Shown here: positions 1 through 64,000 of the stretch, one piece after another
Position numbering within the stretch: the stretch's first letter is position 1
Layout of the letters: each line of letters starts with the position of its first letter
Source of the DNA: a virus
Taxonomy: Duplodnaviria > Caudoviricetes
IMG/VR virus record: IMGVR_UViG_3300042256_000025
Reading direction: 5' to 3' (one strand)
Length of the DNA: 64,000 bases
Notes under the pieces: model-generated
Told to the model about the DNA's origin: nothing
Seen by the model: only the letters and a program-made list of their open reading frames with translations
The model's database searches: none
Made by a program: the position numbers and the translations under genes

Positions 1-54
1 GCGGGCGATTAATTTATTCGCCTCTAAGTCAGACGCACGATATACGTTCGGCAT
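1..54 (-). CDS. 5' end of a hypothetical protein running off the window (MPNVYRASDLEANKLIAR...)
   Basis: ATG at 54 preceded by an AGGAGG Shine-Dalgarno; frame open to the edge. Confidence 0.6.
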   Translation of the reverse strand, partial: MPNVYRASDLEANKLIAR

Positions 55-171
55 TTTACAGCCTCCTAAAAAAGAAATTCACCGATCACGTCTCAACTAC
101 CCAAACCGGCGTTTACGGCGACTCAGCTCTATAAGCAACACCAAGGTTACCGCCAGGTGACGCTGTCATGT

Positions 172-219
172 ATAAAAAGGAACCCACCCGCCTAACCACC
201 TAAACGGATGGGTACAAAA
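172..219 (-). terminator. Intrinsic terminator, copy 1 of a 48-bp direct repeat
   Basis: Minus strand ACCCATCCGTTTAG-GTGG-TTAGGCGGGTGGGT stem with G-U pairs, then TCCTTTTTAT; identical to 479-526. Confidence 0.75.
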
Positions 220-261
220 CTCTTCTATGTTCTGCGCATCCGGAGTCAGAATATAAGGACC

Positions 262-465
262 TTATAACCTCCCATGCTTCGCCTCATAGTCTTCCCAGTA
301 CTCGGCCTCTTCCATATCCAAATCCCTCTGTTTCTGGATACAGGCCGCGCAGACGTCATAGTAGGCGCCGTTGAAGCCCTCGTCCGTATCCCGGGTTGGG
401 GTAAGTTCAGCCTCCTTACCACACCACTCACAGTTTCCAAAAATAACATCATCATCAATTGACAT
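262..465 (-). CDS. Small acidic hypothetical protein with two CxxC motifs (possible Zn ribbon)
   Basis: AGGAGG SD; CEWC and CAAC motifs. Confidence 0.7.
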   Translation of the reverse strand: MSIDDDVIFGNCEWCGKEAELTPTRDTDEGFNGAYYDVCAACIQKQRDLDMEEAEYWEDYEAKHGRL

Positions 466-478
466 AGTGACCTCCTAA

Positions 479-526
479 ATAAAAAGGAACCCACCCGCCT
501 AACCACCTAAACGGATGGGTACAAAA
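479..526 (-). terminator. Intrinsic terminator, copy 2 of the 48-bp direct repeat
   Basis: Identical to 172-219. Confidence 0.75.
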
Positions 527-535
527 TGGGCCGCG

Positions 536-787
536 TTAGCACTCAGACGTCATTCCATGTACTATACGCACTACAGCCATTTGGCCCCAGCTGTAGCTTC
601 TCCCGCCGTCACGACGAGAATCATCGATGGCGCTTGCATATGCCATCCTTAAGTCTTCAATGCTCTGCGCATCCGGAGTCAGATGCGAGAGTACGTACTC
701 TATAAACTTCAAACCTCGATCACTTGCAGTGCAGACTGAGACTGAATTATTGTAAAGGTTTTCTACCGCTTTGACGATGTAAGACAT
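536..787 (-). CDS. Early hypothetical protein (likely start MSYIVK at 787)
   Basis: AAGGAGAG SD before ATG 787; early promoter motif just upstream. Confidence 0.7.
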   Translation of the reverse strand: MSYIVKAVENLYNNSVSVCTASDRGLKFIEYVLSHLTPDAQSIEDLRMAYASAIDDSRRDGGRSYSWGQMAVVRIVHGMTSEC

Positions 788-824
788 AACGCTACTCTCC
801 TTAGAGTCTGGTATATACACTAAT

Positions 825-840
825 GTAATATAGGTTTTCA
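825..840 (-). promoter_or_regulatory. Early (virion RNAP) promoter TGAAAACCTATATTAC
   Basis: Contains the phiKZ early consensus TATATTAC; the same 16-mer recurs at 10768, 13697 and 63071. Confidence 0.8.
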
Positions 841-903
841 GGTTGTATGAATGTACCTCTTTTACTATAGACTTCTATGGGGACTATAAATTAATAAATA
901 GAG

Positions 904-934
904 ATACTCCTTCCCCTGCTAGGGGAAGGAGTAT
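904..934. terminator. Palindromic stem-loop ATACTCCTTCCCCT-GCT-AGGGGAAGGAGTAT
   Basis: 14-bp perfect inverted repeat at the end of the portal operon. Confidence 0.7.
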
Positions 935-940
935 TTAAGG

Positions 941-1480
941 TTACTGTCCTGAGTGAAGCAAACGTCGACTCAGTACTGCAAGGTGAAGCTCTGTACTGAC
1001 GAACCAGGTGGGTGTACCATCCAGCTGGGTAAGGACACCTGCACGCTCTAGCGAGAAGCCTCCTCTATTACGGTAATGGTCGTGTGCTACTTTAATATGG
1101 GCAGACCACATCTGTTTAACGAAGGACTCAAGATTATAAAAGGGGTCAGTAGGCAACTGGAGTTTAGTTTCAGAAACTGCCATCTTAAGTAGTTGATCTT
1201 GAGACAACCGCCGACCTTGGCGAGGGGCAGCGACTCCAGGGACAAGTGCTAAACATACCCCTTCAACTTCTTCAGGCAATTGATACAGAGTACCGATGCC
1301 TGGGAACCGTACACTATACCCCGCTTCCAAGGCGCGACGATAGAGTCCGTTGAATATCCCTACAAAGAGTTTAGCCACGTCTTCACTGACGTTCGCCTTT
1401 TTCGCGACATCCTTATGATAAGACTTGAACGTAGGGCGCTGGCGCAGGGCCGCGTTATCCATAATAATTGCCGTATGCAT
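941..1480 (-). CDS. HU/IHF-like DNA-binding protein, possibly two tandem domains
   Basis: VAKKANVSEDVAKLFVGIF...ALEAGYSVRFPGIGTL fits the HU pattern; weaker second copy ...GGFSLERAGVL. Confidence 0.55.
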   Translation of the reverse strand: MHTAIIMDNAALRQRPTFKSYHKDVAKKANVSEDVAKLFVGIFNGLYRRALEAGYSVRFPGIGTLYQLPEEVEGVCLALVPGVAAPRQGRRLSQDQLLKMAVSETKLQLPTDPFYNLESFVKQMWSAHIKVAHDHYRNRGGFSLERAGVLTQLDGTPTWFVSTELHLAVLSRRLLHSGQ

Positions 1481-1489
1481 GTAATATCC

Positions 1490-3907
1490 TTAGAAATTAA
1501 AGTCTAAATCGTCGGCACCGTCATCGCCGCCTGCGGTATCCTCACCCTCACCGTCACCCTCGGCGTCATCCGCAGCTGCATCTCCTTCGTCGAGTCCACC
1601 CTCGGTATCCCCAACAGCGTCATTCCCAGTATCCATTCCAGTACCATCTGTATTCGGATCACCACCCATGTCTGTGGGCTCTGGTTCAGGCTCTGCAGTC
1701 GCCTTATCGATCTTCTCACGAACCTTCTTCTCTTCCTTAAAGGTCTTCGCCAGTATATCGCCGAGTGCTTTAACCATGAAGGTGGTGTGGTCAGTGATGC
1801 GTTTAGAGGGCTTGTTGTCCTCATCATTAAAGAACTCATCCACTTCAACGAACAGGTTTTGACGGCGCATCCAATCCCGCTTCAGAGTACTGGCCACCGA
1901 TACCCGCATTGAATCCAGCGCACGGCTATTTACATCACCGTCCAGAAGCTCAGCAATCATGTCTTCTGTAATATACGCTTCAACAACACGATCAATGGCA
2001 TCCGAGTATTCCGAGTATGCCTCAAATTGACTGCCGATCTTAGCAAGGTCGGGGGATGGGAGCGATACACTCAGGCCCTCGATGAATTCACCCACTACAG
2101 TGTCAGCATCGCCTTTGGCTTTAACGGACTCTCGAATCTTCGTGAGTAGCTCACCGGAGGACCATACGTAGGTCTGAATAAAGTCCTGTAACTGTGTCTC
2201 GAACCAACGTTGGTAGTCCATGACCTGTTTAGCGAACATCAGGTTACGGGACACCACCACCGTAGCCAGTTCGCCCTCCATCGTACTGTCTACGATCTCA
2301 GGTGGAATACCCAGGCCACTGTACTGCATGCGTCTAAGGGTTTCCGATAACTGAGAGTCGGGCACGGTCCGTTGTCGCTCCCGGTCTTCGATCTCTGTAT
2401 TCGTGTTCGGGAAGGCCTCGCCACCGTCCACATTGATATCCACCGCGGCTTTCTGTAAGGAGCGTACAATATCACTGGGGTTCAGTATACCGATCGGGAG
2501 TTGGTTAGCCTGGAGGTTTGTGTACTGATGGAGGACCGCCTCGAGGGTACCCTGTGGATCATGGTCATCCTCATCCAGAGTTACATTCAAACGGGTACGC
2601 CCGACGGAGTTCTTAACGCCTGCCATCACCTCTGCAAAGAGGAGTACTGCCCGTAGACTACCAAAGACGCGGGTTTTCTCCAACAGACTAATGCCTAGCC
2701 CGTACTCATCATAATTAAATGCGAAGTAGGTCATGAGTTCTTTAGGGATATACACGATGCGGGTACGTTTTTGTGCTAACACACGCCCCAACATCAGTCG
2801 GTAGACTTCCTCAGGTCTGGAAACTTCAACTTCCTCCCCGTAGACACCGTCCTTAAGCTGATCGGTAAGCTCCTTTTCAATATAGTTAATGTACTGGTCA
2901 ATGAAGGTATCCGGATCTACCTTATTACCTTTCGTCGTACCCAGTGACAGACCTGTCGCTTGAATCAGCCCCCCTAGCGCCTGATTATTAGAAGCTTCCT
3001 TGATGCGCTCACGTAGACGACTGATTCCGGACTCGGTATCAGCCGTCATGGAGACCGGCATGCCATTCTCATTAACGGCGAGGTAGTACCCTAGGTGATC
3101 CCGTGGATCGCCGGGTACGTGGACGGGGATAATCGCTTCACTGGGTATCTTCATAACCAGCGGATTACGGGTCTCCTTACTACCCCCCTGTTTAGGGGTA
3201 AGTTTTACAACCGGCGCATGACGGTAGGCTTCCATTGATACTTTAGAGCGAATCGATTGGGTTAGCAGCTGACGTCGAACCGTATTAAGCTTCAGTGCAC
3301 TGAGGTTATCGGTGATCGTAAGGTTACCAATGTCCTTGTTCGCCTTGATAATGCCCACTGATTTAAGGTGAGCAGTGTCATCCCGCACGTACTGGTTGAA
3401 AGACTCCATCCCCCCGATTTTACCCTGTGCGATTAATGACTCAAGGGCTGTTTCAGGTATTACAGCTAGGGCATAACTACCTGTTTCAAACAGACAGTCT
3501 TCCAGTATCTTGGTTAGACGCTCTTCCAGTGGAAACGTTGTGCGGAAGTGCTCTTCGATGTAATCCAGTACCTCACTTCGCACTTCGTCGTCTAACTCAC
3601 CCTCATCTGAATGTAAACGTAACTGAACGGCCACTAGGTCCTTAGGGGAAAGGATTGAGGAGACCAGTATACGTTTTGCCAGTATTAGGTCTGGCAGTAG
3701 CTCCATCATCCCACGGTTATCAGAGATGCGTTCATTCACCCGATCCATCAGGGCCTTAAGATCACCCATCTTAGGCAAGACGTCTTGCAATCGACGACGA
3801 CGGTGTTCGTCCTCTACTATTACTTTAGAGGAGATACCTACCTTCCGGTCGACATCCGCCATATCCGCCGTGGTCTTTTGACCCTGTGCTGTTACTTTCT
3901 TAACCAT
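1490..3907 (-). CDS. Portal protein (phiKZ gp129-like)
   Basis: 805 aa; LVSSILSPKDL, IPVHVPGDP..HLGYY and LRAVLLFA motifs as recalled for this family; acidic C-terminal tail; synteny. Confidence 0.75.
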   Translation of the reverse strand: MVKKVTAQGQKTTADMADVDRKVGISSKVIVEDEHRRRRLQDVLPKMGDLKALMDRVNERISDNRGMMELLPDLILAKRILVSSILSPKDLVAVQLRLHSDEGELDDEVRSEVLDYIEEHFRTTFPLEERLTKILEDCLFETGSYALAVIPETALESLIAQGKIGGMESFNQYVRDDTAHLKSVGIIKANKDIGNLTITDNLSALKLNTVRRQLLTQSIRSKVSMEAYRHAPVVKLTPKQGGSKETRNPLVMKIPSEAIIPVHVPGDPRDHLGYYLAVNENGMPVSMTADTESGISRLRERIKEASNNQALGGLIQATGLSLGTTKGNKVDPDTFIDQYINYIEKELTDQLKDGVYGEEVEVSRPEEVYRLMLGRVLAQKRTRIVYIPKELMTYFAFNYDEYGLGISLLEKTRVFGSLRAVLLFAEVMAGVKNSVGRTRLNVTLDEDDHDPQGTLEAVLHQYTNLQANQLPIGILNPSDIVRSLQKAAVDINVDGGEAFPNTNTEIEDRERQRTVPDSQLSETLRRMQYSGLGIPPEIVDSTMEGELATVVVSRNLMFAKQVMDYQRWFETQLQDFIQTYVWSSGELLTKIRESVKAKGDADTVVGEFIEGLSVSLPSPDLAKIGSQFEAYSEYSDAIDRVVEAYITEDMIAELLDGDVNSRALDSMRVSVASTLKRDWMRRQNLFVEVDEFFNDEDNKPSKRITDHTTFMVKALGDILAKTFKEEKKVREKIDKATAEPEPEPTDMGGDPNTDGTGMDTGNDAVGDTEGGLDEGDAAADDAEGDGEGEDTAGGDDGADDLDFNF

Positions 3908-4028
3908 AATAGATTGCTCCTAAGACTCGATGTTATACGATTCCACCGGCGGGGCGGATCTTATAGCAAATTTAGGCCCACTTTAGTGGTTAAAGTCGGG
4001 CAACGCTATATTGAGCATCGAGGCTGTT

Positions 4029-6107
4029 ATGTACTCACCTCTATACCGACAATACCTGGACGACACCCTCGCACTCGTGCGCAGTATGGTGATTAAGTCC
4101 GAACAGACCATTGAAGCGCAGAATAAATATTTAAAGGCGCAAGGGTACGTGGTCTTAGACGACCCTCGTACATGGAAATACTATCTAAACTTGACCGGGC
4201 GATACCATGTATCCGACCGACCCATCGAAGTGCTCTCGTCGGATACCTATGAAACGATTGTGTTGTCCCGTGACACGATTGTGGATCACCCAATCACGGC
4301 GCTGGACTACGGCCCAGGCGGTAGTTTCCATACGGAGCTTCTGGAGCGGTATCCAGAACACCGTGAGTTGATTCCCCGGATCCTGTCTCCGGTCGACATG
4401 GAGCAGGCGATCGAGGCCAGTGAGTTTACACTCCTATATTGGGATGACCGGCATATTGCCGATAATGAATATGGTCTTATCGGTACTATCCAGCGCTGGC
4501 TCTATAGCTATCGTGACCGCTGGCACCTGCCTTCCTTTGGGGTAAGCGACGGGCTCTATCCAGCATCGGCACTGGCACTATTGTACCATAACCTGGTACC
4601 CACCATCATTAACTTTAGATTGGAGAATGCCCGTACCGCTGAAGTCGATGAGTTTCACCGGTGGGCTTTCTTAGGGAGTCGATATCGATTGGATCGGTAT
4701 AAGCGGTACCTGGATAACCGTCAATCGCTATTCCTGTACCGTAACATCGACTACCTTAAGTTCCATGTCGGCAAAGAAGTAACCCTCGAAACCTTACTTA
4801 CACACATTACTGAACCGGTCAATATCGATGCACATCGGTTCGATGTCACCGTCTCAAACGAGCGGCTATTGGAAACATTGAAACCTGTCCCACGGCTATT
4901 AGATACTCCCTATAAAGACGATCGACCCAACATAGGGGTAGAGTCCAGGGCACCGGTGGAATACGGATATCAGTTAACGAAAGACCTTGCCCGCCACAAC
5001 GAAGAGGACCTTTATACGGATGTGACGCGTGCAGAGGCCGCTATCCGTACAACCGCTATGCAATCACTTCCGACGGGTTTGGTGCAAATGACTTTTAACC
5101 CGCCAATGAGTGATCGGTTTGCAAATCCAGAGCAGGTCCGCTTAACCCAGTGGCTATACTTGGCCAGTGTCGGTCGGTATCAAACGGTACACGATCTGAA
5201 TTTAGGGGAGCGAGGAAGCATTTCCGTTACGGCTAAGGAAGCGGCGATTTTATTCTGTTATGCGGTGAGTCAGGTAAACAAAACACCATTGGAGACGATA
5301 CCGTCGGTATGGTTAGGGTACCCTCACCATGATCGCTCCCTGGGGCAAGACTATGTACAGGCACGTCTAGAGTCACCTCTGGCGAATGAAGGGTACGTCA
5401 CTGAACTTACTCGTGACTGGGTCAGGCACCCCATCATCCGGGATGAACTAGGGTTTGATGAATATGTTGATGAAGTTAAGCATCGTTTTTACTTGCATCA
5501 AGTAAGTTGCCGAAAGCCCCATAACAGTACGTACCGGTCTCAGCTAAAGGGTGTGGTGCGGGCACTATATCGTCCGACCATAATTACGTTAGCACCCGAT
5601 AACACCGATTATACTCGTTGGCTGGATGCGCTTAACTTCCCACACCGTACCTTCCAGCCACAGGACTACTACGCACTTGTCTTTACTATCCTTACTGTGG
5701 TGCCCGGAGTTAACCTCGATGAAGGGGGAGTCACCCGTCGCCATAGAGCGATGATTGATATAGTGCGATTGTTGTCCAGTTATGGCATTCTGTTTGTAGA
5801 AGGGGCAGGACTTCGACCAACCATGATCTATCACTATGGTAAGGTTGAGCCTATAGAGTGGAAAAACCATCTGGATAGTTATTTTAAACTGGGCTTTGGG
5901 ATATATGGACATGACGCGAAAACGAAGGCACGAATATGTGCATACGCTGAAGCTACTAATATCCATTTAGAGCCTACTGGACCCATTCAGCCAATATATG
6001 TTGTGCCAACTGGACTGACACTCAACTATCGCCAACGGTACAACCATGTAACCCATTTAGAAGCGGCTACCCTTACCAGCGGTAGCGTGACACATATTCC
6101 GCGTTAA
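4029..6107 (+). CDS. Virion structural protein (phiKZ gp128-like, tail/baseplate)
   Basis: TWKYYLNLTGRYH and LFLYRNIDYL motifs; divergent from portal; GAGG SD before ATG 4029. Confidence 0.65.
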   Translation: MYSPLYRQYLDDTLALVRSMVIKSEQTIEAQNKYLKAQGYVVLDDPRTWKYYLNLTGRYHVSDRPIEVLSSDTYETIVLSRDTIVDHPITALDYGPGGSFHTELLERYPEHRELIPRILSPVDMEQAIEASEFTLLYWDDRHIADNEYGLIGTIQRWLYSYRDRWHLPSFGVSDGLYPASALALLYHNLVPTIINFRLENARTAEVDEFHRWAFLGSRYRLDRYKRYLDNRQSLFLYRNIDYLKFHVGKEVTLETLLTHITEPVNIDAHRFDVTVSNERLLETLKPVPRLLDTPYKDDRPNIGVESRAPVEYGYQLTKDLARHNEEDLYTDVTRAEAAIRTTAMQSLPTGLVQMTFNPPMSDRFANPEQVRLTQWLYLASVGRYQTVHDLNLGERGSISVTAKEAAILFCYAVSQVNKTPLETIPSVWLGYPHHDRSLGQDYVQARLESPLANEGYVTELTRDWVRHPIIRDELGFDEYVDEVKHRFYLHQVSCRKPHNSTYRSQLKGVVRALYRPTIITLAPDNTDYTRWLDALNFPHRTFQPQDYYALVFTILTVVPGVNLDEGGVTRRHRAMIDIVRLLSSYGILFVEGAGLRPTMIYHYGKVEPIEWKNHLDSYFKLGFGIYGHDAKTKARICAYAEATNIHLEPTGPIQPIYVVPTGLTLNYRQRYNHVTHLEAATLTSGSVTHIPR

Positions 6108-6118
6108 CGGAGACGAAC

Positions 6119-6952
6119 ATGTACGAAACAACGAAAACCATCTACCATACCCATCTAGAGTTACAGCGGGCAATGCAGGAAGATTTTAATCCGCTCCCTT
6201 ACAGTACGCTGAATGAGAAGTTCGGTGTCGCGGATGAGGAAACCGTACCTACAGGTCGCTACCCCGCGATGGAGTATATTGCCATTGGGCGAGGAGGGCA
6301 TAGAGGACGCATTGCCTCAGACGGCGCTACTCTGACAGATATCCTTCAACACGATGTTACCGATGCGGCGCTGTTTGAACACCTGCCCTTTGTTGTACGG
6401 CTGGTCAGTGAAGATCTAACACCTGCTGAGCGGGCAAAATATGGCATGCGGACGCTGGTAGAGCGCAACGGGAAGCAGTACTTTGCATACTACCTAAAAC
6501 GGGTGAACCTCTCACAGACGTATCCTGAACTGAAAGAAATTACTGTACTGGACGGCACTGTAAGTGACCGGGAGTATACCCCGACTCCTTCGCAGTTGAC
6601 ACCAAACCCTCTACCGCTGTCCAATACGCAAGCAAACCTTGCATCGGGTAAACATATTTCAGTCACTTCAACTCTGTCACTATCATTATCGGCAACAGAC
6701 ATTCAGGAAATCATGGATGCTGTGCTGGTACTCTATGATGATGTAGCCTATGCTACTATTTCTGAGATCGCTACCGTTACAGCACACCGCACCCCCATCA
6801 ACACCACGTTGGGTGGCGTGAATGTAACCTACGATGAAGCCATAGCCGCTCAGGTAGCAAACTTCATCCCGGCGAATATCAGCTTGCAGTTTACGACGAA
6901 CGGCATCGATTCACTCTTCTCACTTGGACACACCTCACCTTACCTTCGTTAA
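6119..6952 (+). CDS. Virion structural protein (phiKZ gp127-like)
   Basis: TLNEKF, IGRGGH, PFVVR and YFAYYLKR motifs; synteny. Confidence 0.65.
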   Translation: MYETTKTIYHTHLELQRAMQEDFNPLPYSTLNEKFGVADEETVPTGRYPAMEYIAIGRGGHRGRIASDGATLTDILQHDVTDAALFEHLPFVVRLVSEDLTPAERAKYGMRTLVERNGKQYFAYYLKRVNLSQTYPELKEITVLDGTVSDREYTPTPSQLTPNPLPLSNTQANLASGKHISVTSTLSLSLSATDIQEIMDAVLVLYDDVAYATISEIATVTAHRTPINTTLGGVNVTYDEAIAAQVANFIPANISLQFTTNGIDSLFSLGHTSPYLR

Positions 6953-6981
6953 GAAGGGAGCGAAGGTGATAAGGAGGACCT

Positions 6982-7560
6982 ATGTACCCAGTACCCTATG
7001 ATGAATGTTATCGGGTACTTGCCATTGATCCCAGTACATCCGCGACTGGGTTCTCTGTGCTTGACCATAATGTACTTACACAGGAAACACACATCGCCTT
7101 CGCCTCTACCGTATTTAGAAAGGATCTATTGAAGCGTAAGGATTGGATCGCCAGTGTACACGGGGAGCGTTCCGCAGCCGTGGCAGGATACGGAGAGGCC
7201 TTGGCTAATATGCTGCGGTACTGGTCCCCTACCCTGGTCATTGCGGAAGCCCCCTATCTATCTCGCCTACCCGCTGCCTTTAAAGCGTTGGTAGAGGTGC
7301 AAACCTCACTGCGCTTAACGGTAATGGACTTTGATCCAACGCTGCCCTTTGAAACAGTAGACCCTGCACGGGCAAAACAAAACATTGGGGTCAGTGGGAA
7401 ATCCGGTGATAAGGAAGCTGTAGCGATTGCAGTGCGCGCTCGTCCCGGACTCTATACGGTTAACGGTGTCGACCTTAGCCGGATCGATGAGCACAGCATG
7501 GATAGTATAGCTGTTGGACTATACCACATCGATACCTACGTAAAACAGTGTCCCTGGTAA
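6982..7560 (+). CDS. ruvC: RuvC-like Holliday junction resolvase
   Basis: VLAIDPSTSATG, VIAEAP and HSMDSIAVG acidic catalytic motifs. Confidence 0.85.
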   Translation: MYPVPYDECYRVLAIDPSTSATGFSVLDHNVLTQETHIAFASTVFRKDLLKRKDWIASVHGERSAAVAGYGEALANMLRYWSPTLVIAEAPYLSRLPAAFKALVEVQTSLRLTVMDFDPTLPFETVDPARAKQNIGVSGKSGDKEAVAIAVRARPGLYTVNGVDLSRIDEHSMDSIAVGLYHIDTYVKQCPW

Positions 7561-7563
7561 CGA

Positions 7564-7597
7564 ATACTCCCCACACCCTTAAGGGTGTGGGGAGTAT
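7564..7597. terminator. Perfect palindrome ATACTCCCCACACCCTT/AAGGGTGTGGGGAGTAT
   Basis: 34-bp inverted repeat just after the ruvC stop. Confidence 0.7.
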
Positions 7598-7681
7598 GTA
7601 TGTGTTCGAATAATATACGTAGAATAGGGCCTATTCACACATTATGCCACAGCACTAAACCGTTTATATAGGGACACTATC

Positions 7682-8071
7682 ATGGGCAGCTATGCAGTAT
7701 ATGGGGGTACAGGTGCGGCCGCCGCGTACGTTAAAAATAACGCCCCCGACCCCCTTACACCGTCATCCACCTCAACACTTGCATCGGGTCCCATTGAAGA
7801 CCCCGTTAATACAGTAGGGTCCATTTTTGGACCCGACTTTATAGCTGTCGTCGATGGACGGCTCTATATAGGCGATGTATCAGCACTGGACATCGGGTCT
7901 ATAGTACTGATTATCTTATCAGTCGCCGCAACGTTATTTAAAGCGTACTACGATTATACAGACTGGCGTGAGCGCCGTCTGGCCCGCTTAAGTGCTACTA
8001 AAGAGGCTAAGGAGTCTAAGCATGCGCCGTCAACATTGGGGGGAGACCATACGTACCCTCCACCGGATTAA
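7682..8071 (+). CDS. Single-pass membrane protein
   Basis: Hydrophobic IGSIVLIILSVAATLF followed by a basic tail. Confidence 0.65.
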   Translation: MGSYAVYGGTGAAAAYVKNNAPDPLTPSSTSTLASGPIEDPVNTVGSIFGPDFIAVVDGRLYIGDVSALDIGSIVLIILSVAATLFKAYYDYTDWRERRLARLSATKEAKESKHAPSTLGGDHTYPPPD

Positions 8072-8621
8072 TCTATCACCCCTTGCCCGTCGGCTAGCAA
8101 GAATGAGGCACCCTACCCGCGCAATCGTTGCTGCCAAAATTATGCGAAACTGCCCCGCCAGTAACCCGAGTGAACCCAAGACCCTTGTTCGTGCCATTGA
8201 GTCGAATACCTGTGTGCAGGCACGGTGGATAGCCGCTAACACACAGTTACTTACACAGGGTGACCAGTTTATTGAGGCGGCGATTCACGAATGGATACAG
8301 CGCCGAGGGTACGAGCGTATTTTTACGTATGTACCTGGTCTGCGAAAATGGTACTGGCGACGACATCGTCCTACCATGGACGTGACCGCCTGTGGGTACC
8401 TTAAGTATCAAATACTGAAGCGCCTCGCTAAGCGCCGCCGCAAGTTGCGACAACGATCACCCTTTAAACGTTTCTACATGGCAGGACTTACCACCTTTTT
8501 GATTACAGGCATTGGTTTATTTTATATGGCACAGTCACACTTGGCTGAAGAAGAGCGCATGGGCCTGATTGATCTGATTGTAAAGGCTGGCAAAATGTTG
8601 TACCAGACAGTATTTGGATAG
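8022..8621 (+). CDS. Basic protein with C-terminal transmembrane helix
   Basis: AAGGAG SD before ATG 8022; FYMAGLTTFLITGIGLFYM helix; Arg-rich N-terminus. Confidence 0.65.
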   Translation: MRRQHWGETIRTLHRINLSPLARRLARMRHPTRAIVAAKIMRNCPASNPSEPKTLVRAIESNTCVQARWIAANTQLLTQGDQFIEAAIHEWIQRRGYERIFTYVPGLRKWYWRRHRPTMDVTACGYLKYQILKRLAKRRRKLRQRSPFKRFYMAGLTTFLITGIGLFYMAQSHLAEEERMGLIDLIVKAGKMLYQTVFG

Positions 8622-8637
8622 AAAAAAAAAAACATAA

Positions 8638-8665
8638 CCATACCCAGCCCGAAGGCTGGGTATGG
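8638..8665 (-). terminator. Terminator between convergent genes
   Basis: CCATACCCAGCC-CGAA-GGCTGGGTATGG with an A-run at about 8622-8632 (U-tract on minus). Confidence 0.75.
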
Positions 8666-8676
8666 CCACTATTGCC

Positions 8677-10431
8677 TTAATTACCGCTATCGACGATATA
8701 GAAGCGATCCAGCTCCCCTACCTTACCGCAACTACGGGCACATTTCACCCACCCCCCTTCTACGTTTGTTACGTAAAAGTAAAACTCACCCTTACGCTTG
8801 TAGGTAAAGTACTGGGTAACCACACCGTGGAGACTCGACATGAGTGTTTCCGTGACCCGACCAGTCGTAACGTCAATACCGGTATCCATGCCGTTGACAT
8901 TAAAGATATCTTCATTGACAGCCAGTACCTCACTCTTAGTAACGCGAATCAGTGCATCACAGTCATCACCGCCGATAGAGAGTTCACCCACATCCAGACC
9001 TACGTCCTGACGATAGGCTTTCATAAACAGGGTGATGAAGTTATCCAGATCACCTGTGGAGTTCAGGTGACTGATAAGCTCATCGATGTCCCCTTCGAAA
9101 CCATTGGTTAGGTCAATATCGATGTCCAGCCCATACTTGAGGACATCGGTAGCAACGCTGGTCGCCAGTTGGTTGAGGGTACGGGCGATGCCGTCCAGAT
9201 CTCGGCTCTTCAATACACCTCTAAGCGCCTTGAAGGTACCCACCCAGTCCGTGAACTCGTCTTCCCCGGCCTCACTGAGTGTCGCCAGGAGTTCCGTTAC
9301 CTTCGTTATTTGGTCGGACTTCTCGATGCTGCAGAGTGCCCCCAGTACAGACGTTACTTCAAACGGTTGGACTGTGGGTTTGAAGGCACCTTTTACACAG
9401 GCATGTTGTGTAACAGCAATGACCCGGTCCATAGACGAGGCTTGCATCTCGTCCACTGTTACAAAGGACAGATCCCTTTCCTCAGGGGTCAGAAGGACGG
9501 TACCCTCATCAGCCAACTCAGCCTCACTGAGATAGGCAGACTTCTCAACCAGGTGATCGCGCTTATTCATGTCCTGTGCTCCTATGGGAATAATGTAATT
9601 ATACAATACCCCTTCGCTGTCGGCTAGGGGCGCCATAAAATGACGTTTACGGTTGTAGGCAACCTTACCCGTTTGCCCCCTCAAGCTAGTGGCATAGAGT
9701 ACGGTCTCCGTGGTGACGCGGAGTTCGTTCTCTTCCTGTACGGGTACGTGAGGCTGTACTACGGCTGGGTTCGGTGCACCTGCCGTAACCAGAGGGGCAT
9801 TAGACCACTGGTCATTAACCTGTGGTACCTTGCCTTGTTTAGCGGGAAGCGCGCGCTCATAGTCAGTTTGAACAGGCGCAGGTTGCCCACCCATCGGCTG
9901 AGGCGTCGGCTGCCCATAGATACCGGTATTCGGTGGCATCGCCATAGGGGCTGCTCCGCGCGGATTATACTGGGACGGTTGAGGCGGGGCGTATTGAGGC
10001 ATGGGTTGCGGATAGGGGCTATAGCCGCCCTGCTGACGACGCTGTTGCTCCTCCAATGCCCGGAGGAACTCAAACGCCTCAATGTGTTTGTTGGTCTGCA
10101 GGTCGGTGTAATACCACCGGCCGTCCTGTGCAGGCCAGGGTTGACTATAACCAGGAATTTGTGGTAGTGTAGACATAATGCTTTCCTTTCGTTCGGTTAA
10201 AGGTTTTTCCGTGTGTGACGGTGGCGGATCGTCTTTGGAGACTCTGAATGTTCTCTCTATTTCTTTTCGTTTTAAACGACGACTGCGATAGGTATCGGCT
10301 TTAGTGTGTTCCTCCATGTACTCAAAGCTATCCACGACGTCCAGATCAGGATCGTCACTGAAGCAGTCGTCCTCAACCGGATCATCGATTTCAACCCAGT
10401 CGTCATCGTCATCGTCGTCGTAGTCGGTCAT
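8677..10431 (-). CDS. Hypothetical protein with acidic N-terminus and P/Q-rich region; possible second start at 10176
   Basis: 584-aa ORF overlapping the upstream stop; GAAAGGA SD before internal MSTLPQ. Confidence 0.7.
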   Translation of the reverse strand: MTDYDDDDDDDWVEIDDPVEDDCFSDDPDLDVVDSFEYMEEHTKADTYRSRRLKRKEIERTFRVSKDDPPPSHTEKPLTERKESIMSTLPQIPGYSQPWPAQDGRWYYTDLQTNKHIEAFEFLRALEEQQRRQQGGYSPYPQPMPQYAPPQPSQYNPRGAAPMAMPPNTGIYGQPTPQPMGGQPAPVQTDYERALPAKQGKVPQVNDQWSNAPLVTAGAPNPAVVQPHVPVQEENELRVTTETVLYATSLRGQTGKVAYNRKRHFMAPLADSEGVLYNYIIPIGAQDMNKRDHLVEKSAYLSEAELADEGTVLLTPEERDLSFVTVDEMQASSMDRVIAVTQHACVKGAFKPTVQPFEVTSVLGALCSIEKSDQITKVTELLATLSEAGEDEFTDWVGTFKALRGVLKSRDLDGIARTLNQLATSVATDVLKYGLDIDIDLTNGFEGDIDELISHLNSTGDLDNFITLFMKAYRQDVGLDVGELSIGGDDCDALIRVTKSEVLAVNEDIFNVNGMDTGIDVTTGRVTETLMSSLHGVVTQYFTYKRKGEFYFYVTNVEGGWVKCARSCGKVGELDRFYIVDSGN

Positions 10432-10949
10432 AGTCGGAACAATGCCTTCTGTTGTACGCGTTTATGGTTATCGAGTGCCAGTCGCTGTGCTCTGGACTTC
10501 ACGACGTCCAGCCCCTCTTTGATGATAGCATCATAGAGTTGAATGCGGTGGTGTAAATCCCGTGCCAGTAGCACCGCATCATCGGGTAAGGCCTTCTGAT
10601 CAAAATCCATTTTATAGTGCGACATAACGGCACAGATGACCGCGTAGCTTAGCCACTCCATGTGTCGATCCTCTAGCCCACACTCATCATGGTAGATGTA
10701 TACATACAGCGCTTTATACAGCCACGTAATGCACCGATCCACCATAATGCCCTGCATGGACATATCGGTAATATAGGTTTTCAATTCCGCCTGCTTATCT
10801 TCATCAGAATCCACGGCCAGTATAACCAAACTATGGAAGAGCCATTCCGTGGCCCGTACCATAGTGCGGTCAAACGGAGAGAGTGAGACCACCTCCTCTG
10901 ACGTGGAGCGCAGTGCCAGCATTCGGTAGCGCTCCGGATCTATCCGCAT
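10428..10949 (-). CDS. Hypothetical protein downstream of the nvRNAP beta-N gene
   Basis: AAGGAG SD; operon context. Confidence 0.75.
   Translation of the reverse strand: MRIDPERYRMLALRSTSEEVVSLSPFDRTMVRATEWLFHSLVILAVDSDEDKQAELKTYITDMSMQGIMVDRCITWLYKALYVYIYHDECGLEDRHMEWLSYAVICAVMSHYKMDFDQKALPDDAVLLARDLHHRIQLYDAIIKEGLDVVKSRAQRLALDNHKRVQQKALFRL
10768..10783 (-). promoter_or_regulatory. Early promoter embedded in the 10428-10949 CDS
   Basis: Exact TGAAAACCTATATTAC 16-mer. Confidence 0.6.
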
Positions 10950-10959
10950 AACTAACTCC

Positions 10960-12564
10960 TTATCGCATGGAGATCATTTCCTGCAAGTGTTCCAGTTCAC
11001 GGCGGAACTTAGGATCCACGACCACCCCGTCATGGGGGTCAAGCTGTAAGAAATGGTTGATGGACTCACGGGCCGAGGGTGCCGACTTCGTGATAAAGAG
11101 ATAGGTGTTAACCGTACACTGACTGGCATGCAGTGCGAACGTGGGGGAGGACATTTCCGCCGACTTCTTGGGTCGACCCATACGGTTATTCGATGCCTTA
11201 GCCTGGGGCACAATGGTTTTCGTTACTGAGAAGGGCAAACAATCAGTTGCACTTTCCAGTGTCGTAACCTCCCCATGTCCATTGATATGTTGAATGACGT
11301 TGGTTTTGAATAACTGATCGAAGGTTCGCTCAATGTTCTCAAGCTTCAGTCGATCGCCCGTTAGCTTCACCAACTCAAACAACAGAATTGAGATTGAGAA
11401 CACCACATCGTACATCAGGAACCGTACCGTCTCCAACTGCTTATTGTGGATATCCGCAGGGTCACAATGCATCGTGCGTTCAGTGAAGGTTTTAATGATG
11501 TGTGCAAAGACATCATAGATGTCGCGACAGGGTACCCCTTCATGGGTGAGTTTACGGCGTACCAGATCATCGAGATACGAGTCCACAGAGTCAATGTGAG
11601 CTTCCATCTCTTCCATCGCCTTGCGCTCAGACGACACCTCCGCTTTGATAAAGCGGGGCAAGAGGCGTCGCCAAAGCATGGGGTTATCCACTTGTGATGG
11701 CTCCACCATGTCGGGTTCGTGGTCGATGATGTAAAAGATACCACCAATCGCCGGTGCAATATCAGCGGTCCACTTGTCACGGGGCACGGCAATGCGTAGT
11801 TCGGATGGTGTATACTGCACGTACCCTTTTGCATTAGGACGAATGCCCCGTGATTTACAAATGACCCACTCCTCTGGAGAATAGGTCTCTACGTTAATCT
11901 CATCGTACCCGACACGGACTTCCGCATCAAAGTAACGCTGCAGCCCCTCCGTTAGACCAAACTTACAGAGAATGTAATGAATCAAGAGACTGTGGCGATT
12001 GCGCACGGCATCGCCTTTGCCCTTGCCTTTGATGTTGAATATAGTGGAATATACCGTATCCACGGATACCGACTCCCCATCCGCCTGAAAGCGCACAGGC
12101 ACACGTTGGAACGTAAGTTTCGAACGGGTTACCGGCATGTAGATTCGATCGGGTTCAATACTGAAGATGTTGTCTGCCAGCACTGGTGATACCACAAAAC
12201 TGGATCCACGTACCCGAACAAGTCCACCCCGGCGAATATAGGGGAGCTGTAGGAAACGCGGTTTCAGTTTCTGCCCTTCGAATTCAAACTCATACATGCA
12301 ATGGTACAAGTCTGAATATGCAATCTCATGCTGCCGTTTGCCACGCTTTAAACGAGTCAGCTCCCGTAGCTGTTCCTCTGGAGTCGCGGGACGATACCCA
12401 CAGTAGCGCAGTCCAGGTGGGAAGGATGCACTGGCACAGTGGAGTACCTCGTCCACATACCGCTCAATTCGATCAGACTGCTTGAAGGCCAAACCTTCGC
12501 ATAGGTCTGGATTAAGCCTAGGCTGACTATCCATGCAACGCTTGAGCAATTTACCACCGATCAC
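10960..12564 (-). CDS. Non-virion RNA polymerase beta subunit, N-terminal part (phiKZ gp123-like)
   Basis: FPPGLRY.GYR..TPEE, LPY..RGG...RGS....SPVLAD and HYILCKFG motifs; GTG start with AAGGAG SD. Confidence 0.8.
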   Translation of the reverse strand: MIGGKLLKRCMDSQPRLNPDLCEGLAFKQSDRIERYVDEVLHCASASFPPGLRYCGYRPATPEEQLRELTRLKRGKRQHEIAYSDLYHCMYEFEFEGQKLKPRFLQLPYIRRGGLVRVRGSSFVVSPVLADNIFSIEPDRIYMPVTRSKLTFQRVPVRFQADGESVSVDTVYSTIFNIKGKGKGDAVRNRHSLLIHYILCKFGLTEGLQRYFDAEVRVGYDEINVETYSPEEWVICKSRGIRPNAKGYVQYTPSELRIAVPRDKWTADIAPAIGGIFYIIDHEPDMVEPSQVDNPMLWRRLLPRFIKAEVSSERKAMEEMEAHIDSVDSYLDDLVRRKLTHEGVPCRDIYDVFAHIIKTFTERTMHCDPADIHNKQLETVRFLMYDVVFSISILLFELVKLTGDRLKLENIERTFDQLFKTNVIQHINGHGEVTTLESATDCLPFSVTKTIVPQAKASNNRMGRPKKSAEMSSPTFALHASQCTVNTYLFITKSAPSARESINHFLQLDPHDGVVVDPKFRRELEHLQEMISMR

Positions 12565-12617
12565 ATCACGCTCCTTATTCTGATTTTAGCCTAGATCATA
12601 TCACCTGTACGTGTTAA

Positions 12618-13616
12618 TTAACAAACAACGGCCACGCACCACCGCATAAAGTCAACAACTGCCATCACCCCCTTCATAAAGTATGTAAAGAACGTACTCT
12701 TGTCTTTCATCTTCTCTCGATGGCGTTTATCACTCTCCTCCTCGAATTTACGAAACCTCTCTTTATACGCTTTTCGCTCCTTCTCAAACTCCTGCTCCTT
12801 TTCTCGATACGCTTCCTCCTTCGCAGCCTCCTTTACTTTCTTATCGTGTTTATCCCGTTCCTCTACAAAGGCTCGACGCATAGCTTCTAGCTCCGCGCGG
12901 TCTGGGTCCCGATTATCCTCCATTGCATCGAACCGATTCCGATATAGCCGTATACCGTATTTACCACCCCCCTCTGTAAGCTCCTCTACACTATGTAGGT
13001 GCTGTTCTAGCTTACCGGTTACACTGTCCCGCAGTGTAATCAAAACGCCCTCTTGTGCAGGCGTAGGGTCTCTTGTAGGCTTTAATACGTAAACAACCCC
13101 TCCTAGCTTAACAAACAGATTGGGCCAGACCCTGCGGGGATCCAGTATTTCCACCATAATGCCCAGTGTATGGCGCTCATCCATACGCACCCGCATCTCT
13201 TGCGAGAAACGCGGATGCTTAACCTGATCCACATCTGTGGACAGTGCAATGAACAAACCCAGACACTCATCGTAAATGCCCCCATCCGACTCAGCTAACA
13301 GCTCATAACTGTAAGCGTGTCGAATATGGAAACCGTACACGATACCGCCATTACGGTGTTGCATGCTATCGATATCCTCATAAGGGATACCGCACTCGAC
13401 TAATCGGCTGTGATCTGCCTCCGTGTATTCCTCTACAATCGTAAACCGGCCACGGGTGGGATCATTGAGAGCGGCTCTTTCTGGCTCGACATACTCAATG
13501 GTTCCATTGCCGTCAACAATAACAATCGTTATGCCGGTACGGTTGATATATTTTCGACGATAGGTTGGGGTTGTCCCAACCTCAGTAAATCCGCTTCGTG
13601 CTCTTCTCTCAATCAT
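12618..13616 (-). CDS. Conserved protein (phiKZ gp122-like) with C-terminal coiled coil and hydrophobic tail
   Basis: Lies between the capsid and gp123-like genes; E/K-rich helix; early promoter upstream. Confidence 0.65.
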   Translation of the reverse strand: MIERRARSGFTEVGTTPTYRRKYINRTGITIVIVDGNGTIEYVEPERAALNDPTRGRFTIVEEYTEADHSRLVECGIPYEDIDSMQHRNGGIVYGFHIRHAYSYELLAESDGGIYDECLGLFIALSTDVDQVKHPRFSQEMRVRMDERHTLGIMVEILDPRRVWPNLFVKLGGVVYVLKPTRDPTPAQEGVLITLRDSVTGKLEQHLHSVEELTEGGGKYGIRLYRNRFDAMEDNRDPDRAELEAMRRAFVEERDKHDKKVKEAAKEEAYREKEQEFEKERKAYKERFRKFEEESDKRHREKMKDKSTFFTYFMKGVMAVVDFMRWCVAVVC

Positions 13617-13696
13617 GGTAAGCCTATTAGTAACAGTGACTATTCGGGCGATAGAATTGAAGGTGGAGAAGGCATACGGCGGATGTATGCTTAAGG

Positions 13697-13712
13697 GTAA
13701 TATAGGTTTTCA
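13697..13712 (-). promoter_or_regulatory. Early promoter for the operon containing the nvRNAP beta-N gene
   Basis: Exact TGAAAACCTATATTAC. Confidence 0.8.
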
Positions 13713-13729
13713 ACAAAATTGATACACGG

Positions 13730-13769
13730 CATACTCTCCCTATACCCTACGGGGTATAGGGAGAGTATG
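13730..13769. terminator. 18-bp perfect stem-loop
   Basis: CATACTCTCCCTATACCC-TACG-GGGTATAGGGAGAGTATG. Confidence 0.7.
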
Positions 13770-13861
13770 TAATCGCGTTTAGCGCGGGTCAATTTGAGAA
13801 AGAGACCCAGTCAAGGGGAACTTAATCCCTTAGGCACATCCGAGGATGCTTTTTAAATTGT

Positions 13862-13977
13862 AAAAGAGCTTGTTGTTGGTTAGCCACTACATCGCATTTA
13901 CAGAGGGTAATCAACTAACAAAAGAGCTTGTTGTTGGTTAGCCACTATAACGCATTTACAGAGGGTAATCAACTAAC
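13862..13977. repeat. Tandem repeat, 2 x 58 bp
   Basis: 13862-13919 and 13920-13977 differ only in CTACATCGC versus CTATAACGC. Confidence 0.95.
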
Positions 13978-14025
13978 ATAGGATAGGGTACAGTTAGTAC
14001 CCTATCCCTGAGTCACGCTATACCG

Positions 14026-16185
14026 TTACGGTTTAACGTAGAACTCTTCCAGGTTGGTTACATCGATACGGCCCAGGATCGGCAGGGTCGCAGTGTGCAG
14101 CTCACGCGGCTGTACCTGAATTTCCTGTACAGTAGCACCACCCTGGCTGGAGTTGGCCACTTCGTGAACCAGCGCCGGCATGAACAGGTGAGCACCGAAG
14201 GACAGCGGGTCAACACCACGCTGAGACACACGACGGAAGGATACGTAGATGCGATCACGCATACGAATATCCAGAGACGACACGATGCGGTAGTTACGGT
14301 TTTCACCGAAGGTACGGCTGTCGCCAGACTTCATCAGCAGGCCAGCGATACGCGGGTCAGTACCGACGATGATTTCGTATTCACGGTCTCCACCGGTGAA
14401 CTGCTCCAGGGCCGCCAGGTAACCAGACTCCAGTGCCAGCTTATCCGCCATAGTGGTAACAGCGTCAACCAGCAGAGCACGCAGGTCATCGTAGCCTTCA
14501 CCAGAACGGTTGATGGTTACAACAGACGCAGCGTCCAGAGCACGGGTAGTGTATGTCGGCTTAACGAACAGAGAACCGATCATCGGTGCATTTACGGGTA
14601 CAACACCATCGTTGGCCAGCTGCTTCAGCTGAGCTTCAGCATGCATCAGGGTAGAGACAGAGGCGTTGGAGGAGCGAGTACGCAGAGCCTGTACCAGACC
14701 TTCTACAGTTGCACCGCCACCAGCAGACTTGACCGGACGGACAGAGGCCAGCGGAGAACCGATTGTGATCGGGTAGTAGTAACGGTTGGACTGTGCAGTA
14801 TCGATCAGGATACCTTTCTGACGCAGGTTCGCGTTCACACGGCGAGCTTTCGGCATGTAGCCAACCAGAGCAACTGTGGTAGCTGCAGCCATAGCCTGGT
14901 ATTCTGCACCACTTGTAGCCATCGGAGTCTTGTCAGTACCGACGTACGCTTTACCTACACCTACGCTGTTCGCGTAGACTTCGATGTTGGCGTATTCATT
15001 GTTTGCTACACCGGAGATAGATACCGGCACTTCAACGGTCCAGTCATCACCAGCAGCTACACCCAGCAGAGTGTGCAGGCCCAGGTCAGTGATTGCAACA
15101 CCACCCACGGACTTCATCTTGGCATTCAGGCCCAGTGCGGACTTGAAGGACATGGTCAGGTTGCTGGTGCTACCTTCAGCAGCACGTGTGAAGAGGGCAC
15201 CCGGTACACCGGCGGTGTCGATTTCGAAGACGTGCTTCTTAACAACACTGCCGTCATCAACAGCCACTTCCAGGTAAACAGAGCCCAGTGCAATATTGGG
15301 ATCCAATGCATCGGTCTCATCCTGACCATCGGAACCGATCAGACCCGGGTGGTTGGAGACGGCCAGCAGGTCAGTTTCCACACCGAATTTCAGCGGACGG
15401 GTAACAATGTCCACACCGTTAACAGACAGGGTCTTGTTGCCGACTACTGCAGCGTCAACCAGGAAAGCATCGTTGTTAGCCGCAGCATCAGCACGCGGGT
15501 AAACGTCAGTAGAAGAACCTTCCAGGATAGTGTGGTCTTCGATAGCACGGATCAGGGACTTCTTCTCGAACTCGTACGGCTTGCCGTTTACGCCACGCTT
15601 GGTGCGGTTATACGCGTAAGCGATAGATACGGTCACTTCAGCACCGGATTGAGACGCATCGATTACTTCAGTCGGGAAGAAGGCTTCGTCGAATTCGTTG
15701 TTACCTACTGCCAGGGCGTTCACCAGAACAGAGTGGGACACGAACTTGTCGAAAGAATCCTGAGTGAAGGACTCCATAGACGGCAGTGCAGAATCCACAC
15801 CCGGTACGAACGTATCAACGGTAGTAGCGCCACCGCCGGCTTTACGGGCGGCAATGAAGCTTTCGTGGTAGACTTCCGGATTACCAGCGGCCAGCAGGGT
15901 AATCGCTGCAGCTTCCATGGAAACCTGTACAGCGTGGTCGTTGCCACGGAAGTGTTCGCGCAGTAGGTTTTCCAGACCGGCATCAGCCAGTGCACCCTGT
16001 GCCTGTCCGAAGGTATCTTCCAGGGCATTCAGTGTGGTTTCATCCAGAGATTCCATGGCCACCAGGCTATTGGCGGTTTCAGGAGTAATCAGATCGCCGC
16101 GACGTTCGGCCAGAACACCACTGATCGCGGTAACGATGTCGCTAACACGCGCCTGAGCGCTGTTAATCTTACGGAGCTTGGACAT
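14026..16185 (-). CDS. Major capsid protein (phiKZ gp120-like)
   Basis: 719 aa; F.EAFFPT, N.NLRQKG.LID, IVGTDP.IA..L...GD.RTFG and QPR..H...LPIL motifs; SxE propeptide sites; strong high-expression codon bias. Confidence 0.9.
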   Translation of the reverse strand: MSKLRKINSAQARVSDIVTAISGVLAERRGDLITPETANSLVAMESLDETTLNALEDTFGQAQGALADAGLENLLREHFRGNDHAVQVSMEAAAITLLAAGNPEVYHESFIAARKAGGGATTVDTFVPGVDSALPSMESFTQDSFDKFVSHSVLVNALAVGNNEFDEAFFPTEVIDASQSGAEVTVSIAYAYNRTKRGVNGKPYEFEKKSLIRAIEDHTILEGSSTDVYPRADAAANNDAFLVDAAVVGNKTLSVNGVDIVTRPLKFGVETDLLAVSNHPGLIGSDGQDETDALDPNIALGSVYLEVAVDDGSVVKKHVFEIDTAGVPGALFTRAAEGSTSNLTMSFKSALGLNAKMKSVGGVAITDLGLHTLLGVAAGDDWTVEVPVSISGVANNEYANIEVYANSVGVGKAYVGTDKTPMATSGAEYQAMAAATTVALVGYMPKARRVNANLRQKGILIDTAQSNRYYYPITIGSPLASVRPVKSAGGGATVEGLVQALRTRSSNASVSTLMHAEAQLKQLANDGVVPVNAPMIGSLFVKPTYTTRALDAASVVTINRSGEGYDDLRALLVDAVTTMADKLALESGYLAALEQFTGGDREYEIIVGTDPRIAGLLMKSGDSRTFGENRNYRIVSSLDIRMRDRIYVSFRRVSQRGVDPLSFGAHLFMPALVHEVANSSQGGATVQEIQVQPRELHTATLPILGRIDVTNLEEFYVKP

Positions 16186-16205
16186 TGTGTAATCCTTTTG
16201 TAACG

Positions 16206-16697
16206 TTACATGGAATGGACATAGTGTCCATAAAGTTGAGATTTCATTACTGCATTAACCGGCATGATCAGGGCCATCGCGCAGAAAATGTTTTCCAAAG
16301 TATCCCGCCCATGTTCTAGTGACGATGGGTCTGCATACAATAATGCAGTTTTCTCGTCGACCATTTTACAGGCAAGTTTTTCAAGGAACGGATTAATGTC
16401 GGATACGAGGTCTTCAATCTGTCCGTCCGTGAGGGTTTCACGTAAATGACCGAAAATATCACTGTTTTCAGCTACTGCTATTTCCGCCCAGTTACTCAGT
16501 GCCCCTTTAAGGGGTGAGTGCTCTCGATGACGTTTTTCGAACTGACGGATGAAGTGGTCCGTCTGAAGCCCCACAATCCAATAATCGTTGTGGGTTAGGT
16601 GCTTAAAGAAAACGTCCACATCTGCCACAGATTCCAGTGGCACGTTCTGGGCAGTCAGGGCATTTACGAGTGTCTCGTTTAACACCATAACTTTCAT
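16206..16697 (-). CDS. Head-associated conserved protein (phiKZ gp119-like); likely start MKVMVL at 16697
   Basis: AAGGA SD before ATG 16697; between helicase and capsid genes. Confidence 0.6.
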   Translation of the reverse strand: MKVMVLNETLVNALTAQNVPLESVADVDVFFKHLTHNDYWIVGLQTDHFIRQFEKRHREHSPLKGALSNWAEIAVAENSDIFGHLRETLTDGQIEDLVSDINPFLEKLACKMVDEKTALLYADPSSLEHGRDTLENIFCAMALIMPVNAVMKSQLYGHYVHSM

Positions 16698-16727
16698 ACG
16701 TTTATCCTTGTGGGTGTTAATGTTCGC

Positions 16728-16735
16728 CATACGAT
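16728..16735 (-). promoter_or_regulatory. Candidate late promoter ATCGTATG for the capsid operon
   Basis: Contains the phiKZ late TATG; ATCGTAT also at 3935, 26238, 27722 and 48801. Confidence 0.5.
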
Positions 16736-16823
16736 CAGGCTTAATAATGAGTGTATGTTTGGATTATAATCATCGGTCATGATGGTATACGACGAAGACG
16801 ATTGTGATAAAGGAAACGCGACA

Positions 16824-18374
16824 ATGTCAGGAAACCCCTATCTAACCCTTATACGATGTGTAACAGCACTTTACCTTGCTAACCGTACGCCCGGTAGTTG
16901 GGAGGAACTCTATAAGACGATCCAAGCTACCCTGATCCATACGGAACTGCCCACAACCCTGATTGGGGATGAAGGTGATGGGATGGTGGCGTTTAATTTA
17001 CGATCAACTGTGGAGTGGATGTTGGAGGTCAAATCCTCGATTGAGTTTGACCGTAAAGACCTGATTCAGCGTGTACGTCTTAATCTTCGTGACATTAGTT
17101 GCTACGTGCAGGAGTTGGAGAATGCAATTCCTGAGGAGATTGGTGAAGAGATTGCGCGTCGACGTATTCGTGCGATATTGTCAGAATTAAAGTACGATCT
17201 CAATCTGGTTAATATCCGTAAACTGATCTCCAAGGTAAACCATCGCATTAATTATTCGAAAGATGCGGTGGACTATGGCACCACACTACGGGAATTTCAA
17301 GACTCGCTATCTAAATACACAACGTCCACAGGGGACGGTGAGAAGACAGGATTTGTAGGGCGCCTGTCGACAGAGGACCTTGGGGATGTAGAAGATACCT
17401 TCCATAAGGCCAAGGAAGTCAACTCCACTGAAGGGGTGCTGAAGACTGGACTAGTTGGCATGAACCGTGCCTGCGGTGTCGGTGGCTTTAGGCGAGGTGA
17501 AATGATTAACTTTGGTGCACTGACGCATCACTATAAGACCGGTATGCTCAATGATGTGGCGCGCGGTGTTCCCTTACATAACGTACCGTGGATGTGGGAT
17601 GAGAAAAAGAAACCCGCTGTAGTACGTATCTCCTTTGAGAACAAACTCGAACAGGACCTGCCGATTATCTACCGTTCACTGATTGAGCAGGATACCGGTG
17701 AGCAAATCGATATTACGGAAGTCGATCCAGTCAAAGCCAGTCGATACATTAAAGACCGATTGGAGTCTAAAGGCTATACCTTTTTCATGGAGTGTTATGA
17801 CCCAAACAACTTCACGGTCTATGACCTGTTGGACGTGATCATGGGGTATGAGGCCAAGGGCTATGAAATTCATACGTTAGTAGTGGACTATCTAGAATTG
17901 ATAGCGCGTGGCAGTGCCGATCGTAAAGATGAGTTGATTAACGAAGTGTTTCAGGTGGTTCGTAACCATTGTTTCCCACGGGGCATTACGGTCGCGACTG
18001 GCCATCAGCTCTCTACAGAAGCACAGCAGATCTGGCGTGAAGGGGCATTGAACTTTACCCAACGTGTATCCAACGGTGGTTACTACCGCAACACCAAGTC
18101 ACTGGCGACGAAGTTAGACTTGGAGTTTGTAATGTGCCTGATTCGACATGGTGAGGATACCTACCTCTCGGTATCTCGAGGTAAGCACCGTGGAGGTGAA
18201 CGCACACCAGCCAAGCACCTGAACTTCGCTTATAAGTTTGAGAAGGTCGGCGGTTTGGTAGATGATGTTGACCTTGACGCACCAAAGGTTATCTACGATC
18301 TCAATGCGGTACTGAACAATAATAGCGATAGTGCTGGCTTCATGGATATGGGGAGTAACGATGATGCGTGGTGA
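16824..18374 (+). CDS. dnaB: DnaB-like replicative helicase (phiKZ gp118-like)
   Basis: GFRRGE, divergent P-loop ALTHHYKTG, ISFEN, LVVDYL, HQLS and RGKHRG motifs. Confidence 0.85.
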   Translation: MSGNPYLTLIRCVTALYLANRTPGSWEELYKTIQATLIHTELPTTLIGDEGDGMVAFNLRSTVEWMLEVKSSIEFDRKDLIQRVRLNLRDISCYVQELENAIPEEIGEEIARRRIRAILSELKYDLNLVNIRKLISKVNHRINYSKDAVDYGTTLREFQDSLSKYTTSTGDGEKTGFVGRLSTEDLGDVEDTFHKAKEVNSTEGVLKTGLVGMNRACGVGGFRRGEMINFGALTHHYKTGMLNDVARGVPLHNVPWMWDEKKKPAVVRISFENKLEQDLPIIYRSLIEQDTGEQIDITEVDPVKASRYIKDRLESKGYTFFMECYDPNNFTVYDLLDVIMGYEAKGYEIHTLVVDYLELIARGSADRKDELINEVFQVVRNHCFPRGITVATGHQLSTEAQQIWREGALNFTQRVSNGGYYRNTKSLATKLDLEFVMCLIRHGEDTYLSVSRGKHRGGERTPAKHLNFAYKFEKVGGLVDDVDLDAPKVIYDLNAVLNNNSDSAGFMDMGSNDDAW

Positions 18375-18687
18375 AGTGAAAGTAAATGGACGTATTGAAC
18401 GACTACAGAACTTTGTAGTCAAGGCATTTTACCCCCGTATTAACGGCGTGCGGAAAATATCACTGGATGCGTGCTATGGCGTCGAGGTCCTCCAAAGTGA
18501 CCACGGTGAGGTAACCGTGTTACTGGTGGATGAGTTAGGTGAAGCCGGTTTATCCCGGTACATACCCCCTAGCACGGAGACGCCCAGTGACAGGACACAC
18601 TGCACTGAGGTCATCGTAGAGAATGGCTATGGGAATACGGTTCATCGCTGGGTACACGGTGGTGGTCGGGGGAAATCGACCCCCTAA
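18361..18687 (+). CDS. Hypothetical protein
   Basis: GGGGAG SD; overlaps the helicase stop. Confidence 0.55.
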   Translation: MMRGEVKVNGRIERLQNFVVKAFYPRINGVRKISLDACYGVEVLQSDHGEVTVLLVDELGEAGLSRYIPPSTETPSDRTHCTEVIVENGYGNTVHRWVHGGGRGKSTP

Positions 18688-18729
18688 CGACGAGGCACCA
18701 CCGCTACAGAGATAAAAAAAAATAAGGAT

Positions 18730-18756
18730 CACTCCTACCCCAATGGGGTAGGAGTG
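18730..18756 (-). terminator. Terminator between convergent genes
   Basis: CACTCCTACCCC-AAT-GGGGTAGGAGTG with an adjacent A-run. Confidence 0.7.
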
Positions 18757-18764
18757 TATGCCTT

Positions 18765-19214
18765 TTAATGTTTCAGGTACAGGGCCTTGGCCTGCGCACC
18801 TGCATTTGTTTTCCAGGTGAACACACTAGTTAGCATCGCCATCACAAAGATGACAATCAAGGCGGTGGGGGTATCACCGCCAGCCCATACCTGGTACGCA
18901 ACGGCACCCAGTGCTATACCACAGACCATATCTGTAGTCTTAGTAACTAGGGCTACAGCACGGTCGCTACCCTTAACAAGAGCTACGAGGTTTATCTGTG
19001 TAGCCACCAGGTAAACTGCCAGGAAACCAGTGTAGGCTAAGGTGTCGCCCCCTTCAGCCCATACGGCGATGGCACCATAGAGTGCAGTAGCTCCAACTAC
19101 CATCGCCATGATGGCGTTGAACTTAAACTTACCCCACGCCATTGCGTGGGCACCGGTTACAACAACCATCACAAAGCAGACTACCAAGTTAAGAGTTGTA
19201 ATGTTCATGTTCAT
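18765..19214 (-). CDS. Polytopic membrane protein (about 5 TM helices)
   Basis: Five hydrophobic segments; AAGGAGG SD (start may be 19208). Confidence 0.75.
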   Translation of the reverse strand: MNMNITTLNLVVCFVMVVVTGAHAMAWGKFKFNAIMAMVVGATALYGAIAVWAEGGDTLAYTGFLAVYLVATQINLVALVKGSDRAVALVTKTTDMVCGIALGAVAYQVWAGGDTPTALIVIFVMAMLTSVFTWKTNAGAQAKALYLKH

Positions 19215-19247
19215 TCCCTCCTTAGGGATAGGGTATACTGGGACGAG

Positions 19248-19820
19248 TTAGTTCTTTATGGTAACGAACTTATATCCATGGTTAACCAACAGGTCTCCCT
19301 CTAGGTTATATAGTTCCAGATTTTTCTCTAGGTAGGTACCACGGGCTTTATTCAGGAACTTGATTGCGCTGTCTATCGTGTAATCGGCGTGTTTCTCCGC
19401 AAGCTTATTCATCCAAAAGGATTGACCGCTATATGGTAGCTTCACGATAACATCCTGCCGCTCAATCCAGATCCATCCGCCAGCGTAGTAAACCTTACCG
19501 TTGGCCCCTACGACATAACGGTAGCGCTCCCCAGCATCAACCACCTCGCCAAACTCTTCAATTTGCTCTGGGCTGTCAATATATTTTGCTGAGGTTGGGC
19601 GGTTATACTTGCAAAAGTATTCAGCCACATCACGACCATCATCGCTCTTCCAACTTTCCCACCAGACCTCACGACAGGCAGGGCGGTTATCCAGTACCAT
19701 GCCAAAGGTTCTTGAATTATCAGTGGGGTAGAGCGAGTTTTTTACATACTCTACTGCATCAAATGCATTGGCTGAAACCGACAGGGTCAGGGTAGCTAAA
19801 AACAGAATAATCTTTTTCAT
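19248..19820 (-). CDS. Secreted/periplasmic protein
   Basis: Sec signal MKKIILFLATLTLSVSANA|FD; early promoter upstream. Confidence 0.75.
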   Translation of the reverse strand: MKKIILFLATLTLSVSANAFDAVEYVKNSLYPTDNSRTFGMVLDNRPACREVWWESWKSDDGRDVAEYFCKYNRPTSAKYIDSPEQIEEFGEVVDAGERYRYVVGANGKVYYAGGWIWIERQDVIVKLPYSGQSFWMNKLAEKHADYTIDSAIKFLNKARGTYLEKNLELYNLEGDLLVNHGYKFVTIKN

Positions 19821-19852
19821 GATTTACTCTCCATTAAGGTCATATCCTTACT

Positions 19853-19862
19853 GTAATATAGG
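19853..19862 (-). promoter_or_regulatory. Early promoter (CCTATATTAC)
   Basis: TATATTAC core about 30 nt upstream of ATG 19820. Confidence 0.7.
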
Positions 19863-19875
19863 GTTATAAAAAGAC

Positions 19876-19906
19876 TGAATCCCTCCCCGTAATGGGGAGG
19901 GATTCA
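19876..19906 (-). terminator. Terminator ending the long structural operon
   Basis: TGAATCCCTCCCC/GGGGAGGGATTCA stem with an adjacent A-run. Confidence 0.7.
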
Positions 19907-19907
19907 A

Positions 19908-20270
19908 TTATAGCAATACTAAGTACCCTATCAGTGTGCCGACTGACAATCCAAAGGTCAACTTATCTAGCCCATCTACATTCGCTAAGGGTTTCATGTA
20001 GAAGGTACAGATACCCTTCTCGGGATAGCCAGGTGCTACCTGACGTATGGTGATCAGGAGCAAACGCTTAGCCAAGGGATCCTTTTCTTGACAGTACGCT
20101 TTTTCTAATTGAGCCAGCCGATCAATGCGCCTATCGATAGAGCGGTACATGTCCCCTACGTCATAACCATCTCGCAATGGGTGAGGAGGTGACTTAATCC
20201 CTGCGCAACCACTCGCGAGGAATAGGCCAACGAGGGCCAGTGAAAACAGCATGCACTTTATACACCGCAT
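19908..20270 (-). CDS. Lipoprotein with C-terminal hydrophobic anchor; candidate unimolecular spanin
   Basis: Signal peptide ending LASG|C22; C-terminal LTFGLSVGTLIGYLVLL. Confidence 0.5.
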   Translation of the reverse strand: MRCIKCMLFSLALVGLFLASGCAGIKSPPHPLRDGYDVGDMYRSIDRRIDRLAQLEKAYCQEKDPLAKRLLLITIRQVAPGYPEKGICTFYMKPLANVDGLDKLTFGLSVGTLIGYLVLL

Positions 20271-20271
20271 C

Positions 20272-21648
20272 TTACTCTCCCTCGGACAAGTCCCTTCGTA
20301 TTAGGTTAATGATGAGTCGGGTGCGGGATATAAAGTTAACATCCGTAAGTGCACCTGTCTTAGTTGCCGTAATCGACTCAGCCCCTATTAATGTCCCTAT
20401 CAGTGACTCGATGCGTTCTTCCCCCTTAAATAGGAACTTAACCTGCATGCCTGGATACAAAAGTTCAGGGGCAGATCGATCCCACTCCACAACCACGGGT
20501 GTACCCATAGACTCAGATAAGGGTGTGGTGTGTTTGAAGGGGTTATCCGTGAAATGCACCGGGGTATGGCGGACGTTCACTTTCTTATCCGGACGCTCCT
20601 CTAGAATAAAGCCGGCTACCTTCTCAGCCTTATTAAAAGTGGTTTTGTTTTGGGACGTTACGACAAACTTATCGAGTAGATCTGACGCCCGCGACATCCG
20701 TAGCCCTGTACCCTTGTTTAGCTGAACGTGTTCCGTGCGGTCAAAGAACGCGGTGTCTCCCGTTGAGAAGACGTAGAGTTGTCCCGACCGATGGAGGAAG
20801 GTACGTTCCATGACGGGAATCTCGGTAACCGGCACATTCAGTATCGTTAGGGTTTTCTCCCGTTGGGTAAAGAGGGTGTAGTTTAGCAAGGGATAGAAGA
20901 AACACCATCCCCGCACAATGTGCCACCCCAACCCTGAGGCATAGACCCCATAGTCCTCCTGCAACTGTTTAGGAAGCTCATAGAGGCGAGTGCCATTGGG
21001 TATCACGATATGGTCGTAAACCCTAGCATTGTCCGGTGGCATGATGTCCACCCCCCGGATACCGGTGTATTTCTCATCCTTGAGTGTCTCGGGGTTCTCA
21101 TCGGGACCCAGCTTATAACTCAACAATGTACGCAGAAGCTTCTCAATAGTGACATTACGAAAGATTCCACCGACTTCTTCTAACCTAAGATCAGCAACCA
21201 CAGGCTCGATAAGCTGAAAGGTAATCTCAACTTGGTTAGAGGCCTGTACAACGGTACCCTTCTTATCCTCATCGTTACCCAGTGTCGCCATGATAGCCGG
21301 GTCCACAGGGTCTGTCAGGTAGGCATTGAATAGCTGCACGTAGCGTTTGACTTCTGTGTTCACAATCCCATCGGGGGACTGCTGGGCTTTGGTGAGTTCA
21401 AACTGGACATCGTTCTTGTATTTAACAATATGGCGATACACGACGGGGTCCACCTTAATTGTAAGGTAGGTGTCACCGTAGTAGCGCTCCCCGTATAAAT
21501 GCTTAGTCGCATGCTTAACGATGTTAGTGTACTTGGTACGCTGCCCTTTCACCAGCAGTGTACCTCCCAGTCGCCAATGTACCACACGGCCAGGAGTCTG
21601 CATGAGTGTGAGCAGTTCTTTATAGGTAGTAGACTCCCGTACCGACAT
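20272..21648 (-). CDS. Virion tail/baseplate protein (phiKZ gp101-like)
   Basis: PPDN...YDHIVIP.GT, GVY..GLG and LLYPGM motifs; synteny. Confidence 0.65.
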   Translation of the reverse strand: MSVRESTTYKELLTLMQTPGRVVHWRLGGTLLVKGQRTKYTNIVKHATKHLYGERYYGDTYLTIKVDPVVYRHIVKYKNDVQFELTKAQQSPDGIVNTEVKRYVQLFNAYLTDPVDPAIMATLGNDEDKKGTVVQASNQVEITFQLIEPVVADLRLEEVGGIFRNVTIEKLLRTLLSYKLGPDENPETLKDEKYTGIRGVDIMPPDNARVYDHIVIPNGTRLYELPKQLQEDYGVYASGLGWHIVRGWCFFYPLLNYTLFTQREKTLTILNVPVTEIPVMERTFLHRSGQLYVFSTGDTAFFDRTEHVQLNKGTGLRMSRASDLLDKFVVTSQNKTTFNKAEKVAGFILEERPDKKVNVRHTPVHFTDNPFKHTTPLSESMGTPVVVEWDRSAPELLYPGMQVKFLFKGEERIESLIGTLIGAESITATKTGALTDVNFISRTRLIINLIRRDLSEGE

Positions 21649-21659
21649 TACTTTACTCC

Positions 21660-22343
21660 TTAAAAGCTAAAGGGGTCTTTTGCAGACGCCTTATGTTGTT
21701 TATAGTTGGTGTTGGAGATCGCAGGTGCTTCACCTCTACTAACCTTAACTGGCTCAGGGGGTGTTTGACGTGAAAGGCGACCTTCGACCTTGCCTACAGT
21801 AAAGAGGCGTTCAATTTCATCCCAGGCACCGGTGCCCATACCGTGGTTACGAATAACGGTGACCATCGGCTGCAGTACGGTATCTAAGCGACTGAGTTTT
21901 TCGAGGTCCTCTTTCGGCGGCATGGGGTAATGTACCTCATACCGCTGCGCCTGTTGTAATCCCACCATATACTCATTGATTAGATCACTGATTTCGGTAC
22001 AGTCCGGTGGATTTAGAAACGTAAAACTACCATCAACCGCTAAAACCTCAGCCATCTGATTGACTGTTAGACCCATCTCGACCGGCGTCTGGGCCAGACG
22101 ATCGTCATCTTCCTGATTACCACTATACCGCGTGTGTGCAAACATAGCGTCTAAGACGTGACGTTCGTTCGAGTAGTCTACCGTCATGACGCAGCCGGAT
22201 GCCCCGTAACGGCCATCGAAAACCTCACGGTCCCGAGGCTTAGGGGGCGGGAAGGCCACGTCTAGATATACAGGTGCACATTGGCACATAAAGTTTTTAT
22301 CAAACAACATGTTTACCAGATATGCGCGGCGTGCACTATCCAT
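21660..22343 (-). CDS. Conserved hypothetical/virion protein (phiKZ gp100-like)
   Basis: LTVNQMAE and P.EDL.KL motifs; synteny. Confidence 0.55.
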   Translation of the reverse strand: MDSARRAYLVNMLFDKNFMCQCAPVYLDVAFPPPKPRDREVFDGRYGASGCVMTVDYSNERHVLDAMFAHTRYSGNQEDDDRLAQTPVEMGLTVNQMAEVLAVDGSFTFLNPPDCTEISDLINEYMVGLQQAQRYEVHYPMPPKEDLEKLSRLDTVLQPMVTVIRNHGMGTGAWDEIERLFTVGKVEGRLSRQTPPEPVKVSRGEAPAISNTNYKQHKASAKDPFSF

Positions 22344-22344
22344 A

Positions 22345-23556
22345 TTAGACTCCTACAATTTTAAAGCGCAGTAACGCCAATGCCAATACCGCTTCACGTA
22401 GCCCCGACATACCTTCGGATGACAGGGCGGTCTCTACAAGCATAGCCAGGCGCTGATTTGAAATCGTACCGGTCTCTACGTACTCCGCAACACCCATCTC
22501 AATCTCAGACTTATCCCCATCCACATCATAGAGGGCGTGGGTGAAAAGATAAGGTTCTGTATCAGGATGTACCGTGGAGTCTGTCCAGTCATTTGGCATA
22601 GTAACGTAATCAATATCGACGTTCAATATTGAACGATACATGCTATAGCCAGAGAAGGTTCCTGTCCCACGATTGACGTAGGTTCTCGGCATCTGCTCTA
22701 AGATATAGGTGTCTCGCTTGAGGATCGCAGTCCACAGGGTCGGACGGTCCATGTACTCCATGGTTTCGTCGATGCTGTACTCCTCTGCGATAGGGTAGTG
22801 ACCTCTAAGGGTATGGGGGATCACCGCATTAAAGAAGTTTACTAGCCATGGGTCATAATACGTTTCGCCCAGGTGTTCAACCACAAAGGTTTTCAATCGA
22901 GGACTGAAATAGTGATTATAGAGTCGATCCATGATCCGACGGGCATCTTTCAAGAAGTTCCGTTCGGAGTTCGCGACACTGTATTCAATCAGCGGACTGT
23001 AACCGGCCTTCAGACGACGGGCATCGAAATACCGATACTGTACAACCTTAGACTCTAGGTTCGCCAGCAGTGGTGCCGATTCTTCCGAAAACAGTCGGTA
23101 CTCAACCTGATATACCGTGCGCTTGTAGTACCCTAAGGCCTGTACACTGGTAAGGGTGAATATACCCCGCCGCCCAGCTTCAATAAAGCCAACAAACATA
23201 TCACCGATATGCGGGGCAACGGTATCCGGATAGATCAAACCGCTACCGGTTAACTCCGATAATTGAGTGGTGGTGTCTTGACTGTACGAAAGCTCATCTG
23301 TAACACTGAGTCTGAAGTCTGTTACGCGCAAATATTGCTGTAAGGTCGCAGACAAGTTCGCATCCAGTGACTGGGGACTCTCCCCCGACACCAGCATCTG
23401 GTGGTAGTATTGTACCACCCAAGGCTCACCCTCGATTTCAGTAATCAGAGGGGTCTTGTATTCACGCGTCTCATAGACCTGACTGACGCTGATCTCCGGC
23501 TCTATCTTAGTCGTCGGTGGCGGTGTGGTCGGCCGAGCGGGATTAAAAATAGGCAT
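22345..23556 (-). CDS. Virion structural protein (phiKZ gp99-like)
   Basis: EG.PW.V.YYHQ, P.IGDMF and YDPWLV.F motifs. Confidence 0.65.
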   Translation of the reverse strand: MPIFNPARPTTPPPTTKIEPEISVSQVYETREYKTPLITEIEGEPWVVQYYHQMLVSGESPQSLDANLSATLQQYLRVTDFRLSVTDELSYSQDTTTQLSELTGSGLIYPDTVAPHIGDMFVGFIEAGRRGIFTLTSVQALGYYKRTVYQVEYRLFSEESAPLLANLESKVVQYRYFDARRLKAGYSPLIEYSVANSERNFLKDARRIMDRLYNHYFSPRLKTFVVEHLGETYYDPWLVNFFNAVIPHTLRGHYPIAEEYSIDETMEYMDRPTLWTAILKRDTYILEQMPRTYVNRGTGTFSGYSMYRSILNVDIDYVTMPNDWTDSTVHPDTEPYLFTHALYDVDGDKSEIEMGVAEYVETGTISNQRLAMLVETALSSEGMSGLREAVLALALLRFKIVGV

Positions 23557-25091
23557 TAGCTCTTACCTCGATGTGTGCTGGTAACCCCATGCTGTATATA
23601 ACGCGGGCCAGTTTCAACTAGACGGGCATACGGTCGGTTAGTGGAGGCGATTTTCTTAATGCTTCGTCTAAATGTATAGTCCAGGATATATTTACCCGCA
23701 ACCGTTTGGAGCCACTCTTTGTCCTCATCCAATGTCACTCTGGAGTCCAGTAATTTAAATACACAGAGCGTACGCTCAGGATTATTGAGCATTTCAAGTA
23801 CATGGTTCGTTGCGATGCGTGCCAAGTCTACCATTTTAGCGACACGTAAGTAATGGCGATGGCGCGGATTCATTGGTAGCTTCGAACGGATAGTACCATC
23901 AGGCTCAATATAGATCGTGAGTTGCTCTTCGCTACGGTGCACCCGATAGACTTGGATCAGGTAAGGTGTCTCATAGGGCTCAGTAACTAGCTCAGGGTAG
24001 GCGAGGAGGTACGCCTTTATGCATGGATGCACCATGTCGTCGGTAAAGTCGTGTAACGAGGCAATCAATGTAGGATCAGTCTCATCGACCAAGATAGGGG
24101 TTAGTACCTCGGTAACGGTCGCCTGTTGTGGGTTACGGGGGAACCAATCATCAATGGGGTCTAAGCGACTGCCGCCATCTGCACGGTAGTACCGGCTGAT
24201 TGCACCGCTGTCTGGACCGCGCATGTAACTGCGGGAGGACTCGCCGTCTGCATCCACGCGTACGATGGGCTGCCAGGCATCTATGTACGTTTGTGGAATG
24301 CGCTGATTGTGGATAAAGAGTGGATACGTTAAAACCACGGCTAAGGGTTGCTGGTACTCGAAGTTGTACTCCAAGGAGAGACGATGTCGGCCGCCGTCTT
24401 GCTCGATCTCGTTATAAAAGACCTCTTCGTTGAATCGCCCTATGATGTTATCCTGAGATTCATTGATGGCCAGTGTACTGGCAGTGCCTGATAGGTTAGA
24501 GCGCTTAACCAGACCACCGTGGATAAAGGCCCGTGCAAAATAGTCTGCCAAATTTTCCCCGTATCCTTGATAGGCTTCTCGAAGTGACCAGGCGTCATAT
24601 AGGAATGCCAAAAAGGGATCTGGAATTTCGTACTGGTATTTTAGGTCATGTACCTGCACATGGTGCATAAGGCCGCCCCGTATACGCAGTTTACGCTGAA
24701 GGGCCTGTATAACGGACTTATCTCTGAAGTTAACCTCTACGGCAATCTCCATCCGCACCCACCCATAGGTCGGACGCATCTCAATCCCCAGATCCGGATC
24801 GAAGAATAAGGATGGAAATTCTGGCCGATATACGGCGGACTGAAGAATACCGTTTTCGGTAAAGGCTTCGCTGTACCGCAATAATAGGTAGTTATCCGTC
24901 GAGAGGGGCTTGGTAACACGGTCGTCTAGTACCCCCTCAGGATTGGCAACCTGTCCAATGCGTTCCTCAACCAATACCTGTGTATCGGCAGGTAGGCCAA
25001 AACGCTGTATAAAGTCAGCACCCATCTGACGGACAATGGTACGGGTAACCGTTGCATCGTGCTGTGGAATTGAGAGGGCAATCGTGGGCAT
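23556..25091 (-). CDS. Virion structural protein (phiKZ gp98-like)
   Basis: 511 aa; F.DP..GI.MRP.Y and YPL.IHNQ motifs; synteny. Confidence 0.65.
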   Translation of the reverse strand: MPTIALSIPQHDATVTRTIVRQMGADFIQRFGLPADTQVLVEERIGQVANPEGVLDDRVTKPLSTDNYLLLRYSEAFTENGILQSAVYRPEFPSLFFDPDLGIEMRPTYGWVRMEIAVEVNFRDKSVIQALQRKLRIRGGLMHHVQVHDLKYQYEIPDPFLAFLYDAWSLREAYQGYGENLADYFARAFIHGGLVKRSNLSGTASTLAINESQDNIIGRFNEEVFYNEIEQDGGRHRLSLEYNFEYQQPLAVVLTYPLFIHNQRIPQTYIDAWQPIVRVDADGESSRSYMRGPDSGAISRYYRADGGSRLDPIDDWFPRNPQQATVTEVLTPILVDETDPTLIASLHDFTDDMVHPCIKAYLLAYPELVTEPYETPYLIQVYRVHRSEEQLTIYIEPDGTIRSKLPMNPRHRHYLRVAKMVDLARIATNHVLEMLNNPERTLCVFKLLDSRVTLDEDKEWLQTVAGKYILDYTFRRSIKKIASTNRPYARLVETGPRYIQHGVTSTHRGKS

Positions 25092-25100
25092 AACGGTGTC

Positions 25101-26210
25101 CTATTTTAAGTTTTCACGCAGGGCCTTTACAATGTTAACCCCTTCATTAATCTCACGTAACTGGGCTTCGGTTAATACACGAGAGGGGCCACCGAGTTGG
25201 GCCATAATAGCATTAAGGCGATTCAGTTCAATCAAAAGGGCATTGGCGACCTCATCGGTTAATTCGCCTTTACTAACTGCCCCTTTAATACGCTGCACTA
25301 AGTTATTGATCAACTTGCGGTAATCGTTAAGGTCTTTACCGACTTTACGCTTGCGCACCACATCAATTGACTTAAGTAGCTTTTCGTACTGCGATACAAC
25401 GTCTTTAAGGTCACGAGGCTGAGCTGCTTTATAGCGAGTGGGACGTTTGGCTACCTTATCATCGGGTAAAGGCGCCTTGTACAGGCGATGACTCACCACC
25501 GTACCGTCTTTATCGGTATCGGTCTGACTGTATAGTCCATCCTTACCCAGCTCCATCAGCAGCCGTATAGTACGCTGTCCACCGGTATCCAGACGGGTAA
25601 TTGAGATAACGGGGGCTTTCTTAACCAGGGCACTGTCAGCCCCTTTAAGGGCGTAACTACGGCGTGCCTCTTGCAGCTTCTTAATCGCCTCTTCTGACAT
25701 CCCTTCCAGATCCCGATCTAACTCCTGTACAATCGCCTTCGCTTCATCTACGTGATCTTCAACCGTACGGTCTGCCTTTTCCATCGCGTTACTGTACTGC
25801 TCCAGTAACTCAACCCGATCCTCAAGGTCCCGTACGTCTCCCACCACCGACTCATCGTCACCGGGTACAGTTACTTCAGACTGTTCAGGACGACCGTGGG
25901 TCGAATCGGTGGCTTTCTTTTCACGACGCACCTTTGACCAAATGCGGTCTACTAAGGCGATAATCTTTTCCCATAGCTTAATAAAAAGCTCTACGAGTTT
26001 CTCTAACCCATTATAAATAAAATCAATGATGCGACTGAGGGTGCCAGAGATACCTTCCTGACTAACACCGACGTCTGTGAAGCTTGCGGCTAGGAAGGGT
26101 GCGGCTGCCTCATCCTCACAATAGGGCAGTAACACATCCAGACGCTCGGTTAGGTAGAAAAGCTCACGCTCACGGCGATCAGCCTCTAATGATTCGGTTA
26201 CCATGTCCAT
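25101..26210 (-). CDS. Internal head protein paralog
   Basis: Acidic propeptide with SLE and SQE sites, then an amphipathic helix. Confidence 0.65.
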   Translation of the reverse strand: MDMVTESLEADRRERELFYLTERLDVLLPYCEDEAAAPFLAASFTDVGVSQEGISGTLSRIIDFIYNGLEKLVELFIKLWEKIIALVDRIWSKVRREKKATDSTHGRPEQSEVTVPGDDESVVGDVRDLEDRVELLEQYSNAMEKADRTVEDHVDEAKAIVQELDRDLEGMSEEAIKKLQEARRSYALKGADSALVKKAPVISITRLDTGGQRTIRLLMELGKDGLYSQTDTDKDGTVVSHRLYKAPLPDDKVAKRPTRYKAAQPRDLKDVVSQYEKLLKSIDVVRKRKVGKDLNDYRKLINNLVQRIKGAVSKGELTDEVANALLIELNRLNAIMAQLGGPSRVLTEAQLREINEGVNIVKALRENLK

Positions 26211-26268
26211 AGGACACTTCCTCTAATAGTCAACTGTATACGATTTGCCCTGACGGTATAGCATAATC

Positions 26269-26292
26269 CCCACAGCCCCGAAGGGCTGTGGG
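26269..26292. terminator. Stem-loop CCCACAGCCC-CGAA-GGGCTGTGGG
   Basis: 10-bp inverted repeat between head-protein genes. Confidence 0.6.
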
Positions 26293-26345
26293 AACTATTA
26301 GTCTAAACTAAGAGCAACGGTTACTTATTCACCGTCTTTCTTGTC

Positions 26346-27650
26346 TTATTTCTTTTCTTTCAGGTTCTTCATGGACTTGACGGCGTAAGACATCGCTGCC
26401 TGCGCAACCAGAGACGCATGTTTAACCAGATCACGGTCGAAGACACGTTGGTTCTTTTCGATTGCCGCCAGGCCTTTCATTGCGGCCTTCATGACTTTCT
26501 TCTTCTCGCCTTCCAGGTCATCCTTCGCCAGCTTCAGCAAGGCCTTACCGGCCTTCTCAACGTTGGTGTTAATCTTGTCAGCACGACGAGCGCTATCCTT
26601 CACGGCCAGAATTGCCGCTGTCAGGTTCTTGGCACCTTCGGCTACCTTAGCGATTTCAGATGCAGTCAGGGCATCAACGGCGATCTTGTTCTTGGCCGGT
26701 TCAGACGGGTTGAAGAATTCCAGAACCGGTACAGACATACCGCCCTGAGCTTTCAGGACAGCCAGGCCATCACCGATAGCGGTTTCGACACCGGATACGG
26801 CACCTTCGACTTTACCCAGACGACCATCGCTGATGCCAGTCTTCATTTCGAAAGCAGAAGTGATAGCAGATTCATAGTCAGAGATCGCTTTGGTGACGGC
26901 TGCTTCAACGTCAGCCGCAGACATCTTCTCGACGCCTTCAGCCGCTGTAGTCAGAGCGTCAACGGCTGCGCCAGCAGCTTTGATGGCATTCTGAGAGAAA
27001 GCCAGTTTCTTCACCTGACCTGCCATGGCATTCATGTCGCTGGCGATGTTGGAGGCAACCTTGCCACCGGACATCAGGTACTGAACCTTAGCCGGTTCAA
27101 CAGTTTTCTCTTCAGGCTGACCTTTGGCTTCACGGGCTTTCTTAGCCAGGGCTTCGGCGCCCTTGTTCATGCGGCCAATTGCTGAGAAGTTCTGCTCCAT
27201 CCACTTAGCAGTAGCGGCGTAGGCGGTCTTGATCATGTTCATCAGACCCTGCCAGAGGTCTTTCAGCTTATCAGTGATCTTTTCCATGGCATAGCCAGTA
27301 GCCACGGCACGTCCACCATCCACTTCGAAATCTTCCATGGACGGCATAGCGTTGTCGCCCATTCCACCAAACGGCGCCATAACGGAGCTGGTAGCGATGG
27401 CGAGCAGTTCAGCTGACTTGGCGTCCAGACCACCTTCAGCCTGAGAAGCGGCTACAACGTCAGCCAGGGCTTCCAGGCCAACATACGCAGACTCACCGAT
27501 TTCCAGTGCGGATTCCATGGAAACCATTTCGGCTTCAGCTTCGCAGGCCAGTGACATGGAGTCTTCGATGTCTTCCATGGAGATAGCCAGCAGGTCTTCG
27601 TTTACGGTTTCAGCCTGCAGAGATGCGGCCAGAATTGCAGAAATACTCAT
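26346..27650 (-). CDS. Probably high-copy internal head (inner body) protein, phiKZ internal-protein family
   Basis: Multiple SME/ALE/GLE/AME sites in an acidic propeptide; Ala/Lys-rich mature part; capsid-like codon bias. Confidence 0.75.
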   Translation of the reverse strand: MSISAILAASLQAETVNEDLLAISMEDIEDSMSLACEAEAEMVSMESALEIGESAYVGLEALADVVAASQAEGGLDAKSAELLAIATSSVMAPFGGMGDNAMPSMEDFEVDGGRAVATGYAMEKITDKLKDLWQGLMNMIKTAYAATAKWMEQNFSAIGRMNKGAEALAKKAREAKGQPEEKTVEPAKVQYLMSGGKVASNIASDMNAMAGQVKKLAFSQNAIKAAGAAVDALTTAAEGVEKMSAADVEAAVTKAISDYESAITSAFEMKTGISDGRLGKVEGAVSGVETAIGDGLAVLKAQGGMSVPVLEFFNPSEPAKNKIAVDALTASEIAKVAEGAKNLTAAILAVKDSARRADKINTNVEKAGKALLKLAKDDLEGEKKKVMKAAMKGLAAIEKNQRVFDRDLVKHASLVAQAAMSYAVKSMKNLKEKK

Positions 27651-27740
27651 GAGTAAAATTCCTATGGTTGTTTAAACGTATATGACGTCTGACAGTTGCG
27701 TCATTCAACTATCATGTCGACATACGATAGTGGAAAACTG

Positions 27741-28991
27741 TTAATTAGAGGGCGCAGGTAGCCCCTTAGGTGCATCTGCAGCATTTGCCAGTACACCGTC
27801 GAGGTTCTTATAGCCAGATTTGGCATATTCGTAAGCCATAACCAGGACACGGTATCCTTCTTTGACACCGATTTGGTTTAGTTTACCGCTGTTAGTGGCC
27901 ATACGGCGAATACCCGTGATAACCTGGGTAGCAAGTTCTTTATTAGGTTTATCAGATACAGCCCGAGCGATGAGTGTAGACAGTATGTTTTCCAGTGAAC
28001 CCTGTAGAGCACCTACAAATTTTTCCATCTTACGGACTTCGTTTTTCTTACCCATCATGATTTTTGACAGGTTAGTACCGCTATCACAGACACCAATGAC
28101 GCCTGGGCCAGTCGGTGCCTTGATCTCTACCTTATCGGACTTGTTTTCTACCTCAACCAATTCTACCTTTGCAACAGTATTGTAATCACCTTTGGTATAA
28201 GCAGTGAGGAGTAGACGGCGACCTTCGCCAGGGAGGTCGAGTCCATACCCTTCTTTCATTTCCTTCAACCCCAATGCCTTTACAGCACCTTGGTTCCACA
28301 GGGCGGCGGAATTGGAGAAGACCTGATCAATATTAACGTTCTCATTGTTCCGCAGTGCTAAGATTTTACTGTTGATTATTTTTGAGAACTCTACAGAGAG
28401 ACGGTTAAGTTGTTCGTTGGCAACCACGTCATTTACAATAGCCGCCGCTTGGTTAACCAAACTAACGACCTCTGTGTCGCCTTTACCCTCTAGACTGAAG
28501 AACCCATACTTACTGGATTTCAGGGTTTTCTCCTTAGGGTTACCTTTGGCGTCTTTCGCCTTCTCCTTGAGCGCACGGAAGGCCTTATCCATACGACCTA
28601 CGTTTGAGATGTGCTGATCGAAGAACTTAATGGTCTCCGCAACCATCTTCTTCATGAATTCCCATACCGCATTAGCCATCTCTTTTATCTTCTCGACGAC
28701 TCCTTCCTGGGAGACCACTACAGTCGAAATCTCTTCCTGACTAAAGCCAAAGGGCGTCAAGGCAGAGGTAGCGACAATCTGACGCATGGTCTCGGTATAT
28801 TCACCCTGTATGTCGTCAGCCGACAGTGCAATAAGGGACTCCATGCTGTACTCACAGACATCCAGTGCGACCTCACATTCCACTAAAGCTCGCTCAGAGA
28901 CGACCGGAAGGGCATCGAGATTAACAGCATAGTCTTCGACTGCAACATTGTCAGTCAAGGAGGCGGTTAATACACGTTTAAGTGTAGACAT
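27741..28991 (-). CDS. Internal head protein paralog of 26346-27650
   Basis: SME and SQE sites; GRMDKAFRALKEKAKDAKGNPKEKT matches GRMNKGAEALAKKAREAKGQPEEKT in the neighbour. Confidence 0.75.
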   Translation of the reverse strand: MSTLKRVLTASLTDNVAVEDYAVNLDALPVVSERALVECEVALDVCEYSMESLIALSADDIQGEYTETMRQIVATSALTPFGFSQEEISTVVVSQEGVVEKIKEMANAVWEFMKKMVAETIKFFDQHISNVGRMDKAFRALKEKAKDAKGNPKEKTLKSSKYGFFSLEGKGDTEVVSLVNQAAAIVNDVVANEQLNRLSVEFSKIINSKILALRNNENVNIDQVFSNSAALWNQGAVKALGLKEMKEGYGLDLPGEGRRLLLTAYTKGDYNTVAKVELVEVENKSDKVEIKAPTGPGVIGVCDSGTNLSKIMMGKKNEVRKMEKFVGALQGSLENILSTLIARAVSDKPNKELATQVITGIRRMATNSGKLNQIGVKEGYRVLVMAYEYAKSGYKNLDGVLANAADAPKGLPAPSN

Positions 28992-29001
28992 TGTAGATTC
29001 C

Positions 29002-29517
29002 TTAAATTCCTTCGCGGCGTTTGTCGATCATGCCGCATAAACGTGAAAGGGTGTAGTAGGCGTTAAGACCGTGTAGCCATTCACTGGGGGTATGGGGTTC
29101 GAGGTGACGAATATAGGAGAACTCGGTGCCCCGTCCGTAATCCCCATGCTCACGCTGCCACCGCTTGACGTAGTCCGCTTCACGGCGACGCAGTTCATTC
29201 AAGAGCCGCAGTGTTTGCCGGGGGCCAATCGGGGTAGGTTTCAAACGCCCATAAAACTCGGGTGAAGACAGCATACGGCCGGTTTCCAGTCGCTCCACTA
29301 GATCCATCGCCAGGTCAAAGAATTCATGGGCCTGAATGGTAATCACCTCATCGCCAAAGTGCTTCTTATCCTGATCAAATATAGAACGTGCACGGCGCAT
29401 GACTTTCAGACCATCCAGAATGTCCGCCATGGAATATTCGTAGCCTGGCTGTTCTAAAGGTGCACTGTAGAGCTCACACAGACGCTCCCAGTCCACTGGA
29501 TTGGTTACAATATTCAT
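29002..29517 (-). CDS. Conserved head-region protein (phiKZ gp91-like position)
   Basis: TGATG coupling with the upstream gene. Confidence 0.6.
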   Translation of the reverse strand: MNIVTNPVDWERLCELYSAPLEQPGYEYSMADILDGLKVMRRARSIFDQDKKHFGDEVITIQAHEFFDLAMDLVERLETGRMLSSPEFYGRLKPTPIGPRQTLRLLNELRRREADYVKRWQREHGDYGRGTEFSYIRHLEPHTPSEWLHGLNAYYTLSRLCGMIDKRREGI

Positions 29518-30416
29518 CAGTGACCCTCTTCAATATCCTCGATCTTCGCCGCGATCTTGTTGAGGAGGTTATTGTAATAATCCAATTGACGGCGCAGTTT
29601 CTCTTGCTCAGCCGGATCATCGGTGTTATCCAACTTACGGCGCAGGAGCAACAGGGTAACCTGGAGCTTGTCTTTCTGCTCTTTCGCTTCTTCCAAGCGC
29701 TTGGCCAGGTAAAGGTTGTAGGTACGGCCCAGTGCAAAGACCAAACCACCCACCACCGGCATCAGGTTGGACTGATAGGGATCCAGTTCTCGATTGCCGC
29801 GGGCCAGGGTATCATGGGTCTCAGGTTTGAACTGTACGTTCTTGAGTTTACCAATCACGTTACGGAAGTCCGCGACCTTCACTGCCAGGGTATCCAACAT
29901 GATTGCAAACATCGTCATGTTGTCACGGTCCATGACGTACTCGACATCCATACGGTCAACCGCTGATACCATATCCGGATCCGTAATCAGGCGATTTGTC
30001 ATCACCAGAATCAGTTTACGGGCATAGGTGTTAAAGAAGAAGAGGCCATCCAGATACCGCAGCATGTAAAGTTTCTGATAGTCCAGTGCGTCTTGCAGTA
30101 CCACCGGGCCATAAATCTTTTCAATGTGATCCAGGAACTCACCTTCTTCCTTGATACGGGCGTCGGTTAGCGTGCGTACCAACGTCACAACGTCACCCCG
30201 ATAGTCCTTCACCCGCTGGCGCAGGACCATATCAAGACCTTTAAAGTCAGCCTTCATCAGGTCAGCCATTGCACGGGTATCAATGCCGTACATCTCATTG
30301 GTGATGCGGAGCTCTTTAAAGGCACCCGATGCAGCTTCAACCAGTCGCTTCTTTTCAAAGTTGGGCAGTAGGGACATAAAGAACCCTTTCAACCCCCGTT
30401 CATTTTGCTTACTCAT
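29517..30416 (-). CDS. Inner body/head protein (phiKZ gp90-like)
   Basis: LLPNFEK N-terminus; C-terminal coiled coil. Confidence 0.7.
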   Translation of the reverse strand: MSKQNERGLKGFFMSLLPNFEKKRLVEAASGAFKELRITNEMYGIDTRAMADLMKADFKGLDMVLRQRVKDYRGDVVTLVRTLTDARIKEEGEFLDHIEKIYGPVVLQDALDYQKLYMLRYLDGLFFFNTYARKLILVMTNRLITDPDMVSAVDRMDVEYVMDRDNMTMFAIMLDTLAVKVADFRNVIGKLKNVQFKPETHDTLARGNRELDPYQSNLMPVVGGLVFALGRTYNLYLAKRLEEAKEQKDKLQVTLLLLRRKLDNTDDPAEQEKLRRQLDYYNNLLNKIAAKIEDIEEGH

Positions 30417-30426
30417 TATTCACTCC

Positions 30427-31482
30427 TTACAGTGACGGGGCTTCGCCCAGCTTATAGGCCTTCAGAATAGCATTGATATCCATGGAGCCAGCATTACTAC
30501 CATGCTTCTGGATATCGGCAAAGGTGTATGTGCCGTAGTTATCAATACCACGCTGATAGATCGTCAGGCGCTCTTTACGGGAATCCACGACACAGAGTAG
30601 CATAGAGTGGGTGGTCTTGAAGTACTCCATACGGGTACGGCCTGACTTCAGCTTACCCTTAAGTGCTACCTCGAGTTCTTCCGCAGCGGCCTGGGTGATG
30701 ATCGCCATGGTAGACGCGGTGTTAACGGACTTGTCCCCACCGCTTACGACTTGATCGATAATGGATTTGAATCGGCGAGAGCGCGCCGTCTTATAAATGT
30801 CGGCCTCATCATTGATTAGGGCCTTGCGGTCCTTTTCCAGTAGATCCAGACCGAACAAGTAATCCACGAAAGATTCGATTTCACCCGAGCGCCACTTATG
30901 GTAGCGACCTGCCATGCTGGTGTCTTCAGACGTCATCGCCAGTACCCGGGGAATAGAATCGGAGTTAATGATTTTCGGGTTCAATACCAAGGACACCGGA
31001 ATAGTAGTGGACTTATCCCCTACACCGATCTTAACGTGCATCAGGCGACCGACAGCCAGGTTCGCCTGTTCGTTCAATTCTTTCTGGCTGTAGTCTTCCT
31101 GTGAGACCGTAAAGAGCGGCAGGTCCATGGACTCCATGCCACCGGCAATATTCGCTGCGGAACGCGCTAACACCCGTCCTGCATCACGGTCTGTTGAGAA
31201 CTTATCCAAAAGGCTAATCGTATTGACGCCCATGACATTGACCGATACCGCCACCGCCTGTAGGTAGTGGGCGGCATATATGGATGACAGTGTCTGCATC
31301 AGGTTTTGCTGAACGTCATCGGGCAAAACCGTGATGCTGCGATCTACCAGTACAATGGGGTTCAGACGGGTAGACGACGTATATTCAGGTAAAGAATCGA
31401 CCCCTGAGTCGGCCATCGCCATCGCCAATTGGCGGGCGATCTTTTGAGGGGATACGAGTTTGGAGATATCAATGTTAACCAT
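30427..31482 (-). CDS. Inner body/head protein (phiKZ gp89-like); start MVNIDI at 31482
   Basis: YLQAV, NLAVGR, RYHKWRSGEI and DINAILKAY motifs; GAGG SD. Confidence 0.7.
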   Translation of the reverse strand: MVNIDISKLVSPQKIARQLAMAMADSGVDSLPEYTSSTRLNPIVLVDRSITVLPDDVQQNLMQTLSSIYAAHYLQAVAVSVNVMGVNTISLLDKFSTDRDAGRVLARSAANIAGGMESMDLPLFTVSQEDYSQKELNEQANLAVGRLMHVKIGVGDKSTTIPVSLVLNPKIINSDSIPRVLAMTSEDTSMAGRYHKWRSGEIESFVDYLFGLDLLEKDRKALINDEADIYKTARSRRFKSIIDQVVSGGDKSVNTASTMAIITQAAAEELEVALKGKLKSGRTRMEYFKTTHSMLLCVVDSRKERLTIYQRGIDNYGTYTFADIQKHGSNAGSMDINAILKAYKLGEAPSL

Positions 31483-31507
31483 GATGAACCTCAATGAGAG
31501 AAAAAAT

Positions 31508-32599
31508 ATGAGTAAAGCAATACGTGACATACTGGACGCCACTTCACTAGCACAGGGGTTCGGTAAAACCAGCGCGGCGACCGCCAACGTATTTAAAGGC
31601 ATTAACCATCGAGGCACCGGCAACGTCGTGCCGGCAAATGTCGATAATCAGGGGTTAACCTTTTTTACGAAACCCAATTTGAATTTGTCATACGATAACG
31701 TGCGGAGCGTGCGGCGCTTGAGCTTTCTAGCCAATGCGGGGGAACGTTCCCTGGGTGCAGTCATTCGCTGCCTCCTTTCCCCTCGGGTCGATTCCTTTAT
31801 AGATGGTCGTTGGTCACTGTCGCGATCAGGGGGTGATGATGTCAAAGATATACGTACTCCGCTGGTCGATGACCGTTATGCCTTTATTACACCGCTCTCT
31901 AACTTGCTGATCAGTATGTCAGGCTGGCCGGATACAAACATGGACAGTTTCATTACCAATGAGGGGATGCGTAAAGAAGTAACCGGGTGGATTGAATCAC
32001 CACCGGATAACTTCAGTAGCTTTAACCTAACGACTAACTTTCAGAATATTGACGGGGATCCCATTACAGCGATGTTTGCTGTATGGTTAGAGTATGCCGC
32101 GCGAGTAAAGGATGGGACACTGAACCCTTATCCACAGATGATCTTAGAAAACGAGATCGACTACAATACCCGCATCTACCGCATCATTCTAGACCCCACG
32201 CGCACCTTTGTCCGCAAGATCGCGGATTGTGGTGCGGCGTACCCTACAGTCAATCCAATCGGGGCGGCCTTTAACTACAACAGTGAAAGTTTCTTTACTG
32301 AGGATACCAGTCAGCTCTCGATTGACTTTCAGTGTTTCGGCGTACGGTACAATGACCCCATTACTATCTATAACTTTAACCGTACGGTACAGACGTTTAA
32401 CTCCTCGATGAAAGACAGTCGGCGAAAGGATGCGATGCAGAAGTTAACGCCTCAAGAGAAACGACTGTTCAACTATCGAGGCTACCCCCGCATTTCAGAG
32501 AATTATGAATTAGAGTGGTACGTTCCCAAAGCGGAATACCAGCAGGTTATCTCAATGGCTGGCATTGACGTACCCACCAACATCGGACAGGTTTTATAA
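31508..32599 (+). CDS. Virion structural protein (phiKZ gp88-like, tail/baseplate)
   Basis: GLTFFTKP.LNLS and NEIDYNTRIYR..LD motifs. Confidence 0.7.
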   Translation: MSKAIRDILDATSLAQGFGKTSAATANVFKGINHRGTGNVVPANVDNQGLTFFTKPNLNLSYDNVRSVRRLSFLANAGERSLGAVIRCLLSPRVDSFIDGRWSLSRSGGDDVKDIRTPLVDDRYAFITPLSNLLISMSGWPDTNMDSFITNEGMRKEVTGWIESPPDNFSSFNLTTNFQNIDGDPITAMFAVWLEYAARVKDGTLNPYPQMILENEIDYNTRIYRIILDPTRTFVRKIADCGAAYPTVNPIGAAFNYNSESFFTEDTSQLSIDFQCFGVRYNDPITIYNFNRTVQTFNSSMKDSRRKDAMQKLTPQEKRLFNYRGYPRISENYELEWYVPKAEYQQVISMAGIDVPTNIGQVL

Positions 32600-32608
32600 G
32601 GACACTCC

Positions 32609-35464
32609 ATGGATACCTTACGTGAAAAGCTTCTACAGGAGCTGGATCAATACTACGCCAATCCAGGGTCCATTCAACAGGTTGCGTTGGATATACTCGA
32701 GGAGGCTGTGGATGGTAGCATCAACATCGTTGATCCATCTAGCCCATTTATGTTTTTACTAGAGGCCAGTGCAACCAATACCAGCACGGCTATTCTAAAG
32801 GCACAGTCGGTCATGCGCAGGCTCTACCCGATGCTTGCAACCAACTATGCAGAACTTTACCACCACATGGCGGATGAGGACTACTTAGATCGATTTGCAA
32901 CACCCAGTCGTACAACCCTCACACTGGTGGTACCCGTAGAGAGCGTCAAAACAGCCGCGGTTATGGATACACAAGCTGGGGTACGGCGTTTAACCATTCC
33001 AAAGGACACCGTTTTTCGTGTAGGGGGAATTGATTGGTTTGTTCACTATCCAATCGAAATTACGGTTACCCCAACCAACGTTATTCAGGTCAGCTACGAC
33101 CTTGCACCCTTTTCACCACTGTTACCCAAAGACGCTAACGCATTGGACTACCGTACCGTGCAGTCTGTCAATGGCGATGAGCTGGTTATCGATCTTCCGG
33201 TCGAACAGGTGTCTGTGGTTAGCCATACTACCCCCATGTCACCCTCGACAGGTTTCAGTGCCCTCTATCCGATTACGGATCAGTTTTACTATGTACGTGC
33301 CTATTGGCGTGAAGAGAGTGGTGCATGGAATGAAATGTCGACCACCCACACAGATCAGGTCTTTGATACAACTCGCCCTACAATGATCGTTAACGTAGAG
33401 GACCGTGCTGTTCGCTTAACCATCCCGGACATCTACACGACCCAAAATATGGTAGGGGACCATATTCGAGTTGACCTCTTTACGACTAAGGGTAAGGTTA
33501 ACATTGACCTGCAAGATTTTAGCTCGGCTGACTTCTCGGGTCGCTGGCAAGATCTGAATGGTACTAGTAGTACCTACGTTCAAGCCCTACAATCATTAAC
33601 TGACATTCAGCTATACGCGTTAGCCGATGTGGTGAGCGGTCGAGACGGCCTCTCCTTTGAGGCACTGCGGGATCGGGTAATTTATCGCAGTGCGGATAAG
33701 CGTGCCAGTATCACCTTTGAAGAACTGGCCTATGAGGTGCGTGATAAAGGATATACGCTGTCGAAGGCTAAAGACACCATTACCGAGCGACTATATACCT
33801 GTGCACGGCCTTTGCCTGCACCGGTTGATAACGCGGTGTCAACGCCCATTGGTGTTAAACATAGCCGTGTGGCCCTTTGGAGCGGCAACGGGCAATACAG
33901 TTATAGTTTAACCAGGAACGGTGACCGGGTAACGTTGACAAACCAGGCACTTTTACAGGAAGCCAATGGGACACTTTCCCTATTGAAGGATAGTGAACTG
34001 GATGCGTTAGCCGCACTGTCTCCCGATCAGTTAATTAGTCGATTGAATGAGGGTAACTTGTTCTACAACCCATTCTTCTACGTGGTTGAGTCGAATGTGG
34101 ATGTTTACCAAGCACGACCCTACTACCTGGATAACCCACGGAGCATAAACCGCAGCTTTATCGATAGTAACAAGTCGATCTGGTTTGCAGTCAATACCCG
34201 TCGGGTAGACTGTATGCGTGATGGCAACCAATATCACATTACGATGCGGGTGGATATTCCGAATGGGTTGACAGGTTTACATGGCCAGTTAACGGTTACG
34301 GACGTCAGTGGCCAGGAGTACCACGTACAGTCAGTAGAGACGACCTATGACAGTAAGGTCGCCTATGTACGATTTGTACTGGAGACATCCTTTGATGTGG
34401 ATGCCGATGATCGGATTGAAATCACGAATCTGAAAACCGAGAGCGGTGTAATATCAAATGTACTGGTTGACCTCGAAAGTGATGTAGAGGTATACTACTA
34501 TAAGGAGAGTAGCCTAACTGAAGTGACGGACTTCGATTACCGCATACATTCTACCTTAACCGGTAACTGGGTAGCGGCCACCCATGAGCGCCACCGCATA
34601 CGCTTAGGGGATAGTTTGGAGGGCCTTTCCTGTCGAGCAGAAGCCATTGTCTCTACGCCTATTTACCGTCGGTATGAAGAAGACGTTATTAAGCGCTATG
34701 CAGCGCCTGTCTATGAGCGTGACGATGAGGGCAATCTGGTATGGACGGTTGATGGAGTCACGGGTAAACCCGTGTTCAATATCCTTCACGAGGCGGGTGA
34801 CCCAGTGACAGATGATGAGGGTGCCCCTGTCCTACTCCACCGTGCCGGAGACGTCATGTTGGACAGCCTGGGTAAGCCAATCATCGATGAGCCAGCCGAC
34901 GTTATCTGGGAGTTGACAATGATGTCACTCGATGCCCGCTATCGCTATGCACAGAGTGCATCGGCGGAACGATACCGTAACTCGATAGGTCCACAGGTAC
35001 TCGCGTTCCTTACTCAGGACTTACGAGCGTTAGAACCTCGACTCATGGCCCGTACTGAGCTGGAATACCTGCCCAATGCATCGGTGGGCACCGCACTGGC
35101 CACCGTGGAGTCTAAGCAAGATGTGTTTTTGGATACGGCATTGGGCTTCACCATCAACTACATCATGTCGGAAGTCGGATACGCCGATAGTGCGTTACGC
35201 ACTCAGGTCGTTGAGGCTACACACGAGGCACTACGGGCCACGCTATATAAGCGCACCTTTTCTCTCTCTGAGTTAACCCGTGCACTTCAGGCGATAAGCG
35301 ATCACATCGTCAGTGTCTCCATCGAGAACCCCATCGATGGGTATAGCATGGCGAAGCTGGTGTCTGAGAACGCCTACTTCTCCTTGAGAGCAGAGTTGTA
35401 CCAGCGCACCAACGGCGTGTTGGATATCCGTGATGCGGTAGAAGTAAACTTCTTGTCCATATAA
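32609..35464 (+). CDS. Large baseplate-type structural protein (phiKZ gp87-like)
   Basis: 951 aa; DPSSPF.FLLE, YP.LA....LYHHM.D.DY, TTKG and F.ALRDRVI motifs. Confidence 0.7.
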   Translation: MDTLREKLLQELDQYYANPGSIQQVALDILEEAVDGSINIVDPSSPFMFLLEASATNTSTAILKAQSVMRRLYPMLATNYAELYHHMADEDYLDRFATPSRTTLTLVVPVESVKTAAVMDTQAGVRRLTIPKDTVFRVGGIDWFVHYPIEITVTPTNVIQVSYDLAPFSPLLPKDANALDYRTVQSVNGDELVIDLPVEQVSVVSHTTPMSPSTGFSALYPITDQFYYVRAYWREESGAWNEMSTTHTDQVFDTTRPTMIVNVEDRAVRLTIPDIYTTQNMVGDHIRVDLFTTKGKVNIDLQDFSSADFSGRWQDLNGTSSTYVQALQSLTDIQLYALADVVSGRDGLSFEALRDRVIYRSADKRASITFEELAYEVRDKGYTLSKAKDTITERLYTCARPLPAPVDNAVSTPIGVKHSRVALWSGNGQYSYSLTRNGDRVTLTNQALLQEANGTLSLLKDSELDALAALSPDQLISRLNEGNLFYNPFFYVVESNVDVYQARPYYLDNPRSINRSFIDSNKSIWFAVNTRRVDCMRDGNQYHITMRVDIPNGLTGLHGQLTVTDVSGQEYHVQSVETTYDSKVAYVRFVLETSFDVDADDRIEITNLKTESGVISNVLVDLESDVEVYYYKESSLTEVTDFDYRIHSTLTGNWVAATHERHRIRLGDSLEGLSCRAEAIVSTPIYRRYEEDVIKRYAAPVYERDDEGNLVWTVDGVTGKPVFNILHEAGDPVTDDEGAPVLLHRAGDVMLDSLGKPIIDEPADVIWELTMMSLDARYRYAQSASAERYRNSIGPQVLAFLTQDLRALEPRLMARTELEYLPNASVGTALATVESKQDVFLDTALGFTINYIMSEVGYADSALRTQVVEATHEALRATLYKRTFSLSELTRALQAISDHIVSVSIENPIDGYSMAKLVSENAYFSLRAELYQRTNGVLDIRDAVEVNFLSI

Positions 35465-35468
35465 GACA

Positions 35469-35498
35469 GCCCCCTACCCCCATAATGGGGGTAGGGGC
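35469..35498. terminator. Stem-loop between convergent genes
   Basis: CCCCTACCCCCA/TGGGGGTAGGGG inverted repeat. Confidence 0.7.
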
Positions 35499-35504
35499 GT
35501 CTAT

Positions 35505-36725
35505 TTACTTTTTATTGCTCTCAGCTTCGTCTAAGACCATATTGAGGGCACGTACAATTGTACCGCGTCCCTCATTGACCCGACTCTGCAGTACCAGAGA
35601 CTGTTGCATAGCCTTGCCAAAGCGCATGAGGGTACTTAAACCTCCCCGCACTACATCGATGTAATCTGGAAGGGCACCTGAGTAGTTTACTTTAACTGCC
35701 GCATCGGTGGCCTTTTGGATGCCCTTTGAAACCTTCTCCATCTCGCGCTCTACTGTACTTACCGTTGCAGCGTAGGCACGCTGTGGTCGAGAGGTATCCT
35801 CAGCCTCGAACAGTCCTGCTTTGTACATTCGCTCGAGGCCACTGATAGTCGCACTTTCAGTACGGTCGTTATCCCTGAAGTAGTTGGTAAGGTCTATACG
35901 GGCCTGTAACACGTCCAGCAGTATAGGTGGTGTCGTGTAACCGATGTCACGCTGCGCATGGGTTTGAAGAGCAAGGTCGACAGTGGGGACCTGTGTAGGT
36001 GCGCCCTTATGGTACCTATCAATGGACTCGCACATTTCATTCAGGGGGCTGAGCCAGAGGGAATTATACGCATCGTCAGTATCGTCATAAAGGTTCTGAA
36101 CGTATAGGTCCATGCGGGGATTACCTGAACGTGTTAACTCATCCACCAGTGCATCGGTTTGAACACGCATGGCTTTAACGATTTCCAGAGAGATCTCGTT
36201 CATCTCATTAAGGACGCCGTATAGTTGGTCATTCGTATAGAGGTCATTCGAAGAATCCTCCACCCATTGGCACAGGAGCGACCCTGCTACGCGATTATAC
36301 GTGTTGTTAGTGCCTTCTGCCTGCATCTTCTTCCAGGCGGCAATCACCCGATCATACCACTCTTTAAGTTTAGCGGGCATGTCTGAGCGAAGAAACGCTT
36401 CTATAAGCTCACGCAACTTATCGCTAATCCAGCGTGTAATTTTTACCCACAGGTCGATGAGTTTCATGATGGCAATCGACGCAGATTTCAGCATACGTCC
36501 AACCAAACCCTCCATCGCAAACCCTAGGTTAGTCTCAGAGGGAAAGCGCGTATAGGAAGCTAATGGATAGTCAGCAGTAACCAGTTCAGGGCAATACTCT
36601 TCCAGCGCCACAACCGTATCACGGGCAATGCCCTGTGCCTCAATTTCACGAATCGCGATGGCTAGGGCATCCAATTTAAAGCATTCTCTCTGATAGGCCT
36701 GCTCTAAGGCTTCAAATTCGTTCAC
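35505..36725 (-). CDS. Head protein with cleaved propeptide (phiKZ gp86-like position)
   Basis: ALE and AME sites, YT.FPS.TN motif, then an amphipathic helix. Confidence 0.65.
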   Translation of the reverse strand: MNEFEALEQAYQRECFKLDALAIAIREIEAQGIARDTVVALEEYCPELVTADYPLASYTRFPSETNLGFAMEGLVGRMLKSASIAIMKLIDLWVKITRWISDKLRELIEAFLRSDMPAKLKEWYDRVIAAWKKMQAEGTNNTYNRVAGSLLCQWVEDSSNDLYTNDQLYGVLNEMNEISLEIVKAMRVQTDALVDELTRSGNPRMDLYVQNLYDDTDDAYNSLWLSPLNEMCESIDRYHKGAPTQVPTVDLALQTHAQRDIGYTTPPILLDVLQARIDLTNYFRDNDRTESATISGLERMYKAGLFEAEDTSRPQRAYAATVSTVEREMEKVSKGIQKATDAAVKVNYSGALPDYIDVVRGGLSTLMRFGKAMQQSLVLQSRVNEGRGTIVRALNMVLDEAESNKK

Positions 36726-37480
36726 AGTTGATACCCCTGTACCAATTGCAGCGGCTTAATTTCCACCGCAGCATCCTCTTCGATCATTAAGCGGTCCTCG
36801 ACAATGTCAGTAACCGCATCCGCTAGGTTCCTGTTACGCCATGCATTCGTAAACAGCAGTTCGATCCACTCACTGTCAACTTCGCTGGTAATCCGCAACG
36901 TACGCACCACCTCATACTCCCTCGCCAGAATGGCTAGGATGCTACGAATGAGACAGCTATAGTCAGACCACGCATCTCGACCCATCTCTGGATGGAGAGG
37001 TGCAATGGCTTCAATGTGGGCAGGGATGGATTGTACAATTGTAATGGGGAGGCGTCCAGATTCAAACAAACTCACCATCTCATCCTGTTGAGGTAACAGA
37101 TTCACCTGAAGGATATCGAGCATAGCCTTTTCAAGGCGAACCTTGTCATCACAAAGATCCTCGAACGGCTCGAGGCTACAAACCATAGGGGATAGACAAA
37201 CCTCTGCACGGGCGGCCATAAGGCCACGGGCATATTCCAACACCATGGCCTTTTCAACGTACACATACTTCGAAAGCTCAGCGATGCGTTTACAAATTTC
37301 AGTCTTGTAGACGTTATCCCAGTGAAGTTTCATTTCATATGCGTTCTTCGCTATGGTCACCGGCACGTCTACACAGACCGCCCAAGCCGCCAATGCGGCG
37401 CGGGTTGATAAGTTAATGGCACCGATGGAGAGGGGCGCCTGTTTAGCAATGTCTATATAAATAGAAGCGATAGGGTTCAT
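36722..37480 (-). CDS. Conserved hypothetical protein (phiKZ gp85-like position)
   Basis: 252-aa ORF within the operon. Confidence 0.6.
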   Translation of the reverse strand: MNPIASIYIDIAKQAPLSIGAINLSTRAALAAWAVCVDVPVTIAKNAYEMKLHWDNVYKTEICKRIAELSKYVYVEKAMVLEYARGLMAARAEVCLSPMVCSLEPFEDLCDDKVRLEKAMLDILQVNLLPQQDEMVSLFESGRLPITIVQSIPAHIEAIAPLHPEMGRDAWSDYSCLIRSILAILAREYEVVRTLRITSEVDSEWIELLFTNAWRNRNLADAVTDIVEDRLMIEEDAAVEIKPLQLVQGYQL

Positions 37481-37490
37481 ATCAGGGTCC

Positions 37491-38798
37491 TTACGCGAGT
37501 TGGTCTAAACGCTCAGCGTCTACATATAAATGGGTAGCCAGCAAGTCTTCGAGCTGCTGCTGGAGCTTAATGCTGGAACGCTGCTTATTGAATTTGGGGC
37601 GGAGTAACGTCGCAATGTTTTGGGCGAGAGTCAGCGTAGATTCATTGCGGGACTTGATGATCTTAGTGACCGTATCAATCTCTTCCACCAGCAATTTACG
37701 TTCATCACGGTCTAGGTCGGCTTCTTTCAATCGCTTAACCATTTCATTGCGAATAACCTCCAGCCGCCGTACAGGTTTGTCGTACCTGTCTTCTAATGGG
37801 TTAATAACCATATAGATGGCAACACTTATAACAGCCATCCCCAACGACGTTACGACCATCATCATAAGTGACGCGCCGGTTACCGCCACACCGCCTGTCA
37901 AAACTGCGACTATAGTCCGAATGGATTTAAGTGCCTTTACCAACATCATTAAAACACGACTGGTATTAGTGTACCCGTCAACTAGTATAGCTTGGAGCTT
38001 ATCCACCCCGGTAGCAAGATCACGCCCGTACCCCATTCGTCCAGCGAACTGATCGGCTAACGCTTCCCATCCGCGCACACTGTAGATATCTTCACCTAGC
38101 AAATTGCGCAGTTTCCTGAAATGGTTATTAAGTAAGAGAACGTACACCTCATCGGAGGAGGAACTATTCACAATGGCGTCGACGTCATCGATCTCAATGG
38201 CACCCCCGTCCTCAAGGGCACGCAGTATTTTGTGTTTATCCACATCACCCTGTACACCGGATAGTCGCGCAGCGGCATCTGAAAGAATGTAGTTGCCGAC
38301 AAAATTGGATCCCAAGAACTCAATGAAGGTAAAGGCATGGCCGAGTTCATGTAACATGAACGCCACATATTCCCGTACCGTTACACGAAATCCCATTATT
38401 GCCTTAGGGCGCTGTAGGTGAAGGGTAAACTCTAGTTTAGCGTAGTCACCGGTCACCTTAGCTTGAGCGCGGTTCACAGTACCTTCAACCAGTGATAGGT
38501 CATCGAAAGGAGCTTTAGACTTCGATCGAGTGGCGTGTCGACGCATCACCTCTGGTAAGAACGGGTGGTTACGGTCGAGGATGGGTGGGGCGATAGCGAA
38601 TTTAGGGTAGTTGTGCCACTTCACATCCGCTAACGTAATTCCACAGTGGCGTTTAACCGCCTCGATAATCTGCCGACCAGACTCTACATCCTTATACACA
38701 CCATCGTACATACCTTGAACAATGCGCTCAATTTCAATGGGCAGGGGATGATCTTTCTGGAAATCAATGGCTTCCAAACCTAACTTAAGGCGATTCAT
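37491..38798 (-). CDS. Virion protein with zincin-like HExGH motif and a hydrophobic hairpin (phiKZ gp84-like)
   Basis: GLEAIDFQ, LHELGHAFT and EALADQFA.RMGYG motifs; long hydrophobic stretch. Confidence 0.7.
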   Translation of the reverse strand: MNRLKLGLEAIDFQKDHPLPIEIERIVQGMYDGVYKDVESGRQIIEAVKRHCGITLADVKWHNYPKFAIAPPILDRNHPFLPEVMRRHATRSKSKAPFDDLSLVEGTVNRAQAKVTGDYAKLEFTLHLQRPKAIMGFRVTVREYVAFMLHELGHAFTFIEFLGSNFVGNYILSDAAARLSGVQGDVDKHKILRALEDGGAIEIDDVDAIVNSSSSDEVYVLLLNNHFRKLRNLLGEDIYSVRGWEALADQFAGRMGYGRDLATGVDKLQAILVDGYTNTSRVLMMLVKALKSIRTIVAVLTGGVAVTGASLMMMVVTSLGMAVISVAIYMVINPLEDRYDKPVRRLEVIRNEMVKRLKEADLDRDERKLLVEEIDTVTKIIKSRNESTLTLAQNIATLLRPKFNKQRSSIKLQQQLEDLLATHLYVDAERLDQLA

Positions 38799-38862
38799 GT
38801 TCTGTACCTCGATAGATTAAAGTTTAGCGGATGCCCCGATCGTTTGAATGAAAGGAGGATCC

Positions 38863-40199
38863 ATGGATATTGTAAGTAGAGCCTGTTTCTTTGCCCACTA
38901 TAGTGAGGCATCCGATAAGTCGAAAAACGACATGATTTTGATCAAAGAGCGTTTGAAGGATGCCGATGGTAACGAGCATCCAAACCTTCGCACTCTTTAT
39001 AATTTTGAACGGCCGTTCTATGTTACCCGGAAGGGGGCACAGACCCATCAGACTAAAAAGGAATACGAGACACTTGAGAATTTAAACGTCTACAGCAGTA
39101 CACAGGCCCGACTGCCGTTTGCAGTCGCACGTGTACTGGATGTGCACCATCCTCGACCTAGACTACGGCAACTGTCTAACAGTCCGTACCTCTATGGCAC
39201 AGATATTAAACCTGAGTCAATTATTAAACATCAGTACCGCACTAAGTACCCGATGTATCAACCCAAGGCGACAGTGGCCGCACTGGACTTTGAGACTAAT
39301 GTCTGGTCTGAGGATGAAGAGATTATCTCAGGGGCCGTTACGTTCAAAGACAAGGTTATTTACGTTGCCTCTGAGACACTGATGGGAAACGTACCTGATG
39401 CGGTGGCCCGTATTGAGGCTAACTTTGATAAGTATCTGGGACACTATCGAAAAGAGCGTAACATAAAGTTACATGTACGCATTGTTAATAATGACCTGGA
39501 AGTCGTATTGTTGCTTTTTAAGGCCCTACATAAGTGGCAGCCTGATTTTGTCTCCATCTGGAACATGTCGTTCGATATTAATAAGATCCTCGATACCTTA
39601 AAGCGCCACAACGTAGATCCCAAATATGTCTTCTCAGATCCCTCTGTCCCTGAAGTCTATAAACGCTTCAAATGGCGTGAGGATAATCCTCAGAAAACCA
39701 CGGCCACAGGGAAGACCACCAGCAAGCATATTGCAGACTACTGGCACGTAGTCGAGGCCCCTGCAAGCTTCTATATCATTGACTCGATGTGCTATTTCAA
39801 GCGTAACCGTGTCATGGAGGGCGCTCGACACAGCTACTCCTTAGATGCCATCCTAACCGAGGAACTTGGGCTAACGAAATTCAAGTTACCGGAAGCCGAT
39901 CAGTATGAAGGGCTAGAGTGGCACCAAGTAATGCAGCGAGACTTTAAGATCGAGTACGCAACATACAACATCTTCGACTGCATTGCGTTGGAGCTATTGG
40001 ACGAAAAGACCAACGACATCAGTAAGGCTCTGCCGGCTGCAGCGGGCATCTCCCCGATTGAGGACATCGCTTCTGGTCCCCGTAACCTAGCGAATAACCT
40101 TCATTTTTTCCTAGAAGAGCAGGGTAAAATAATTTGCTCCACTGGGGAAACCATGCGGGAGGACTATGACGGGGATACTATTCCCATGACGGGGTGGAT
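38863..40199 (+). CDS. Family-B DNA polymerase subunit (phiKZ gp82-like, 3'-5' exonuclease domain), exon 1
   Basis: ExoI LDFET, ExoII WNMSFDI and ExoIII YNIFDC; AAGGAGG SD; ends ...GW-AT at the splice site. Confidence 0.85.
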
Positions 40200-41611
40200 C
40201 AACTAAAAAGTGTTAAATAGTGACTCTTCATATTCTATATTGGCGAATATGAGGTCACTATAATGTCTGTAATAAATGAGAAAGAGTTCAAACCTATACC
40301 TGGATACAGTCGATACCTATTGGCTAAGGATGGCCGCATCTACGATACTCTAAAAGAGCGTGAAAAGAGCTGGTACATTATCAACAGAGGTAATCCAAAA
40401 AAGAATATCAAGGGCGGTTATTACGGCACTAGGTTATATAACGATGCTGGTGTACTAGTTACGCTGCAGCGTCATAGGGCACTCTGCCTTACGTATAAAG
40501 AGCGACCGGATAAACGTGGTAACTACATTGTCAATCACATTGACGGTGTGCCTGGCAATGACAGCCTTGATAATTTAGAATGGGTAACCTACTCTGAAAA
40601 CACACAGCACGCTTACGATAATGGCCTGTATCCTAATAAGGTTAGACCCGTTATATGGAGAGACCTCGACGGCATAGATCGCCGGTACCCATCTGTTGCT
40701 AAGTTAGCCAGGGCAACGGGGTTCACGGAAGATAGGGTGCGCTCTAGATTGATGCGCACAAGTGGGAAGATCTACGAAGACGGTTTCTCGTTCAAATGGG
40801 ACGATGATAGTGAGTGGACGCTAGATGGTTCACCCTGTAAGGCTAGACTAGCAAAACGAGCTATAGTGGCGCGTGACATATTCACGGGTACCAAATATAT
40901 CTTTAGGTCAGCTAGGCAAGCCGCTCACCATATAGGGGTAACTGGCAAGGCCATACTTGAGCACCTTAAAAATGGGTCGGGAATTATACCGATTGCGGGC
41001 TATAACGTCCAATGTCTAGATAATTTAAACCCATGGCCAGCTCACTCTGATCGACATCTAGCCATTTATAGGGCACAGCCTTATAAGCCAGACCACGGTA
41101 TCGTAGCTAAAGACAGTTCAGGTAAAGAGCTCTTTTTCGAAACCAAGGCACTGGCCGCCAATTACTTCGGCATATCCGAAGAGAGTATTGCACGTAGATG
41201 TAAGAAGAGACTCACTATAGGCGACCACTCCTTCTATTATTATAGACTTGATGAACACTTAGGTCCCCCTATCCAGTAATGGATAGGTGATAATGCATCT
41301 AATTGCTGGGACGTCTTGTTAGGTCACTGCACCACGGGTACGGGGAAACCACGTATCTACGGTTTGAAAAGCAGTGGATAGAGATAATCAGCAGCGAAGT
41401 CCCTAAGGACTGTCGGGAGACAGGCTAGGGGAAACGTTCAACGACCAACCGCGACAGCGGTGTAGGGCCCAAGCGGGTGGGTTTATCCCTTAAATCGAAA
41501 TGGTGCACTTCCTACCTGATAGAGGAAGAAGATATGGTCTGGTCCCTGCGGAGACGTAGGGCGGGTGTCAGAGCACACCGGCTACAGAGTCGCGTCTGTA
41601 GTGGACAAACG
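40200..41611 (+). mobile_element. Group I self-splicing intron (1412 nt) carrying an HNH gene in the P1 loop
   Basis: Exon ends in U, intron ends in G; P (41301), Q (41386), R (41436) and S (41529) elements; P7 GACCA/TGGTC; splicing restores GWI-VTLPSEL in frame. Confidence 0.9.
40263..41279 (+). CDS. Intron-encoded NUMOD4-HNH homing endonuclease with NUMOD1-like HTH repeats
   Basis: FKPIPGYSRY, HR and VNHIDGVPGNDSLDNLEWVTYSENTQHA. Confidence 0.9.
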   Translation: MSVINEKEFKPIPGYSRYLLAKDGRIYDTLKEREKSWYIINRGNPKKNIKGGYYGTRLYNDAGVLVTLQRHRALCLTYKERPDKRGNYIVNHIDGVPGNDSLDNLEWVTYSENTQHAYDNGLYPNKVRPVIWRDLDGIDRRYPSVAKLARATGFTEDRVRSRLMRTSGKIYEDGFSFKWDDDSEWTLDGSPCKARLAKRAIVARDIFTGTKYIFRSARQAAHHIGVTGKAILEHLKNGSGIIPIAGYNVQCLDNLNPWPAHSDRHLAIYRAQPYKPDHGIVAKDSSGKELFFETKALAANYFGISEESIARRCKKRLTIGDHSFYYYRLDEHLGPPIQ

Positions 41612-41948
41612 CGTTACGCTCCCCTCTGAGTTAAACGTCGCTAAAGGGTATCCGTTTATCTCAGACATGGAAAATATCCCCTCCCGCATCTATACGCAAA
41701 TCTTTGATATTGACATCGCATCCGGGTATCCAACCTCAGGGGTAATTGCTAACATCTCAAAAGAAACCTGCCTGCGTGAAATTTGTGGGATTATGGGGCT
41801 GGACCGTAAAGAAGGACAAGACCTTCTACGCGTCACAGGCGTTAACATGACCGCCACCCGTACCAATGCCATTGAGCTCGCTCAGAGTCTCTATATGGCC
41901 CCTCCGATGGAGGACGTCTTGGCTAACTTTATGAGGGATTGCAGTTAA
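41612..41948 (+). CDS. DNA polymerase subunit, exon 2 (spliced product about 557 aa)
   Basis: VTLPS and DIDIASGYPT (PolB motif A-like DxxSxYP). Confidence 0.85.
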
Positions 41949-42005
41949 TACCTCATCATATGCAGATTACACACGCGCGTGTATAACTAATATGAGGATT
42001 ATTAA

Positions 42006-42650
42006 ATGGTTACCAAAACTACAACTAACCAACTGAACCAAACTACACCGGCTGAGAAAGAGCCAGTAGAACCAGTAGAAAAAGATACTACAGAGCCTAC
42101 TAAAAGTGAACCCGTGCAAAATCAGGTAGGTACTCAGAAGCCTATTTATCAGTCTAATGGTTCTGTAATTGATACTGATACTACACCAGTAGCTAAGGCT
42201 CCTAAGAAAACAGAAGGAGCCTCTGAGGCACTGGTAAAGGCACTTAACAATTACGTTAAGGCAATGAATCCGGTAAATCCGATTAGTATTCAGGATGGGG
42301 TACGTGAGCAGAAGCGTCTGCGCGGTGCGGTTATCAATGCGGTGGCAGAAGGCACAGATGAACAGGCCGTTAAGAATGTACAGTACATTCTGGACTTCAT
42401 CAATGCCGACACCACAGGTTGCTTCGACTTGACTGCAGTCTTCCGTTTCTACGACTCCACTGAATGGAAAGTACCGGCTGAGCGTAAAGAAATGGAAACC
42501 CTGATGACACTCTTTACTGCAACCGCCAAACAGGCTACGCGCGGTAAAGAAGCCCGTCGTCTGGACTGGGAAGCCATGGCTAAGCACATTATGCCGCTGC
42601 GGTCTAACGTGGTAATGGGCCGCCTGCGTCGCGTATACGGTATCGACTGA
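42006..42650 (+). CDS. Conserved hypothetical protein with low-complexity N-terminus
   Basis: GAGGA SD; high-expression codons; Y..AM.P motif. Confidence 0.75.
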   Translation: MVTKTTTNQLNQTTPAEKEPVEPVEKDTTEPTKSEPVQNQVGTQKPIYQSNGSVIDTDTTPVAKAPKKTEGASEALVKALNNYVKAMNPVNPISIQDGVREQKRLRGAVINAVAEGTDEQAVKNVQYILDFINADTTGCFDLTAVFRFYDSTEWKVPAERKEMETLMTLFTATAKQATRGKEARRLDWEAMAKHIMPLRSNVVMGRLRRVYGID

Positions 42651-42655
42651 TAAAC

Positions 42656-42693
42656 TATAGATTCCCTAGCCCTTCTGGGCTAGGGAATCTATA
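42656..42693. terminator. Stem-loop between convergent genes
   Basis: TATAGATTCCCTAGCCC-TTCT-GGGCTAGGGAATCTATA, 17-bp perfect stem. Confidence 0.75.
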
Positions 42694-43170
42694 TTAGTGC
42701 CAGAACGGTGCTTTATAGTAGTACCGCATTATAGCGTATCGTCCACCCGTACCGAAGTAGATGGATACGATGGATACTAAAACCGCATAGAAGATCGCAC
42801 TGTAGTGCCAAGGGTGACCCTCTCGACAGAGTACCACGATCCCAGACACGAGGACCGCAAGTCCTATAGCGATACCGATGCGGAATATACGTGCACTGCG
42901 GCGTGGGTAAAAGAGCAATGCCGGGTACATTACAAAAAAGATAGCGTGTGCCATTAGGAAATAGATATGCGTGGCACCGGGTACGTAGTTGTAATACAGG
43001 TAACTAATACCTACGGTAAAGCAACCACTTTTCACTAAACGTAGACTATTGACATAGGGGAGTATCCTCCTTTCAGTGTAATGGTCATATAAAAATAACA
43101 GTAGCCAACCTAGGCTATCAAAGAGTAAAAACCATATTGTAGCCTCTTGAGGCGTTAATAGGTAATCCAT
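42694..43170 (-). CDS. Polytopic membrane protein (about 5 TM helices)
   Basis: Five hydrophobic segments; GGAG SD. Confidence 0.7.
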   Translation of the reverse strand: MDYLLTPQEATIWFLLFDSLGWLLLFLYDHYTERRILPYVNSLRLVKSGCFTVGISYLYYNYVPGATHIYFLMAHAIFFVMYPALLFYPRRSARIFRIGIAIGLAVLVSGIVVLCREGHPWHYSAIFYAVLVSIVSIYFGTGGRYAIMRYYYKAPFWH

Positions 43171-43239
43171 TGTACTCTCCCCCGATTATAAATCCCCCAT
43201 AGACTGCTCGGGTACATACCATTTACACTGACATAGAGT

Positions 43240-43276
43240 GTCCCTCAGAGAGCCACAGAGGCTCTCTGAGAGGGAC
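43240..43276. terminator. Stem-loop after the sspB-like gene
   Basis: CTCAGAGAGCC/GGCTCTCTGAG plus GTCCC/GGGAC. Confidence 0.6.
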
Positions 43277-43278
43277 TA

Positions 43279-43866
43279 TTAATGGAGGTTAGGATCGTTT
43301 ATCTTAGCACCGGGAAAGGCTACAATCTTACCAGAGGAGGTTTTAGGGACATCAGTATCGACTGTACCGGTTACAATACCATTATCACGCTCTAACCAGG
43401 CTTGGTGAACGTCGCGACGATGTATACCCTCTTCATCTACAGCAATGAAGAGGCCTGGTCCATATCCCCCTGCGATAGTTATGGGGTGTGCAGGGTGCTC
43501 GGGTACGTAGAGTCCCGTAATGGAGAGTGGGGGAACCCAAATCGTTTCTGGCACACCGTTAAAGGCTATGTCAAACCATAGGCACATTGAGGTACCATCC
43601 CACCCGTAGTTCTTACAGGCACTAGGCGATATATTCAGGGTAATAAGTGCCATTTCACCTGCTATGCGCACAGGGCCTGGCACCTCTATTTGATTCGAGA
43701 ACAATGGCATGACAGATGCTCGGTCATCCTCTACTGACTCTACATATCCAACGCATAGTTCCATGTGGACATTACCATGCTCACACAGGAAGTTATACGC
43801 GGACTCAAATCGATCGACCGCATCATTCACAGCGTATTCGTACCATTCTACTTCCATCGTCGACAT
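43279..43866 (-). CDS. sspB: SspB-like ClpXP adaptor (stringent starvation protein B family)
   Basis: ITLNISPSAC...FDIAFNGVPETIWVP..SITGLY.PE aligns by eye with the SspB core. Confidence 0.75.
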   Translation of the reverse strand: MSTMEVEWYEYAVNDAVDRFESAYNFLCEHGNVHMELCVGYVESVEDDRASVMPLFSNQIEVPGPVRIAGEMALITLNISPSACKNYGWDGTSMCLWFDIAFNGVPETIWVPPLSITGLYVPEHPAHPITIAGGYGPGLFIAVDEEGIHRRDVHQAWLERDNGIVTGTVDTDVPKTSSGKIVAFPGAKINDPNLH

Positions 43867-43970
43867 CGTGGTTCTCCTTTATTCAGTATAAAGGATAGGG
43901 TTAGGTGGTAATAAATGAAGAAAAAAAAAGATGTACCCTGCCCCCATGAAGGGGGCAAGGACAATGCGAC

Positions 43971-45224
43971 TTACGGATTATAGGCGACGTAGAACATATT
44001 GTTCTTATATCCAACCTCGCCTCCGTTTTGGATGAAGGTTGAGAGGTGTCTTCGATAGAGGGCACCTGATACCGATTTACCCTCTGCCCAACCCTCTACC
44101 CATTGGATACCTGAGCCAATCTCTTTGTATAGACCCATTTCACGTATAAGTCGGTAAAAATCCTGACGGTGCAAATGGATGCGGTTTCTTTTATTCTCAT
44201 CCACCAAACCTTCGTCTCCAAAACTGAAGTCTTCTACCTCCTTTTCAAGTATACGGTCGCGCTCAATGTCCCCATCATAGAGACGAGCGAGTCGTTCCAG
44301 GACACGGGTATATGCGACTGCACCAGCCTCCGAGGTGGACTCAGGTCCATACGGATATACGTAGGTGTTATACGCCGCTATCTCGCCTTGTCTATATCCA
44401 TGGCGAGAGATTTCGATAATGCCAGGATATCCTAGGGACGTATCCTTTCCTTCGGGTAAGGTCGTAGTAATCGAGGGATGGACCATGACAATCCGACTGG
44501 ATTCGGTGTTATTGTTTATCTGCAATGCCAGGGGACGATAATTATCAGGCACATAGTGCACCTGATAGGGATGTAGCAGACCCACCCCTTCCAGGCACAC
44601 GCTCCATCCATAGCGCCCCTGTTTAGATTTCCAAATTAGAAACTCTTCAGATGCATCTGTAGACAGCTGTACCAACTCGCCAGTATCAGCGACCACCAAG
44701 ACGATGCAGGGTACCTTCGACATGGAGGGCTCACATGCCTTCGGTAACGGTTCAACGGGCGGCATATTGGCCGGGGCAGTATACTGCTCTGCGGGTAGAC
44801 GTTGTCCCGTCCGAGGATCTAAATATTGCTCTTTATAGCGCGGATCGAGGTAACATTGCTCCAACGTATCTGCAGCTACTACCATGCCCGTATGCGCATG
44901 GACGTAGTACAAGTGTCCATCGGTACGTCTATAGGGCCCTTGGTATTCCCCCATTGAAGCAGTACCATTGTTCTCCGGGCTATACGCGGTACGGCCATAA
45001 TACTCACTGTCCTCTGTCGGCATGGTTTTATTCAGTGCCGCTTCCCCACCGCTATAGGTAATCTGGTTAAATGCGGCATCCGTTGCAATAGTCCAAGTAG
45101 TCGCAGCGTGGGTGGGGCCATCGGTACGGTTAAACCCATACAGCCGATTGAGAATCTCAAGCTCTGTCTTCCGTGACTCACTGTCTAATGAATCAAAATA
45201 TGCAATAATATCACGAATATACAT
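43971..45224 (-). CDS. Early hypothetical protein with YLDPR repeats
   Basis: 417 aa; AAGGAGG SD. Confidence 0.75.
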   Translation of the reverse strand: MYIRDIIAYFDSLDSESRKTELEILNRLYGFNRTDGPTHAATTWTIATDAAFNQITYSGGEAALNKTMPTEDSEYYGRTAYSPENNGTASMGEYQGPYRRTDGHLYYVHAHTGMVVAADTLEQCYLDPRYKEQYLDPRTGQRLPAEQYTAPANMPPVEPLPKACEPSMSKVPCIVLVVADTGELVQLSTDASEEFLIWKSKQGRYGWSVCLEGVGLLHPYQVHYVPDNYRPLALQINNNTESSRIVMVHPSITTTLPEGKDTSLGYPGIIEISRHGYRQGEIAAYNTYVYPYGPESTSEAGAVAYTRVLERLARLYDGDIERDRILEKEVEDFSFGDEGLVDENKRNRIHLHRQDFYRLIREMGLYKEIGSGIQWVEGWAEGKSVSGALYRRHLSTFIQNGGEVGYKNNMFYVAYNP

Positions 45225-45273
45225 AGTGTACCCTCCTTAGGGCATTGGTGTACTCTATATAGCGAATGCTCAT

Positions 45274-45552
45274 TTAAACCTTATCGTAATCCCGCTCCAG
45301 CGGGTCATCCGCTAAAGCACACAGCCGCAGCGTTTGCAACATGACGTGTCCATCTGCAATTTCCCTAATAAGTGCATCCAGCTGATCCAGACGCGCAGTC
45401 GTCGTAAATTCTACCACTACGTCCGGTAAACGAGAATCCGGCACTACCCGCATTTCAAAATCGCCGTAGTCACTGCGCTTAGATTCCAATGCACTGCGAA
45501 GCTTTTCTACATCAGCGCTACACTCTGCTCGACAGGAATACGTATATTTCAT
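45274..45552 (-). CDS. Small hypothetical protein
   Basis: 92-aa ORF in the early operon. Confidence 0.7.
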   Translation of the reverse strand: MKYTYSCRAECSADVEKLRSALESKRSDYGDFEMRVVPDSRLPDVVVEFTTTARLDQLDALIREIADGHVMLQTLRLCALADDPLERDYDKV

Positions 45553-45557
45553 AACCT

Positions 45558-46115
45558 TTACCCCTTAGATTGCACATGCTGTTGTTTACGCAGGCGAAGG
45601 TATTCCACTACACCCTTAACGTCGTCCCTAGACAGAATTAACGTAAGTGGAAACGTTACTGGCCCTTCCCGTGTACTCCAAACCCCGTCCTTTAAGCTAC
45701 AGTGTAATAGCTCGGGATTCATTTCACTGTCATTCTCAAACGTAGGCACCACTCCCACCTGAGTGAGCAATGCCAGTTCATCTGCCGTATTTACCGATAA
45801 CTCATAATCGCCCACTGCGGTTACCAGTGTCTCAGGGCATGCACTGAAAACACCCAGGTTTTCAAGGATACACTCCAGCACACCCTTATTAATCGATCTA
45901 TCTTCACAATAGTAATACCCCTTCCACTTCGCTGTACTTACAATGCAGTAGGTGGACTCTACTGTAGGGATATAAAGTCCCTTATTCCACATAACCGTCT
46001 TACCCGAGTGTGTTATAGTCGTCATCTCGGTGTAACTATCACACTCGACCACCTTACCTTCTTTGCGATAGGGTAGTGTAACCGCTGCAATGCTAAAATC
46101 GTCTACATTAGACAT
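45558..46115 (-). CDS. Early hypothetical protein
   Basis: AAGGAGAG SD; early promoter upstream. Confidence 0.75.
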   Translation of the reverse strand: MSNVDDFSIAAVTLPYRKEGKVVECDSYTEMTTITHSGKTVMWNKGLYIPTVESTYCIVSTAKWKGYYYCEDRSINKGVLECILENLGVFSACPETLVTAVGDYELSVNTADELALLTQVGVVPTFENDSEMNPELLHCSLKDGVWSTREGPVTFPLTLILSRDDVKGVVEYLRLRKQQHVQSKG

Positions 46116-46149
46116 GGTGCTCTCCTTAGAGTTGGGTATAGTCCCTAAG

Positions 46150-46160
46150 GTAATATAGGT
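46150..46160 (-). promoter_or_regulatory. Early promoter (ACCTATATTAC)
   Basis: TATATTAC core about 35 nt upstream of ATG 46115. Confidence 0.75.
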
Positions 46161-46184
46161 CTACAGTCTTTATGAAAACGACAT

Positions 46185-46590
46185 ATATCCCCTACCCCTT
46201 CAATGGGGTAGAGTGTTAGTGCGGTAGTGGTCTCTAGTGTAATTACAGTATAATCTCCCTATATCCCTCTCATGGGGATATAAGGCTATACCAGTATACC
46301 TATTAGTATGGTAGTAGTAGAGGGTATGGGTAGTATACGGATAGACTCTATTACTAGTGTACTCTATAGTAGTAGTACTCTCTTAGTACATTAGTCTTAG
46401 TATAGGGTAGTAGTACACCCCTACTAGAAATAAGGAAACCCCTCCCTCCTCGCTCTATCTGTTCCGTTCATTCACTACGTTCATTCACTCCACAGCTAGG
46501 CTGCGGGGTAGGGGTACTTTTTAGTACATTATACCACAGTTGTGTGAAAATTTACTCATAATGAAAATACAACATAAAAGCCCTTACCCC
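46185..46590. other. Non-coding TAGTA-rich region with hairpins and a direct repeat; candidate replication origin
   Basis: Longest ORF-free stretch in the window; CGTTCATTCACT x2 at 46465 and 46478. Confidence 0.35.
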
Positions 46591-46591
46591 A

Positions 46592-46945
46592 CTATAGGGG
46601 TAAGGGGATATCCATGTAGGCTTTATAGTGCTCTATATCCGATAGATGCAATGCCTGAACCTGTAGTCGTCCATACTCCTCTGTCATTAATCCCCATAAC
46701 TCCATAGGGGTATAGTGCTCTACTACCCCTATATAGGGCTCTGGTAAGGCCTCGACTGAAGGCACAGAGTTAAAGTGAGGGTAGTCTACAGTCAACATGC
46801 GAAGGTACTCAAACACCTTATCCCGATAAATGGCTACCCCAGTAGAGGACTCTGGCCAAGCGACGGCTTCAAAGACACTACGCTGCACGTACATCGTAGA
46901 CTTGAGCCTTAGCTGTATTGCATCAATCTCTTCATAGGGCAGCAT
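46592..46945 (-). CDS. Hypothetical protein coupled to the upstream HNH gene
   Basis: 14-nt overlap with 46932-48761. Confidence 0.6.
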   Translation of the reverse strand: MLPYEEIDAIQLRLKSTMYVQRSVFEAVAWPESSTGVAIYRDKVFEYLRMLTVDYPHFNSVPSVEALPEPYIGVVEHYTPMELWGLMTEEYGRLQVQALHLSDIEHYKAYMDIPLPL

Positions 46946-48761
46946 TATTCTGTTTCTCCATATACTCAGTATAGGGGTATGGCTTATAGCCCGCTACACA
47001 CTCACCCCGCCTAAACCATCTAGACGCGTCTGTCTTATTCATCCCCACTACCTCACCGGCTGCTTTCTTCGTCGGATAGACGCTCACCTCACCCGATTCC
47101 ATATGCACTAAAACCGCACGCGTATCACTCTCACGCATGTACGCTAATGCCTCCTCTCGACTCGGCCACTCTACTCCACTATCCGTATATCGAAATACGT
47201 AGCCATTCATAACGTGGGTATTCTTTCGACGCAAATAGCTCTGAATACTCGCCCGACTCATCCCTAACTCCTTCGCAATCTCCGTATGTCCCTCTGCACT
47301 AATAACCTTGTCCTCCACTACATTCCACGCCTCTACCCTATGGCTTCTATTCTTAGCGAGCTCTTTAGGATTTACAATCAAATCCATACGAGGCCAAGGC
47401 TCATCCAGGTATATAAAGATGTGAGTCTTCTGCCAAGGATAAAGCTCTCGGCGCTCTAGCATACCCCAGAGTGTAGACTTATCAATCCCTAGTTGACGAC
47501 TGCACTCTAACGCACTCTCGTACACGGAGACACTGCCGTTGCGAATGTCCAGTGCCTTTACAGGACGTAAGTTACCATTACTTAGAGAATAGAAGTGCGC
47601 GTGCTCTATATTCTCGCCCTGCGTAACCCACTCTAGGTTGACGTACCGGTTATCGTCTCGGATAAGGTTAATGTGGTTAACATGAGTTTGACCCTCATGG
47701 TCAGGTTGTTTAAACGCACTGGCTACAATGCGGTGTACCCCTACCGTGCCCTTTGCGCCGGTTCTAGAGTTAAAGGTATGGACCGTCTTATAGCCATTTA
47801 TGACAGATTGTGCCTTTACCTTTCCGGTGTTTATGTCAACGACCGACTTGCCATCTGAAGAGACGACTACCCATGGATACATATCCGAAACGTAATGCCC
47901 AGGATAGTCTTTAGATTCTACCGGTTCCTTATACTGGTGAAACATTATCTCACGCGGCGTAGCCAGTCCCTCATTCTCACCGTCCCCTACCGCAGCCGCC
48001 ATTCGTTGAAATTGCATTAGCCGATCGGCTTCACTTGCCCTAGGGGACTTCGACCAATATAGATTCTCAGGTACGACGTTCAAGGGGTTACCATCAATGG
48101 GATGTACGTACACATGTGTTTCTGGTGCATCGTTAAACACATAGGCTTCAGCCACTAGTCTAAGTACGTCGATTGCCCTGCCCTGCTTTAACTCCGAATC
48201 ATAATACGTAACCCTTAACCGTTGTCCATTTTTAACTGGTGTCAACAGCTTGCCTGTCTTAAGGTTAACGATCTTACTGCCATCCCGACTAACCGCTAGA
48301 AAAGATGGGTTCTGCGCACACTGGTATCCCTCATAGCCTTCTGGCGAGGGACTAACCAAAATGCGGTGGCGGTTAACGTCATATCCTACATCCCGTCGCA
48401 CTAAAGTAACGTTCTGTTTATTGACATACTTGTTGTTAGCCCCCCACCGTAAATTAGTTAACCCGTAGTCCGCTGTATCGCCATTAATGTACGTTACCAT
48501 CGACCCCTCATGTGGCGCTTGAGGCAATAGTGTCGATGCGACTATTTTACCGACAGAACACATCCGCTTCTTCTTGTAGTCAGCGTCATAGGTGAATACA
48601 TAGTACCGACCATCCGTCACACTAATAGGTAGCTCAGTGTGATCATCTCTCCGTATAATAGACCCTGATTTAGAAACATACACCTCCGGATATACCTTTG
48701 ACTGATAGTACCCCTCTACCGGTGCCGGGGAGCCATTCCGTATAATCGACTTTTTACTCAT
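46932..48761 (-). CDS. Free-standing HNH endonuclease with three NUMOD4/HNH modules (two degenerate) and C-terminal HTH repeats
   Basis: Module 3 has VHRIVA...VNHINLIRDDNRYVNLEWVTQGENIEHA; modules 1 and 2 lack key His/Asn residues. Confidence 0.85.
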   Translation of the reverse strand: MSKKSIIRNGSPAPVEGYYQSKVYPEVYVSKSGSIIRRDDHTELPISVTDGRYYVFTYDADYKKKRMCSVGKIVASTLLPQAPHEGSMVTYINGDTADYGLTNLRWGANNKYVNKQNVTLVRRDVGYDVNRHRILVSPSPEGYEGYQCAQNPSFLAVSRDGSKIVNLKTGKLLTPVKNGQRLRVTYYDSELKQGRAIDVLRLVAEAYVFNDAPETHVYVHPIDGNPLNVVPENLYWSKSPRASEADRLMQFQRMAAAVGDGENEGLATPREIMFHQYKEPVESKDYPGHYVSDMYPWVVVSSDGKSVVDINTGKVKAQSVINGYKTVHTFNSRTGAKGTVGVHRIVASAFKQPDHEGQTHVNHINLIRDDNRYVNLEWVTQGENIEHAHFYSLSNGNLRPVKALDIRNGSVSVYESALECSRQLGIDKSTLWGMLERRELYPWQKTHIFIYLDEPWPRMDLIVNPKELAKNRSHRVEAWNVVEDKVISAEGHTEIAKELGMSRASIQSYLRRKNTHVMNGYVFRYTDSGVEWPSREEALAYMRESDTRAVLVHMESGEVSVYPTKKAAGEVVGMNKTDASRWFRRGECVAGYKPYPYTEYMEKQNNAAL

Positions 48762-48878
48762 TTCACAATCCTCAATCCTAAGTTATAGTTCTACCATAGG
48801 ATACGATCCAAATGAAATTTTACTCGAGTAATTCGAAATGTGCTCTTACCCCCGGAGAAAAAAGACTTTAATCTGGAT

Positions 48879-50141
48879 TTAAGTCAATGAATTCAGATAG
48901 TCATACTTACGAGTCTCTAGTCTATTGCCGTGCATCATAGCTAGGAAGGATTGGAGTATAGCGCTACCTACGGCAGAGGCTTGTGGACCTAGTCCGATTT
49001 TGGAGTCGGTTACAAGCTTACCCATACAGACACCACAGAAGTTACCATGGTCAGTATGGCAGGTCATAGGGCTACGGATAGTAATGGTTTTACCCACCAG
49101 GTTGTCGAGTTCGCCCGCCTCTATCGGGATAAGATCTTTACCTTTAAATCGGTAACGTCCTACAAACTTATCTTTGTTGTATTCCGTAACCGGGAAGGTG
49201 ATGCCCACAGTAGACCCACAGTCGTCTTCAACCAATTTCGTGTTCTGGAAGATACGGGCTGAGAACTTAGCCGCTTCACCCCCCAGTGCGGTAGAGGCAC
49301 CACGGTTATAGGAACCCATACGTAGTGAGTTGACCATCATGGGGAGATGTTTCATATCCCACCCTTCACGCAGTGATGGAATGGCCAGCTCATACTTAGA
49401 GGGATCCTCCAGTGTAGGCTCACCCCCGAACATAATGTGGGTGCGCTTTAGGGATACCTCCATATCCTTAGGCTTAAGCATGAACTCATTAATGTCATCG
49501 CCTTCCAGATATGTGCGGTAGTAGTCTACGAGTTCGGCTTCTACCTTGGCAATGATAGCAGGGTCATGAAGTTGACCCTTATACTTCTCGAGTACCGCTT
49601 GTCGCCGTTCGGCCATATCGCTGGGTGGGATAATGGCCTTACGGGTAGCAGAGGGTACCACGGCATTCGCTAGGGCCGTCATCATCGAGATGGCTCGAGT
49701 AAAGGCACGATACTGTTCTACGGTAACGGTCTTCTCGGTTAGGGCCTTAGCGACCAGCTTATCGATATATTTACCGTTTAAGCGTTGGTTCTGATACGGA
49801 ATCGCATCGGTAAACGCGTATTCGAAAACGATAAGGTTTGTAAGCAGAGTAGAGTAGTAGGTCTCTACAGATTCCTTAACAATCGGGAAGATACCTGGAG
49901 GCACCGTAATAGGTTCCCTGTAGTTAAACAGGGGCGAGCCTTGGATATAGCCATCAATGATGGTGGCGTCCCCGTCCTCGTTTACTGTATAAGCTGCACC
50001 GTCTGCGATGTAGAAGTCGCCGATTTCTCGGTGTTTATTTAAAGGGGTTTCACCTACAATGGCAAAGGCCCTGAGGAGCCAATGGCGCTTGTAAATAAAG
50101 CGGTGGCGGTATGCCAGTACAAAATACTCAAACAGGGTCAT
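48879..50141 (-). CDS. Virion RNA polymerase beta' subunit fragment (phiKZ gp80-like)
   Basis: R.GSYNRG..TALGG, EDDCG, RSPMTC......C..CMG and MHG motifs. Confidence 0.85.
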   Translation of the reverse strand: MTLFEYFVLAYRHRFIYKRHWLLRAFAIVGETPLNKHREIGDFYIADGAAYTVNEDGDATIIDGYIQGSPLFNYREPITVPPGIFPIVKESVETYYSTLLTNLIVFEYAFTDAIPYQNQRLNGKYIDKLVAKALTEKTVTVEQYRAFTRAISMMTALANAVVPSATRKAIIPPSDMAERRQAVLEKYKGQLHDPAIIAKVEAELVDYYRTYLEGDDINEFMLKPKDMEVSLKRTHIMFGGEPTLEDPSKYELAIPSLREGWDMKHLPMMVNSLRMGSYNRGASTALGGEAAKFSARIFQNTKLVEDDCGSTVGITFPVTEYNKDKFVGRYRFKGKDLIPIEAGELDNLVGKTITIRSPMTCHTDHGNFCGVCMGKLVTDSKIGLGPQASAVGSAILQSFLAMMHGNRLETRKYDYLNSLT

Positions 50142-50931
50142 GGCGAGTACCTAACTGAAGGGTAAGTTCACGGTAGAATACGGGGTGGAGTTCGGGTTCC
50201 ACATATTGCTCGATAGCCTGACTGAGGATGTCTTCTAAGGCCTCAGTGGGGTGTTCAGAGGCGAGGGCCAGTAAGTACCACTGCCGTATAGCCTCTTTAG
50301 GGGTAAGATCATTCAGAGTGACGTAGAGGGCACGGGCTGAGGCCTTAAAATGAATAGGTAGTCGGCCACGGGTGCGGATAAAGTCTAAGGCTGGTCCGGT
50401 TTCTTCGGATGTGATCGCGTGTTTTAACCGTGCCTCTGCTTCCTCCCCTTCATTGACGTACGGCTCAATACGCTCTATGCCCGTATAGGCATCTAACAGA
50501 CGACCATCTGTGAATCCGATTAAGGATCTGAGCTGATGGATACTAAGGTCATTTATATGTACCAGCGCCGAAATGAGTCGCTCATTTGCATCCACTGCTT
50601 CAGGGTCGAGTGCTAGGCTAACATCCACCAAGAGGGGGTCTGTAAGGACAGTGCAGGCTTCGGCTAATTGAATGAGGTGATCCAAGCGGTGAGACTCCTC
50701 TGCATTGAGCCATACCCCTAATCCACTGAGGTAACGCTCTAGGTGCTCGCTGTAGCGGTAATTAATGCTGGCGATAATGTCGTTACTTTCCTCTAACCCT
50801 ACATCGGCTTCTTCTAGGTCGAGTTCATGGTCGGTATAGCCTACCCCCTGCAGTAACTGCTCTGTCTGTATAAATACACTGAGATGCTCTAAGGGTATAA
50901 AACTGGAAATGCGATCAAATAACGTATCCAT
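50128..50931 (-). CDS. Conserved hypothetical protein (phiKZ gp79-like position)
   Basis: AGGAG SD; overlaps the vRNAP gene start. Confidence 0.65.
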   Translation of the reverse strand: MDTLFDRISSFIPLEHLSVFIQTEQLLQGVGYTDHELDLEEADVGLEESNDIIASINYRYSEHLERYLSGLGVWLNAEESHRLDHLIQLAEACTVLTDPLLVDVSLALDPEAVDANERLISALVHINDLSIHQLRSLIGFTDGRLLDAYTGIERIEPYVNEGEEAEARLKHAITSEETGPALDFIRTRGRLPIHFKASARALYVTLNDLTPKEAIRQWYLLALASEHPTEALEDILSQAIEQYVEPELHPVFYRELTLQLGTRHDPV

Positions 50932-51200
50932 TATACGTCTCTCCTATAGACTGGGAACATACCATTTCACCCCACAGTTAGAGGGGTGCAGTGTGTTGGT
51001 TATATATACTACTTTTTCCGTAATTCCGACCTTGCCAAAAACCCCCGTCCCATCGAGGTTTGCCCACAGGCACACCCCCGGAAACATTGACCCTCGATTT
51101 CAGAAATAAAATCATTTTAACCACCCTAAAGGAATTATACGTGAAAAATTATAACCCTAGTATATGCTCTAGCAAGAATAGCAGTTTACGGAGAAATACA

Positions 51201-51596
51201 ATGGAACAGCACACCCCCCAAGACGCAATGCCGCTGGCAGAGTGGAGCAGTATCTTAGAGCTAGCGAAATGCTGTGATGACATTGTTCGTCACATCGCTG
51301 CAGGTATGGTAGCCGTGGTGCAGCAGGATAAAACGCAGTATGATGATGAGCTAGCACAAGCACTCACTGAGGTCAGGGAGACGCTTACCGAGACACTGGC
51401 ACAGGTGCCCAAGGGCATGACCTATGTATCTGATGACGATCATCCGCTGTACCTGAAATCGTTTGTCGAGATTTCAGACGTCAAAGATCGTCTCTTTGAT
51501 GAAATTGTACCGATGGCGAATGCCTTTACCGCACGGGCTGTACCCGATGCAGGACTGAACATTGATGTACAAGGAATTATCAACGATGAGCACTGA
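51201..51596 (+). CDS. Hypothetical protein (start MEQHTP at 51201)
   Basis: GGAG SD. Confidence 0.65.
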   Translation: MEQHTPQDAMPLAEWSSILELAKCCDDIVRHIAAGMVAVVQQDKTQYDDELAQALTEVRETLTETLAQVPKGMTYVSDDDHPLYLKSFVEISDVKDRLFDEIVPMANAFTARAVPDAGLNIDVQGIINDEH

Positions 51597-53202
51597 AGAA
51601 CAGAATCCATTCAACGGCACCGAAGAGACTCCTACTCAAGACGCTGTGGTTGGTGAAGAGTCCAGTACAGCAACCCATAAACCTACCGTTATCCTGGAGG
51701 CTAACCCCTTCAAAGACCTTTCAGCAGAACCGGGTATTCGAGTACGCGATTGGGTGTTCCCAGTACCCATGGAAACAACAACCGTTGAGACCCTCGATCG
51801 TCTGATTCGTGACTATGCGCTGGAAGCCGAGGCGAACATGTCTGAATCCGCAGCACGCTCTGCGGTACAGGCTTATGCGGACCACCTTCGCCAGACCTAT
51901 CTTGGACATTGGCGGCATGGACAGTACGCCGACCTCTTCACCCGTGAAGGAGCTGAGTTTGTACAGGCGATTGATTCTGATAAAGGTCCTATCCGTATCG
52001 GTGGTCAGAACGTTGCACTAGGTAGCAGTCAGGCTATGTCCGGGCCCTCTGCCATTATGGCGATTCAGAATGCACTGGGTATTGGTAAGCCAACTAAGGT
52101 ACCCTGCTGGTCGTCAGGTCTGGTACTAACCCTAGGTAACTTTAAGACCTCAGAGATTCTCTCACTGAACCTAGCCTTGACAGAGACCCGCGCTGAGATC
52201 GGGTATGAAACCGGCGGCATGTTGTTTTCAGGTGGGGATGTGAACATCATCTCTGAGGTGGTGGACTTCATCCTCGATCACGTTATTGCCACCAACATAC
52301 GTGGCTGGATGGTCGGGGATAAGGCGGTTCTGAAGAAACTGCTGAAGGTCATGGATATTCCTGCACTGTTGGCGGGTGCTCTGGCATCTATTTACCCCTC
52401 AGGCTACCCAACAGTCCATAAGTGTAAGAACAGTGGCACTAGTAAGTGTGACTACAATCCTACCCTGGAAGTCGATATTGACGGTATTGAGTTTAAAGTC
52501 GACAGTCTGCTGGACTTTAAAAAGGTGGTCTGGACGGATCGCACCCGAGTTAGTCCGAAGGCGCGTCGGTTTATGTCAGCCGGTAACAATGTACATACTG
52601 TCGAGCAGATCGAAGAATATCAAGATGAATTTAACACCTTGGAGCCTTTGAGTGCACCTTTGTCTGACAGTGGGGCCATCGTAAAAATTGCCTTCCACCA
52701 GCCCAACCTGGAAACCTATGAGCGTGTAGGTCGACTGTGGATTAACGGGGTAATGGAAATGGTCAATGCCGCGATGGATCGCATTACGGATGCGGACCGT
52801 GAAACTCGTCGCACCAAGCGCATTAGCTTTATCCGCAACTACCAGCACGCACTGCGTCTGCAAAAGCATGCTGCGTGGATAAAGAACCTCCAGATGCATG
52901 TGCCGGGTGAAGATGAACCACGCATTGTTTCAGATACTGATACCTTGTTCAGCTCATTGGAGACGTTGGCTGAAGACAAGGCGTTAGCGAGGAACATCAT
53001 CGAAGCGGTTGACCGTCACCGGGTGGAAGCACAGGTGACCTTTACAGGTATACCGAACTATGTATGCCCATCCTGTAATGAACCGCAGTTGGATCCGGCT
53101 GAAGCAGAACATGGGCTGATTCCAATGGACATGGTGGCGTATTTTTTTACCATCATGGTGTGGAAATGGGAACACGAGGCCACTATCTCAACCAACCCAT
53201 AA
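51586..53202 (+). CDS. Conserved protein (phiKZ gp77-like)
   Basis: G.G....VP.W.SG, IYP.GY and IP.Y.CP.C motifs. Confidence 0.7.
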   Translation: MSTEEQNPFNGTEETPTQDAVVGEESSTATHKPTVILEANPFKDLSAEPGIRVRDWVFPVPMETTTVETLDRLIRDYALEAEANMSESAARSAVQAYADHLRQTYLGHWRHGQYADLFTREGAEFVQAIDSDKGPIRIGGQNVALGSSQAMSGPSAIMAIQNALGIGKPTKVPCWSSGLVLTLGNFKTSEILSLNLALTETRAEIGYETGGMLFSGGDVNIISEVVDFILDHVIATNIRGWMVGDKAVLKKLLKVMDIPALLAGALASIYPSGYPTVHKCKNSGTSKCDYNPTLEVDIDGIEFKVDSLLDFKKVVWTDRTRVSPKARRFMSAGNNVHTVEQIEEYQDEFNTLEPLSAPLSDSGAIVKIAFHQPNLETYERVGRLWINGVMEMVNAAMDRITDADRETRRTKRISFIRNYQHALRLQKHAAWIKNLQMHVPGEDEPRIVSDTDTLFSSLETLAEDKALARNIIEAVDRHRVEAQVTFTGIPNYVCPSCNEPQLDPAEAEHGLIPMDMVAYFFTIMVWKWEHEATISTNP

Positions 53203-53729
53203 TCAGCTGTCTGTGCGGGAAGAGCAATGGGGACAACATGAAAGGACGTGTCTGTCCCCATTGTCATACCGTGGTGAAAGAAACCACGAATACCGCACTG
53301 TTTAAGCGACCCACACCCCATTCAACTTTGTTTGCAGATTTTGGCTTATCCAAGAAACAAAGCACCGCACTGTCAGAGGCATTACTGGAGCTAAAGACGC
53401 CTAAGAGCAATATTGTACTCCAGCTATTAATGGCGGAACAATATGAAACAATTTTAGGTATCCACGACCACTCCACCGTCGTCTACGACGTCGCTACGCC
53501 TTTGGTGCGACATACCTCAGCCAGTCAAACCATTCCGTACTCGCTATATGCGAATGAAATACGGCGGTTGATTCGATTAAAGGTCCCACAGAAAACTGGC
53601 ATGGGTTTAGATGCCATACTCAGTTTACCAGTGGAGACCTATCGGCTGGTAACCAATGCATGCTCCGCCTCTAATCACCTTGAGGGTGAGTTAGCGGATG
53701 AGTTAATGACAGAAATAAATAACAGTTAA
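53166..53729 (+). CDS. Conserved protein (phiKZ gp76-like position) with an N-terminal C-x-C-x12-C-x2-C zinc ribbon
   Basis: CLCGKSNGDNMKGRVCPHC at 53208-53264; start uncertain (53160, 53166 or 53238). Confidence 0.6.
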   Translation: MGTRGHYLNQPIISCLCGKSNGDNMKGRVCPHCHTVVKETTNTALFKRPTPHSTLFADFGLSKKQSTALSEALLELKTPKSNIVLQLLMAEQYETILGIHDHSTVVYDVATPLVRHTSASQTIPYSLYANEIRRLIRLKVPQKTGMGLDAILSLPVETYRLVTNACSASNHLEGELADELMTEINNS

Positions 53730-53764
53730 TATACTCCCAGAGCCTTTAGGGCTCTGGGAGTATA
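53730..53764. terminator. Stem-loop between convergent genes
   Basis: TATACTCCCAGAGCC/GGCTCTGGGAGTATA. Confidence 0.75.
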
Positions 53765-53766
53765 GT

Positions 53767-54378
53767 TTATGCAAGCTCAAGGTGGTCTAACAGCGCCCGT
53801 GTAAAGTAGGCGCGTTCCAGTGGATCTGGAAGGTGTACTTCGATAGCATGTACATTGAAATCGCTAAAGGGAACTGGATGGGTGCCCACGGTTTGCATCA
53901 GGTCATCCACGTTCTCAAACAACTCTACTAACGTACCGTTATTGTCAACGTAATGGGTACAGTCATCCGCCGTAATCGTTAGGGAGGAGGCCGGTTCCAA
54001 TGGCTTACGTTTACTGGCATCTACCCATATTTCAAAGTCATGAGCTTTATTAGCCTTAGAGGCGTTCAGCTCATCTATGTTTCGAAGACCACAGTAAATA
54101 TCGTGCTCTTCGAAAATCTCTCTGGAGACACGGTCTAGGTGCTCCCCATTGTACTCGACGATCAGGTCAAACCACTCCTTACGGTGGTTACCTCGATCCG
54201 CGTAGCATTCCTCTACAGTGGTATATCCATAGAGGGGGGCAAGTCTGTCAAAGATAAACCGCCGACATACAAATAAGGAGGAGGACTCGTATTGCAGTCC
54301 GTAGACTACGGTGAGGTACAGGGAGACGGTGTCCTTCCCATGCCGCGCATTACCGCACACCATCCATTTCAATGACAT
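53767..54378 (-). CDS. Deoxynucleoside monophosphate kinase (P-loop)
   Basis: GNARHGKDTV Walker A, GLRN..E and DNNGT motifs; TGATG coupling with clpP. Confidence 0.75.
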   Translation of the reverse strand: MSLKWMVCGNARHGKDTVSLYLTVVYGLQYESSSLFVCRRFIFDRLAPLYGYTTVEECYADRGNHRKEWFDLIVEYNGEHLDRVSREIFEEHDIYCGLRNIDELNASKANKAHDFEIWVDASKRKPLEPASSLTITADDCTHYVDNNGTLVELFENVDDLMQTVGTHPVPFSDFNVHAIEVHLPDPLERAYFTRALLDHLELA

Positions 54379-54887
54379 CAATAATCCTCAAGCTGATAAT
54401 TATGCTGCACCACCTCATCAATCAGTCCTAACGATAGTGCCTCTTCCGCAGTTAGGTAATGATCAGTCTCACAGTAGGCTGCAATTTCAGACTCACTGCG
54501 ATTGCATCGATCGGCGATGTGCTTGGATAAGGTATCCTTAATATAGTTCATGTACTCCAGGCGAGGCGCCATTATAGCGCTGGTACCTCTGGGCTGATGT
54601 ATCATGATCTCAGTATTCACGGTGGCGTATCGCTTACCCGGTTGACCTGAACACAGTAACAGTGCACCCGCTGAAGCGGCTAGACCGATTGAAAGAGTAT
54701 AGACTGGGGACTCGATCGCCTCCATTGTATCGACAATGGAACGTGCCACTGCAACATCGCCACCCGGACTATTAATCAACATCACAATAGGGGCGACTAC
54801 AGTGGACTCTAGTTCCCGCAAAGCTTCTAAAATCTTACGGCCCATTTTACGCTCTATTACGCCTTCGACTACAACGACTCTAGCCAT
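54378..54887 (-). CDS. clpP: ClpP-family serine protease with intact catalytic triad
   Basis: INSPGGDV, GLAASAG (Ser), MIHQP (His), TDHYLTAEEA..LGLID (Asp); GGAGG SD before ATG 54887. Confidence 0.9.
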   Translation of the reverse strand: MARVVVVEGVIERKMGRKILEALRELESTVVAPIVMLINSPGGDVAVARSIVDTMEAIESPVYTLSIGLAASAGALLLCSGQPGKRYATVNTEIMIHQPRGTSAIMAPRLEYMNYIKDTLSKHIADRCNRSESEIAAYCETDHYLTAEEALSLGLIDEVVQHNYQLEDY

Positions 54888-55368
54888 GAACGTACCCTCC
54901 GAACATACCCAACTCAATCGCCTGCTGTGCGGTCATGTATTCATGGCGATCACAGCGTGCGCGAATGTCAGTTGCCTCTAGACGAGTCACAGCGGCTATG
55001 ATGGCGGTAATGCGCTCCTCTACACGAATAACCTGTTCGCCGGTGGCTGTAATGTCGGTGGCTGTGCCAGCCGCATATTGGGTCTGGCGTACAAAGTGTA
55101 CAATAGTGGAAGGCATGCAGCGACGCTTTTCGACGGGCAGTGCCGCCAATACCACTGCAAAGTGTACCGGCATATCGTAGAGTACCTCGACCTGCATATC
55201 CAGCTTACCTGCAAACAGATCGATGGTGTCATGAATACCTAGTAGCTCAGAGTCCCCTAGAAACACTGTATCAAATTGCAGTGTCAGAGGAATCTCTTTA
55301 TTCTTCTCTAGGTGGGCCAGTAACTCTAGGTATAGTTGGCCTACCGACTTAACCAGTATAACTTTCAC
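54880..55368 (-). CDS. ClpP-like pseudoprotease (ClpR-like; triad lost)
   Basis: KRRCMPST, GTATDI and CDRHEYMTAQQAIELG retain the ClpP pattern; Ser, His and Asp positions are substituted. Confidence 0.7.
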   Translation of the reverse strand: MKVILVKSVGQLYLELLAHLEKNKEIPLTLQFDTVFLGDSELLGIHDTIDLFAGKLDMQVEVLYDMPVHFAVVLAALPVEKRRCMPSTIVHFVRQTQYAAGTATDITATGEQVIRVEERITAIIAAVTRLEATDIRARCDRHEYMTAQQAIELGMFGGYVHG

Positions 55369-55432
55369 AGGGTGCTCCTTATTTTAAAGGTCGTATCAAT
55401 AGGATTTGCCAACCCTACCAGACAAAAAAAAA

Positions 55433-55456
55433 ATAAGGAGGGGTGAACCTCCTTAT
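55433..55456 (-). terminator. Terminator after the orphan helicase end
   Basis: ATAAGGAGG/CCTCCTTAT stem with an A-run at about 55424-55433. Confidence 0.7.
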
Positions 55457-55618
55457 CTAAACGACAACGTTTGTTGGCATGTCACCAATGGAGGCACACT
55501 TACCGGAAAACTGTTCTCGCTTACGCGCATCATACTCTCGGTGCTGCTGGATATCCAGACAAGTTAACCAATAGTAGACGGGCGCAATATGGGGATATTT
55601 CTTTATAGGTCTTAGACG
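55457..55618 (-). pseudogene. Orphan duplicate of the SF2 helicase's last 53 codons plus stop
   Basis: 52/53 aa identical to 56456-56617; 19 nt differences, 16 codons changed synonymously. Confidence 0.9.
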
Positions 55619-55628
55619 GTAAGGAGGG

Positions 55629-56447
55629 CTATTTAGATCTGCACCTGTATAATGAGGTATCCCTCTTAACTTTTTCATCACTAGGGAGGGGCAGTCTAGG
55701 GTCAAATAACCATTTACCGTTAACAACGCCATTATATTCATTATCAATCGCCTTTCTGGCTAAATACTTGCTACAGCCACTATTTAACACCGCCGCTGCG
55801 ATTGTCTGATAAATAGTTTTGGTGCCAGTCGCAACATCCACTACGCCGATAGATCTATTTTTAGTTAACACGCCATATGTAACGTTTGGCCAGGGTTCTG
55901 ATGGGTTAGCGTCCCTAACAAGATATCTACCGTCCACACACTTTAAGGTGGTCCCAATAGCTGCCTTTATCCTGCCCCTCTTGATAGATAGTGTCCTTTC
56001 CGCATCGACGATTGTGTCAAACGCATGTACGGTACCATCTAGTAGGTCTTTAACTTCTACAGGTCTAAGTGTTCTATGTGTATACCCTAGGTCTGTGATT
56101 GAATGGCGTACATTCGCGCTGTGCGACACCCACTCTAGGTTGCAATATGAGTTGTTTTGTTTATCGCCATCCTTATGGTTGACTTCAGCTGACTCAAATT
56201 TACCATTAGGGTTAAACACGTCCATTATAATGTGATGTACTAGTACCGTACGGTCTTTCTTTCTAACCGCATCGTAGGTTTTAAACCCTAAATACCCCGT
56301 GTTAAACGGTGTACCTCGAGTGATTTTACCTAATTGATATTTAGCTAGTTTTACAAGCCTACCGTCAAGAGAACCCGCTACCTCGGGAAACCTCTCAGAT
56401 AGAAAAAAGCCAGGATATGGACTCTCTCTAGGTACGTAGTTGACCAT
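55629..56447 (-). CDS. Free-standing HNH homing endonuclease
   Basis: LVHHII and VNHKDGDKQNNSYCNLEWVSHSANVRHS, then HTH repeats; AGGAGG SD overlaps the helicase stop. Confidence 0.9.
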   Translation of the reverse strand: MVNYVPRESPYPGFFLSERFPEVAGSLDGRLVKLAKYQLGKITRGTPFNTGYLGFKTYDAVRKKDRTVLVHHIIMDVFNPNGKFESAEVNHKDGDKQNNSYCNLEWVSHSANVRHSITDLGYTHRTLRPVEVKDLLDGTVHAFDTIVDAERTLSIKRGRIKAAIGTTLKCVDGRYLVRDANPSEPWPNVTYGVLTKNRSIGVVDVATGTKTIYQTIAAAVLNSGCSKYLARKAIDNEYNGVVNGKWLFDPRLPLPSDEKVKRDTSLYRCRSK

Positions 56448-56455
56448 AGAACCTC

Positions 56456-58429
56456 CTATACAACTACATTTGTCGGCATGTCCCCAATAGAGGCACATTT
56501 ACCGGAAAACTGTTCTCGCTTACGTACATCATACTCTCGGTGCTGTTGGATGTCCAGACAGGTTAACCAGTAGTAGACGGGCGCAATATGTGGGTATTTC
56601 TTTATGGGGCGTAGACGCCCTAATAATTGAAGGTTACGCTGCACCGAGCCAATGGCCACGGTACTGATACAGGCCCTTAGGTTAGGAATATCCTTACCGG
56701 TACCGGCTGAGGTTGGTGTACTGACTATAATGTCGTTTGTGTACAATACTTCTGGAGCATAGGTCGCCGTATAGGCTGAGGTTTTAAACTGTGGATAGAG
56801 TTTACTCAGTCTATTAGCCAGTCGCTCACACATCTCAGTGGTTGCACAGAAAATCAGTAACTTCTGCTCATCCTGGTAGTCTGAGACGAATGCCTGCTCT
56901 GCTAGACTTTCTATGAACTCATAGTAGCGCGTCTCCGCTGTACGATTCGCCATTAGCCACTGCTCATAGGTAACATGACTGTATCCCTTAGTGCCAGTAC
57001 ATTTCACCTTATCCGGATGTTCGAGTCGATAGGTTACAGATATGCACTTTGCGTGCTCATTCTGACTTACGTCTTTAAAGCGGTCCTCCATAGGAAATAT
57101 TTTAAGGTATTGGTTGTTGATCTTCTCATCCTCCGACACCAGTGTCGCAGATAGGTAGATGGCCCTACGTACATGCGTGAAGGTGGTGGCGGTTACGAGT
57201 GCATGGATATTCTCATGTGACTCATCCACGATCCGCATACCCACCCCTAACGTAGGGAATAACTCATAGGGTGTCACACCCTCTATTGTGTACCCCTCTG
57301 TAAGGTAGTCCTTGAGAAAGGCCCGGATAGTAGCAATGGAGATAAAAATGAGCTTATACTCATTCTGTCCGGCTAATGATAACTTAACCAGATTCACCAA
57401 ATGCTCACGCCCCTGTATCACACAGATATCCTTAGCGTGATCAATATCCAGTACCCACTTCGTGGAGTCTATCCACGTTTTAAAATGACCCGAGGCCATA
57501 ACAAATGCCGTGCGTACTTTATAGTGCGCCGTTGTCATTAGTCCACAGGCGGTGTTGTGTGTCACGATGAAGTCATCCGTGACGTAGAGGTGGGATGGGT
57601 GTGATACCTCTATACACTGGACCTCATCCGCCCCTACATACTGAACGTCGATAACCCTAGACATTTCCAAATAGTCACTATCTGGAACATGTATGGGCAA
57701 ATACTGCTCACGACCGTTCTCCACCCGATCCTTGATGATTGCTGTTGTTAGCACCTCACCCGTTAACCCTTTCTCCATGGTATACCAGAGATGTTCAGCG
57801 TCAGCGGTTGACTGTCGTCCATCCTCTAGGGTGATGCAGTATACTGGTCGTACGCCCTGTGGATAGACACCCACAACCACACCTTCACCACCATCGGGTC
57901 CGCTAATGGGGTCCCCTACACTAAGGTCTCCCATTTTGACCCAGCCATGGGGTGTTAACACCTGTGAGGAAAGCGGCTGTGCCTTCCCAAAGCCAGTAGG
58001 AAGGTTTAGTACACGGTTAATGGCCTTACCTTCCTTCATGAAGGCCATGGCCAGTTCCTGTTCCTCATTGCGAGGCCCTACTCCCTTCTGCAACGCTATC
58101 TCGATGGGTGCTCCTTCAATGGGCTCGTGGTACGTGTATTGAAAGTCACTACTAGTGTACCCTAGTACCCTTAGATACTCCTCAACCTTTGTAAACTCCG
58201 CTTTCAGAAATCCAAACTCTTTACGGTCGTGCGTAGCCGTTGCAAAAACGGCCTTGGTTTTCTTAACCCGACGCTTAAGCTTTGGAATCCAGACGGTTTC
58301 AAAGATCGCCAGTCGCTCACAGTACTTAAGGATGGCTTCTCGTTCATTCGGGTAATGCACCTGAATACGTACGCCATGACTGTAGACGTCTACTTTAAAC
58401 TTAACCATTCTACCTCCCATGACAGCCAT
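56456..58429 (-). CDS. SF2 DExH helicase (phiKZ gp75-like) containing a mini-intein
   Basis: PTGFGK|T, DESH, LSAT, AGTG.DIPNL and QLLGRLR motifs. Confidence 0.9.
   Translation of the reverse strand: MAVMGGRMVKFKVDVYSHGVRIQVHYPNEREAILKYCERLAIFETVWIPKLKRRVKKTKAVFATATHDRKEFGFLKAEFTKVEEYLRVLGYTSSDFQYTYHEPIEGAPIEIALQKGVGPRNEEQELAMAFMKEGKAINRVLNLPTGFGKAQPLSSQVLTPHGWVKMGDLSVGDPISGPDGGEGVVVGVYPQGVRPVYCITLEDGRQSTADAEHLWYTMEKGLTGEVLTTAIIKDRVENGREQYLPIHVPDSDYLEMSRVIDVQYVGADEVQCIEVSHPSHLYVTDDFIVTHNTACGLMTTAHYKVRTAFVMASGHFKTWIDSTKWVLDIDHAKDICVIQGREHLVNLVKLSLAGQNEYKLIFISIATIRAFLKDYLTEGYTIEGVTPYELFPTLGVGMRIVDESHENIHALVTATTFTHVRRAIYLSATLVSEDEKINNQYLKIFPMEDRFKDVSQNEHAKCISVTYRLEHPDKVKCTGTKGYSHVTYEQWLMANRTAETRYYEFIESLAEQAFVSDYQDEQKLLIFCATTEMCERLANRLSKLYPQFKTSAYTATYAPEVLYTNDIIVSTPTSAGTGKDIPNLRACISTVAIGSVQRNLQLLGRLRPIKKYPHIAPVYYWLTCLDIQQHREYDVRKREQFSGKCASIGDMPTNVVV
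57554..57982 (-). mobile_element. Class-3 mini-intein (143 aa, no endonuclease) in the helicase Walker A
   Basis: Starts AQPLSSQVLTPHGW; HLW, VQCIEV and FIVTHN|T give the W-C-T signature. Confidence 0.9.
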
Positions 58430-58516
58430 AATCCCCTATTATAGGATGCCTAGCCCTAGTGGCAATAAAAAATAATGACCATGCACTGGGCTCGCCCAGT
58501 GCATGTCTATAACTAT

Positions 58517-58750
58517 TTATGCCTTCTGATTAACCGTCGCAGTAAACCAGGTCTGAAAAAGGGTATCCGACATTGGGACCTCCAGTGCTTCAGAGACCGC
58601 ACTGCGACATCCTGCCCACAGGTGAGTGTCCTGTCCCTCTGGACGCAGGGTATTGAGCAGGTTATCCAACTCCCCACGCGTCTTGGGGAGGCTGATCTGG
58701 TACTGACGTTCCAGTTTTTCACGGGCAGCGTTCATCAGCTTTACTTGCAT
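58517..58750 (-). CDS. Small hypothetical protein
   Basis: AAGGA SD; followed by a stem-loop at about 58480-58508. Confidence 0.6.
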   Translation of the reverse strand: MQVKLMNAAREKLERQYQISLPKTRGELDNLLNTLRPEGQDTHLWAGCRSAVSEALEVPMSDTLFQTWFTATVNQKA

Positions 58751-58770
58751 TAGTCTAGTCCTTTAAGTGG

Positions 58771-58980
58771 TTAGTGTGATACGTATTCAAAGGTGAAGTG
58801 TTCGACCGAAAATTGCCCCAGTGTGCCATCGACTTCCACCAATGGCTCTGGACCAGCATCTGTGTGCACCGCCGTCACACGATAGGTCTTACCGATTTCT
58901 AACACAGCGGGATTAGACTCCCCTTTGCGCCTTTTCTTATCCGTGCAGATTACACGGGCACCGGTATCCAGTACAAACAT
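58771..58980 (-). CDS. Small hypothetical protein, possibly an SH3-like beta barrel
   Basis: AAGGA SD; LEIGKTYRV pattern. Confidence 0.65.
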   Translation of the reverse strand: MFVLDTGARVICTDKKRRKGESNPAVLEIGKTYRVTAVHTDAGPEPLVEVDGTLGQFSVEHFTFEYVSH

Positions 58981-58992
58981 AGGGTACGTCCT

Positions 58993-60948
58993 TTAGCGGT
59001 TATCTACATACGGGGCATCGGCCCCAATAATGGGATCCAGCGGATGCACTGGACGCTCATGGGTCAAGTAACTCTTATGGTTAAGAATGACCCGCTTCTG
59101 TCCCTCGAAGGCCAAAGCCGCCGACACGGACCGGTTCGATATAATCCGACGGGCGGACATAAAGACAAATGGATCACCACCACGGGGTAGGCGATAGTCA
59201 TTAGCATAGGCGTTCACCGTCATACAGGCGCGTACAAAGATTTCCGCATGGGCTAGGTTGACCTTTATCTTTTCATCGAAGAGGCGTTTCATCGCCGCCA
59301 CTGCCTGACCGGGGTGCTTATGGGAGACAATGGCCTCATCCTTTTCCTCAGACCCAAAGACAAAGTGTTTAATGCGACGCTGGAACGTCAACATACTCTC
59401 ACTGCGTCGGGGGGTAATAAAGACCGGCCGACCTTTAAATCCGTCCAAGCGTACCTCCACAACGCCGTTAACGGTTTTCCACCCATTACGGGCGATACAT
59501 TCCAGGACATCCGAGGAGAGTGCAGACCCCTCATCCCCTATCCGTAGATTAAATACACACCAGTCCCCTTTCCGTTGTCCATGTCCATCGGCGTTTGCAA
59601 TTTTCAACTCCGTAATACAGGACACTCGCTGTGGTAGCAATCCTGTGGGATCACCACTTTGAAGGACACTATTGAGTCCAGGGGCTTCTTCTTCAGCAAA
59701 GCGAATCAGGAAGGTATTCGCTACATTCTGTCGCTTCAGTGTAACCGCTGACCGGTTATCGGGGTCATAGCGGAACCATTTACCGGCCTCACCCTCCAGT
59801 GAGAAGTACAATGCGCCTTGAGAGGTCTCAACGTGCTTAGTAGAAAGGATTAGCTGAGAGAGCGAGGACAGTGGGTCGGTTGTCAGAAAGTGTCCTACGT
59901 TGGTTCTAGGGGGGACGATACGGGAGATCTGTCCCAGACATGTCTTACAGACCGTACCGGTATCGTCATTCTGACACATGGTGATGGAGCGGACGTTAAT
60001 GACCTGCCCAATCAATGACGTGTCCTTAGGGTCAAACAGTACCGGTCGGCCATCGACCATATGGTACTTACCCTTAAGGCCGTGCATATCCTGTTCAGAC
60101 ACCAACCATGGAATGGTGTGTGGTGTACCACAATCATCCCCCACGACACTACGCACGACGGCTGCAAGAAGCTGCATACGTCGGTTCAGGTACTCAGAGT
60201 CCTTCAACGGATCGTCGTTCATCAACAGTGCACGAGACGCGCTGCGGGATTCCGTAATGCTATCGTACAACGTATCGAACCCGTCTGCATAGGACTTCTT
60301 GATGGGGTACATAAAGATAGAGCCATCCGTAGCAAAGGTATTGCCACGCGCACCAATGAACTGCACCAACTGCTTCTCAGAGAGCAGGTTAGCACGGGTC
60401 ATCTTCGCAACCCCATTATTGCGCAGTGTAGGCTTGTCCTTCTTAAGCTCCTGCATAATCCGCTCGTATCCCTCCTTGAACTCCATCTCATCCGCTTCAA
60501 TCTTATCTTTCACTTCCCGTATTACCGGGTCATCCATGAGCTCAATTACATCTTCCAGGTCAACCGTCGTGACGTATCCCGCTAGACGGGAGACCGTGAC
60601 GTTGTGGATGGTGTTAAATATCTCATAACTGACCTTTGACATCTCCCAGACGAGGTTTTCCCGCTTATCCGGGTACCCTTCATAGACATCCCAGAAAATC
60701 TTAGCCCCCAGCTTCTGATCAAACCCCTTGGTAAGGGACTTATTACCAACATGATGGGATGGCAATATAGGGCATCCGGGAAACTCACGGTGCATGCGCC
60801 AAAAGTACCAGCTCAGTACCGTGCGGCGCTTGCCGGTTTCCAGGGTGGATCCGTCGGCAAACTCTACCACCATAGGGCCCTCAGGTAGGGCCCATACCTC
60901 CTTCTCTGTCAGCATACACAGGGTGCCTGCTGCATAGATGTTCGCCAT
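58993..60948 (-). CDS. Non-virion RNAP beta' subunit, C-terminal part (phiKZ gp74-like)
   Basis: ESRSA, SEYLNRRMQL, DDCG, RS...C......VC.TC.G and ILSTKH motifs. Confidence 0.9.
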   Translation of the reverse strand: MANIYAAGTLCMLTEKEVWALPEGPMVVEFADGSTLETGKRRTVLSWYFWRMHREFPGCPILPSHHVGNKSLTKGFDQKLGAKIFWDVYEGYPDKRENLVWEMSKVSYEIFNTIHNVTVSRLAGYVTTVDLEDVIELMDDPVIREVKDKIEADEMEFKEGYERIMQELKKDKPTLRNNGVAKMTRANLLSEKQLVQFIGARGNTFATDGSIFMYPIKKSYADGFDTLYDSITESRSASRALLMNDDPLKDSEYLNRRMQLLAAVVRSVVGDDCGTPHTIPWLVSEQDMHGLKGKYHMVDGRPVLFDPKDTSLIGQVINVRSITMCQNDDTGTVCKTCLGQISRIVPPRTNVGHFLTTDPLSSLSQLILSTKHVETSQGALYFSLEGEAGKWFRYDPDNRSAVTLKRQNVANTFLIRFAEEEAPGLNSVLQSGDPTGLLPQRVSCITELKIANADGHGQRKGDWCVFNLRIGDEGSALSSDVLECIARNGWKTVNGVVEVRLDGFKGRPVFITPRRSESMLTFQRRIKHFVFGSEEKDEAIVSHKHPGQAVAAMKRLFDEKIKVNLAHAEIFVRACMTVNAYANDYRLPRGGDPFVFMSARRIISNRSVSAALAFEGQKRVILNHKSYLTHERPVHPLDPIIGADAPYVDNR

Positions 60949-60960
60949 TAGGGTTACTCC

Positions 60961-63036
60961 TTATTGTTTATGTCGGGGGACACGAATGATTTCCCATCCG
61001 GCACACGCGGCGATGTGTCGGACAAACTTAATCGGACGTCCGCCAATGGGCACTGCATTTCGATCAACCAGACATTCAATGTCTGAAGGTCGGTCCGATA
61101 GCAGTATTGAATTGACTGCCATGCGGTGACTTTCTGGATTCGTAGCCAGGTCCATGGTTTCCGCCGCAGCATCACCACCGATAACCGATACCAGGCTACG
61201 CAGCTCCGTTTCCCCGATGACACGAGGTGGCTGCTCTTTAGATGGGGTTGAGTGTTTAGTGGTTTTATTCTGTACAGCCGGTAGACCATGATGCTGCCTT
61301 AGGATTCCAGAAACCGCCATGGGCTTGTGATCCAACTTATCCAGTACAATCATAAACTTCGTACCGATCAGGATCGGATCCTTAGTTCGAACGGTTTCAC
61401 CCGTACGACTTACATAGGTAACCGGTGATTTATTCGGTGGCCTGAAGGCTTTAAGTTTACGGTACAGGTCAGGACAGAGTTTCTCATCATCTGCACGGAT
61501 AACCAAATAAATACCCTGATTGTAAATGCTGTCCAATACCTCCATTTTTTCTGCGTCTGATAGATCACGGATGTTCTCTTCCATTACGGTAGAGGTGCAG
61601 GCAACCAGCGTCTGAAAATGGACCCAGGCCTGATCGTTCTGACCGGCATCCATCATTTGACGTATATCGCCTGCAACGTCCCGTGCCACAGCATTAATAT
61701 AATGCTCATAGAACTGACCTGGGTTCAGTCGTGCGACTGCACCCTTACCGTACACAATGACGTCGGCACGGTTACCGAAGTCATCCACCGCCATTTCATG
61801 GCTTTCCCGTACACCGCAAACCACGCCTTTGCCGCCCCCCATGTCTGATATCTTAGCACCCAAGTCGGCAGTGAAACGGTGCGCGTACATGACCTCTACC
61901 CGCCACTCATCCATGGGGGTAGCACGGTATGTTTTCTGGATAGAGTTCTTACGGCCCTTCACCGACTCTAGACGTTTAACAGCTTCATTAGGGCGTACAC
62001 CCATAGCCCGCTCTATCAGTGTCAGGAGCTCTGGGGTCAGATTCGGTTTGTAGTTGGTCTCCTGTTTAATCTGATGATAGATTTGTACGATTCGGTCATA
62101 ATACTGCGCATGCCGGTCCGCATACTTCTTAGCGACATCCTCCATACCCGATGGCGTATGGTACGTTCTGCGACCCTCATTGGTCGTGGTGTGTACCGTA
62201 ATGTCGATGATTTTAGCACCCGGCACACCATAGGTTAACTTATCATGCGTCAGATCCGGAGTCTGAAGCTCCTTACGGGACATTTCAACCCCATCTAACA
62301 TAGGGTCGTACTTGCGCAGTGCAAAGACTAGCCCATCTTCACGTATAGTGTCTCCAATCTCAGGGAACGGCTTATAGATCCGGTCATCCCCATAGAGGTT
62401 AATTGGATAGTAGTGACGGCCCCATTCTACTACACGGGTACCCGTAGCAATAGGCGTGGCGCGTTCAAGGAAGTCACGGGATACCTCGAATCCATCCTCA
62501 ATTGTAGCCGGTACGGACATGTACGCAACATTACAATTGAGACCATTGGAGTAGTACCCGTTCTCTATCGTAGGGCTGTAGGAGAGTACATCCCCTCGAT
62601 CCAGTGTCATGCCCCGTGCAAGCTGATGCATGAGAGGGGTGAACTTATACTTAAACCCGAAGGTTTCATGTACACGTTCCAGTTGGTTCTGATAAGTCTC
62701 CACGTGGAATACACCAAAATGCCCTGTTTCAAGACTACGGTAGATAACGGTAACCAGAGGGTTATATGCAATGGCATTCGCCCCCACCCCACCTGTATAC
62801 TTATGGAGCACAGCATAGACCTGCAGGTCCTCAGGTGCTTTCACTCCAAAGGTATGGGTGGCTAGCTGATCCTCCAGGCCAGTTAGTATGCGAGGCGTAT
62901 CCGGTTTATTCGGTATCACCGCCTGAGAAATCTGGGAGCAGACCATCTGCATGCGGCTGCCCGAGTTAAACTTGAGCATGGGCGATATAGCCGCCATAGT
63001 GCCCAAGTGCCGGAGGTTATTACGCGTCTTTTCCAT
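60961..63036 (-). CDS. Non-virion RNAP beta subunit, C-terminal part (phiKZ gp71-73-like), uninterrupted here
   Basis: NSGSR.QM, TIEDG, GAKISDMGGGKGVV, RLN.GQ.YE and GETE.R motifs. Confidence 0.9.
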   Translation of the reverse strand: MEKTRNNLRHLGTMAAISPMLKFNSGSRMQMVCSQISQAVIPNKPDTPRILTGLEDQLATHTFGVKAPEDLQVYAVLHKYTGGVGANAIAYNPLVTVIYRSLETGHFGVFHVETYQNQLERVHETFGFKYKFTPLMHQLARGMTLDRGDVLSYSPTIENGYYSNGLNCNVAYMSVPATIEDGFEVSRDFLERATPIATGTRVVEWGRHYYPINLYGDDRIYKPFPEIGDTIREDGLVFALRKYDPMLDGVEMSRKELQTPDLTHDKLTYGVPGAKIIDITVHTTTNEGRRTYHTPSGMEDVAKKYADRHAQYYDRIVQIYHQIKQETNYKPNLTPELLTLIERAMGVRPNEAVKRLESVKGRKNSIQKTYRATPMDEWRVEVMYAHRFTADLGAKISDMGGGKGVVCGVRESHEMAVDDFGNRADVIVYGKGAVARLNPGQFYEHYINAVARDVAGDIRQMMDAGQNDQAWVHFQTLVACTSTVMEENIRDLSDAEKMEVLDSIYNQGIYLVIRADDEKLCPDLYRKLKAFRPPNKSPVTYVSRTGETVRTKDPILIGTKFMIVLDKLDHKPMAVSGILRQHHGLPAVQNKTTKHSTPSKEQPPRVIGETELRSLVSVIGGDAAAETMDLATNPESHRMAVNSILLSDRPSDIECLVDRNAVPIGGRPIKFVRHIAACAGWEIIRVPRHKQ

Positions 63037-63070
63037 CTGTACACTCCTGTGACATTTACTGCTCAGTACG

Positions 63071-63086
63071 GTAATATAGGTTTTCA
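63071..63086 (-). promoter_or_regulatory. Early promoter for the nvRNAP genes
   Basis: Exact TGAAAACCTATATTAC about 35 nt upstream of ATG 63036. Confidence 0.8.
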
Positions 63087-63125
63087 GCTTAATCGATATC
63101 GGGTGGATGTTATAGAGTACCTGAA

Positions 63126-63479
63126 ATGAGGTTGAGGGACATTATGAACGTTGATAAGCTCGCCGTACCTCGCGGCAAGGCTAACTATTATGAAGCTGGA
63201 TATCGTGTGGCAATTGAAACCCACCTGCCCGTCATCCGGCGCAATATTCAAGAACACGTCTCCATCACTGAGCGCCAAAAACGCATGTACGCAGGTGACT
63301 TTTACGGACTATTATCTGAGCTAGGGGTAGCGGTGCCTCACCAATGGCCCACGTTAAGGGCGAACGGCTATCATAGTCCAGCTGACTTTCATGGGGAGGT
63401 GGATACAGTCTATACCTACACACCGTCTATATTTAAAGAAATATTAGACCAATACCTCACCACTCAAGCACGACTGTAA
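63126..63479 (+). CDS. Conserved small protein (phiKZ gp70-like position)
   Basis: E.HL, Y.GDFYGLL and R.NG motifs; start could be 63144. Confidence 0.65.
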   Translation: MRLRDIMNVDKLAVPRGKANYYEAGYRVAIETHLPVIRRNIQEHVSITERQKRMYAGDFYGLLSELGVAVPHQWPTLRANGYHSPADFHGEVDTVYTYTPSIFKEILDQYLTTQARL

Positions 63480-63493
63480 CAAAAAAGAAATAG

Positions 63494-63525
63494 ACACCCA
63501 TGCGCCCTTTCGGGCGTATGGGTGT
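63494..63525 (-). terminator. Terminator between convergent genes
   Basis: ACACCCATGCGCCC-TTTC-GGGCGTATGGGTGT with an adjacent A-run. Confidence 0.7.
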
Positions 63526-63533
63526 AAGTGCCG

Positions 63534-64000
63534 TTAGTAACCAGACATCGGACGGTATTGTCCTGTGCGAGGGTCTAGATACATTTGTGGCTGTTGGGGC
63601 TGGCCGTAATATCCACCTGGTCCAGGCTGCCCATATTGGGGCTGGGGCGGATACGGCTGATTATACTGGGGTTGGGGTACGGGTTGTCCGTATTGGGGTT
63701 GAGGGGGGTAAGGTTGGTTGTACTGAGGTGCCGGAGGCGGTGGTGCGTATTGAGGTTGGGGTTGGTATTGGGGTTGTGGTTGGTATTGGGGTTGGCCGTA
63801 CATCGGCGGTTGGGCCGCTGGTGCAGCAATTTGTCCATAGTTAGGTGGCGTCATTGTTGGTGGTTTAAAGGTCGGAATGCCATCATCCTCTACCTTCGGT
63901 GCAGGGGCTACTGGCTGTGGCTGTGGTGGTGTTGGTGCTGGGGGCGCGGACGCCGCTGCACGTGGTGCCTGTGCAGGCGTTACTGTTTCGGATTTCTCTT
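63534..64000 (-). CDS. C-terminal P/Q/Y-rich tail of a gene entering from beyond the window; by synteny possibly phiKZ gp69-like (PicA/Imp1)
   Basis: Frame is open to the window edge (EKSETVTPAQAPR...); identity rests on position only. Confidence 0.4.
   Translation of the reverse strand, partial: EKSETVTPAQAPRAAASAPPAPTPPQPQPVAPAPKVEDDGIPTFKPPTMTPPNYGQIAAPAAQPPMYGQPQYQPQPQYQPQPQYAPPPPAPQYNQPYPPQPQYGQPVPQPQYNQPYPPQPQYGQPGPGGYYGQPQQPQMYLDPRTGQYRPMSGY

Follow-up and report, generated by a model that had tools for sequence, protein, structure and literature searches.

What does the non-coding DNA directly 3' of the major capsid protein gene do in an uncultured phiKZ-like jumbo phage, and is the tandem repeat that draws attention to it the part that matters? 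The locus lies in a 64,000-nt stretch (the window) of IMG/VR record IMGVR_UViG_3300042256_000025. Coordinates are window positions, unless they are given for the parent virus record (G000), which is 195.5 kb long with a completeness estimate of 71%. All features of the element are read on the minus strand, that is, the sense strand of the capsid gene. The nearest cultured relatives are Vibrio jumbo phages, with a capsid identity of only 40%, and the phage appears to transcribe with its own RNA polymerases, given that one gene in the window encodes an Rpb2-like domain. A blastn search with 1 kb of the locus against 50,697 phage records returned no match. The loci of relatives were gathered from other assemblies by means of the capsid protein and the downstream 332-aa protein; among them, L005, L006, L007 and L009 have capsids that are 94, 72, 65 and 60% identical to that of the window, respectively, and L014 is Vibrio phage vB_VmeM-Yong MS32.

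After the capsid stop codon, the element runs through a terminator-like hairpin (hairpin 1), a fast-evolving leader of 58-nt units, a boxA-like strand, four covarying hairpins (hp2 to hp5) and a long terminator hairpin (T2), followed by the early promoter of the next operon (Table 1). An earlier, sequence-only reading had placed two 58-nt units directly behind the capsid gene, preceded by a hairpin and by a TATG whose G (13977) is the first base of unit 1, and followed by a boxA-like word and four short hairpins; all of these are present, the TATG at 13980 to 13977. The 18-bp closing stem-loop of that reading also exists as a perfect 18-bp hairpin, but it is a free-standing terminal hairpin that closes nothing.

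Table 1. Features of the post-capsid element and the genes that flank it, in window coordinates.
Feature	Position	Strand	Remarks
Major capsid protein gene, 719 aa	14026..16185	-	Pfam PF25620 PhiKZ_MCP, E 4e-159
Hairpin 1 (T1), 11-12 bp stem, 5-nt loop, terminator-like	13980..14008	-	17 nt after capsid stop
Promoter-like word ATCCTATG	13977..13984	-	hairpin 1 3' arm + TATG; predicted start G 13977 by analogy with phiKZ late TATG
58-nt unit 1	13920..13977	-	identical to single unit of one-copy alleles; weak irregular hairpin
58-nt unit 2	13862..13919	-	duplicated copy, 2 substitutions; only in two-unit haplotype
boxA-like single strand GCTCTTTTACAATTT	13855..13869	-	first 8 nt = end of unit 2
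hp2, 5-bp stem + tetraloop	13836..13849	-	4/5 pairs changed on both sides
hp3, GGGA/TCCC stem, conserved loop UUAAGU	13816..13829	-	GGGA/TCCC to GCGA/TCGC in L006
hp4, 6-bp stem, 13-nt pyrimidine-rich loop, conserved core UCUCAAA	13785..13809	-	stem covaries
hp5, 3-4 bp stem	13774..13784	-	one compensatory pair
Long hairpin T2, 18 bp perfect, terminator-like	13730..13769	-	7/18 pairs changed on both sides; 3' base TATG, then CCG
Early-type promoter AAAACCTATATTACC of downstream operon	13696..13710	-	marks end of element
Downstream gene, 332 aa	12618..13616	-	no family match; syntenic in all carriers of the element

The stretch does not encode a protein. No ORF exceeds 33 aa, and the small ORFs at 13691 to 13792 and 13822 to 13914 are not conserved in relatives; because the relatives differ by one-nucleotide indels, coding is ruled out, in agreement with the sequence-only reading, which had seen no meaningful ORF. 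That reading had proposed an Rfam/Infernal search, which yielded no family match: at E values up to 10, only chance microRNA matches on the long hairpin were obtained (E of 0.7 to 10, far below gathering scores). ARAGORN found no tRNA or tmRNA. Relatives with 52 to 54% capsid identity carry three to five extra small ORFs behind the capsid gene (L011, 4335 to 5792; L012, 4341 to 6151), one of which in L012 matches Pfam Tad3 (PF25185), and the post-capsid position is an accessory-gene hotspot in these two relatives. A remnant of such accessory or homing-endonuclease ORFs was rejected for the window: when 12500 to 14100 was searched by tblastn with the additional ORFs from L011, L012 and L014, nothing scored below E 0.19.

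The whole 306-nt stretch folds at -117 kcal/mol, compared with -75 +/- 5.4 kcal/mol for shuffled sequences (z = -7.8), and its conserved part is the ~145 nt that follow the units. RNAalifold predicts five independent hairpins, and 96% of cells are paired across six distinct alleles. Covariation in the capsid-downstream regions of relatives, which the sequence-only reading had named as a check, was found: 14 of 36 pairs are altered on both sides, compared with 3.9 in shuffles (0 of 500 reach 14) and 0 to 5 with slid partners, a result of modest statistics that draws on about five independent lineages. For example, the hp4 stem reads GGGTC/GACCC in the window and L006, GGGTT/AACCC in L005 and GGACA/TGTCC in L009, always around the same loop core. 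Likewise, the base of T2 is conserved (CRTAAG ... CTTATG), and its upper stem is wholly different yet fully paired in L006, L007 and L009, often with a UUCG loop. Conservation extends beyond the stems to the sequence of loops and linkers: over the 100 nt from the boxA-like word to hp5, the window and L005 differ by 12%, against 41 to 57% at fourfold sites. Among close haplotypes, hp2 to hp5 are invariant, and the variable sites lie in the unit, the long stem and the 7 to 9 nt that separate the boxA-like word from hp2. UUCG loops, together with several pairs that are G-U in the capsid sense but would be C-A on the opposite strand, favor an RNA of the capsid sense. These comparisons support the view that the module is a structured RNA of the capsid-sense strand under strong purifying selection in the relatives.

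Searches for short motifs and pairing partners were negative within their scope. A CsrA-type GGA loop motif, which hp2 and hp3 show in the window, has no counterpart in L005 or L006 and was rejected, and a degenerate 17-mer from hp3 had 15 matches in IMG/VR, all in coding contexts and attributable to chance. Comparison by RNAduplex with the start regions of three neighboring genes in five lineages revealed no conserved pairing; a UCUCAA/UUGAGA pairing with codons 2 to 4 of the downstream gene was dismissed as short and explained by protein conservation. Copies of the element, or complements to it, in the 195-kb genome were limited to chance-level 11- to 12-mers and related terminator stems.

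A covariance model of the module recovers the full-length L007 locus (45.7 bits, E 5e-10). In the 195-kb genome to which the window belongs, its only other matches are terminator hairpins, so the element is single-copy. Five uncultured lineages carry it, always behind the capsid gene, and its blocks are still recognizable at 65 to 72% capsid identity. Conversely, the element is absent from relatives at 51 to 54% capsid identity and from six cultured Vibrio chimalliviruses, all of which have one or two terminator hairpins and then an early promoter. We regard the module as a real candidate for a new RNA family in a narrow uncultured chimallivirus clade, although RNAs of this general type have been seen in jumbo phages before.

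The 58-nt units behave differently from the rest of the element. They form a direct tandem repeat with 56 of 58 positions identical, far beyond chance. Phages with near-identical capsids (L002/L004/L030, L018/19, L020-23 and L028) have one unit, always in the unit-1 form, and the two-unit allele of the window recurs base for base in L024, L029 and L031 (four assemblies in all), which indicates that it is real and stable. In L005, the single unit is diverged and 8 nt shorter, and in L006, L007 and L009 the unit is absent, L006 retaining only CTCTGTA. The unit segment is 58% identical between the window and L005 over all columns, 10 of them gap columns, compared with fourfold-site identities of 59% in the capsid gene and 43% in the downstream gene, suggesting evolution at about the neutral (fourfold-site) rate. 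An irregular hairpin had been proposed for each unit; relative to shuffles, it is weak for unit 1 (z = -2.1) and no better than chance for unit 2 (z = -0.8), the L005 equivalent scores z = -0.2, and its pairs are not common to different lineages. The two differences between the units, which had been thought to keep the apical stem, are one-sided and cost one base pair (6 bp to 5 bp, -13.5 to -10.5 kcal/mol), so they are not compensatory evidence. There is no other copy of the unit in the 195-kb genome. Judging from these alleles, the 58-nt repeat is a strain-level or population polymorphism (copy number one or two) of the least conserved part of the element, and the units are not supported as its functional core. 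The sequence-only reading had itself offered a neutral duplication as the alternative; this suits the repeat, which is near-neutral and polymorphic, but not the ~145 nt after it, which are conserved and covarying.

Hairpin 1, whose arms GGATAGGGTAC and GTACCCTATCC (13981 to 13991 and 13997 to 14007) pair perfectly over 11 bp, and T2 both fit a genome-wide class of terminator-like hairpins. About 45 long (10 to 19 bp) perfect hairpins occur in the genome, nearly all of them intergenic (for example, at 7564 to 7597, 13730 to 13769 and 13980 to 14008 in the window). Many have ATACTC(C/T)CCC...GGGAGTAT stems, and YTATGC and/or a T-run follows at a distance of a few bases. Between one pair of convergent genes, the hairpin is flanked by this tail on either side, which suggests that the tail belongs to the terminator signal. 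The phage polymerase probably terminates at long hairpins of this kind; sequence-conserved terminator hairpins have been described for 201phi2-1 and phiKZ (PMC11512511). Since a hairpin followed by TATG(C) is generic punctuation in this genome, this combination alone is no evidence for a special transcript. In L005, L006, L007 and L009, a hairpin of unrelated sequence occupies the position of hairpin 1. Hairpin 1 may terminate efficiently, which would count against read-through into the module.

In phiKZ, the late promoter is TATG, with the G as +1 (PMC4666361). The 7-mer ATCCTAT is the most intergenic-enriched in the 195-kb genome (9 of 10 copies are intergenic, where intergenic DNA makes up 8.5% of the sequence), and 7 copies lie 18 to 42 nt upstream of a same-strand start codon. 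By these word statistics, which use crude gene calls, ATCCTAT(G/A) is a candidate promoter word for middle or late genes of the phage. Its sites in G000 are at 18419, 21461, 28064, 62882 and 147327 on the plus strand and at 82212, 166838, 186977 and 195534 on the minus strand. A separate transcript from 13977, the start proposed in the sequence-only reading, is plausible in the lineage of the window and in L005. However, L006, L007 and L009 have no TATG after hairpin 1, and so across the clade the module is more simply a trailer of the capsid transcript; we put the chance of an independent promoter at slightly below even.

On the downstream side, the AAAACCTATATTACC core is the published phiKZ early core, TATATTAC (PMC7058600), which implies that the next operon has its own early promoter and that the element ends before it. 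The extended early motif, (AA)ACCTATATTAC, occurs 17 times, always on the same strand of the genome. The early-type promoter gAAAACCTATATTACC occurs at 13696 to 13710 of the window and at 16 other sites in G000 (for example, 9026, 13788, 66091 and 104254), and the same 15-mer precedes the post-capsid gene of Vibrio phage vB_VmeM-Yong MS32 (3461 to 3475 of L014).

Several neighboring observations concern other regulatory DNA of this phage. A second long non-coding stretch, outside the window at 166523 to 166858 of G000, starts with ATCCTATGTTA, the 11-mer found at 13984 to 13974, and includes several hairpins, of which two have YTATGCC behind them; a further small RNA may be encoded there. Intergenic DNA is enriched ~5-fold in the palindromic hexamer CTATAG (21 of 65 copies), which often lies 20 to 60 nt upstream of genes. 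Just 5' of the capsid ribosome-binding site, the palindrome GTAACGTTAC is kept in the window (~16200 to 16209, minus strand), L006 (~1098 to 1107) and L007 (~2977 to 2986), although the proteins are only 65 to 72% identical; it is possibly an operator or an RNA hairpin that controls capsid translation.

The explanation we favor, and consider probable, is that a conserved RNA module, single-copy and untranslated, is attached to the 3' end of the capsid gene in one uncultured phiKZ-like subclade and acts as an abundant late trailer or sRNA that binds a specific factor. We infer the ends of the transcript, its abundance, its partner and its effect on host or phage expression as follows. The module would be produced abundantly and late, either as a trailer, when capsid transcription continues past hairpin 1, or, in the lineage of the window, also from its own ATCCTATG promoter at 13977. 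Transcription would end at the long hairpin, leaving a stable RNA of ~190 nt (one unit) or ~250 nt (two units). The single strand and the loops would bind a factor in a sequence-specific manner, the sole concrete candidate being host NusB-S10 on the boxA-like strand. The 58-nt duplication would have little or no function of its own, and the series of hairpins may also protect the 3' end and insulate the next operon.

The boxA-like strand, the best conserved single strand of the element, invites an alternative. It is unpaired in the consensus fold and unique in the 195-kb genome. The word GCTCTTTTACAATTT is identical at 15 of 16 positions to GCTCTTTAACAATTTA of the Escherichia coli rrsH leader, which reads TGCTCTTTAACAATTTATCA; the boxA region of the window, GCTCTTTTACAATTTA, likewise scores 15/16 against the E. 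coli rrn leader, and that of L006, GCTCTTTAACAATT, scores 14/14. The counterparts are TGCTCTTTTACAATTT in L005, GCCCTTTAACAATTT in L007 and only CCTTACAATTT in L009. NusB-NusE recognize 8 nt, (U)GCUCUUU (PMC3177189). This core is kept at 7 or 8 of 8 positions in the window (AGCUCUUU), L005 (UGCUCUUU) and L006 (AGCUCUUU), with A rather than U as the first base in the window and L006. As the core is degraded in L007 (AGCCCUUU; GCCCUUU) and lost in L009, where only TTACAATTT is left, the clade-wide constraint falls on the 3' half of the word, which NusB-NusE do not contact. The spacer between the word and hp2 (13851 to 13860 in the window; also compared in L002, L018, L020 and L005) is 7 to 9 nt long and the most variable spot among near-identical haplotypes, with the variants TTTAAAAAG, TTAGATAA, TACGAAAG, TACGAATG and TTTGACAG.

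Were this strand a working NusB-S10 site, it could drive read-through of the nut or rrn type into the downstream operon late in infection, or serve as a decoy that titrates NusB-S10 off host rRNA transcription. Such a site would account for the rrn matches and for the core kept in three lineages. The order of parts is also suggestive, with a hairpin just before the word in L007 and L009, as in rrn, another 8 nt after it, as in lambda nutR, and a terminator downstream of a word that the genome holds once; moreover, antitermination has been proposed for 201phi2-1 (PMC11512511). Nevertheless, we regard this alternative as unlikely. Because the phage appears to use its own polymerases, it is hard to see which enzyme classical Nus antitermination could target, and no conserved sigma-70 promoter was found: the sigma-70-like match inside the element, TTGACC-17-CATACT, was rejected because its -35-like TTGACC is lost in L005. 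Beyond the decay of the core in L007 and L009, the hp2 loops differ among lineages (CUCG, GUUA and UUCG), so hp2 is not a boxB for an N-type peptide, and no N-like protein was identified. No boxC-like UGUGUGGG was found after the word, nor was a gene for a phage-encoded NusB or S10. Finally, the capsid terminator tail of Vibrio phage Yong reads GCTCTTTATTTC, and by this comparison a U-rich terminator tail may be the origin of the 5' half of the word. We treat binding of host NusB-S10 as a specific lead with odds well below even, not as a finding. Its boldest form would have a nucleus-forming jumbo phage with its own polymerases carry a working host rRNA boxA on its most abundant late RNA, either loading NusB-S10 (or a phage analogue) on the phage polymerase and so switching, in the manner of nut, to read-through from the capsid operon into the one that follows, or soaking up cytoplasmic NusB-S10 and so shutting down host rRNA synthesis; this we likewise hold to be unlikely.

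It is also unlikely that the locus is ordinary punctuation only, with two serial terminators insulating a strong capsid operon from an operon with an early promoter and functionless spacer sequence between them. Long perfect hairpins with a YTATGC and/or T-run tail recur throughout the genome, the more distant relatives, like the cultured Vibrio phages, have just one or two hairpins before the early promoter, and BONAISHI and L011 likewise have two hairpins; all of this is as that explanation would have it. But a spacer would drift, and instead the 100 nt between the boxA-like word and T2 diverge far less than silent sites, the blocks of the stretch remain recognizable in L006 and L007, and the loops and linkers are conserved in sequence besides the stems.

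A DNA-level element, such as a replication origin, a packaging site or an array of binding sites for a phage protein, is very improbable: the element is single-copy and its hairpins are palindromes capable of forming cruciforms, but the G-U pairs confined to the capsid-sense strand, the UUCG tetraloops, which are an RNA feature, and the stems that covary while their sequence is free all speak for RNA. Least probable of all is that the tandem units are an anti-defense RNA that mimics a type III antitoxin or a CRISPR repeat, with copy number under selection as in phiTE pseudo-ToxI: copy number does vary between one and two within one population of samples, and each unit has AAAU in its apical loop, which presumably resembles ToxN cleavage sites, but these ideas of the sequence-only reading lose their basis because the unit is polymorphic, near-neutral, devoid of a conserved fold and missing from L006, L007 and L009, which retain the rest of the element, and furthermore the one or two copies abut without spacers (spacing equals the 58-nt unit length), 58 nt exceeds the known length of antitoxin units, the genome holds no further copy, and an exact search of 185,579 bacterial genomes with a 20-nt core of the unit was negative.

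Transcriptomes have only recently revealed small RNAs in nucleus-forming jumbo phages, and no function has yet been assigned to any of these; antitermination was suggested for such phages, with no signal identified so far. Against this background, the locus is a clean and comparatively well-supported candidate for an RNA family, with covariation, strong constraint and fixed synteny, and its boxA-like motif makes a specific biochemical prediction, NusB-S10 binding. The analysis also corrects the lead from which it started: the repeat that drew attention is a neutral-looking polymorphism, and the interest shifts to the 145 nt that follow it. By-products are provisional words for the promoters and terminators of an uncultured chimallivirus clade.

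Among known systems, phage phiTE reportedly shows expansion of its pseudo-ToxI repeats, and in both cases a non-coding tandem unit varies in copy number among close phages; unlike pseudo-ToxI, however, the unit described here is not conserved, has no host counterpart that we found and reaches two copies at most. In lambda nutR, boxA (CGCTCTTA), a 9-nt spacer and the boxB hairpin come just after the cro stop codon, and the present element similarly starts directly after the stop codon of the upstream gene, with a boxA-like word and a small hairpin, set apart by a few variable, A/T-rich bases, ahead of terminators. It differs in that the hp2 loop is not conserved, no N-like protein was identified and the polymerase is another one. 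The gammaproteobacterial rrn leader (boxB hairpin-boxA-boxC) resembles the element in the word itself, GCTCTTTAACAATT being identical in L006 and one base off in the window. As in the rrn leader, a hairpin lies a few nucleotides before the word (L007 and L009), and structured, untranslated RNA comes after the unpaired word. In contrast to the rrn leader, the element lies behind the capsid gene of a phage that appears to have its own RNA polymerases, no boxC and no conserved host-type promoter were found for it, and the core has decayed in 2 of 5 lineages; the likeness is one of sequence and layout.

Two further comparisons involve small RNAs. Like the bacterial sRNAs derived from 3' untranslated regions (PMC9438474), the module shares the terminator of an abundant mRNA and might be released by processing of read-through transcripts or start at an internal promoter close to the stop codon, whereas no seed-target pairing was found for it in the 195-kb genome or at the starts of the three neighboring genes. 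The jumbo phages 201phi2-1 and phiKZ make small RNAs, detected by ONT-cappable-seq (PMC11512511). Those are mostly derived from 5' untranslated regions, and the conserved one precedes a tail gene, whereas the module trails the capsid gene and has no sequence similarity to them. Like them, however, it is a short untranslated unit between a phage promoter-like site and a strong hairpin terminator, non-coding and conserved in both sequence and fold between related jumbo phages.

Follow-up and report, generated by a model that had tools for sequence, protein, structure and literature searches.

Two overlapping genes of a phiKZ-like virus, one encoding a ClpP protease with its catalytic triad and the other a ClpP-like protein devoid of one, raise the question of what such a pair makes in the infected cell. 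The genes lie in a stretch of 64,000 nucleotides (hereafter the window), which is part of a 195.5-kb IMG/VR virus record with an estimated completeness of 71%. Several genes of this record match families of split multisubunit RNA polymerases, as is typical of phages related to phiKZ. An earlier note on the same DNA had proposed that the two genes encode an active and a dead ClpP subunit with complementary deletions, which would form an obligate heteromer and possibly a protease independent of any ATPase.

Gene layout and coupling

The locus comprises the following features, listed in the direction of transcription:

55431..55458, minus strand: terminator-like hairpin, an 11-bp stem followed by a T run, 3′ of the helicase/HNH region
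54880..55368, minus strand: P0002, dead ClpP-fold subunit of 162 aa; GTG start at 55368 with the Shine-Dalgarno-like sequence AAGGAG upstream
54880..54887, minus strand: 8-nt overlap ATGGCTAG, with the P0001 start inside the P0002 stop region
54378..54887, minus strand: P0001, active, N-terminally truncated ClpP of 169 aa; ATG start at 54887 with the Shine-Dalgarno-like sequence GGAGGG upstream
54674-54672, 54599-54597 and 54464-54462, minus strand: codons for S72, H97 and D142, the P0001 triad as placed by alignment
53767..54378, minus strand: gene for a P-loop protein, its start coupled to the P0001 stop (TGATG, with a shared A)

The 8-nt overlap between the two ClpP-fold genes is as first described: both are on the minus strand and share ATGGCTAG at 54887-54880. 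These eight bases are unchanged in two metagenomic relatives of the locus, L005 and L006, despite near-saturated synonymous sites, and are predicted to couple translation of P0002 and P0001. The pair appears to be the start of a new transcription unit just downstream of the hairpin. The latter is judged on its position only, because a pattern scan for such elements found 1 against 1.3 expected.

The P-loop protein shows weak similarity to deoxynucleoside monophosphate kinases. Its gene is linked to the pair only in the window, L005 and L006; in contrast to the window, the loci of the Vibrio phages described below have no coupled P-loop gene downstream of the pair. Being linked in one sub-clade only, this gene probably falls outside the conserved module.

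The helicase gene upstream of the pair (window 56456-58429, minus strand) encodes 657 aa in the window and in L005, and 514 aa in L006 (L006:1394-2938). The additional 143 residues end in HN, with Thr as the next residue, and resemble an intein. In the window the helicase is followed by an HNH gene (55629-56498), which L005 and L006 lack. The window and the genome record differ at 17 positions within a 108-base stretch at the 3′ end of the helicase gene (56525-56632) and are identical elsewhere.

The active subunit

P0001 matches the Pfam CLP_protease family (PF00574) with an E-value of 1.8e-41 and 142.5 bits (cut-off 20.2) over model positions 16-181, and its alignment with B. subtilis ClpP, which runs from residue 27 on, shows about 37% identity. 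The protein is a member of the ClpP family (PF00574, MEROPS S14), and its Ser-His-Asp triad is complete, as had been claimed for the downstream gene: S72, H97 and D142 all fall in invariant columns of an alignment with 28 cellular homologues. It nonetheless stays below the NCBIfam cut-offs for canonical ClpP (111.4 versus 308.6 bits for TIGR00493; 132.8 versus 249 for NF001368), its range over the NCBIfam ClpP models being 111-133 bits as against cut-offs of 228-309.

Three residues separate the catalytic His of P0001 from the conserved handle Gly, as opposed to seven or more in cellular ClpPs and in P0002. Two independent alignments place the gap of four residues in the Gly-rich loop right after HQP: the cellular arrangement HQP-LGGA-R-GTAKDI reads HQP-R-GTSAIM in P0001, with LGGA missing and GTSAIM aligned to the G.ATDI segment. 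Since the gap falls in the Gly-rich loop, G.ATDI is mutated and not deleted. The earlier description of a short handle lacking G.ATDI is thus correct as to length, the handle being four residues shorter, and wrong as to the motif, which has diverged to GTSAIM. In the AlphaFold2 models, helix E of P0001 begins four alignment positions later than that of P0002; the P0001 model (single chain) is of low confidence at residues 102-105, within the shortened handle, the domain by which the two heptameric rings of a canonical ClpP tetradecamer are joined.

The active subunit also departs from cellular ClpPs at two positions, Y62 and F82, which from the ADEP and ClpX literature we take to belong to the hydrophobic pocket where the IGF/LGF loops of ClpX/ClpA dock (the H-site). 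P0001 has L and A in their place, the Vibrio phage vB_pir03 has V and R, and Yong XC31 has P and K; the other pocket positions are kept.

The dead subunit

The match of P0002 to Pfam CLP_protease (E 1.9e-11, 44.6 bits, cut-off 20.2) is confined to the C-terminal half, and its scores against the NCBIfam canonical ClpP models are 30-44 bits. An AlphaFold2 model of P0002, made from 14 family members, reaches a pLDDT of 90.8, superposes over its full length on many ClpP structures with TM-scores of 0.84-0.85, and presents the same order of secondary structure as the P0001 model. The cellular ClpPs so superposed are about 17-22% identical to P0002. Absence of a ClpP fold in the upstream protein, which the earlier note had named as a reason to give up its interpretation, is therefore not what the model indicates.

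No Ser, His or Asp is found in the catalytic columns of P0002, the exact residues varying with the alignment, and the protein retains GTATDI together with a full-length Gly-rich loop. The upstream copy has thus lost the triad and kept the handle, just as proposed; lacking the triad, it is a pseudo-protease and a member of the ClpP fold only. P0002 has no internal deletion matching the one in P0001, and the notion of complementary deletions is for this reason too strong.

An exhaustive profile-free search recovered about 14 metagenomic relatives of P0002, 24-35% identical and nearly all of 162 aa. In a phylogenetic tree these dead copies (about 14) form a single, strongly supported clade, which the tree does not place next to the active clade. 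Pattern scans of IMG/VR with P0002, P0005, P0007 and P0010 gave no matches, nor did tblastn of P0002, P0008 and P0013 against GenBank phages, nor PADLOC for P0001 or P0002. A metagenomic protein of 1146 aa (P0012), in which Pfam detects no domain, matches dead-copy residues 76-120 in eight separate stretches and is probably repetitive.

Both subunits begin at the first beta strand

In its normal state ClpP is closed by its N-terminal loops, and nothing but an ATPase or antibiotics such as ADEPs will open it. These axial loops, a mark of canonical ATP-dependent ClpP, are found in neither P0001 nor P0002. The two proteins start 0-2 residues before beta strand 1, where cellular ClpPs carry 22-36 more residues, and the stop-to-stop frames upstream of P0001 and P0002 are too short to accommodate the missing 22-36. 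Starting as they do at strand 1, both are without the axial-loop and helix-A segment, and this part of the original proposal stands. The segment in question forms the axial gate and the contact with the ATPase (reviewed, along with the roles of the H-site and the handle, in PMC9035409).

Selection and conservation across phages

The order helicase, dead copy, ClpP, P-loop gene is kept in both L005 (93% identity) and L006 (85%). Relative to these sequences, the dead copy has a dN/dS of 0.06-0.10 and the active copy one of 0.03-0.05, and synonymous sites are near saturation in the comparison with L006. A value of 0.06-0.10 indicates that the dead copy is maintained by selection and is no decaying gene.

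Judged by RNA polymerase beta, the nearest GenBank phages are Vibrio jumbo phages, at 35-37% identity. Orthologues of the pair were located in these genomes through RNA polymerase synteny and then with the dead-copy family HMM, which matches the upstream proteins with E-values of 1e-14, 1e-11 and 5e-15. In vB_pir03, Yong XC31 and BONAISHI the order is RNAP beta, beta prime, helicase, dead copy, truncated ClpP. In all three the pair occupies the same position, after the RNA polymerase genes. The orthologous modules are:

vB_pir03 (MT811961; PMC7765460), 99715-100239 and 100236-730: same synteny and truncations
Yong XC31, QAX96030/QAX96029: same synteny and truncations
BONAISHI (MH595538; PMC6207643), ORF86/ORF87: same synteny, N-terminal truncation and four-residue deletion in the active subunit

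In these phages the upstream protein measures 174-190 aa and the downstream ClpP 163-170 aa, and the two genes overlap by 4 nt, overlap by 1 nt or lie 2 nt apart. The Vibrio proteins are 27-29% (active) and 16-20% (dead) identical to those of the window, the overall identity between lineages being 27-37% for the active and 16-22% for the dead copies. Homologues of the pir03 upstream gene are also present in C-ZP2022 and sm033.

In the window clade and the three Vibrio lineages alike, every active partner has the SHD triad, a loop of exactly three residues and a strand 1 preceded by 2-5 residues; in every dead partner the triad is incomplete and the loop counts seven residues. In a set of 80 further viral ClpPs taken from IMG/VR, the loop is 6-10 residues long, there is room for an N-terminus in 80 of 80, and the short loop occurs in 0 of 80. 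As both truncations are present in all four lineages and the short loop in none of the other viral proteins, they are old, shared derived features of the module. Strong purifying selection, combined with recurrence in deeply diverged phages, argues that the arrangement is not due to chance.

A complementarity between the subunits involving the oligomerization-sensor Arg and an acidic handle residue, both lost in P0001 and kept in P0002, was considered and rejected because the active subunits of pir03, XC31 and BONAISHI keep these residues.

A proposed two-subunit peptidase

Since cultured Vibrio jumbo phages carry the same pair in the same position, we are probably dealing with a two-part phage protease. 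The interpretation that we favour, with confidence about evenly divided for and against, is that P0001 and P0002 would be the two subunits of a phage-specific ClpP-family peptidase, co-assembling, probably gate-less, and distinct from the capsid protease. P0001 would be the catalytic subunit, a ClpP core that has kept the triad, has neither axial loop nor helix A, and is four residues short in the handle; P0002 would be a ClpR-like dead paralogue contributing a ClpP fold and a full-length handle. Translational coupling would ensure that both are made together and in similar amounts. Most likely they would then assemble, as mixed heptamers or as one ring of each type, to enclose a proteolytic chamber. 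The complex would probably degrade peptides or unfolded proteins without a Clp ATPase, or by way of another partner, and its site of action would be the infected cell and not the maturing capsid.

The basis for co-assembly, put forward earlier as an obligate heteromer, is the conserved coupling and synteny. Adjacency, tight junctions and purifying selection on a full ClpP fold make a structural partner of P0001 the most likely role for the dead copy. Against co-assembly, a search for a fused dead-plus-active protein found none, which is a weak negative, and the tree does not show the two copies as sister paralogues. The intact handle of the dead subunit might compensate for the short handle of P0001. 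E. coli ClpP tolerates handle deletions of a few residues, however, so the short handle need not impose dependence on a partner. The more specific version, in which a minimal, gate-less ClpP/ClpR-type peptidase conserved in one clade of phiKZ-like jumbo phages would need the dead subunit's handle to build its chamber and would degrade host or phage proteins with no AAA+ unfoldase, as a naturally ATPase-independent ClpP, is a tentative one that we find rather unlikely.

With no N-terminal gate in either protein and pocket residues lost from the active one, the enzyme is probably independent of Clp ATPases. Searches of the record (about 71% complete) detected no AAA_2 (ClpX/ClpA/ClpB-type) or ClpS family and only sub-threshold matches to general AAA; given this degree of completeness, an unfoldase could sit in the missing part, and the enzyme might instead use ClpX/ClpA of the host. 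AAA_2 was likewise not found in the three complete Vibrio phage genomes (vB_pir03, Yong XC31 and BONAISHI). The ATPase-independent mode suggested at the outset is thus plausible on three counts (no gate, replaced H-site residues, no Clp ATPase family found), and we infer it, along with the nature of the substrates, from these features.

A gene 11 kb from the pair encodes an SspB-like (ClpX adaptor) candidate of 195 aa (window 43279-43866, minus strand). Its signals are weak though concordant: Pfam SspB is matched at E 0.036 when the genome is searched, several PDB chains of SspB align across the conserved core at E 0.2-0.3, and the top ESM Atlas matches (0.89) are clusters that contain SspB. 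Neither vB_pir03 nor Yong XC31 nor BONAISHI showed a counterpart. The protein was rejected as a part of the module, the signals being weak and the gene not conserved with the pair.

Alternative explanations

The two proteins could act separately, P0001 as a homo-oligomeric peptidase of its own and P0002 as a non-catalytic binder (a decoy or inhibitor of host ClpX/ClpA, of adaptors or of substrates) that is co-expressed for the sake of timing. The faster evolution of the dead copies (16-22% identity between lineages versus 27-37%) would fit an arms race with the host, and the tree gives no sister relation between the dead and active families. Yet adjacency and coupling are strict in every lineage examined, and P0002 retains the whole ClpP fold, including the handle strand and helix, while lacking those N-terminal and H-site features that would serve to bind ClpX/ClpA; we regard separate action as unlikely. 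That the P0002 gene is a functionless, decaying duplicate, as loss of all three catalytic residues might suggest, is wholly implausible. The evidence on selection and conservation contradicts this idea: synonymous sites are saturated while dN/dS stays at 0.06-0.10, the frame is intact, length is conserved over about 14 deeply diverged members, and the fold is predicted with confidence.

Alternatively, one or both phage subunits might enter host ClpP rings, poisoning or retargeting ClpXP/ClpAP, for instance against defences triggered by degradation. Bacteria are well known to form mixed ClpP assemblies, the fold matches of P0002 include ClpP1/ClpP2 structures, and a gate-less subunit in a host ring would upset coupling to the ATPase. 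Jumbo-phage ClpPs, which are patchily distributed, have been suggested to be host-directed (Iyer et al. 2021, PMC7824862), and the possible SspB-like protein would be in keeping with this; the match of the latter is weak, though, and pair-bearing Vibrio phages have no detected counterpart. Low identity to cellular ClpPs (about 17-22% for P0002, about 37% for P0001) makes co-assembly with host subunits doubtful, and P0001 is far under the NCBIfam ClpP cut-offs (111-133 versus 228-309 bits). Insertion into host rings is accordingly judged improbable. Equally to be weighed is a role of the pair as an accessory protease of the capsid or inner body, packaged or active in head assembly beside the gp175-type protease, as the PHROG matches of P0001, labelled head maturation protease, might indicate. 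Against this, the record encodes a separate gp175-like enzyme outside the window (G000:C1:146592-147272, a 256-aa frame 37% identical to phiKZ gp175, E 2e-36), which was matched with phiKZ gp175 as the query, Pfam Peptidase_S77 giving no match in the genome. P0001 reaches 68.9 bits versus a cut-off of 120 with NCBIfam NF045542 (ClpP-related head proteases), and it matches cellular ClpPs best. Finally, in no lineage does the pair lie in a head block; helicase and RNA polymerase genes are found beside it throughout. An accessory role in the capsid thus seems quite improbable, and the earlier opinion that the pair is not the head maturation protease is upheld by the separate gp175-like enzyme and the low P0001 score. 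The two-subunit phage peptidase remains the preferred interpretation.

Significance

The genes studied here are already in GenBank, with one record naming both; their nature and pairing were previously unanalysed. The 2018 table for BONAISHI lists ORF86 as "Clp protease subunit" and ORF87 as a proteolytic subunit, with no comment (PMC6207643), and that for pir03 gives ClpP only (PMC7765460); the upstream gene is annotated "hypothetical protein" in the pir03 and XC31 records. We found no paper discussing such a dead partner, those on BONAISHI and pir03 being silent on the loss of the triad and on the pairing.

What emerges is a gate-less active ClpP that is always beside a dead partner, an association kept over deep divergence within one phage lineage, and this points to an unstudied proteolytic function in the phiKZ-like jumbo phage clade. 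Should the pair form a working complex, it would represent a natural deregulated ClpP. It would also offer a compact system for sorting out the contributions of the handle and of pseudo-subunits to assembly and activation. The presence of the module in cultured phages (vB_pir03, BONAISHI, Yong XC31) makes the question directly testable.

Comparison with known systems

The ClpP/ClpR cores of cyanobacteria and plastids resemble the phage pair in combining an active ClpP with an inactive, adjacently encoded paralogue of ClpP fold; the Chlamydomonas Clp core (PDB 7eko) is among the fold matches of the P0002 model. P0002 shows three ClpR-type features: it has the ClpP fold, it has lost the triad, and its gene is coupled to that of an active ClpP. 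The outcome to be expected from this parallel would be a mixed proteolytic core. The cellular ClpP/ClpR proteins keep their N-terminal loops and work with ClpC/ClpX, whereas the phage pair has no loops and no Clp ATPase was found with it. Furthermore, the phage dead copies form a separate, fast-evolving clade in a tree that contained no ClpR sequences.

A second parallel is provided by the ClpP1/ClpP2 hetero-tetradecamers of M. tuberculosis, Listeria and P. aeruginosa, three structures of which (PDB 4u0g, 4ryf and 9ndj) are among the P0002 fold matches. Like the phage pair, these consist of two paralogues often encoded in one operon; each paralogue forms one ring, and the two are mutually dependent for activity. 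The phage pair differs in that both ClpP1 and ClpP2 keep the triad and the N-terminal loops, and that one of their rings docks the ATPase.

Tandems of an inactive and an active ClpP also exist elsewhere. In the large IMG/VR contigs L071, L072, L074 and L081, a triad-less ClpP-like gene (with DSR or DDK in the three catalytic columns) is followed directly by a gene retaining Ser and His, whose third triad position is Glu in L071 and Asp in L081. Phage status of these contigs is based on the IMG/VR classification and one weak terminase match. A gene for a DksA/TraR-type zinc-finger protein lies upstream of the tandem in L071:1872-3408 (359-kb contig) and L081:145-1665 (85-kb contig). L071 and L081 are a second lineage of inactive-plus-active ClpP tandems and differ from the window pair in their full-length N-termini, normal loop length and separate branch in the tree. 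What sets the present pair apart is that it combines the two truncations and always sits next to the helicase gene, within one phiKZ-like clade.

Follow-up and report, generated by a model that had tools for sequence, protein, structure and literature searches.

A putative homing cassette that replaces the end of a jumbo phage helicase gene without splicing

In a 64,000-nt stretch of viral DNA (IMG/VR record IMGVR_UViG_3300042256_000025; hereafter the window), an alternative 3′ end of a helicase gene, in frame with the rest of that gene, lies immediately before an HNH endonuclease gene, and the native 3′ end that it displaced persists downstream of the HNH gene, matching the allele of a genome that lacks the element. 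We interpret this locus, with a probability of about 0.6, as a mobile, splicing-free homing cassette that joins a foreign allele of the last 53 helicase codons to an I-HmuI-type HNH gene. To our knowledge, homing endonucleases are thought to persist in essential genes only by means of introns or inteins, or else to sit between genes. The minus strand is the coding strand of all genes at the locus (Table 1).

Table 1. Features of the helicase–HNH locus, numbered by position in the window.
Feature	Position	Strand	Basis or comment
Helicase gene, intact hybrid	56456..58429	(-)	ORF, 657 aa; SF2, chimallivirus 'RAD2/SF2 helicase' family
Foreign ('X') allele patch: LQLL codons plus carried in-frame tail	56456..56632	(-)	Only helicase stretch differing from L007
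Carried in-frame tail, 53 codons plus stop, first residue the R of motif VI	56456..56617	(-)	Sequence comparison
Hairpin of last helicase codons and HNH codons 3-6	56434..56469	(-)	RNA fold
GGAGGTTC, terminator 5′ arm remnant, now HNH Shine-Dalgarno, overlapping helicase stop	56449..56456	(-)	Alignment to empty-site terminator TAGATAAGGAGGTTCACCCCTCCTTATTTT
Free-standing HNH_3/NUMOD1 endonuclease gene	55629..56447	(-)	ORF, 272 aa; separate ORF after helicase stop
CCCTCCTTA, terminator 3′ arm remnant, plus one C; cassette right edge, illegitimate junction	55619..55628	(-)	Alignment
Orphan, the displaced native ('Y') helicase tail	55457..55618	(-)	162/162 identical to L007 helicase end
Native intrinsic terminator of helicase operon, now behind orphan	55421..55458	(-)	11-bp stem plus T run

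The gene that hosts the insertion matches the DNA helicase profile phrog_16 (8.5e-29), and its homologues in phiKZ-like jumbo phages, at ~35% identity, carry a helicase annotation; no Pfam model matched the protein at E ≤ 0.01. Alignment of 25 homologues revealed the features of an SF2 enzyme, namely Walker A, motif V (GTGKD) and motif VI (Q..GR.R), the last of which is invariant in all 25 down to ~25% identity. Elsewhere within the same gene lies a mini-intein, whose removal restores the Walker A sequence PTGFGK|T.

Compared without gaps, the carried tail and the orphan differ at 19 nt in 17 codons, 16 of which are changed synonymously and one from V to A, exactly as the initial annotation had counted. 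That annotation had also placed the start of the duplication at the G|R of a conserved motif VI, and homology does end precisely at GGG|CGT, the G|R of QLLGRLRP, with homology to the native gene beginning at 55618. The orphan starts 10 nt past the HNH stop codon and is hence out of frame with the HNH gene. Self-BLAST of the genome likewise recovered the duplication, and among the genome's five HNH loci the helicase locus is the only one with matching flanks, which argues that the duplicated tail is not a product of chance; a search for flank duplications at the other four loci found none. When the tail was compared with deposited phages by tblastn, 262 phage records were returned, each with exactly one copy and none with the duplication, and megablast against deposited phages gave no match. 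Further copies were sought in viral contigs, metagenome contigs and related loci, collections that may lack near-identical records, and none was found.

The HNH protein scores above the Pfam cut-offs for both HNH_3 (34.6 bits, cut-off 24.8) and NUMOD1 (23.7 bits, cut-off 22.8; residues 129-164), and no domain was assigned to residues 165-272. It matches I-HmuI (1U3E) with E 1e-4 and keeps the DHKDG..NN..N catalytic motif, the (D/N)HKDG, NN and final N all being retained in the alignment. The gene has a GC content of 43.0% against 49.2% for the genome, which fits a foreign origin, and is present on 3 contigs in the protein collection; no close homologue was found among 5.8 billion proteins. Its Shine-Dalgarno overlaps the helicase stop codon, as first described, in the arrangement TAGGAGG, 4 nt, ATG. 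Over positions 55200-56900 we obtained no Rfam match at E ≤ 1, in agreement with the earlier proposal of a splicing-free element, and the same library detected Intron_gpI at 41240-41561 (78.5 bits), beside another HNH gene in the window. With no ribozyme match and a helicase ORF that is complete without splicing, the HNH gene at the helicase does not appear to be encoded by a group I intron; nor, as a separate ORF that starts past the helicase stop codon, does it appear to belong to an intein. The DNA polymerase gene of the same genome contains a group I intron with an HNH gene.

A precise empty site is provided by a 198.5-kb contig (L007), which lacks the HNH gene and in which the helicase ends with the orphan sequence (162/162 nt), joined directly to QLLG, as had been predicted for relatives without the HNH. 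L007 and the window show 0 differences over ~4.8 kb upstream and 3162 nt downstream; all 25 of their mismatches fall inside the foreign patch, with 0 elsewhere in 7.97 kb. Given an orphan with 0/162 differences and flanks with 0 over ~8 kb, we conclude from these comparisons, as did the initial annotation, that the insertion is recent. The four other HNH-free lineages found, out of five, have the same layout as L007. The window version is a natural haplotype, matched at 100% by two independent short contigs, L003 (1217 nt) and L004 (1074 nt), and both junctions recur in these independent assemblies. L004 derives from a Logan run; L003 and L007 share one sample, in which occupied and empty forms therefore coexist; the element is thus present or absent in an isogenic background. 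The helicase protein of L007 is the same as that of a second genome record, G000 (P0091), and that of the window (P0001) differs by the V/A residue only. An in-situ tandem duplication followed by divergence was rejected, as the orphan is the empty allele and the carried copy has 25 changes where the genome has none elsewhere in the compared 8 kb.

In comparison with L007, 24 of the 25 differences in the 177-nt patch are synonymous, and this many changes in an otherwise identical genome indicate that the carried tail has a foreign origin. The native allele differs from those of HNH-free lineages at 20/177 positions and from the carried tail at 25/177, a divergence typical between lineages, and the closest alleles to the carried tail are those of L008 and L010. 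Most motif VI codons of the carried tail are also found in these two HNH-free lineages, only TTA TTA and CCA being unique, an overlap that counts against the cassette model and led us to reject a purpose-made recoding of the tail at motif VI. On this evidence, the carried tail is an ordinary foreign allele. The architecture first proposed, in which a tail and an HNH gene displace the native end without splicing, stands, but to call the tail recoded is too strong. The further suggestion of the initial annotation that both tails come from functional alleles is supported. A search for the lineage that donated the HNH gene did not find it; among 5.8 billion proteins there were only two weak homologues.

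The 17 positions that distinguish G000 from the window all fall within 56525-56632, leaving only 8 nt differences between the tail copies of G000. This genome record carries the HNH gene together with a working helicase that is native-type through LQLLG|RLRP and for 93 nt further, and from its sequence appears to be a recombinant that contains every empty-allele stretch up to ~90 nt; the only native-allele sequence absent from the window's genome is that spanning LQLLG|RLRP. The union of the HNH gene with a native-type target region argues against simple resistance by recoding: were HNH cuts of the native allele lethal, G000 should not persist. By analogy, G000 would be reconcilable with the homing model only if the HNH enzyme were a tolerated nickase like I-HmuI, or if G000 were transient. 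A polishing artefact was rejected as the source of G000, because native-type reads reaching 93 nt into the tail would, by estimated aligner scores, align better to the orphan.

The existence of two haplotypes at one locus might also suggest an assembly chimera of two strains, and a TTG-initiated ORF of 96 aa (55457-55747) that covers the orphan might suggest that the orphan is expressed, either spliced on or as a gene of its own. We regard either as scarcely credible. Identical junctions occur in three independent assemblies, the sequence joining HNH gene and orphan is found in no HNH-free genome and so cannot arise from their reads, and the G000 switch point lies inside a 26-nt identical run, presumably shorter than usual assembly k-mers. 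As for expression, no intron model matches, and the orphan neither shares the reading frame of the HNH gene nor has a Shine-Dalgarno of its own.

The junctions of the cassette can be read against the terminator of the helicase operon. The native terminator, with a predicted fold of -14.2 kcal/mol (z -3.95), is conserved across all HNH-free lineages, and the 9-mer CCCTCCTTA forms its 3′ arm in every HNH-free allele except L001 and L002, which share only CCTCCTTA. Alignment with the empty site places the HNH ORF in the loop of the former helicase terminator hairpin. This position explains CCCTCCTTAC, which, as the initial annotation observed, directly follows the HNH stop; the alignment revises its reading as a segment that pairs with the HNH Shine-Dalgarno or with the downstream terminator, the best interpretation being that CCCTCCTTAC was the 3′ arm when the helicase terminator was still in its ancestral form. 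At the other edge, the predicted hairpin at the helicase–HNH boundary would bury the HNH AUG and part of the Shine-Dalgarno (-12.7 kcal/mol, z -2.05; 9/200 shuffles fold as well). Four third-position changes unique to the foreign patch fall in this start-codon hairpin, where three of the four form Watson-Crick pairs. RNA hairpins over nuclease start sites have reportedly been described in work on mobE and I-TevI of T4.

The exact fit of the HNH ORF into the terminator loop also suits another explanation, in which a homing endonuclease gene of the ordinary free-standing, intergenic kind resides in the helicase terminator. Its target would lie elsewhere, whether close to the helicase stop and terminator, farther away or in other lineages only, and its flanks would be co-converted in tracts of varying length; the 162-nt duplication would come from one chance illegitimate recombination, leaving the orphan as an accidental scar with no working part and the G|R boundary as a coincidence. 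The window and G000 do resemble long and short co-conversion tracts, both of which keep the 45 nt adjoining the HNH gene, and the last four codons and the terminator are kept in every HNH-free lineage and changed in the carried copy. Free-standing T4 endonucleases such as SegG co-convert from distant cut sites (cited in PMC10448857). We nevertheless consider this explanation unlikely. Were the helicase stop or terminator the target, neither genome would be immune, since each haplotype still has that site unbroken behind its orphan, and the four unique last-codon changes are otherwise explained by the start-codon hairpin, which weakens this candidate; moreover, a random junction within ~24 nt of motif VI is improbable in a 1974-nt gene.

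For the homing cassette we therefore propose the following course of events, in which the HNH as maker of the break, G|R as the cut position and resistance of the carried copy are inferred only. In a donor lineage, the terminator hairpin of the helicase would have received the HNH ORF in its loop, the old 5′ arm becoming the HNH Shine-Dalgarno and the old 3′ arm becoming CCCTCCTTA. The last helicase codons and the HNH start may then have co-evolved into a hairpin, such that HNH translation would require ribosomes finishing the helicase. During a mixed infection, the cassette would have entered the present lineage through a break in the resident helicase gene, within its motif VI codons at or beside GGG|CGT, with repair templated by the donor. 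The left side would have been resolved by homologous recombination, with a foreign tract that extends upstream of the break by 15 nt or more. On the right side, the broken end would have been joined illegitimately to the terminator arm of the cassette, by which the native tail would have survived, untranslated, behind the HNH gene. From then on the orphan would offer perfect homology from the break onward, and the unit could home into empty alleles as yeast WHO elements do.

The codons of conserved motifs are a known kind of homing endonuclease target, and the start of the duplication in the invariant Q..GR.R motif supports the G|R region as a candidate target. Two further observations weigh against the cassette model: the first formation of the orphan requires an illegitimate join, a one-off event, and the HNH, a putative nuclease at this site, is without close relatives of known target. 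The tolerance of native-allele sequences alongside the HNH gene in G000 and the rarity of that gene, with its 3 contigs, would also agree with a nuclease that is inactive or aimed at competitors, the tail and HNH gene having been acquired passively by general or illegitimate recombination in co-infection and persisting through drift or harm to other phages, not through homing at the helicase. An intron endonuclease of the jumbo phage PhiPA3 works in inter-phage competition (PMC11620839). This explanation strikes us as quite improbable, as the catalytic motif, the ORF, the Shine-Dalgarno and the predicted regulatory hairpin are all intact, and occupied and empty forms occur in an isogenic background, as expected of a spreading element.

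Published precedents for the proposed homing mechanism are the WHO elements of yeast (PMC7282813) and the mORFs of fungal mitochondria (PMC3630166). At the yeast FBA1 locus (Coughlan et al. 2020, PMC7282813; Osborne et al. 2026, bioRxiv 10.64898/2026.08.13.744650), WHO elements pair an endonuclease gene with a variant 3′ portion of an essential host gene, whose 3′ end is replaced upon integration without splicing. The old end is pushed downstream, and a WHO fragment that starts at the cleavage position is the proposed right-hand homology arm. Carried and native ends differ by ~15% in WHO and 12-14% in the phage, the alleles being otherwise near-identical. The WHO proteins, however, are of the LAGLIDADG/zinc-finger type and occur as clustered elements in a diploid yeast, whereas the phage locus is a single element with a monomeric HNH_3/NUMOD1 protein, probably a nickase, and differs further in its terminator hairpin remnants and in the recombinant haplotype G000, where the nuclease gene accompanies a target region of native type.

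In mORF hybrid genes, known from atp6 of Allomyces macrogynus and from atp6, atp9, cox2 and nad3 of Glomus (PMC3630166), a foreign C-terminus and an endonuclease ORF are similarly inserted ahead of the native C-terminus, which is identical or nearly so to that of a close relative, and the inserted C-terminus is divergent in nucleotides and conserved in protein. Those endonucleases are LAGLIDADG or GIY-YIG proteins of organelle genomes, often fused in frame to the host gene, whereas in the phage the HNH ORF stands apart from the helicase, with a Shine-Dalgarno of its own, and isogenic empty and occupied forms are present in one sample. Among phages, the intronless homing of T4 SegF, SegG and MobE (PMC2988022; ICP1 survey PMC10448857) likewise involves a free-standing nuclease gene between or beside essential genes that spreads with co-converted flanks in tracts of variable length, but there the recipient sequence is replaced, not retained, and in the phage literature that we searched we found no account of a retained, duplicated host-gene end. 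I-HmuI of Bacillus phage SPO1 (PDB 1U3E), the best solved relative of the nuclease domain, shares the HNH_3 and NUMOD layout; it nicks, also cuts intron-plus DNA and is tolerated by its own genome (PMC3428280). It differs in being encoded by a group I intron, where none was detected at the helicase, and its identity to the phage HNH is low outside the ~55-aa HNH core.

By analogy, then, a gene-end-replacing layout already known from yeast and fungal mitochondria appears here in the helicase of a jumbo phage. More tentatively, and short of an even chance, phages may possess their own counterpart of the homing elements called the 'third category', which have to date been described in yeasts only: a cleave-and-rescue HNH nickase with a replacement gene end, in which the orphan would serve as the right homology arm, the divergence of the tails would prevent loss by direct-repeat recombination and G000 would be an excisable intermediate. 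If this is true, the 119-nt perfect repeat in G000 would allow precise excision with restoration of the empty site, making the invasion reversible. The helicase locus would represent a third solution, in a phage, to persistence in an essential gene, in that a spare gene end is supplied, and one genome would then combine three strategies: the mini-intein in the helicase, the group I intron with HNH in the DNA polymerase and the gene-end cassette. As empty, occupied and recombinant forms of the locus are found in genomes that otherwise agree at all compared bases, the steps of the invasion are directly testable. Such cassettes would account for local patches in which the ends of phage core genes diverge strongly at synonymous sites and may serve as natural models of 'cleave-and-rescue' gene drives.

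The helicase is an SF2 helicase of phiKZ-like jumbo phages, ~35% identical to that of deposited phages, and all genes of its locus lie on the minus strand; the record given as the genome of the window is a 195.5-kb virus contig. The HNH Shine-Dalgarno sequence (TAGGAGG) overlaps the helicase stop, and the HNH stop is followed by CCCTCCTTAC, then by the orphan tail, which is in a different frame from the HNH gene and lacks its own Shine-Dalgarno sequence, and then by a strong intrinsic terminator (11-bp stem and T run, -14.2 kcal/mol, z -3.95). Between the two copies of the tail there are 19 nt differences, spread over 17 codons, 16 of them synonymous and one V/A; homology stops precisely at GGG|CGT, which encodes the G|R of QLLGRLRP, within a motif (Q..GR.R) that is invariant across 25 homologues down to ~25% identity. 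Everything that the initial annotation stated as fact about the locus, namely the copies, the 19 nt, the G|R boundary and the Shine-Dalgarno overlap, was borne out.

Helicase locus, other selfish elements and neighbouring genes in window coordinates
Feature	Position	Strand	Details
Helicase ORF	56456-58429	minus	657 aa
HNH ORF	55629-56447	minus	272 aa, directly after helicase
Orphan tail	55457-55618	minus	second copy of last 53 helicase codons and stop
Predicted hairpin	56434-56469	minus	-12.7 kcal/mol, z -2.05
Helicase mini-intein	57554-57982	minus	143 aa, helicase residues 150-292, in Walker A loop
Overlapping ClpP-fold gene pair	54378-55368	minus	directly 3' of helicase operon terminator
RNA polymerase beta-subunit gene	48879-50141		
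609-aa ORF	46932-48761	minus	just after RNA polymerase beta-subunit gene
Split DNA polymerase (phrog_3011)	38848-41948	plus	
Polymerase exon 1	38848-40206	plus	profile positions 7-462
HNH_3/NUMOD1 gene between polymerase exons	40263-41279		
Group I intron core between polymerase exons	41240-41561		78.5 bits
Polymerase exon 2	41565-41948	plus	profile positions 459-567

Close variants of the helicase were taken from the protein collection and their contigs fetched for comparison. The HNH-free relative that had been predicted from the window, with an orphan-type end fused to QLLG, was found in L007, a 198,546-bp contig from JGI sample 3300042257 in which the helicase is followed by the terminator and the ClpP pair without an HNH gene, and whose helicase end joins QLLG directly and matches the orphan at 162/162 nt. 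All 25 mismatches between L007 and the window fall within the last 177 nt of the helicase, with 0 in ~4.8 kb upstream and 0 in 3162 nt downstream. Two short contigs, L003 (1217 nt, from the same sample as L007) and L004 (a 1074-nt Logan contig), are 100% identical to the window through the upstream helicase, the carried in-frame tail, the HNH gene and the junction into the orphan. Independent assemblies thus bear out the occupied form, and one sample contains both it and the empty form. The feature is genuine, of recent origin and well documented, and we regard an artefact, or expression of the orphan, as very improbable. The same HNH-free layout is seen in four more lineages (L005/L006, L008, L010 and the more distant, intein-free L001/L002), and two helicase tails were found in none of the 262 deposited phages having this helicase. 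The ClpP-fold pair is kept in all related contigs.

The patch begins at 56632, in the LQLL codons 15 nt before the duplication boundary, and continues to the stop; 24 of its 25 changes relative to L007 are synonymous. Relative to the native allele, the carried tail has 25/177 nt changed and the HNH-free lineages 20/177 nt (~64/600 nt further upstream); the alleles nearest to the carried tail, with 18-19 differences, are those of L008 and L010. In its motif VI, most codons (CTT CAA ... CGC CCC) are shared with these two HNH-free lineages. Given this allele-typical divergence and these shared codons, the synonymous-only pattern is that of ordinary purifying selection on two functional alleles, and the carried tail, judged by its sequence, is a foreign natural allele. 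Of the initial annotation's account, the origin of both tails from functional alleles thus stands, whereas its "recoded" replacement end does not; special recoding was rejected because both the level of divergence and the motif VI codons fit ordinary alleles.

The nuclease matches Pfam HNH_3 and NUMOD1, both above cut-off, and when aligned to I-HmuI (1U3E) retains the catalytic residues; passive carriage of a nuclease that is inactive or directed at a competitor seems improbable. The GC content of the HNH gene, below that of the genome (43.0% vs 49.2%), also points to import. An Rfam search gave no intron match at the locus even at E<=1; the same library found a group I intron beside another HNH gene of the window. 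At the empty site the terminator reads TAG ATAAGGAGGTTC ACC CCTCCTTA TTTT; where the site is occupied, GGAGGTTC stands before the HNH ATG and CCCTCCTTA after the HNH stop. Since these flanks match the terminator, the HNH ORF lies within the loop of the ancestral helicase terminator, which accounts for the earlier observation that CCCTCCTTAC can pair with either the HNH Shine-Dalgarno sequence or the 5' arm of the downstream terminator, and which indicates that carried tail and HNH adjoined in the donor. Among the positions at which the carried tail is unlike all other alleles are the third bases of its last four codons, and three of these four bases form Watson-Crick pairs with HNH codons 3-6 in the predicted hairpin, which encloses the HNH AUG together with part of the HNH Shine-Dalgarno sequence. 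Through this hairpin the nuclease may be translationally coupled or held in check, and the pairing may be a sign that tail and HNH co-evolved as one unit.

In yeast WHO elements, the FBA1 3' end is replaced and the old end is left as a fragment starting at the cut site (PMC7282813; bioRxiv 10.64898/2026.08.13.744650), and fungal mitochondrial mORFs form hybrid genes, with a native C-terminus identical to a relative's (PMC3630166), of the same kind as at this helicase. No description of a retained host-gene end was found in the phage homing literature searched. Because the sole native sequence missing from the window's genome spans the GGG|CGT boundary, and because this boundary falls in an invariant motif, we favour, at a probability of roughly 60%, a WHO-like homing cassette with a putative cut site and presumed immunity of the carried copy. 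A break at or beside GGG|CGT in the empty allele would leave a left end that recombines within the helicase and a right end that pairs with the orphan, whose start is the break, and the gap would be filled with the foreign tail and HNH gene; formation of the first orphan would have required an illegitimate join of the cassette terminator arm to the broken end. The main alternative, an ordinary intergenic homing endonuclease for which the orphan would be a scar, is possible though doubtful.

Between the window and G000, the genome record offered as the window's own, there are 17 differences, all inside 56525-56632. In G000 the working helicase gene keeps native-type sequence through LQLLG|RLRP and 93 nt further and then, inside an identical run of 26 nt (56499-56524), changes to the foreign type; HNH and orphan are as in the window. 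A crossover between occupied and empty genomes is the simplest origin of G000; an assembly chimera would require k-mers of 26 or less. A 199,512-bp contig is recorded as carrying the helicase protein of the window; this contig and G000 (195,544 bp) appear to be two records of one phage population. If G000 is real, every empty-allele stretch up to ~90 nt is present alongside an intact HNH gene, so that the enzyme could hardly make a lethal double-strand cut in that allele; it may instead make a nick that is tolerated, since I-HmuI and I-HmuII also cut intron-plus DNA (PMC3428280). Perfect identity between the tail copies spans 119 nt in G000 vs at most 26 nt in the window, and G000, if real, would therefore be expected to lose the HNH gene by direct-repeat recombination, restoring the exact empty site. 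Divergence of the carried tail may thus also stabilise the cassette.

The helicase intein (PTGFGK|AQPLSS...FIVTHN|TACGL) matches the gp41-1 and DnaB mini-inteins (E 3e-13) and is absent from P0003, a 507-aa relative that is 91% identical. By eye it begins with Ala, ends in THN, contains a Cys in VQCIEV and carries a Trp two positions beyond the block B His, and looks like a class 3 intein; LAGLIDADG_3 matches occur in more distant homologues, in longer proteins. Between-lineage divergence in the helicase alignment of L006, L007, L008 and L010 is patchy, with peaks adjoining the site where the intein is inserted (-1709..-1530 and -1079..-990, counted from the stop) and, among the otherwise close L006/L008/L010, a further peak over the motif VI/tail region (-179..0), which would fit repeated allele exchange around selfish-element sites. 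The split polymerase, with its intron and HNH gene, has the classic I-HmuI-like arrangement. Genome stretches C1:2766-3096, 35259-35479, 138035-138096 and 142586-142914 are 70-90% alike, with three HNH paralogues upstream; the copy at 35259-35479 (window 41387-41607) overlaps the Rfam group I intron match, and the others may mark further introns outside the window. Residues 296-587 of the 609-aa ORF hold a strong HNH_3/NUMOD domain, and a weaker HNH-like match is seen close to the N-terminus; the ORF could be a fusion of two endonuclease genes, and no flank duplication was found there.

The helicase locus is probably an HNH, phage version of gene-end-replacing homing elements, and its value lies in its empty, occupied and recombinant states, all isogenic.
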